From a virus: DNA of 21,588 bases. The number at the start of each line of letters is the position of its first letter. Positions within the stretch are counted from its first letter, which is position 1. A program made the translations under genes and the position numbers. The notes beneath the pieces were generated by a model. That model did not search any database. It saw only the letters and a program-made list of their open reading frames with translations, and was not told the origin of the DNA. Shown piece after piece: positions 1 through 21,588 of the stretch. The DNA lies in the IMG/VR virus record IMGVR_UViG_3300033545_000002, positions 64,464-86,051 of that record; one strand, 5' to 3'.

Positions 1-177
1 GAAAATGGTAGAACTGTCTTTTCCCACTTCGAACAATTCGACATGCTGTTCTATCAGAAGATGATGCAGGTCTTTCAAATGCCTTGTTCCAGGCCACTTG
101 TTTCCCCAGAACAATAGCTCCAAGTGTTTTCCAAAATTAAATTTGGACTGCCTGAATGGGATGACGGTATATCTCAT
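1..177 (-). CDS. Partial CDS (N-terminus only), possibly StrG-like 2OG-Fe(II) oxygenase
   Basis: ATG at 177 overlaps the GT2 stop (ATGA). Frame is open to the window edge: MRYTVIPFRQ...LKDLHHLL...GKDSSTIF. The family guess rests only on recalled similarity to N-termini of phage StrG-like proteins. Confidence 0.45.
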   Translation of the reverse strand, partial: MRYTVIPFRQSKFNFGKHLELLFWGNKWPGTRHLKDLHHLLIEQHVELFEVGKDSSTIF

Positions 178-881
178 CTAAGTGATCTTAGTTGATGTTC
201 AATCTGCATGTGCAAATGTCCTGAACGGTGAGCGTTTTGTTTGTAATGGGATAGGGGGTGTACGGTGTGCTGATATGTTAAGCCCTGGACTATCTTTATT
301 TTTCTTCCAGATTCCAGCCACCTAAATGCCATGTACAGACTGTCCGCCGTTATCGGGTCGATATCGCCACTCCACACTTCCAAATACCCCGACCTATGCA
401 CGAAATAATTTGCTGTGTTTAAAAGGGTGGCGCACATTGGCCATTCCATGTATCTCGCAATATTTTCTTTCACCAAAATAAGATCAGAAAATGTAGTGTA
501 ATCGAAATGTGGGTAGGCAAAATATGGAGCGTAAATTGTATCGGGTTGCCATTCTTCAATTTCAAAAAGTCGATCCAGATAATACGAATTAAATACGTTA
601 TCGCTGTCAGCCAAAATATTCCACTCACAATCCGACAATTCGATGGCGTTCTTCTTGTTCCGGTAGCAGTCGACGTTGCGACCGTTCCTGAATAGCCTCA
701 CCTTACCCATTCCACCAACTGCCGCGTCCAATTCGTTGTAAGATTCCTGGCTTGAGAAGTCATCTACGATAGTTACAGAGGATACCCGATCATCATACAA
801 CACCTGTTCAAAGGCCCTTAGCGTCCATTCGGGACGCATGTAAGTAGGTATTGCAATTCCTATAGTTCTGCCTTCGTTCAT
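174..881 (-). CDS. Glycosyltransferase family 2 (GT-A fold)
   Basis: N-terminal IAIPTY, IVDDFS and DxD motif (LADSDN) typical of GT2; 235 aa. Confidence 0.9.
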   Translation of the reverse strand: MNEGRTIGIAIPTYMRPEWTLRAFEQVLYDDRVSSVTIVDDFSSQESYNELDAAVGGMGKVRLFRNGRNVDCYRNKKNAIELSDCEWNILADSDNVFNSYYLDRLFEIEEWQPDTIYAPYFAYPHFDYTTFSDLILVKENIARYMEWPMCATLLNTANYFVHRSGYLEVWSGDIDPITADSLYMAFRWLESGRKIKIVQGLTYQHTVHPLSHYKQNAHRSGHLHMQIEHQLRSLR

Positions 882-889
882 AAAACGGT

Positions 890-1012
890 ATCGCGTTCGA
901 GGGTGGTTGTCTAAGAAATTAAACCTGTGAAGGAGTAAAAACTATCCGACCCTGAACGCGATTATTTTAAACTTTAAAGTTGTTGATTTTCATGTTTTAA
1001 CTTCTTAGACAA
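890..1012 (-). ncRNA. Putative structured cis-regulatory leader or antisense-type RNA upstream of the GT2 gene
   Basis: Stem 890-904 / 949-962 (9 bp + 5 bp). Separately, 907-923 is complementary to 996-1012 (17 bp with one G-U on the minus-strand RNA). Confidence 0.6.
967..993 (-). CDS. Putative leader peptide MKINNFKV
   Basis: ATG 993 to TAA 967 inside the structured leader; translation unproven. Confidence 0.3.
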   Translation of the reverse strand: MKINNFKV

Positions 1013-1014
1013 GA

Positions 1015-1045
1015 CGAAAGTAATTAATCCTTCCAAACCGTCAAA
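1015..1045 (-). promoter_or_regulatory. Bacteroidota sigma70-like promoter
   Basis: TTTG-N19-TACTTTCG on the minus strand, versus consensus TTTG-N19-21-TAnnTTTG. Confidence 0.55.
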
Positions 1046-1277
1046 ATTTATTTCCTGGTTTACCGCTTGGCGCTTTTGTCTTTACAACCGGACGGAGAAT
1101 GCCATGATTCTGCCTCAACTCTCGTTCAGCCTTTCTGATCAGCGTGGCCCTATTTCCGGCATGAACAATAATCTCCGGCTCTACAATGACACCTTCCAAT
1201 TCTTCGCCTATATCCGTGATGGACATATCGAAATAGGTGGCTGTCGATGGTTGCTTTCTTCTTTTACTAGCTATCAT
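1041..1277 (-). CDS. Hypothetical phage protein
   Basis: 78 aa; ATGA coupling with the upstream gene; co-oriented in the operon. Confidence 0.7.
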   Translation of the reverse strand: MIASKRRKQPSTATYFDMSITDIGEELEGVIVEPEIIVHAGNRATLIRKAERELRQNHGILRPVVKTKAPSGKPGNKF

Positions 1278-1516
1278 CTTTTTTTATTTTTAGATTTACG
1301 TTTTTGTTTCGGTTCTGCTTTTGCTGGTATTTCAATGGGGTACTTGTCTTTTCTATTTGGACGTAGTGTCCCCTTAGTAACGGTTGTGATGTGAAAAAAG
1401 CCACAAAAAGAGCATTTGTAAACCGAATATTTATACCTGCCGTACCTTTGCCTTAGCCCTCCCAAGTCATCATAGGCATCTTGTGATTTCTCGTATTGAC
1501 GTTTGTCGCATTCCAT
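1274..1516 (-). CDS. Small phage protein with YxCxxCxxxH zinc-binding motif
   Basis: C..KRQY...VYKCSFCGFFHIT plus basic tail; ATG at 1516 preferred to the track start. Confidence 0.75.
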   Translation of the reverse strand: MECDKRQYEKSQDAYDDLGGLRQRYGRYKYSVYKCSFCGFFHITTVTKGTLRPNRKDKYPIEIPAKAEPKQKRKSKNKKR

Positions 1517-1518
1517 TT

Positions 1519-1749
1519 TTAAAAGCAATAATACGGATCATGCGAAAACAAAACTGAATCTTTTTCAAACTCCGGGTTCCTCACGACCTTTGGCTTTCGT
1601 TGTTCCTCTGCTCTTGCTACACAACATAGGTGATCGATATAACGCTTTGGCACACCCATTTTCAAAGCTATGGTCTTGTGGCGTACTCTTTCGGACGCCA
1701 GTCGAAGGACTTCCTCTTTCTGTTCGGGCGTGAGTAGTGGGTTAGGCAT
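1519..1749 (-). CDS. Small helix-turn-helix protein
   Basis: LTPEQKEEVLRL...HKTIALKMGVPKRYI resembles an HTH. Confidence 0.65.
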   Translation of the reverse strand: MPNPLLTPEQKEEVLRLASERVRHKTIALKMGVPKRYIDHLCCVARAEEQRKPKVVRNPEFEKDSVLFSHDPYYCF

Positions 1750-1972
1750 TGCTTTCAATATTTTGAATTTTTCGATTCAAATAAAATTGTGCTTTTTTCA
1801 AGTCCTCCAATTCTTTCAGTGGGTCTTTCTTCCCTGCCCTGCATATGTATTTAACTGCATTGCCTAAATGGAACCCCAACTCCCATGCCTCAATGACTTT
1901 TATAGCCTCATAAACAGTATCCCCGCCGTAATGATTGGGGTGATTGATGGCTTCATTTTTCTTCGGTGTCAT
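1742..1972 (-). CDS. DUF3310 family protein (T7 gp1.7-like nucleotide kinase family)
   Basis: INHPNHY...EAI...GFHLGNAVKYICRAGKK...EDLKKAQFYL signature; ATG at 1972. Confidence 0.9.
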   Translation of the reverse strand: MTPKKNEAINHPNHYGGDTVYEAIKVIEAWELGFHLGNAVKYICRAGKKDPLKELEDLKKAQFYLNRKIQNIESNA

Positions 1973-2666
1973 ATAGTGCCTTTGCGATATTAGGGAATTT
2001 TTCAATAAATATTTTCTTTATTTCAGCAGCAACCTCCCTATGTTCCAATTGTGCATGGTGATCCGTTCTCTGTTCAAGATAATGAATCCAGCTACGGACG
2101 CTCCCATTGAGATACATAGTTGTGCTACTAGCCATTGGAAGAATCATACGGGCACATTCTTTAGCTACACCAGCCTCCAACAAGCCACGATACACATCTT
2201 GAACAATTTGCATCAAAGCATCAACAACAACCGACGCACGTGTATTATGATCCGTATGAAGTAATAAACCATGAGGAATATAGTTTTCGCCAATAGCCGG
2301 GTCAAATCTATCTTCACTGCTTTGCCTATTTGTAGCACCGGCCCTTCTAAATTGAATATCCTCCCTCTCCATCACTTCCGCATACCGCTGGCTAAATTCC
2401 TGCGGCTTAATGGACCAGTGACGAAGAATTTGAATGGCTATAGCCTTTGAGGTTTTTACCTCTACCGTCATGTTCACCATGTCAAAGGGAGACCAGTGTT
2501 TGTTTTTGATAAGATATTTTAACAATTTGGAGGCCGTATCCATATTCCCCTGATTCTGCGGACTACTAACGCGTGCCATATAAACAATCAGGTCTTCGGC
2601 AGAATTAATATTCCAATCAATTGATGAAACTGTAGGTGTTGTAACAGAGACTAATTTTACGTGCAT
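1953..2666 (-). CDS. thyX: FAD-dependent thymidylate synthase
   Basis: ARVS, HWSPF, QILRH..QEFSQRY, GVAKECARMILP, RSWIHY, HAQLEHR motifs. Confidence 0.93.
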   Translation of the reverse strand: MHVKLVSVTTPTVSSIDWNINSAEDLIVYMARVSSPQNQGNMDTASKLLKYLIKNKHWSPFDMVNMTVEVKTSKAIAIQILRHWSIKPQEFSQRYAEVMEREDIQFRRAGATNRQSSEDRFDPAIGENYIPHGLLLHTDHNTRASVVVDALMQIVQDVYRGLLEAGVAKECARMILPMASSTTMYLNGSVRSWIHYLEQRTDHHAQLEHREVAAEIKKIFIEKFPNIAKALYDTEEK

Positions 2667-2669
2667 TGC

Positions 2670-3026
2670 TTACGGTTTGTTGTGAAATAATATTTCGACC
2701 AATCTCGATCCATTTACTTCGGTGTTAGTTTGCTTCAGTGGAAATCTTTTTCCACCTTTTAGTAAGTTGGGCAACTTCTCAACCAAAACTTCGATAATCA
2801 AAACCGCCCATACCAAAGCGCCTCCTTCTCTTTTGCAAATTAAAAAGCCGTCTGGATCGTCGTTGACATAAAAATATAGCCTATCCACCTCCGTTACAAA
2901 GCTAATTCTTTTCCCTATCTCCAACCCGTAATGTTCTATGGCACCTCTTGAAAAATACATATACTTATCTCGGAAGACTACTGTGGCCCTAGCCAATGAT
3001 TTTGATTTAACGTTTAGGATTTCCAT
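2670..3026 (-). CDS. Hypothetical phage protein
   Basis: 118 aa, tightly packed in the operon. Confidence 0.75.
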   Translation of the reverse strand: MEILNVKSKSLARATVVFRDKYMYFSRGAIEHYGLEIGKRISFVTEVDRLYFYVNDDPDGFLICKREGGALVWAVLIIEVLVEKLPNLLKGGKRFPLKQTNTEVNGSRLVEILFHNKP

Positions 3027-3031
3027 AAGGG

Positions 3032-3412
3032 TCAGAAGGGAAGATCCGAAATTGGTTCAGTAATATTGTCAGCGGGACCAGATGATCCGGATGAAGACTG
3101 ACGAGGTGGGGCATCTATCCCGTCGCCTATCCCGTTAACATCTCTATCTGAAATCGGCTTACCGGATCGATCCGATTTTTTGAAATTACCGATATACAAT
3201 TTTTTATCCACATCCTTCATCTCCTTGGGTGGGTTCAATTGAGCGGATGCTATGTTGCCATACTTGTCCGCTTCTGCATTTACCCAAAAATTAACAGCGG
3301 CATAGATATGGCCGTTCGTTCCTTTGGTGAAGGCCGAATGCTTTTCTCTTGCCTGATCGATAAGCAAAGTGAGATCGATGCTACCGTAATAAAGCTGATT
3401 GTCGTTGTTCAT
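3032..3412 (-). CDS. Putative single-stranded DNA-binding protein
   Basis: Beta-rich core, low-complexity G/S/P linker and acidic C-terminal DLPF tail typical of SSBs; lies in the replication module. Confidence 0.65.
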   Translation of the reverse strand: MNNDNQLYYGSIDLTLLIDQAREKHSAFTKGTNGHIYAAVNFWVNAEADKYGNIASAQLNPPKEMKDVDKKLYIGNFKKSDRSGKPISDRDVNGIGDGIDAPPRQSSSGSSGPADNITEPISDLPF

Positions 3413-3720
3413 TTTTTAATTTTTAATAACCAATTTATATCAAGTTCTGTTTTCAATGGTCTGTCGGTCTCTTTATCTTTTAGCGTCACCATTCGGCCAC
3501 TCTCGCATTCCTCGAAGATATAGATTCCGGTGATAATAAAGATTCGTCCATTCGTTTTCGGATTGAAATCATCGATGTGAACTTCTTCGTTCGGAAAAAA
3601 TGTTTCGCCGTTTCTGTTCTTACCGTATGTAACTGCGCAAGCACCGCACACATAATATTTCCTGGATGGCAACGCCAACACCACGTCCTCCCGTTCTTCC
3701 AAGCAATTACTGCATCGCAT
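3409..3720 (-). CDS. Hypothetical protein with CxxC...CxxC zinc finger
   Basis: CSNC...CGAC; overlaps both neighbours. Confidence 0.7.
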   Translation of the reverse strand: MRCSNCLEEREDVVLALPSRKYYVCGACAVTYGKNRNGETFFPNEEVHIDDFNPKTNGRIFIITGIYIFEECESGRMVTLKDKETDRPLKTELDINWLLKIKK

Positions 3721-4060
3721 GATCCCTCCTGTATTGTTCGGCTCTTATGAAGATTGTGTCTTTAAATCTTTGGATGTTAGATAGCATCCAATGCTGCCTC
3801 AACCAAGCGTCTGTGTAAGCCCATTGCAAAAAACTTTTAAGCCTTCGCTCTGCCTCCAATTCGACCCACTCAATATTCCCTTCTTCACATCGCTTCCGTA
3901 ACGATTGTAAAATGTACTTCAAATCTCTGGGTTGGCTACCTTGAAAGCTAGGTTTGACACCAAATTTTTCTTCCGTGAACGAAAAGAACACTTCCACCAT
4001 TTTTTGAAAGTGTGGCTCTGGCGGATTTTTTACCTTCGGTGTTTTTTTAGACTTTGACAT
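3707..4060 (-). CDS. Hypothetical protein (possible replication accessory)
   Basis: 117 aa helical protein directly downstream of the primase-helicase. Confidence 0.7.
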   Translation of the reverse strand: MSKSKKTPKVKNPPEPHFQKMVEVFFSFTEEKFGVKPSFQGSQPRDLKYILQSLRKRCEEGNIEWVELEAERRLKSFLQWAYTDAWLRQHWMLSNIQRFKDTIFIRAEQYRRDHAMQ

Positions 4061-4073
4061 AGTAATATTTTAA

Positions 4074-5960
4074 TCAGAACGGGTCAGGCCCATCAGCATA
4101 CGGAAGTCTCATATTTACATCAATCATTTCTTGCCTCATGGTTGGCGCTGGGCTTGATCGTTTAGGATCGCAAAACGGAACCATATTTAGAGGATCTACA
4201 AACCTTCTTATATCCCAATTCATCAACATATCGAAATCGCCAGGCTTCCCACCAGTCCGCCTTCTCTTGATTTTTTGAACATAAATTTTAACTTCTGGGC
4301 TTGTTTTTTTGATGTGATGATTAGGGCGATAATAAGAAATGATGGAATCTGATTTATTGGCCCACATGGCCCCCCCTGATATGTCGTACATATCTACTGG
4401 CGGCAATGACTTGTCGGCTTCCCTCTGTTGTTTTACCGGATGCGCAACGATGTTATACACTACAGAATTAAGCAACGCAAACCTCTTTACATCTTTCAAT
4501 TGTTCAGACAAATATTGATCTTCTCGCTGATATGGTTTTTGCAAATGGTCAAGTTGATTCCACGGATCAATCAAAACACCGTCTACGCCTTTTTTCAAAA
4601 CAAGATACCTGAATTTTTCATGGATTGAATTTATATCGTGACCGTCTTCTGGGTAAACGTAGAAAATATGCCGATCTATAAAAAGACATGCTTCCACATA
4701 TTCATCCTCCGACATATCTTTAAGCCGTTTGCCGACATACATTTCAACAATGTCATCATAAAAATCAACTGGGGGATAATTCTCTGGACTGAAGACAGCC
4801 CACGTCCAGCCGTCGTAAATACTTTTAGTAAGCATCATCTGCAAAATCAACGTGGTTTTGCCGTGGTTTGCGTGTCCAACTATAAGATTTATTTCTCCTT
4901 TTTTCCATCTAAAAAATTCATCCATTTCACCAAAATGCGTTTTTGGCGCAAGCTGAATACCTTTCCTGAAATTTTCCAGCATGGTTGGGAATATATCTTC
5001 AACATAAAATATTCCATCAACAGGAATAAACTGTGCATTGTTGATAACATTAACAACAACATCTTTCCCCAAATATTGTAAAACCTCATTCAAGTCTTTG
5101 CAACGTCTTTTCATATTTCCGTCTGCTGGTACGCATTCTTCTAGTGGATAAGAAATAACCTTACATCTCTCAACACCAAGTCTTCTAATCAATTCCTCCT
5201 TCAACGATTCCCCGGCCTTGTCTCCGTCAGTAGCAATAATAAATTCTTCCACCCCAATCAACCATTCAGCACAATTGTCTATATAATCCAATTTTTGTTC
5301 ACCCATCGAAGCCCCGTTTGGAACGGACACCTGCCCCCACTTACTAAATTCATTATTCGTTATTTCCCCTGTTGTTTCATCCACAATTGGATCAACACCA
5401 AATCCAGATTCAAAAGAACTCATGCAATCAATCTCACCTTCCGTCAAAATGCAAAACTTTTTATCGGAAATAGAAGGAAGGTTAAACAAAATAAGTTCCG
5501 CCCCCTTACACATTTTAAATTCCTTCTTGGATGTTCTGTACTTGACGTTAATAAGCTCACCATTTCTAAAGTAAGGGAAACACACACAATTTTCACGGGT
5601 GCCTGTCTGTGGCATAATCTCTTCTTTGCTAAAGATGAAAAAGTGTTCAAGTGTATTTTTTGAAACCCCCCTTAACCTAAACCATTTTTCAGCGTTTTCT
5701 CTAAGTTCAATTTGTTTCAAAATATCTTTAGCTGGCAATTCGTATTTTTTAATTTCTCTTTTTCTTTCCGACGAACGAACATTACCTCTAAAGTTGCACC
5801 CATCGTTATGACATTTGTATTCTCCGGTTGTAATATTCACGCTAAGTGAACGATCTTTTTTATTTTTTCTTCCATCATGGCATCCTGGGCAAAATGTTTT
5901 TTCGCTACCGGCTCGGCGCGTCAACTTAATCCCCAAATCACACAATTTATCGTAATACAT
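4074..5960 (-). CDS. Bifunctional DNA primase-helicase (T7 gp4/Twinkle-like)
   Basis: Zn finger CPGC...CHNDGC, TOPRIM (TEGEIDCMS, ATDGDKAG), SF4 helicase Walker A GHANHGKT, IDPWN, IVAHP, YDISG. Confidence 0.93.
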   Translation of the reverse strand: MYYDKLCDLGIKLTRRAGSEKTFCPGCHDGRKNKKDRSLSVNITTGEYKCHNDGCNFRGNVRSSERKREIKKYELPAKDILKQIELRENAEKWFRLRGVSKNTLEHFFIFSKEEIMPQTGTRENCVCFPYFRNGELINVKYRTSKKEFKMCKGAELILFNLPSISDKKFCILTEGEIDCMSSFESGFGVDPIVDETTGEITNNEFSKWGQVSVPNGASMGEQKLDYIDNCAEWLIGVEEFIIATDGDKAGESLKEELIRRLGVERCKVISYPLEECVPADGNMKRRCKDLNEVLQYLGKDVVVNVINNAQFIPVDGIFYVEDIFPTMLENFRKGIQLAPKTHFGEMDEFFRWKKGEINLIVGHANHGKTTLILQMMLTKSIYDGWTWAVFSPENYPPVDFYDDIVEMYVGKRLKDMSEDEYVEACLFIDRHIFYVYPEDGHDINSIHEKFRYLVLKKGVDGVLIDPWNQLDHLQKPYQREDQYLSEQLKDVKRFALLNSVVYNIVAHPVKQQREADKSLPPVDMYDISGGAMWANKSDSIISYYRPNHHIKKTSPEVKIYVQKIKRRRTGGKPGDFDMLMNWDIRRFVDPLNMVPFCDPKRSSPAPTMRQEMIDVNMRLPYADGPDPF

Positions 5961-5963
5961 TGC

Positions 5964-6542
5964 CTATTCTTGATTTCGTTTTACGAAATGTGGTTGATAC
6001 CCTCCTTCCTGAAATAACTGTTGCTGATCTTTCGTCAATGGTTGCTTTTGCCCATTTTTGAAAATAGCCTCTTTCCCGTCTTCCGAAAACCCAACCGCGC
6101 TTTCTTCTTTCTTTCTTTGTTTATTTCTTTCTTTCTTTGCACCATTTTGCATTGCATTTGCATCCGCTTGCTCTGCATTTGTTTGCAAATGCTTTGCAAA
6201 TGCAGCGTTTCTTCGCTTATCACTTATGTCATTCCTTTTAGCCAAATTCCTTGTAACTCTATTGGATTTCAGTATGTTATCCATTATTAAAAAAAGTTTA
6301 TAGTTGTTAACACAACAGTCTAGTACTTTTTTTATATATGAACTGCTCTCGTTAACATCTTTTGCAATTGCAGCAAAAGTGATCTCGTCAAGCTCTAAAC
6401 TGCCTCCTTCCTCATGCATCATCTCGCAAGTTGCCCAATAAATCCCCAATCCAGACGACTTAAAATCCTTCACCAATGCCCCTATTTTACGGTCATTTCT
6501 AGCGTTGAGATCATGAGAAAAATAGTTTTTGTCGCCAGCCAT
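5964..6542 (-). CDS. DUF4373 / Lin1244-like replication initiation protein
   Basis: YFSHDLNARNDRKI...GLGIYW N-terminal signature, followed by a low-complexity A/Q/N linker. Confidence 0.85.
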   Translation of the reverse strand: MAGDKNYFSHDLNARNDRKIGALVKDFKSSGLGIYWATCEMMHEEGGSLELDEITFAAIAKDVNESSSYIKKVLDCCVNNYKLFLIMDNILKSNRVTRNLAKRNDISDKRRNAAFAKHLQTNAEQADANAMQNGAKKERNKQRKKEESAVGFSEDGKEAIFKNGQKQPLTKDQQQLFQEGGYQPHFVKRNQE

Positions 6543-6545
6543 GAT

Positions 6546-6998
6546 TTAAGTTGTTTCCTCTACGTAAGTACCTTCCATAGCCATATCTCCTAATATTGTT
6601 GCCTGCCAAGCATATAAATGTGTCAAGAATACAACCTCACCTTCTTTTATAGTAAAAAGAAGAATCATTCTATGAACTCCAGGGTAAGCTCTTGGTGGAT
6701 CAACGCTTATAAACCAAATAGGTTCCGGATCAATAGCGTGTCGTTCTTTTCTGAATTTGGTAATTTTATAGTAGGCAAAACACTCTTTTATAAATTCAAT
6801 AATAAAATGACAATCTTTGCAACAGGTGGCGAGATCATCATCTGGAACATCCCAAGGCTCTTTATAATAGGCATCATGATGAACATGAAGTGTTTTTTTA
6901 GTATCCCCACAATATTTACAAGCAAACCCATCTCTTTCTAAAATTTTAAGCCTCTTTTTTTGCCACCTTGGGTCGAGTAGTTTTTCTGAGTAAGTCAT
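6546..6998 (-). CDS. HNH endonuclease family protein
   Basis: YSEKLLDPRWQKKRLKILERDGFACKYCG...LHVHH...CKDCH. Confidence 0.88.
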   Translation of the reverse strand: MTYSEKLLDPRWQKKRLKILERDGFACKYCGDTKKTLHVHHDAYYKEPWDVPDDDLATCCKDCHFIIEFIKECFAYYKITKFRKERHAIDPEPIWFISVDPPRAYPGVHRMILLFTIKEGEVVFLTHLYAWQATILGDMAMEGTYVEETT

Positions 6999-7019
6999 AA
7001 GCGATAAATTAAAAAGGGT

Positions 7020-7161
7020 AGGTATAGAAACAAAAGTCCCCCGCTGGTCGACGGGGGAGCTTAAGTTTCTCGGGCTTTTACCTCCGATATTCTTTAAAGA
7101 CCTTCGTATTCCGACCAGAAAATACTTCGGTTAAATATTATGTATAGTTATGATTTAACAT
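7020..7161 (-). ncRNA. Putative kissing-loop attenuator leader upstream of the HNH/replication genes
   Basis: Hairpin 7037-7058 (7-bp GC stem, extended by 7026-7031/7065-7070 and 7020-7024/7079-7083) and hairpin 7106-7125 have complementary loops: ctggtcg (7044-7050) and cgaccag (7112-7118). Confidence 0.65.
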
Positions 7162-7196
7162 TGTGCGGTAACTTTTAAGAGGAATCAAATTGGAGA

Positions 7197-7229
7197 CTAA
7201 GATAGTGAAATGTTTTTTGATTCACCAAA
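7197..7229 (-). promoter_or_regulatory. Bacteroidota sigma70-like promoter
   Basis: TTTG-N21-TATCTTAG on the minus strand. Confidence 0.55.
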
Positions 7230-7237
7230 ATTATTTT

Positions 7238-7462
7238 CTACCAATTCTGCCAAGGGGCCTTTGCACCTATTTCCAAAATACCTGATTTGTCTTTACGTGC
7301 GTAGAAGAAAGCCTTCGGAGCGCCGTTCATTATTTTCCTGACGGCATATGGAGCATCTGCTTCATATCGGATGGATCGGTCTTTGTTATAAATAAGACAC
7401 TTGGAGCCGACATAAAATCCTGGAATATTTGATTCAAGTCCCAACTGAACTTTTACAATCAT
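7238..7462 (-). CDS. Hypothetical phage protein
   Basis: 74 aa, MIVKVQ...APWQNW, co-oriented. Confidence 0.75.
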   Translation of the reverse strand: MIVKVQLGLESNIPGFYVGSKCLIYNKDRSIRYEADAPYAVRKIMNGAPKAFFYARKDKSGILEIGAKAPWQNW

Positions 7463-7471
7463 AAATTTATT

Positions 7472-9646
7472 TTACTTGAATAGTAATTGCTGCCTGTTTC
7501 CTTGTTCAGCAGCGCGACAATTTCTGATAGCAAGGTCGAAATAGCTTTTCTTCAATTCAAAACCAATTCCATTTCGTCCCATTTTGATAGCCTGAAATAC
7601 TTCGCTTCCAATGCCCATAAAAGGCGTCAGGATCGTATCTCCTTTGTTTGACCATAAGGTAATCGTTCGTTCGATTGTCTGTAACTGAAGCGGCGCAATA
7701 TGTTTCTCGTCGGCTTCCCCACGGCCTTCTCTCCCATTCAACGTATCGCCGTAGTCAATGTCCATCCACACAGGGGATGCGTATTGTTGCCATGTATCGA
7801 CGGATATTTCACATTTCACCGGATGTTCGTGTTCACCTGGTTTTCTGAACACCAGTAAGTAGTCTGGTATTCCGACCCGGCTCATGGCAGCATCTTTTTT
7901 AACCTGCTTATGAAGTAATCCTAATGCTTTAGTCCGCTGCATCTCCGTGACTGGATTTTTCCAAATTGTCACTCTGGAATGATAAATAAATCCAACATCT
8001 TCGAATGACTGTCGGATCATATTTGAAAAATCACGCAATCCAATATACCCTTCTTTACCTTTTTGGATGGGCAAATCCATACAATGAACAACTACATTCC
8101 GGCCGGACCACATGATCCTATGAAGTTCTTTTGCCAAAAAATTGAAAGCTATGAAAAACTCTTTGTAGTCTTTGCTATTACCCATATCTTCCAATTCGTC
8201 ACTGTAAACATATAATTCAGAAAACGGGGGAGAAAATATTGACAGACCAATGCTTTCGTCAGGAATATTTTTAATCAACTGAACACAATCGCCCAATTGT
8301 ATTTTAAAGTTATTGCCGATTTCCTCCTGAAATTGTCGTTCCATTTTTTCTTTTGATTTTAATTTTCGGTTGACGGCTTTAGTCATTTCCTCTTGCATTT
8401 GCTCGAATTGTCGCTCCTTTTCTCTCAATATCCGACCAACGTTTTGCATGGTATCGGTAGTGACTAGATAGACATTCACCTGATCTTTTTGGCCAAAGCG
8501 CCAAGATCGACGAATGGATTGGAATACTGCCTCAAATGAGAAGTCGGGGGCAGCGAATATTTGGTTATGGCAATTTTGAAAATTAAGCCCGGCTCCGGCG
8601 ATTTTGCTCTTAGTGAGTAGCACCCGTATCTTTCCAAGTGCAAAATCGGATAACTTTTCTTCCTTCCACTCTACAGTGTCACTACCACGAACCTCAACTG
8701 CATCAGGAATTAGGCGTTTCAATTCATCGCCTTCCTCATTCTGCTTTATCCAAATCAAAAAAGTTTCATCTGATCCGTTGACAATATCAGCAACTTTAGA
8801 AAGTCTTTTATCCTTAGTCCTGCGTAATTCTTGATTAAATGATGTTGCCGAAACCGCTGAATCATTGAACAACATCCCGTTATCCTTTTTGTCAGTTTCG
8901 ATTTGAAGTTCGATGAAATTTAATGGTGGCAAATCATACCCGGATTGCTCAAACCCAATGTCAGAAGGCTTTTGGAACATAATGGCCCACGTACTTACCC
9001 ATTCCCAAAACACACGATTGCTATGGCCTTTTAGCCGCCATTTATTCGTTTCGCCGCCGTCATGGACAAAATACATAGCCAGCATTTCCGAACGCGGCAT
9101 TACATCTAAAAACTCGCTGTAATTGCCAATCTCCATCGGGCTGTTCGGCGAAGGAGTGGCCGACCATACGGATTTATACGGAGTTCTTTTGAATAAGTCA
9201 ATAATTTGATTCCGATAAGCCCCTTCATGGTTTTTGAGTATGCTGCCCTCATCTAATACAATGCCAGAAAATTCAGGAATCCAATCAACGATGTTATCCA
9301 ATTGGTCATAGTTGATAATGTATATTCCCATCTTTGGCGGTCGTGTTAACTTTTCTACGGGAATATGGATGTTCTTACCTTCTGTAATTGTTTGAGAAGA
9401 AACTGCCAACGGAGCCATGATTAGGACAGGAGCATTCGTATGGTCAACAACCGCCTGTGCCCACCTTAACTGCATTCTGCTTTTCCCCGTTCCTGTCCCG
9501 CTGAACACTCCGTATTTCCCGGCAGACAAAGACTTATTAACAATAAAATTCTGGAAAGGAAACAAAAATGAACTATTGATATTGGCCTCAAACCCGCTAT
9601 GAATATGCTCTTTTCGTTTTGTTTCCAGGAACTGTTCGTAGGTCAC
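7472..9646 (-). CDS. SNF2-like SF2 helicase fused to beta-class DNA amino-methyltransferase (probably N4-cytosine)
   Basis: GTGTGKS, LDEGS, SATP, GLNFQ, QSIRRSWRFGQ; then GDCV, catalytic FSPPF preceding SAM-binding PFMGIGS and GFELK. Confidence 0.92.
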   Translation of the reverse strand: MTYEQFLETKRKEHIHSGFEANINSSFLFPFQNFIVNKSLSAGKYGVFSGTGTGKSRMQLRWAQAVVDHTNAPVLIMAPLAVSSQTITEGKNIHIPVEKLTRPPKMGIYIINYDQLDNIVDWIPEFSGIVLDEGSILKNHEGAYRNQIIDLFKRTPYKSVWSATPSPNSPMEIGNYSEFLDVMPRSEMLAMYFVHDGGETNKWRLKGHSNRVFWEWVSTWAIMFQKPSDIGFEQSGYDLPPLNFIELQIETDKKDNGMLFNDSAVSATSFNQELRRTKDKRLSKVADIVNGSDETFLIWIKQNEEGDELKRLIPDAVEVRGSDTVEWKEEKLSDFALGKIRVLLTKSKIAGAGLNFQNCHNQIFAAPDFSFEAVFQSIRRSWRFGQKDQVNVYLVTTDTMQNVGRILREKERQFEQMQEEMTKAVNRKLKSKEKMERQFQEEIGNNFKIQLGDCVQLIKNIPDESIGLSIFSPPFSELYVYSDELEDMGNSKDYKEFFIAFNFLAKELHRIMWSGRNVVVHCMDLPIQKGKEGYIGLRDFSNMIRQSFEDVGFIYHSRVTIWKNPVTEMQRTKALGLLHKQVKKDAAMSRVGIPDYLLVFRKPGEHEHPVKCEISVDTWQQYASPVWMDIDYGDTLNGREGRGEADEKHIAPLQLQTIERTITLWSNKGDTILTPFMGIGSEVFQAIKMGRNGIGFELKKSYFDLAIRNCRAAEQGNRQQLLFK

Positions 9647-9900
9647 TGTACGAGTATTTTTATGTAGTCAGGATGCTTGTGGACGGCTTGCTTTGACCAA
9701 TCACCTCTTGCTGGCCGACGTTCAATTATCATCTTCAATGATCCATACCATCCCGGAAACTTATCACCTATTTTCATTTGGTAATCTTTTGGAACGATTA
9801 GTTTATAAACACCGTCCTTAGTGTAAGGAGGATATTGAAAACAATGTGGGATAGGTGTCTGACCACCTGGCGGTATATTGATAGGAATTTCGTGTATCAT
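9643..9900 (-). CDS. Hypothetical phage protein
   Basis: 85 aa, 4-bp overlaps with both neighbours. Confidence 0.7.
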   Translation of the reverse strand: MIHEIPINIPPGGQTPIPHCFQYPPYTKDGVYKLIVPKDYQMKIGDKFPGWYGSLKMIIERRPARGDWSKQAVHKHPDYIKILVQ

Positions 9901-10325
9901 ATTTTTACAATTTTCATTTTCTTTGTTCTGTCTTTAAACTTTTTAATGGTGTCATGGGTTCCGGGGCTGGAGTAATCCCAAAACGAGATGCCTTCATCGG
10001 CGAAGTCTGCAATCTTTGTGTTTCGATTAGGCCCGGCAAGAGCGTTATATTCCCCGTATTGACCCATGCGCCTCAAACAAGGTTCGGCCATATCTTTCCA
10101 ATCAGCCTGGAACCCTTTGTATGGAATGCCTTTTTCTTTGGCGTAGTCTCTGGCAATGGCGTCCACTCCCCTTGCTTTTTCATCGTCAATTGCCACACCG
10201 GAAACAATCATTTCAACTTTATGGATTTTCCTAAACTCATCCAATTCAAAATATACTCGCTTTTTGTTACTATACGTACGGGTGCCGACAACAGCTAATT
10301 TTATAGGTTTCCCAATCGTTTGCAT
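9897..10325 (-). CDS. DUF2493 / YspA-like SLOG family protein
   Basis: AVVGTR, IVSG..ARGVDAIA, ADW, AGPNRN, FWD..SPGT; ATG at 10325 follows the upstream stop. Confidence 0.85.
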   Translation of the reverse strand: MQTIGKPIKLAVVGTRTYSNKKRVYFELDEFRKIHKVEMIVSGVAIDDEKARGVDAIARDYAKEKGIPYKGFQADWKDMAEPCLRRMGQYGEYNALAGPNRNTKIADFADEGISFWDYSSPGTHDTIKKFKDRTKKMKIVKI

Positions 10326-10326
10326 T

Positions 10327-11331
10327 CTACTCTGTTTGCGTGTGAAGTTGCATGATGAGTGTGGTAAACTTTTCACCGGGAGTTTTGACCCAGTAAAAGT
10401 TTTGTCCTTTGAAAAAATGAATGTCCTCCGCGTCGATGGCCATTAGCAATCGGTTCATGTGTTCCGCATTGTAGGTGAAAGGGGCGGACGGTGTTAGTTT
10501 TTCTATGTTTTGCTCCAAGCTAATGTCCATGTTTTTGTCGTTCATAAACATTTTGCCTTCCTGCAAAGTAACGAAGGGGATCTTGCTGGATTGGGCGCAC
10601 TCCGAATTGAATTGCTGCATGTCGCTGGCGGAAATATTAAATTCCTCTTTGTCACTTGTTATCTTCCCGTAATTGATAACGTTGATGTATTTTATCTCTT
10701 GTTTTGCAAACCCGATAACCCCATTGTCGGTGTAGAAAAACATATAATTATCGGAATATGCGTATTCTTTAATGGAAAGTTTTGAAATGACTTGTGCATG
10801 TCTGTTATCCAGTACAATCTCAAATTCTTCGTCAACCGGCTCTGAAAAAAAAATGATTCCATTCGATGCACAAATATGCCCATTACCTACCATAATGAAC
10901 GACATCCAGGAAGTGTTAGTTTCGTCAATTTTCAGTGGGAAATACTGCGCCCGATCCAACACTTTCATAAAGTTTTCAGAGATGGGGAACCGCTCACTGG
11001 TCGGTTCGGGAATCATTGGGAACCCAACCAAATCCGGTACTTGAAACGTTATGGGTATTTTCGTGTCGGTGATTGTCACTTTGTTCCCTTTTTGCGTGAT
11101 GTTTAAAAAGTCGGTAGCTTCGTTGCTTAACTTGACGCCCAACAATTTTTCATCCACCAATATCGGCTTGTCAATACCAGAGCATTCAAATTGGACGAAA
11201 GAGGTTAGGACACTTTTTGTTGCCTTCCCATTCTCCAATTTGATGTACTCTAAAATCGGTAGAATGTTGTGCCCTTTGATGTGGGACGCCATTTTTTGAA
11301 AGGCTCTAAGCCCCGTTACAGAAATATTCAT
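10327..11331 (-). CDS. DNA polymerase III beta sliding-clamp-like protein
   Basis: 334 aa; ILPILE near the N-terminus, FPxIP, ASNG, YNAEHM, C-terminal LIMQ match the DnaN pattern, but divergent. Confidence 0.7.
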   Translation of the reverse strand: MNISVTGLRAFQKMASHIKGHNILPILEYIKLENGKATKSVLTSFVQFECSGIDKPILVDEKLLGVKLSNEATDFLNITQKGNKVTITDTKIPITFQVPDLVGFPMIPEPTSERFPISENFMKVLDRAQYFPLKIDETNTSWMSFIMVGNGHICASNGIIFFSEPVDEEFEIVLDNRHAQVISKLSIKEYAYSDNYMFFYTDNGVIGFAKQEIKYINVINYGKITSDKEEFNISASDMQQFNSECAQSSKIPFVTLQEGKMFMNDKNMDISLEQNIEKLTPSAPFTYNAEHMNRLLMAIDAEDIHFFKGQNFYWVKTPGEKFTTLIMQLHTQTE

Positions 11332-11341
11332 TTATTGTTTT

Positions 11342-11710
11342 TTAGAAAAGTTTTTCTTGCCGGTCTGTTTTAATCGCCGCCTCCGCCTTCTTAATAATTT
11401 TGGCTTGCTTGTCAGTTTTGGGCGGCGGCAATTCTCCGATTTGGGATTTGATATACTCGCGCATACGCTCCATTCCATCTTTATTTTCGTCTGTCTTATT
11501 CAATCGGTATCGGAAATAATATCCAGGCTTCTCATCGTATATTGACTTAAACTCTTTCTTGTCTTTGCTAATAATCACACCGAACTTTTGCTCAATTGAT
11601 CTGGACAGCTCTCTGCTTAGATTAGTACAGTGGAATTTATGAAAGCCATCCGCTATCGTCATAGTGTCTCCATTCAACAAGGCAATCGCTATTGCGCATA
11701 TTTGTGTCAT
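11342..11710 (-). CDS. Winged-helix-like DNA-binding protein
   Basis: TQ..AI...LL.G..MT..D...KF.CTNL...Y.L pattern of phage HTH proteins; first gene of the leftward operon. Confidence 0.6.
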   Translation of the reverse strand: MTQICAIAIALLNGDTMTIADGFHKFHCTNLSRELSRSIEQKFGVIISKDKKEFKSIYDEKPGYYFRYRLNKTDENKDGMERMREYIKSQIGELPPPKTDKQAKIIKKAEAAIKTDRQEKLF

Positions 11711-11778
11711 GGGTGTGAAGGTAGAAATATATTTTTAATTTCCAATTAATTTATTTTACTTTACATAAAATTACTTTA
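11711..11778. promoter_or_regulatory. Divergent promoter/operator region
   Basis: AT-rich strand switch; TACCTTCA (minus, 11716-11723); direct repeat TTACTTTA at 11756-11763 and 11771-11778. Confidence 0.6.
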
Positions 11779-11934
11779 ATGGCAGATACGAAACAAATAA
11801 GCGCGACCATTGACGGAGATTTAGCAGAATGGGTGGCTACTGAGGCAAAGGCAGATCGGCGCACGTTTAGTGAAATGGTGGGTATTTTATTGGAGGAGGC
11901 AAAAGCTAAACGGGAAAAATTAGTGAAGAAATGA
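11779..11934 (+). CDS. Ribbon-helix-helix (Arc/CopG-like) transcription regulator
   Basis: Not in the ORF track (51 aa): MADTKQISATIDGDLAEWVATEAKADRRTFSEMVGILLEEA...; alternating beta strand, then two helices with RTFSE turn; ATGA-coupled to the next gene. Confidence 0.85.
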   Translation: MADTKQISATIDGDLAEWVATEAKADRRTFSEMVGILLEEAKAKREKLVKK

Positions 11935-12680
11935 AAACGCCTCCTAAACATTGGCAAAACACCAGCTTGCAGCACATTCCCGGCGAACGATGGACAGACT
12001 GCATATTCATAGACACTAATGGGAAAAGTTACGATTACGGTGACTTATATAAGGTTTCAACGATGGGGCGAGTGAAGAATACTCCGCATTTGCATAAAAT
12101 CAGAAAGGATTGTACTATCCCGGTCAAAGAAAGAATAATGAGGCCAGACAATTTAAATGGGACTGATTATTTGAGAGTTAGGCTCACTAAAAATGGTAAA
12201 AGCAGCGCGCTCTTGGTACATAGACTCGTTATGCTTTGCTTTACAGAAAAAATACCGGGGAAAGACAAGGTTAACCATAAAAAGGGTGTCAAGTGGGATA
12301 ATAGGCTAAAAATGCTAGAATGGTCCGATCATCCTGAGAATATTCAACACGCATATGACACCGGATTGCATCATGGCAGGCCGGGCGAAGAAAGCGCGAT
12401 GGCTAAAATTGACAACAAAACAGCATTGTTGATATTCGATTCTGCTGGTACGCAACATGAGATAGCCATAAAGTTCAATGTCAGTCGTAGTGTAGTATGC
12501 GCCATTAAAAGAGGGGCAACTTGGGGAAAAATAACTAATAAACAACTAGTTAAGGAAAGATTCCCACTATCTACAAGTGATATTTTGGCTATAAGATTAT
12601 CTAATAAATTAGCCACGGATTTAGCCAAACAGTATAAAAAATCGGTCAAGTTAATAAGATTGATAAGAAATGCCGTATAA
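11931..12680 (+). CDS. NUMOD4-HNH homing endonuclease
   Basis: ERW...LYKVSTMGRVK (NUMOD4), VHRLV...VNHKKG..DN...LEW....NIQHA (HNH), C-terminal HTH-like repeats. Confidence 0.9.
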   Translation: MKTPPKHWQNTSLQHIPGERWTDCIFIDTNGKSYDYGDLYKVSTMGRVKNTPHLHKIRKDCTIPVKERIMRPDNLNGTDYLRVRLTKNGKSSALLVHRLVMLCFTEKIPGKDKVNHKKGVKWDNRLKMLEWSDHPENIQHAYDTGLHHGRPGEESAMAKIDNKTALLIFDSAGTQHEIAIKFNVSRSVVCAIKRGATWGKITNKQLVKERFPLSTSDILAIRLSNKLATDLAKQYKKSVKLIRLIRNAV

Positions 12681-13212
12681 TTCAACGATACGATCGAAAG
12701 TTGGGCAATGCAGTTTTGCTGGGTGCAATTATTACGGCCCGTTAACAAAACAATTATGTAACCAGCATTACTGGTTTCGGCTTAGAATGAAGTCGGCCGA
12801 AAAGTTTGTAGAGCGAGAGATAAAGGAGGATGGGCTACAGGATTTAATTACCGATCTTGACGTGCTTGTTAGTCGGTGGGTAAGGTACAGCGCCGTAGGG
12901 CCGGGCAATCTTGTTCAATGCTATACCTGTTCTAATAAATTTCCGCCGTCTGATATTGATGCGGGACATTATATAAGTCGGGGATGTATGCTTTTGCGGT
13001 TCGATGTAGACCGAAATATAAGGCCCCAATGCCAGATTTGCAACCGAACTAAGTACGGGAAGGCGGCTATTTTTGGTCAGAACCTTGAAAAAGAAAGGCC
13101 CGGAATAACCGAAATCCTGTACGAAGAAAGCAAATTAGTTTACAAATGGAGCAGGGAAGAATTGCGCGGCCTAATTGCGGAATTTACCCAAAAACTAAAA
13201 AACCTTAAATAA
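12670..13212 (+). CDS. NinG/Rap-like recombination nuclease
   Basis: LDVLVSRWVR...CYTC...DAGHYISRG...LRFD..NIRPQCQICN. Confidence 0.88.
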   Translation: MPYNSTIRSKVGQCSFAGCNYYGPLTKQLCNQHYWFRLRMKSAEKFVEREIKEDGLQDLITDLDVLVSRWVRYSAVGPGNLVQCYTCSNKFPPSDIDAGHYISRGCMLLRFDVDRNIRPQCQICNRTKYGKAAIFGQNLEKERPGITEILYEESKLVYKWSREELRGLIAEFTQKLKNLK

Positions 13213-13223
13213 ACTCACCACCC

Positions 13224-13541
13224 ATGACTTCTCAGGATATAGAAAGAGGGAATCGGCTAATCGCGGAATTTGATGGTGTGAAGCTCGGTGAGGACAAATA
13301 TTCCTGGCGTCCGGGATGTACAGAACCATTGCAGGTACATCATCTAAATTATCATAAAGAATGGGGATGGCTGATGCCGGCGGCTAAAAAAATCCTTGGA
13401 TTAACGCCGATACAAGGAAAAGCCATGCAGCATATTCTCCAAATGGAAGTAGTGGTCAGCGCCTTAATGGTTGCCGATATAGATAAACTTTACGCCGCCG
13501 TCCTACAATTTCTCGAATGGTACAATAGTCAATCATGCTGA
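13224..13541 (+). CDS. Hypothetical phage protein
   Basis: NRLIAEF...LNYHKEWGWLMP...YAAVLQFLEWYN; 105 aa. Confidence 0.8.
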   Translation: MTSQDIERGNRLIAEFDGVKLGEDKYSWRPGCTEPLQVHHLNYHKEWGWLMPAAKKILGLTPIQGKAMQHILQMEVVVSALMVADIDKLYAAVLQFLEWYNSQSC

Positions 13542-13792
13542 AGGTTTGTGAACATAAATGCGATCAATGTCTTTTCTCGGCGAATAGAATAGTATCTAAG
13601 GCGCGGATGGCTGGCATTATCCGGAACTGCCTGAAGAAAGATATTCATTTCGAATGCCACAAAGGAACGATTTCGGGAACGCCAATAGTATGTCGTGGAT
13701 TTTTCGATCAGTATCCTACCCAGATGATCCGTATCGCAGAAAGACTTAACGTCGTACAATTTGTAAATCCAGATAATTTAGTCAACAAGTAA
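13535..13792 (+). CDS. Cys/His-rich hypothetical phage protein
   Basis: CxxxCxxC...FECH...CRGF. Confidence 0.8.
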   Translation: MLKVCEHKCDQCLFSANRIVSKARMAGIIRNCLKKDIHFECHKGTISGTPIVCRGFFDQYPTQMIRIAERLNVVQFVNPDNLVNK

Positions 13793-13805
13793 ACAGGAAA
13801 AGTAT

Positions 13806-14060
13806 ATGACAAAGAAAGCGACAACCAAGCAAATCACCGTCAAGGTGAATGAAGAAAACCCGGAGCCATTGGAAATTTTGGCGAAGGCTATTATCGACGT
13901 GTCGGATGGGTTTGAAAAGATCAACAAGTCCAAAATGACGCGGAAGGCCATTGTTCTTTTGTTGCAGGCGGCGATTGGAGGAAGCCTGATCACGCAGCAG
14001 CAAATAAACGACGTTCTGGATTACGGTCCCAAATTGAAAACCCTTTATACAAAGCCATGA
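13806..14060 (+). CDS. Hypothetical phage protein
   Basis: 84 aa, co-oriented array, A-rich start context. Confidence 0.75.
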   Translation: MTKKATTKQITVKVNEENPEPLEILAKAIIDVSDGFEKINKSKMTRKAIVLLLQAAIGGSLITQQQINDVLDYGPKLKTLYTKP

Positions 14061-14407
14061 CCCCTACACTACCACAGGCAGAGATAGACCGGATCGCGGC
14101 GGACGCTAATTCAAAATGGCCGCTTGATGAAAACGATCCGCCAACTAAATATACTTCGAGCCGAAATGCACTGATGCTGGATTTTCGGTCAGCATTCATC
14201 GCCGGAGCCCAGGCGGAAGTAGTTAGAGGAAGGGAACAGGAACGGACGCGGTTCATTGAGTTTCTGCAATGGCTATCTGCGGAGAAAGCGGAATATTCGA
14301 TTTTGTACGGAGGCGATCCGGAACGGTTTTGTTCCATAGACCACGATTATACCAGCGAACAAATTGCTGACCTCTATATTTTGGAAACGCTAAAAAGGAA
14401 AGGATGA
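14057..14407 (+). CDS. Hypothetical phage protein
   Basis: 116 aa, ATGA overlaps at both ends. Confidence 0.75.
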   Translation: MTPTLPQAEIDRIAADANSKWPLDENDPPTKYTSSRNALMLDFRSAFIAGAQAEVVRGREQERTRFIEFLQWLSAEKAEYSILYGGDPERFCSIDHDYTSEQIADLYILETLKRKG

Positions 14408-14715
14408 CAGACAGACAACTTATCGACGAATTGGAAAAGTGGAGACCACAATACGATTTCAATTTCCAGCTATGGAGCGAAGACCGCGTAAACTGCTCCA
14501 TCTGCAAAGGCGACATTAGAATTGCCGAGTTTAATCAGTGCGAAACGATTAGGGAGGGTTTTGAGAAATGTATCGGATGGATAAAGGCCCAGAACCCAAA
14601 AGGCGTCGTCTACCCGGAGGCCATCGGAAGCCGTTGCGTAATCTGCGGGTCTAAAATCGCTATTGGAAATGATATTTGCGGTGAATGCGCTTGTGAAGAT
14701 GATTGCAGCGCGTAA
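14404..14715 (+). CDS. Hypothetical protein with C-terminal zinc ribbon
   Basis: CVICG...CGEC. Confidence 0.75.
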   Translation: MTDRQLIDELEKWRPQYDFNFQLWSEDRVNCSICKGDIRIAEFNQCETIREGFEKCIGWIKAQNPKGVVYPEAIGSRCVICGSKIAIGNDICGECACEDDCSA

Positions 14716-14764
14716 CCCCCTCTCATCGTCCCTATAACAGAGTAACTTATAAAACGTAAGGAAT

Positions 14765-15043
14765 ATGAGTAATAAAATTGAGATAACCGAACGTCAGGCG
14801 CAGCAGTTCAACCGGATGCTTTCGCAACTCCGGAAAATAGCCAGAGACTACATGACGCCAGCGCAAATGCAGCGCGGACATGATCTAGGACGAGGTATGG
14901 GGCCGTCTTATGAGGAAGAATTGGAGATGGCCTATGAAAATATTCAGCAAGAGGCCGTGCATGGCGCTAATGGCGTCAGCTCCATTAAAATAGCAAATCC
15001 TTCACCTTTAACCCCCTCCCAGAAGCATGGAAAGCAAAGATGA
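14765..15043 (+). CDS. Hypothetical phage protein
   Basis: 92 aa, co-oriented array. Confidence 0.75.
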   Translation: MSNKIEITERQAQQFNRMLSQLRKIARDYMTPAQMQRGHDLGRGMGPSYEEELEMAYENIQQEAVHGANGVSSIKIANPSPLTPSQKHGKQR

Positions 15044-15242
15044 GAAGAAGTCAGCGTCCCCCGTATCCCGATCCGTCTATCAAAAGTTAGCGGAAGAAAA
15101 CAAAAGGCTGAAAGCGGATATATACGTGCTTGCGATGGGCGGGGCGGCAGATTTCGCCGAAGTTATTACGCGCTGGAAAAAGCATTTCTATCAGAAAAAG
15201 GCAATCGACGAGGCCATGCGAGAACTTTTTAAAAAAAGATAA
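15027..15242 (+). CDS. Hypothetical coiled-coil protein
   Basis: 71 aa, KLAEENKRLK. Confidence 0.7.
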   Translation: MESKDEKKSASPVSRSVYQKLAEENKRLKADIYVLAMGGAADFAEVITRWKKHFYQKKAIDEAMRELFKKR

Positions 15243-15293
15243 CATGAGTAACAAACTACAGCAATGGGAGTACAGGGCGATAAAATATTTATT

Positions 15294-15785
15294 ATGGAAC
15301 TAACGATTCATTCAAAAAAATACGGCAATCACACTGTCGCCTTCGATGAGGCGGATAGGCCGATAATTGATTCATATACATGGAGTTTATTCAAGCCGAA
15401 GGATCGTAATAAGTTTTACGCTGTAACCTGCGTTAGCAAACGAATTATATTGATGCACAGGCTGTTGGTTAAGTCTGATTTGCAAATTGATCACATCGAT
15501 GGTAATGGGCTAAACAACCAAAGGAACAATTTGCGGCCTGCGTCTAATTCCCAAAATGCAATGAACAAGGGAGGGGGTAATGGCACGTCCTCCGGCTTTA
15601 AGGGTGTCTCTTGGCATAAGAAAGCCGGGAAATGGTTGGTCCAAATAATTCACAATGGTATTTGGATAAATGGCGGATTTTTTGAATCCAAAATCGAAGC
15701 GGCTGAACGATACAATGAATTGGCTATTGAATACCACGGCGAATTTGCCAAATTAAATGAAATTCCTAAAACTCAACCCCAATGA
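15294..15785 (+). CDS. HNH-AP2 homing endonuclease
   Basis: MHRLL...IDHIDGNGLNNQRNNLR (HNH); SGFKGVSW...KW...G.F....EAA..YN..A...HGEFAKLN (AP2). ATG 15294 preferred to 15264. Confidence 0.92.
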   Translation: MELTIHSKKYGNHTVAFDEADRPIIDSYTWSLFKPKDRNKFYAVTCVSKRIILMHRLLVKSDLQIDHIDGNGLNNQRNNLRPASNSQNAMNKGGGNGTSSGFKGVSWHKKAGKWLVQIIHNGIWINGGFFESKIEAAERYNELAIEYHGEFAKLNEIPKTQPQ

Positions 15786-16396
15786 CACCAATACCTGAAG
15801 AGTTTATAATTGCCAAAGGCAAAGCTGCCGAGGAATATAAAGAGCGATGTAAAGTAGATCGGGATAGTGGCCATTTGGCCGACTGCGATTTTTCAGAGGG
15901 TGCCGAATGGGCCTACCGCCTTCTATCTTCTCAGGGGCTCCGATGGGTGAAGTGTACCGAACGAATGCCGCAATTACCAAATCCGCTCCCTGCTGATACG
16001 CCAGACGAACGACCGGTGATATTTTTTAACCTTCGGCATTCATCGACGGGAGTTTGGTTTCCGAGTTATGGGATCAAAGCGGAAGATCAATTTCCTTTAG
16101 AAGCCAACATAAACCGAACGCTTTATGATCAAGGATTCGGGCGAGAATATTGGGAATGGCTGGACGAATCCACTGCACCTATTCAGCAAACGATGCGGTG
16201 GGTGAAGGGAGATGAACTTCCAGAGGAATCGGATTATTATATTTCAGAAGTAGTCTCTAATGTGGGCGGAGTGCAGACGGGTAACGTGAAATATCTGCAA
16301 TATATAAAAGGGGCTGATCATTTTCTAGGTCTTCATGAACATGAACGTGTTGTAAGATGGCTACTCGAACCCGAATCCGCTGCACCTATTCAGTAA
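15782..16396 (+). CDS. Modular phage protein with two DUF551-like units
   Basis: RWVKCTERMP...EWLDE and RWVKGDELP...RWLLE. Confidence 0.7.
   Translation: MTPIPEEFIIAKGKAAEEYKERCKVDRDSGHLADCDFSEGAEWAYRLLSSQGLRWVKCTERMPQLPNPLPADTPDERPVIFFNLRHSSTGVWFPSYGIKAEDQFPLEANINRTLYDQGFGREYWEWLDESTAPIQQTMRWVKGDELPEESDYYISEVVSNVGGVQTGNVKYLQYIKGADHFLGLHEHERVVRWLLEPESAAPIQ
16165..16396 (+). repeat. Direct repeat A, 25 bp (16165-16189 and 16372-16396)
   Basis: cgaatcc(a/g)ctgcacctattcag(c/t)aa; 2 mismatches; 207 bp period. Confidence 0.9.
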
Positions 16397-16415
16397 CTTA
16401 TTAAACAAGGAGTAT

Positions 16416-16658
16416 ATGACAAACAAAGAATTTCAAGAATTATTACAGAAGCATCCGGATGATATGCCAATCCGCATTTTGATATATCCGGAAGCGAAAT
16501 CAAAGCCTGAAGATTTTGATATCGACAATATTATACTAACATCCGACACAGCATTTGTGGATGAGGAAGCATCATATGATACTTGGGATACTGAAGACGG
16601 CAAGATTGAACTTGGGGATGGCCCACAATATTTACTTATCAACCCGATAATTCTCTGA
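16416..16658 (+). CDS. Acidic hypothetical phage protein
   Basis: MTNKEFQELLQKHPDDMPI N-terminus common in small phage proteins. Confidence 0.8.
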   Translation: MTNKEFQELLQKHPDDMPIRILIYPEAKSKPEDFDIDNIILTSDTAFVDEEASYDTWDTEDGKIELGDGPQYLLINPIIL

Positions 16659-16684
16659 CTTAATCCCTCCCTCTATGTCAAGCA

Positions 16685-17389
16685 GGAATCTATTTTGTAA
16701 ACGTAAAAAGTAAAGAGAATGAGCAAGGATAAGTCGGAAGTCAGAACGGATGGCAGAGCAGTATTTTATACTGTTCTGTACAAGAGTTTTCGTGAGGCGG
16801 CATTGGAATGCGGGTATGCGCTTGCCGTTCATGGTAGTATGATCAGCGACATGGATTTGATTGCCGTTCCGTGGGTGAATGATGCAAAGACGCCGGATGA
16901 GCTTGCGAAGGCAATTTCAGATTGCATTGACGCTACGGTCTGGAAAGATCATCACTTGATGGATCGGCACGAAAAACCGCATGGACGCGTCACCTACACG
17001 ATCAGCATCTATTCTGATTGGCACATTGACCTGAGCGTTATTCCATTGGGCAAACCTTCCGGGTTTCAAATGCGCATTGTTGACGAGACCGCTCAGGACA
17101 TGGCAACGGCTATAGGCATTTCAGAAAGTCGCCGCGTTTACCTGTCTCAACAAATGGATGATATTTCGAGAGGAAATAGTAATCAAGCCGTTCGATCCTG
17201 CAATTTATTCAATGATATCCTATTTGCTTGTCAGAGTATTGAAGAAGTGGTTTATTGTGTCCACGTTCACACATCCTGGCTCTTACAGCGCGGAATAATG
17301 CCATTTGTAAACTAATTCCATCACCCCATAAAGTATAAACGCCTTTCATGGAATCTATTTTGTAAACGTAAATAAAGTAAAGAGAATGA
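16685..17389 (+). repeat. Direct repeat B, 38-40 bp (16685-16722 and 17350-17389)
   Basis: ggaatctattttgtaaacgtaaa(ta)aagtaaagagaATGa; identical except a 2-nt indel; each copy ends in a start codon. Confidence 0.93.
16719..17315 (+). CDS. Putative pol-beta-superfamily nucleotidyltransferase-like protein with extra C-terminal domain
   Basis: GYALAVHGS...DMDLIAVPW (GS + DxD) and a later IDLS aspartate. Confidence 0.65.
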   Translation: MSKDKSEVRTDGRAVFYTVLYKSFREAALECGYALAVHGSMISDMDLIAVPWVNDAKTPDELAKAISDCIDATVWKDHHLMDRHEKPHGRVTYTISIYSDWHIDLSVIPLGKPSGFQMRIVDETAQDMATAIGISESRRVYLSQQMDDISRGNSNQAVRSCNLFNDILFACQSIEEVVYCVHVHTSWLLQRGIMPFVN

Positions 17390-17792
17390 AAGTAGATGGA
17401 ATTCCGTTTTTGGTTCACGACAAATGGGATGCAGAATTGGCCGGATACGAATATTATGAAATGCGAGATAAATGCCTATTTGCTATCCTTTGGTCTGAAA
17501 GGCCGGAAGGCGGTTACAATATGTCTGATTTCTATCCGTTCGTAGCGATGAAAAAAGTCATCAATCAGGGAATTGAGGCTTATGAAGGCATTTCATTGTG
17601 CGACGCAATGGATGTTTATAAAGACCCGGACGGCAAAGAAAGCCGGGTTCGAAAAGTGGGTGTCCATGGCCGCACATATCTCCCGGTTATTTGCATGGAT
17701 CAGACGGATCGAATGACAGTTGTTTCCAACCCGGACGAAATTTTACAACCTTTTTTAAACCGGTGGAATTCCCTCACCACATAAAGTATAAA
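17314..17792 (+). repeat. Direct repeat C, 26 bp (17314-17339 and 17767-17792)
   Basis: aattcc(a/c)tcacc(c/a)cataaagtataaa; 2 mismatches; both copies at gene 3' ends. Confidence 0.88.
17386..17784 (+). CDS. Hypothetical phage protein
   Basis: 132 aa, starts in repeat B and ends in repeat C. Confidence 0.75.
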   Translation: MKVDGIPFLVHDKWDAELAGYEYYEMRDKCLFAILWSERPEGGYNMSDFYPFVAMKKVINQGIEAYEGISLCDAMDVYKDPDGKESRVRKVGVHGRTYLPVICMDQTDRMTVVSNPDEILQPFLNRWNSLTT

Positions 17793-17794
17793 GT

Positions 17795-18076
17795 ATGAGC
17801 ACAGGTAAGCGAATTCCGATCAGTTCTGCACAAAATATCGGAAAAAGTTTTGGGTACACGCAGGTTATTATAACTGCTTTTGATAAAGAGACGGGGATAA
17901 CCAACGTTACAACTTGGGGTAAGTCTCAGTCAGATTGTGAACAAGCGGCTGTAGGTGGAAACTTTGTGAAGAAAGCACTCGGCTGGCCTCCCGAAAAGTG
18001 TAAGGATAAGCCAGCGCGGCAGATCAGAAAGGAAAAGAAATCTATCACCCATCAAATAACAGATCATGGAGAATAA
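17795..18076 (+). CDS. Hypothetical phage protein
   Basis: 93 aa, IPISSA...VTTWG...ALGWP. Confidence 0.8.
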   Translation: MSTGKRIPISSAQNIGKSFGYTQVIITAFDKETGITNVTTWGKSQSDCEQAAVGGNFVKKALGWPPEKCKDKPARQIRKEKKSITHQITDHGE

Positions 18077-18248
18077 AGATCGACAAGGTTTATGTCCTTC
18101 GATAGCCGATTGTGGACAAAGCGGTTGTCAAGGATTTTGTATTCCAAAAACTCCACCGTCTCCGGCCATAGAACCCATTGAACGCCCACCCAGCGTGTAC
18201 TCCAACTCTACCCATGAAGAGATGATTGATAAAATATTAAGCATATGA
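18066..18248 (+). CDS. Small Cys/Pro-rich hypothetical protein
   Basis: 60 aa, overlaps both neighbours. Confidence 0.5.
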   Translation: MENKDRQGLCPSIADCGQSGCQGFCIPKTPPSPAIEPIERPPSVYSNSTHEEMIDKILSI

Positions 18249-18499
18249 AACACGATATCCTGGCATCCTTTAATAAGCTAATTTCACATTCGTTCGTTCG
18301 TTACCGAGGATTTTTACTTGAAAGAAAGAACGGAGGCTTAACATACAATGGACAATATTTTGCTAATTTAGAGGAGCTAGACGCTTATATCGACCTACGA
18401 TTTCAACATCTTGAAGAATCTCTTAACCGAATAAAATCAAATACAAATGAGCAGCAAGAAAAAGACAACAACCCAGAGCGACAAGACACCCGCAGTTAA
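18245..18499 (+). CDS. Hypothetical phage protein
   Basis: 84 aa, ATGA overlap. Confidence 0.65.
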   Translation: MKHDILASFNKLISHSFVRYRGFLLERKNGGLTYNGQYFANLEELDAYIDLRFQHLEESLNRIKSNTNEQQEKDNNPERQDTRS

Positions 18500-18911
18500 A
18501 AAAGCTGACAGCCCTAAATCTAGTCAGCACTCTCAAACAATTACGTACGAGTATCGGCCAGCGGAAGTAATCGCTGAACTGAATTCAGAAAATGAATCTT
18601 TGCGTGAAAAACTCAGGCAGTTAAAGGACCCAAGGCCGAATCCTCAGCCAAATCTTGCTCAAAAAGAAAGGCAGTCTTACTTAAATGATATTGCCAGTGC
18701 GTACAATCACCAACTGAGCAGAATGTCGTTGAACGTAGAGGTCCTGATTGAAGTATCTAACCGAATCCAAATTAACAAGGAGGAGACGGCCCAATGCGGT
18801 CAGCCAGACCCAGCCGATCTTACCACACGACTTTCTAATTACAACAACTATTTCAGCTATCAGAACGACCGACTGGAAGCTGCTTTAACCAAACTCCAAA
18901 ACCTAGTATAA
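18447..18911 (+). CDS. Hypothetical coiled-coil protein
   Basis: 154 aa, basic disordered N-terminus followed by heptad helices. Confidence 0.75.
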   Translation: MSSKKKTTTQSDKTPAVKKADSPKSSQHSQTITYEYRPAEVIAELNSENESLREKLRQLKDPRPNPQPNLAQKERQSYLNDIASAYNHQLSRMSLNVEVLIEVSNRIQINKEETAQCGQPDPADLTTRLSNYNNYFSYQNDRLEAALTKLQNLV

Positions 18912-18977
18912 AACAGTTTATTAATCTACGAAAACGGCCTAAAATTTGCTACTTTCACACTCAAAATCCCCCTCAAA

Positions 18978-19493
18978 ATGTCTATTTTTGGTGAGAGCAA
19001 ACAAGAAAAAGAGGAGTTTCATATCATTGACCGCCTTCTAGGGATCATTGAAAACCTCACTTTCAGAAGGGAACGGATTCGATTAATCGTTTTTTTTCAC
19101 AACAAAAATACATGTATGTCGACAGTAAATTCAGTAACATTCACAGCACTCACCCCTGATCAGGGTGTCATCGCAGTAGTAGACACGGCAAATGGTAACG
19201 CAATTCTCACCGGCACTTTGGCAAATCTTTCGGCGGTCGAAAGTGATCCCACGCAAGATACGGCCAGCATCGACAGTACGGCCCCTAACACCCTTGACGT
19301 AACACCCATCACCAACACGGGAGCCACAATGGTCACGGTTAAGGGAGACTTTACCAGCACCGGGAACGCTGGCATCACCGATGGAACGGTTTTCCCCGGC
19401 ATCACCGTTCAGGTAGCCGTCACTAACAACATTCCGACCACGCCGCCTCCGCCACCCACTCCTGTTCCGGGATTACAGGTTACCTTCCCGTAA
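18978..19493 (+). CDS. Thr/Pro-rich all-beta (Ig-like) protein; alternative start at 19116
   Basis: Alternating V/T beta strands, poly-Pro tail; own upstream promoter-like motif and downstream terminator. Confidence 0.7.
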   Translation: MSIFGESKQEKEEFHIIDRLLGIIENLTFRRERIRLIVFFHNKNTCMSTVNSVTFTALTPDQGVIAVVDTANGNAILTGTLANLSAVESDPTQDTASIDSTAPNTLDVTPITNTGATMVTVKGDFTSTGNAGITDGTVFPGITVQVAVTNNIPTTPPPPPTPVPGLQVTFP

Positions 19494-19520
19494 TCGAATC
19501 CACAGCACGTTTAAACGCAA

Positions 19521-19547
19521 AAGAAGCCCCTTTACCGGGGCTTTCTT
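19521..19547 (+). terminator. Rho-independent terminator (possibly bidirectional)
   Basis: aagcccc-tttacc-ggggctt, A-rich before and T-rich after. Confidence 0.8.
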
Positions 19548-19585
19548 CATTGGCATGGGAATTGCATCGCACTAGAGTAAATCCC

Positions 19586-19765
19586 ATGACAATCCTAACT
19601 ATTGTAATTGTATTGGCGGTAGCGGCGGTTATCTGCTACTTATCGTGGAAATATTTGCCCGGAAATTGGAAGCTCGTCCCAATCGGCTTAATTATTTTAG
19701 CCCTTGTTGTCTGGTTCTTTTCCTTGACGGGGATCGCGGGAGGATTGAATACTAGGGTGAGGTAG
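19586..19765 (+). CDS. Small two-TM membrane protein (Thivi_2564-like)
   Basis: MTILTIVIVLAVAAVICYL...KYLP...IGLIILALVVWFFSLTG...RVR; two hydrophobic helices. Confidence 0.7.
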   Translation: MTILTIVIVLAVAAVICYLSWKYLPGNWKLVPIGLIILALVVWFFSLTGIAGGLNTRVR

Positions 19766-19768
19766 GGA

Positions 19769-20008
19769 CTAAAGCGTCATGGTGTAATTGGTAAGCACTC
19801 CGAATGGACAATTTTGCTGACCGCAGGGCTGCCTCATTTGTCCGCTCATTAGTTCTTTCCCGCATCCTCCACAAATAGCCTCTACGGTCGGCTGGAAGTA
19901 ACGACTAAGGTCTTGTTTTGACGTCTCAGGGAAATAAGGCTTCCTTTCAACCGGCTGAACAACCGGAACGCCCAACTCTTTAGCCCTTTCTTCAATTGAT
20001 TTTTCCAT
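19769..20008 (-). CDS. Hypothetical protein with zinc ribbon
   Basis: CGGCG...CGQQNCP; directly downstream of recA. Confidence 0.7.
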   Translation of the reverse strand: MEKSIEERAKELGVPVVQPVERKPYFPETSKQDLSRYFQPTVEAICGGCGKELMSGQMRQPCGQQNCPFGVLTNYTMTL

Positions 20009-20049
20009 AAAATTATATTTTTAGAGTTCTATACTAAGCTCTTCACCAG

Positions 20050-21303
20050 TTAAGCGGGTTGTTTTTGTTTCATTTTTCCGCGGATTTCAGCCTCAACGTC
20101 ACTAGCAAATTCAACGTTATTTTTAAGAAGGTCTTTGACGCTTTCCCGGCCTTGCCCCAATTTATCATCGCCACGGCTATACCAACTTCCTGCCTTTTTG
20201 ATAATGCCAAGATCAACCGCCGTATCGACAAGTTCGCCTGATTTTGAAATTCCTTCGCCATACATAATATCAAATTCGGCTTTTTTGTACGGCGGCGCTA
20301 CCTTGTTTTTGATAACTTTTACGGTTGTTCTGTTCCCCATAATTTCGTCGCCGTCTTTAATCTGTGCATTCCGACGAACGTCAAGCCGGATAGACGAATA
20401 GAATTGAAGAGCTAGGCCACCCGGGGTTGTTTCCGGCGATCCGTAAACGATACCTATTTTATTCCGCAATTGGTTGATGAAGATACAAAGCGTGTTGGTT
20501 TTTTTAATAATCCCCGCCAATTTTCGGCAAGCCTGTGACATTAAACGGGCGTGTGCCCCCATTTTTGAATCCCCCATTTCTCCCTCCAATTCGGCTTTCG
20601 GAACAAGAGCGGCCACGCTATCAATTACTACCACGCCATATTCACCACTTGAAATATGCCGATCTGCAATTTCTAAAGCTTGCTCCCCGTAATCCGGCTG
20701 CGAAACGGTCAATTCTTCTATTTTAACCCCCAAATTGCGGGCGTATTCCTGATCGAAAGCGTGTTCTGCGTCGATCATCAGGCACTTTAGACCCATTTTT
20801 TGAGCTTCGGCAATCGTATGGATAGCGATAGTTGTCTTACCAGAGCTTTCTGGGCCGTAAATTTCGACCATTCGGCCGCGCGGCAACCCACCAACTCCCA
20901 ACGCAATATCCAGCCCAAAAGACCCCGTAGAAATCGCCTCAATGCCGTGCATAGGGCCATCCCCCAAAAACATTACCGATCCTTCGCCGAAATCTGCATT
21001 ACACTTCGAAATGACTTCCCGAATCCGCTTCATACTTTCGTTGGACGGTTTTTCTTTTAACCCTTTTTCATCCACAACCAACTCTGTTTTTGGAGCAGGA
21101 GGGGGTAATGGTTCGGCAATCGGAGCGTCAAGAGTGGCTAAAAATGTCTCAATCTTTGGAATCCAACTTTCCGGCATGGATTTTCCGCCGCCGAGGACTG
21201 CACTAAGGGAATTTTTTGGCAAACCAATTGATTCTTCGAGTGTTGTCTTCTTTTCTCCGGCTTCGACTAACTGGTTTAGTCTTAAAATTAGTTCTTGCAT
21301 CAA
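20050..21303 (-). CDS. recA: RecA recombinase with N-terminal XRE-like HTH extension
   Basis: [74 protein letters not shown]; about 85 extra N-terminal residues. Confidence 0.96.
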
Positions 21304-21494
21304 AAAGGTTATTTATTGGGTGAAAAAAGTTAGTGCAACTAACTAAAACTAATCGTCGCACTAAGGACAAAACTAACTGTTTGGATGAACAAAATTAGGA
21401 ATAAAAAACTAAATAAACTAATAAATGTATGAAATAATTAAACTATTTATCTTGTGGGTCCCCCCCCTCTCTCTAATTAAATAAAACCAAAGCC
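21304..21494. promoter_or_regulatory. Divergent control region with palindromic operator and AACTAA repeats
   Basis: agttagt-gca-actaact (21328-21344); minus-strand TAGTTTTG (21368-21375) and TAATTTTG (21390-21397) match the TAnnTTTG -7 box. Confidence 0.7.
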
Positions 21495-21588
21495 ATGAAC
21501 AACGAAATAAAGCGGATTGATATAAAGCAGGCTATAGATAATGAGATCCATCGCGGCGGACTGCCCCCTAAGATGCCGAAACATTTCG
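21495..21588 (+). CDS. Partial CDS, unknown function
   Basis: ATG after A-rich leader; open to the window end (MNNEIKRIDIKQ...). Confidence 0.55.
   Translation, partial: MNNEIKRIDIKQAIDNEIHRGGLPPKMPKHF

Follow-up and report, generated by a model that had tools for sequence, protein, structure and literature searches.

The window analysed here, a stretch of 21,588 nt, covers the final 21.6 kb of a phage contig from IMG/VR that is 86 kb long. On its minus strand, an upstream operon is separated by a gap of 239 nt from a replication operon, and the gap holds a leader with a promoter-like box, a short upstream open reading frame (uORF) and three hairpins, H1 to H3 (Table 1). The genes behind the leader, encoding an HNH endonuclease, a DUF4373/Lin1244_N replication-initiator-like protein and a primase-helicase, are close-packed by open reading frame (ORF) spacing. 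Thymidylate synthase and a UvsX-like recombinase are also encoded in the window; no integrase or repressor was found among its ORFs, and its genes look like those of a lytic phage. The rightward genes include at least two further HNH genes and one for a NinG/Rap-like nuclease (11931-12680, 15264-15785 and 12670-13212), and the phage is rich in free-standing nucleases.

Table 1. Coordinates of the leader and its surroundings (window positions unless a locus is given).
Feature	Position	Strand	Details and basis
Upstream operon	~11710 down to 7238	minus	Includes the SNF2-helicase::N6/N4-methylase fusion and a 74-aa ORF
SNF2-type helicase fused to N6/N4 DNA methyltransferase	9646-7472	minus	One 724-aa protein
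Gap holding the leader	7237-6999		239 nt, between upstream and replication operons
Promoter-like box, Bacteroidota type	7229-7197	minus	TTTG-N21-TATCTTAG; pattern match
-33 TTTG	7229-7226	minus	Followed by a 21-nt spacer
-7 box	7204-7197	minus	TATCTTAG
Hypervariable patch	7213-7152	minus	62 nt; promoter spacer, 5' UTR, uORF codons 2-4
uORF	7161-7138	minus	MLNHNYT, 7 codons and stop
H1	7130-7101	minus	Folding and covariance models
H1 lower pairs	7130-7129/7102-7101	minus
H1 upper stem	7125-7120/7111-7106	minus
H1 loop	7119-7112	minus	Kissing bases 7118-7112
H2	7087-7084/7073-7070	minus	Conserved hairpin; 4-bp stem, 10-nt loop
H3 terminator hairpin	7069-7026	minus	Terminator scan and covariation
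H3 lower stem	7069-7066/7030-7027	minus
H3 upper stem	7058-7052/7043-7037	minus
H3 loop	7051-7044	minus	Kissing bases 7050-7044
H3 U-rich tail	7035-7026	minus	8 U in 10 nt
HNH endonuclease gene	6998-6546	minus	First gene after the terminator; PHROG HNH families
DUF4373/Lin1244_N replication-initiator-like gene	6542-5964	minus	Pfam and PHROG matches
Primase-helicase gene	5960-4074	minus	Pfam and PHROG matches
Type II leader, L051	1470-1775		Example from a same-clade phage
Type II leader, L052	120-345		Example from a same-clade phage
Type II leader, L063	640-860		Example from a same-clade phage

The leader RNA is about 165 nt long, and the elements of the leader span 7229-7026. The TTTG and the -7 box of the promoter are conserved around a variable spacer in a diverged haplotype (L034) and in two of the three related lineages described below (L250 and L251); the third, L046, has no clear -7 box. 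Start and stop contexts of the uORF are conserved in all lineages, and its five variants (5, 6, 6, 7 and 7 codons) are always in frame, with the stop 9-12 nt ahead of the upper stem of H1 and 5-6 nt ahead of its lower pairs. H2 has in L250 a 6-bp stem with a GAAA loop. H3 is a canonical intrinsic (Rho-independent) terminator: its upper part (7058-7037) has 7-8 pairs, six of them G-C, and is followed by the U-rich tail, with the lower stem extending it into a long hairpin. A scan of the first 20 kb of the window for terminator-like sites ranked it top, and the hairpin is kept in four of four lineages, with U-tracts that are interrupted in all of them. From H3 to the first gene there are 27 nt in the window and about 33 nt in L251.

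Seven Watson-Crick pairs can form between the H1 loop and the H3 loop, with a kissing duplex energy of -12 kcal/mol. The original prediction, made from the letters of the window, had placed the promoter-like box, the uORF, H1 and a terminator-like H3 exactly where we find them, leaving H2 unnamed. It had also given the loops 8 bp and put H3 about 20 nt ahead of the HNH start; seven of the pairs stand, the eighth (G7111-U7051) exists in this phage only and would cost one H1 pair, and the distance after the tail measures 27 nt.

The Rfam search proposed with that prediction (Rfam 15, cmscan of 6500-7800 on both strands, E up to 10) returned no match to a known family, only four chance-level hits to unrelated families, all far under their gathering scores. 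As a whole, the gap folds only slightly better than shuffled sequences (z = -2.0).

Related leaders and loop-loop covariation

Relatives were sought by protein search with the DUF4373 gene, which yielded a clade at 55-64% identity in metagenome assemblies. The first of these leaders, in L046, stands before a DUF4373 gene whose product is 60% identical and has the same architecture at ~70% nucleotide identity; its loop letters differ and are again complementary. A covariance model built from the window and L046 (R1) found the leader in L250 (E 8e-10) and L251 (E 1.3e-8), so that the family beyond the window comprises three other phage lineages from metagenomes; a second model (R2) was built from all four leaders. 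R1 gave nothing convincing in ~240 other loci, and R2 added no members in the ~100 loci on which it was run, with none from R1 in the other ~130. R2 detected no second copy of the leader in the 86-kb genome, and no similar DNA was found in GenBank phages. In IMG/VR, an exact terminator pattern with a free loop had one match, an unrelated terminator (L033), and a pattern based on H2 had 39 matches, about the chance level, none of which fitted the model. The leader was absent from IMG/VR relatives of the window's HNH gene (L002-L032), from those of the L046 HNH gene and from distant DUF4373 loci in Bacteroidales MAGs. One candidate, L007 (E 0.1), was rejected as a hairpin plus terminator with no loop complement.

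We aligned the four leaders (window, L046, L250 and L251) and counted pairs in the three hairpins, two lower helices and the loop-loop helix. All 115 of 115 cells form standard pairs over 29 pairs, and nine of the 29 carry compensatory changes: three in the kissing helix and two in each of H1, H2 and H3. In 500 shuffles the observed values of pairing and compensation never came up, and registers slid by 1-3 columns gave 38-52% pairing with 0-1 compensatory pairs. The kissing helix is absent from the covariance model behind the alignment, yet it holds three compensatory pairs, and a blind scan for helices kept in all four sequences ranked it first (7 pairs, 3 covarying), followed by H3, H1, the lower stem and H2. 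H1, H2 and H3 were also recovered by MAFFT and RNAalifold, run independently. Across lineages the kissing helix measures 6-7 bp, and its covarying pairs read G-C, U-A and C-G in both the window and L251, A-U, C-G and A-U in L046, and G-C, C-G and A-U in L250, making three loop alphabets among four lineages. The sample of four independent lineages is too small for R-scape-grade statistics; the three compensatory changes across it indicate that selection maintains the complementarity between the loops of H1 and H3. Complementarity across homologs, the point on which the original prediction had been staked, is thus maintained. The leader is a real, conserved and uncatalogued structured RNA.

Chance complementarity beside an ordinary terminator is scarcely credible as an explanation. 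The sequences are few and short complements are common in AT-rich leaders, but shuffling the 179 nt upstream 20,000 times, for the window alone, gave a 7-nt complement to the H3 loop with a frequency of 0.0046, and against this window-only value of ~0.005 must be set three position-matched compensatory double changes in the loops where slid controls had 0-1.

We also weighed a signal at the DNA level, either a 7-bp inverted repeat that a protein dimer recognises or, close to the replication-initiator gene, the structure of a single-strand origin. The two 7-mers do constitute an inverted repeat adjoining the replication genes, and co-evolving half-sites would covary too. Each half-site, however, sits exactly in the loop of a hairpin whose stem covaries, the half-sites are ~60 bp apart, and the second hairpin bears a U-tract typical of RNA terminators. 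Furthermore, eight cells of the alignment are G-U pairs, which the opposite strand would read as A-C; the fold therefore exists only on the sense strand. This favours RNA over a duplex-DNA signal and also speaks against an antisense transcript. We consider the DNA reading very improbable.

Replication modules, loop exchange and other leaders

The HNH gene behind the leader varies among lineages. That of the window is unrelated to those at the same place in L046 and L250, which are related to one another (54% identity), and in L251 there is none, the DUF4373 gene itself lying directly behind the leader. Since L251 lacks an HNH gene and the other HNH genes are unrelated to that of the window, gene order indicates that the leader belongs to the replication module and not to the HNH gene; for the same reasons, we rejected the idea that the leader is part of a mobile HNH cassette. 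The spot behind the terminator appears to have acquired HNH genes more than once. Two unrelated HNH types occupy the site between terminator and DUF4373 gene (window 6546-6998, L046:2637-3032, L250:1838-2164 and L252:70-390; none in L251), where genes for free-standing HNH endonucleases appear to have landed repeatedly.

Loops and proteins do not share one history. The window and L251 have identical loops and an identical H3 cap yet distant DUF4373 proteins, L250 and L251 have close DUF4373 proteins and different loops, and the leader tree disagrees with the protein tree. Such exchange of loops relative to DUF4373 distance (L250/L251, window/L251) looks like the exchange of specificity modules, and it speaks for RNA control that acts in trans and is self-specific, as with P4 CI or P1/P7 C4. 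Leaders stopped at H3 would accumulate, and their loops would pair with leaders being transcribed from other copies of the genome and so determine termination there, giving dosage feedback or exclusion between related phages, with the three loop alphabets as specificity classes. The complementary parts lie on one sense transcript, as in P4 (PMC4825925), and other systems have small RNAs whose terminator loops can act in trans (PMC11979758). Against this, the leader matches neither the Rfam C4 family nor any other, the target is the loop of an intrinsic terminator and not a ribosome-binding or Rho-dependent site, the window shows no sign of lysogeny (neither integrase nor repressor was found in it), and a search of the 86-kb genome for a longer complementary target returned self-matches only. 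We regard control in trans as rather unlikely. Should the contact nevertheless work in trans, it would amount to a specificity system, based on RNA, that controls phage replication.

Sequence variation within the window's own lineage is concentrated at the 5' end of the leader. Contigs encoding an identical DUF4373 protein share the leader, which is 100% identical from the uORF stop onward; over 6 kb in which contigs are otherwise 99-100% identical, 23 of 46 differences concentrate in 7152-7213. The differences in this region avoid the ATG, an A-rich box (7178-7172) and the promoter's TTTG and -7 box, and the diverged haplotype keeps the uORF open as MFYNNYT. A second cluster of differences in the same haplotype lies at 3532-3722, in or next to ORFs of 103 and 117 aa.

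Lambdoid Q proteins read sites in the promoter spacer and initial transcribed region, and the hypervariable patch covers the promoter spacer and the first transcribed bases. The leader could on these grounds be a unit like lambda PR'-6S RNA-tR', with which it shares the order of promoter, ~165-nt leader, terminator and operon; polymerase would stop constitutively at H3 until a phage antiterminator, loaded at the promoter, released it, and the kissing helix would merely compact or stabilise the short RNA or strengthen the stop. We hold this to be decidedly unlikely: no gene for a Q-like or other antiterminator was identified in the window, and it leaves unexplained why the loop-loop pairing covaries most.

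To see how far the design extends, we kept 75 non-redundant loci from those fetched via DUF4373 proteins. Under strict criteria, a 6-nt loop complement within 150 nt upstream was present for 5 of 14 terminators (0.6 expected), and under relaxed criteria a 7-nt complement was present for 5 of 47 sense-strand terminator-like hairpins (1.0 expected). The hits outside the window's leader family, L168 (1880-2000) and L048 (1925-2000), are unrelated leaders before DUF4373 modules. L168 has a consensus Bacteroidota promoter, then a hairpin loop with an 8-nt complement to the loop of a terminator whose end lies 10 nt ahead of the DUF4373 start; in L048, the complement to the terminator loop is 6 nt long. 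The kissing loops may be read as an address code, whose pairing in trans would impose copy-number feedback on the replication genes and sort related phages into 'incompatibility' classes. We give this only limited credence; if true, it would reveal an undescribed general RNA gate of Bacteroidota phages, given that the unrelated L168 and L048 share the design.

Other DUF4373 phages of the same clade (L051, L052, L063, L049 and L053), and also L252, carry a different replication leader, here called type II, with the same kind of promoter, a uORF of 21-25 codons running through the first hairpin, and a terminator. In L051, L052 and L063, which show no loop-loop complement, 0-8 nt separate the end of the uORF from the sequence that leads into the terminator, so a ribosome at the stop would cover the terminator's 5' arm, and this arrangement suggests translation-coupled attenuation in the same phage group. 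The window's leftward operon contains a second gap (882-1040, minus strand), with a promoter-like box (1045-1015), a uORF of 8 codons and a long hairpin whose end falls immediately ahead of the following start codon (z = -2.5). The peptide of this uORF, MKINNFKV, is similar to the beginning of those encoded by the 21-25 codon uORFs in related phages (MQKINYFR...).

A proposed kissing-loop attenuator of the replication operon

The 27 nt after H3 are too short for a promoter, so that all transcription of the replication operon must cross H3, whether it starts at the leader promoter or in the upstream operon. Expression of the operon then depends on read-through of H3, which would make the leader a transcription attenuator. 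On balance, we favour the reading that the sense-strand leader is a kissing-loop attenuator gating the replication operon through terminator H3. This retains the attenuator half of the original prediction, an attenuator or antisense-controlled switch, and sets aside the antisense RNA, given that the fold, with its G-U pairs, can form on the sense strand only. As the controlled set, the prediction had named the HNH, DUF4373 and primase-helicase genes; the replication genes do lie behind H3, and the tie to the HNH gene is broken in L251, which has none.

We propose that the leader RNA has its own promoter and that transcripts arriving from the upstream helicase-methylase operon run through the leader as well. 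It folds into the three hairpins, the loop of H1 kisses that of H3 through 6-7 bp, and the contact would help a terminator with a broken U-tract to form or hold. Whatever unfolds H1 would loosen the gate, a role for which a ribosome completing the short uORF suggests itself, since the position of the stop is such that a terminating ribosome would open H1. Termination would thus be regulated, with the kissing helix promoting it and the uORF as input; the sign of the kissing effect is a guess by analogy with the type II leaders, and the input signal is a guess too. Conservation of the fold and of the uORF supports regulated read-through. If translation opens the gate in both the window's leader type and type II, the kissing helix should promote termination, and this sign fits both the interrupted U-tracts of all four H3 hairpins and, by analogy, the precedent of the cobalamin riboswitch.

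Several features weigh against the attenuator. A 7-bp stem with six G-C pairs may terminate well unaided, and a ribosome released at the uORF stop may leave before polymerase reaches the U-tract ~110 nt further on. With only five codons in L046 and little in common among the peptides, the uORF could have some other role. The kissing contact, finally, may be intramolecular or possibly intermolecular, the sequences fitting cis and trans alike.

Two variants of attenuation were rejected. A uORF that senses asparagine is at odds with Asn codon counts of 2, 2, 1, 1 and 0 across its variants, and a terminator/antiterminator switch with a loop complement that does not extend into the stems. Nor is the leader an attenuator of the trp type: no alternative helix competes with H3, because the complementarity stops short of the terminator stem.

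To our knowledge, gene regulation in Bacteroidota phages is almost unknown, and their hosts have unusual promoters and translation signals. The natural orthogonal loop pairs can serve as compensatory mutants, making the leader directly testable, and would be useful parts for engineering Bacteroidota.

Comparison with known RNA systems

The phi29 pRNA is a small RNA with two mutually complementary loops, which covary among relatives; these loops pair between molecules, building the packaging ring. The phage RNA described here is instead a leader ending in a terminator before replication genes, and it matches no Rfam family, pRNA included. In the lambda late unit, PR'-6S RNA-tR', a promoter gives rise to a short leader RNA that ends at a terminator placed directly before a long operon. 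We know of no loop-loop pairing in that unit, and our window holds no Q-like gene that we could find.

The IncI-alpha and IncB rep leaders, to which the original prediction had likened this one, have a leader peptide ahead of a hairpin whose loop pairs with a distant site before the replication genes. The partner site lies beside the rep ribosome-binding site, control is translational, and an antisense RNA competes. The likeness is a conceptual one, with the phage uORF, a putative leader peptide kept in place and in frame in five variants, lying upstream of a hairpin. It fails at the partner, which in the phage is a terminator loop some 45 nt before the start codon (7050-7044, 46-52 nt ahead of 6998) and not adjacent to the ribosome-binding site, and no antisense gene is evident at the phage leader.

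In P1 and P7, the specificity letters differ between relatives. Like the P4 CI and P1/P7 C4 systems, the phage has complementary segments within a single sense transcript, where they are part of the leader to a replication operon with a primase-helicase gene, and the antisense segment is on the same strand as its target, the H1 loop being complementary to the downstream H3 loop through 6-7 covarying pairs. P4 CI RNA pairs with seqA and seqC, causing premature termination before the replication genes (PMC4825925). The phage leader differs in having no Rfam C4 match and no lysogeny context, and in that its target is the loop of an intrinsic terminator.

In the cobalamin (corrinoid) riboswitch, a kissing loop stabilises the expression-platform hairpin and so sets termination; the L5-L13 loop-loop helix decides the fate of a terminator or ribosome-binding-site hairpin, as verified with compensatory mutants (10.1101/2023.06.26.546531). 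The phage leader resembles it in that the loop of an upstream hairpin pairs with the loop of the expression-platform hairpin, here the terminator's own loop. It differs in having only three short hairpins and a uORF, with neither a B12 aptamer nor an Rfam match and no known ligand. A classical terminator/antiterminator switch differs again, since in the phage leader a hairpin would read the terminator's own loop, which would be a compact and uncatalogued form of transcription control. Because no catalogued RNA family matches the leader and its loop pairing is kept with different letters, it is probably a new kind of RNA gate.

Follow-up and report, generated by a model that had tools for sequence, protein, structure and literature searches.

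The phage genome analysed here encodes a RecA recombinase that carries a helix-turn-helix (HTH) domain, hereafter the head, at its N-terminus. This head-RecA protein probably represses its own promoter and would thus be a phage recombinase with a sequence-specific DNA-binding head. Computed directly were the HTH fold, the intact RecA catalytic set, a conserved array of short boxes confined to the promoter, the overlap of these boxes with the predicted -33 and -7 promoter elements, and the loss of the array upon replacement of the head. RecA is normally only the sensor of the SOS circuit, in which a separate, cleavable repressor is needed. The analysed stretch of DNA (the window, 21,588 nucleotides) is part of an 86-kb phage contig (G000), which is 72% complete.

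The HTH head and the RecA body

The fusion gene and its parts are located in the window as follows:
20050-21300, minus strand: head-RecA fusion gene, 416 aa, ATG at 21300
21127-21300, minus strand: XRE/lambda-repressor-like four-helix HTH head, residues 1-58
21046-21126, minus strand: proline-rich linker (residues 59-71, variable, low pLDDT) and beta-hairpin (residues 72-85)
20053-21045, minus strand: RecA body, residues 86-416

The minus-strand frame 20050-21303 runs without interruption through 417 codons counted from a TTG, and the ATG at 21300, one codon further in, gives the 416-aa protein. The first-pass annotation had read an intact RecA core, an N-terminal stretch and a proline-rich linker in this one frame, and the profile searches agree: the protein scores 496.7 bits against TIGR02012 (equivalog cut-off 325.3), which assigns it to bacterial RecA, with Pfam RecA covering residues 92-352 (E 8e-123) and RecA_C residues 355-411. 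The alignment to E. coli RecA is gapless, and Walker A and B, the catalytic Glu, the Gln and Arg before the L2 loop and the KxK motif are all present. None of these key residues (Walker A K155, catalytic E179, Walker B D227, Q277, R279, K331 and K333) varies in 89 aligned relatives. The whole body, the N-terminal helix, the Walker motifs, the catalytic Glu, the KNK motif and the C-domain are thus shared with bacterial RecA (TIGR02012), whereas the phage protein adds the head, the linker and the beta-hairpin, and its L2 loop is variable where that of the host is nearly fixed. The nearest host RecA sequences belong to Chitinophagaceae (66-68% identity).

The L2 loop is identical in 63 of 77 host RecAs, whereas the 115 phage proteins compared have about 50 variants of it, 65 of these proteins having a loop shortened by one residue. 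Within the phage RecA clade, the hypervariable segment corresponds to residues 278-295 of P0001 and their counterparts in its relatives, a segment that is almost invariant in host RecA. In E. coli RecA, F203 in this loop keys LexA cleavage (bioRxiv 2023.10.30.564768). The protein in the window has a full-length, near-canonical loop with Y286 and one Thr-to-Pro change, and the loop is remodelled in most relatives. This drift hints that much of the phage family may have been freed from acting as host co-protease.

Of 89 aligned full-length relatives, 87 retain Met1 and just 33 the internal Met90, which speaks against an internal start. The extension is therefore most likely translated from upstream, as annotated, with the ATG at 21300 rather than the TTG at 21303 as the probable start codon. 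A read-through artefact or a wrong start was rejected in view of the head in 96 clusters, the conserved Met1 and the variable linker length. The 16 head positions that are invariant across 75 sequences, the variable linker and the conservation of Met1 together indicate that the extension is a selected, coding part of the protein.

As anticipated in the first-pass annotation, residues 1-60 are predicted to fold as an HTH: AlphaFold2 placed four helices at residues 2-13, 18-25, 32-36 and 46-58 (mean pLDDT 90.4). The recognition helix is presumably at about residues 28-37, a predicted position that we assumed from the 434 repressor. Foldseek returned 434 CI, SinR and C.AhdI as top matches (prob 0.96-0.97, E 0.14-0.3), and VIA-align ranked the MuB NTD first (Z 8.4, rmsd 1.8, 59 aligned), followed by the AcrIIA15 NTD (Z 7.3, rmsd 2.0, 57 aligned) and other HTH domains. 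The head superposes on the helical bundles of CI, Cro and SinR with their HTH (TM by query 0.65-0.73); the E-values are weak, as expected at 60 aa. Pfam HTH_3 is weakly matched (E<=1) by 25 of 75 family members, with a best E of 0.0014, while the query alone has no Pfam match there, and a PDB sequence search with the head profile gave no match at E<=10. A homodimer prediction for the head scored 0.00 and was not counted as evidence. In the full-length model, a disordered linker (60-65) is followed by the hairpin (72-85) and then by the first helix of RecA. The proline-rich linker is present as described earlier; the conserved beta-hairpin behind it had gone unmentioned, and it is retained in the zinc-finger versions considered below, too.

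A search with residues 1-75 alone found the head on RecA-sized proteins in 96 clusters (at 90% identity), all annotated as RecA and mostly 400-415 aa long; the same two-domain architecture is thus carried by relatives, as had been expected. Three outcomes had been named beforehand as speaking against the fusion, namely residues 1-60 not folding as an HTH, an internal start and relatives without the extension; all three were examined and none was observed. Longer-than-usual head-bearing RecAs are P0050 (687 aa), which carries PF14890, presumably an intein splicing domain, and L026:346 onward.

In a profile search of 1.84 billion proteins, the head had 245 relatives. Among the best 150 of these, most are proteins of 100-260 aa with an unrelated tail and no RecA, some of the tails being GIY-YIG-like. 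The head thus behaves as a mobile module, one that RecA has joined. P0106-P0245 represent a big phage family with the same HTH and unrelated, often low-complexity tails, which in P0128 and P0143 appear to run into a GIY-YIG-like domain (by eye). The nearest chromosomal matches of the head are HigA-like and CI-like HTHs (E about 1e-4).

The box array, the promoter and the exchange of heads

Directly upstream of the gene, where candidate operators had been proposed, a putative operator array of TTAGT boxes overlaps a predicted promoter:
21304-21421, minus strand: polar box array, with TTAGT boxes (5 bp) on the minus strand followed by reversed boxes near the ATG; TTAGT boxes start (plus-strand numbering) at 21417, 21408, 21372, 21360, 21348, 21342 and 21338, reversed ACTAA at 21330 and AATAAC at 21308
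21328-21344, no strand assigned: 7-3-7 palindrome at the meeting point of both box orientations, 27 bp before the ATG
21390-21421, minus strand: predicted Bacteroidota promoter TTAG-N20-TAATTTTG, with one box as the -33 element and another in the spacer
21266-21292, minus strand: in-gene boxes within the first 12 codons, with an exact CTAA-N5-TTAG at 21267-21279

TTAGT/ACTAA boxes number 11 in the 200 bp that reach from the upstream region into the first codons, and at most three in any other such stretch of the 86-kb G000. The array occurs once in this genome, at the fusion's own promoter; with this single array in the assembled genome, control would most likely extend to recA and the gene next to it. 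A divergent ORF begins at 21495, across the array from recA. All 24 fusion loci carry 4-13 TTAGT or GTTATT boxes per 160 bp. The TTAGT count exceeds Markov simulations in 21 of the 24 loci (p<0.03), and GTTATT does so in two all-GTTATT loci (p<0.001); the loci are kin, and their box counts are not independent. The layout across the 24 loci is polar: the forward boxes are the distal ones, 40-140 bp from the ATG, the reversed ones occupy the last 40 bp or so, and the direct spacings peak at 9-12 bp. Loci with Thr at head residue 20 have more GTTATT boxes (mean 3.8 vs 0.6 across 24 loci, uncorrected for kinship). At two loci (L014:940-1170 and L015:420-649), nearly all upstream boxes have changed together from TTAGT to GTTATT with the recognition helix unchanged.

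The Bacteroidota promoter consensus at -33/-7 is TTTG/TAnnTTTG (PMC6847099). A second TAnnTTTG lies at 21368-21375, and in most fusion loci, boxes lie within or over a promoter-like TTWG-N19/21-TAnnTTTG. A sigma70 promoter scan gave chance-level results, its model being ill-suited to Bacteroidota. As far as can be judged from the sequence, an array on and between the -33 and -7 elements has the geometry of a repressor site. Within the first 15 codons, CTA makes up 44 of 82 Leu codons, compared with 16 of 84 at other gene starts of the genome (the loci are related and the p-value is overstated), and this bias preserves boxes inside the reading frame. The leader is predicted to form a hairpin (z -2.4); the simplest account is that the converging boxes give rise to it, although it may also provide RNA-level control.

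The boxes could also be read by a non-canonical LexA of the host or by another factor, with the head as a passenger or as a protein-contact module like the MuB NTD. Chitinophagaceae LexA binds CTAA-N5-TTAG (PMC8565304), the half-site of the boxes is the same tetramer, 12 of 24 fusion loci have an exact CTAA-N5-TTAG at codons 8-12, and the nearest host RecAs are from this very family. However, no exact box occurs in the upstream 200 bp of 29 loci, where the boxes are repeated directly or face the other way round, and LexA binding is lost when the spacer is altered (PMC8565304). Moreover, a host factor leaves the head-linked change of the array, described below, unexplained, and we consider this explanation highly improbable. 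The in-gene CTAA-N5-TTAG may be a real SOS input atop self-repression, or it may simply arise where phage boxes fall in Leu-x-x-Leu-Val codons. The exact motif at 21267-21279 has one other exact copy in G000, at position 3163. For the comparison of heads, a search for CTAA-group LexA proteins returned none.

That the head itself reads the boxes is suggested chiefly by the array changing along with the head, as seen in two zinc-finger lineages. A search with the RecA body identified close relatives with other heads, namely diverged HTHs and a C4 zinc finger (C-x2-C...C-x3-C; weak treble-clef matches). The zinc finger is unrelated to the HTH head, and heads A3 and A4 are unrelated; P0246 has a body 85% identical to that of the query, yet a different HTH. 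In a tree with midpoint root and 42 rows of our choice, host RecA is separated from all head-bearing phage RecA cores, which share a single branch (99/96). On this branch, zinc-finger versions turn up in several places as sisters to HTH versions, and the AU test rejects a monophyletic zinc-finger group (p-AU 9e-49, for a group named after seeing the FastTree result). By these placements, a C4 zinc finger has repeatedly taken the place of the HTH head inside a single phage RecA clade.

The zinc-finger loci contain 0-1 TTAGT, and the array is gone in both lineages checked. In its place, L131/L132 have 3-6 TAGCGTA-type boxes over the promoter in the same polar layout, and L128/L129 have a weaker TGTWR pattern, the L128 motif being short and defined after the fact. 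The zinc-finger genomes G003 and G004 are without the HTH. RecA-free genes with the same HTH and a similar recognition helix keep the array (10 boxes at L028, five at L030), and a diverged head-only gene (L029) has one box. In the loci compared, box and head travel together, with RecA attached or not. Viral scans for divergent-HTH versions gave no loci. Both the exchangeability of the head and the existence of the same HTH without RecA had been overlooked in the first-pass annotation.

The phage genome and its inverted repeat

Phages with head-RecA form a large family of uncultured Bacteroidota phages, and their host is probably a member of the Chitinophagaceae. The G000 terminase is closest to those of Cellulophaga phi38:1/Calle and Flavobacterium elemo phages (26-28% identity), and the capsid candidate has no match among GenBank phages. 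The head had no match in 50,697 GenBank phages, where the best RecA matches begin at residue 71 at least and leave the head unmatched, so that no cultured member was found. Genes in the window include a primase-helicase, a helicase-methylase, a thymidylate synthase and NinG, and RusA and phrog_5715 exonucleases lie upstream of recA in relatives. In L135:534-2361, L031 and L033:1192-2073, one or two phrog_5715 exonucleases, RusA and RHH regulators are located upstream and point away from recA, a segment that is missing in G000. Within the window, a 724-aa gene (7472-9646) combines a helicase-like N-part and a DNA methyltransferase-like C-part in one frame, a 334-aa ORF (10327-11331) without Pfam or PHROG match has a start that looks sliding-clamp-like by eye, and a 171-aa ORF (18978-19493) with a Thr-rich body, a Pro-rich end and no Pfam match is convergent on the recA transcript. 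The fusion gene is flanked by the following features:
19769-20008, minus strand: Cys-rich ORF, 79 aa, downstream of recA, adjacency not conserved in relatives
19524-19543, minus strand: terminator-like hairpin that would end the recA transcript; a pattern match, with 3 found vs 3.6 expected in shuffles
21462-21588, no strand assigned: inner end of the repeat, with an inverted copy at the contig start (G000:1-127) and a G8 run at the border (21460-21467)

The 79-aa Cys-rich ORF is probably co-transcribed with recA. In the one RNA run considered, the fusion gene had no coverage, and small-share runs offered no evidence of habitat. The two ends of G000 are mutually inverted over 127 bp, the assembly word length, and the k141 assembly (L007) goes 14 bases further; likewise, inverted contig ends are present in G002 (G002:1-80) and G004 (G004:76276-76331). 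By our reading of the contig table, the source run contains a 7,402-bp unbranched contig that extends past the border at 21462. By these contigs, the inverted repeat exceeds 127 bp and the recA fusion is the first gene on its inner side. The genomes of the family break at the inverted repeat, which is often bordered on its inside by a G run some 160 bp upstream of recA.

This position could mean that the head tethers or nucleates RecA at the inner repeat border, for repeat recombination, genome isomerisation or end replication, with repression as a side effect. The array lies within 160 bp of the border in G000, with like geometry in G002 and G004, many contigs stop 170-330 bp upstream of the fusion gene, the 7.4-kb contig goes on past the border, and in G004 one box is inside the repeat. 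In G000, however, the boxes are outside the repeat and none occurs at the other end; their layout tracks the promoter, and RecA-free head proteins have the same array. Furthermore, the depth of the repeat contig is 23.9 and not double that of the flanks (16.9 and 21.5), leaving two full copies unsupported, and the long-read contig in which a second copy was sought did not show one. Taken together, tethering seems unlikely.

The first-pass annotation had proposed a one-component DNA-damage switch; in the version considered here, it would control a lysogenic or plasmid-prophage state in place of a CI repressor cleaved via RecA*. Sensor and head do form one chain, the divergent ORF starts across the array, relatives have small HTH/RHH regulators upstream, and no S24 peptidase was found in the head-RecA protein or in G000, G001 and G002, so that no classical switch would be in competition. 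Nevertheless, a temperate lifestyle found no support: a search for tyrosine integrases (PF00589) detected none in the same three genomes (G000 being incomplete), and the head family was absent from 400 Bacteroidota genomes, barring one 4-kb phage-like contig. In addition, the array is unique to the recA promoter, and its boxes cluster toward recA and end about 70 bp before the start of the divergent gene. A damage switch is quite improbable on this evidence. The 4-kb contig (L027 / G005:C16) is part of a Flavobacteriales MAG and matches the phage locus L020; it is probably misbinned and hence no evidence of a host.

Probable self-repression and comparison with known systems

Self-repression of the recombinase is favoured by an array that is confined to the promoter, conserved, polar, placed over the promoter elements and accompanied by CTA-biased codons, and also by the head-only genes that retain the array and the natural head swaps that change it. 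The recombination partners in the family (NinG, RusA and the phrog_5715 exonucleases) were likewise counted in its favour. Other findings count against it. The boxes of L014/L015 switched to GTTATT with an unchanged helix, implying either a loose reading of TTA[G/T]T by the head or a contribution from another factor. The MuB NTD, to which the head is closest in fold, is an HTH that reportedly does not itself bind DNA (PMC11292022), and just two independent zinc-finger lineages were checkable.

We propose that host RNA polymerase transcribes the recA fusion early, and that the heads would then bind the TTAG/T boxes, whose direct spacing of 9-12 bp could allow cooperative reading by the heads that a RecA oligomer displays. 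The promoter would shut and the RecA level would be capped, so that host RecA filaments are not poisoned and SOS is not over-fired. Single-stranded DNA from phage replication or exonuclease resection would pull the protein into filaments, the free pool would fall and the promoter would reopen. Such a supply that follows demand via ssDNA filaments, without proteolysis, is plausible, and we put it forward tentatively; the titration idea of the first-pass annotation has a precedent in P1 ParA (PMC9178275). Promoter and head would represent one exchangeable cassette before a fixed hairpin-RecA body. More doubtful is a protease-free, one-protein ssDNA sensor, in which the filament strips the head off its operators, the uncleavable head, by virtue of the half-site it has in common with host LexA, may occupy host SOS boxes and cassette swaps retune the circuit.

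No RecA with a sequence-specific head was described in the literature searched (most subscription journals being outside the search), the PDB or the GenBank phages. The parts and the logic of a self-repressing fusion are already known; what appears to be new is their combination on RecA, along with the cassette swapping. With an operator-reading domain built into RecA, one can test whether filament formation is by itself able to regulate transcription. From the repeated head-and-operator swaps between HTH variants and a zinc finger come natural pairs of matching specificity, together with predicted binding sites for two DNA-binding families not described so far, and the variants produced by L2 drift could be used to separate recombination from LexA co-protease activity. 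Even if the head merely caps expression, this would be a new case of the self-repressing fusion design.

Among known systems, type Ia ParA (P1 ParA, F SopA) is the best functional model: a P-loop ATPase with an HTH at its N-terminus acts as repressor of its own promoter. In type Ia ParA the HTH represses the operon, and in P1 ParA non-specific DNA binding competes with operator binding (PMC9178275). However, ATPase family and HTH class differ, ParA acts as a dimer on the nucleoid whereas the phage RecA would act as a filament on ssDNA, and the head is exchangeable in the phage RecA family. Since the ATPase is a RecA and not a deviant Walker A ParA, the likeness is one of analogy only. AcrIIA15 (PMC10901769; PDB 8JFR) likewise joins a phage effector to a similarly folded, self-repressing HTH, but its cargo is a Cas9 inhibitor and its NTD dimer binds a palindrome, whereas the phage RecA boxes are mostly direct repeats. 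The best fold match, the MuB NTD (PDB 2MQK; PMC11292022), is also a four-helix HTH on a filament-forming phage ATPase; MuB differs in being an AAA+ protein with non-specific DNA binding, in which the NTD is reported to take no direct part (PMC11292022). Finally, the head has a lambda-repressor-like HTH in common with lambda/434 CI, and its boxes share the CTAA/TTAG half-site with one group of non-canonical Bacteroidota LexA (PMC8565304). In contrast to both, the phage protein is without S24 peptidase or cleavage, carries RecA in cis and has no CTAA-N5-TTAG geometry upstream.
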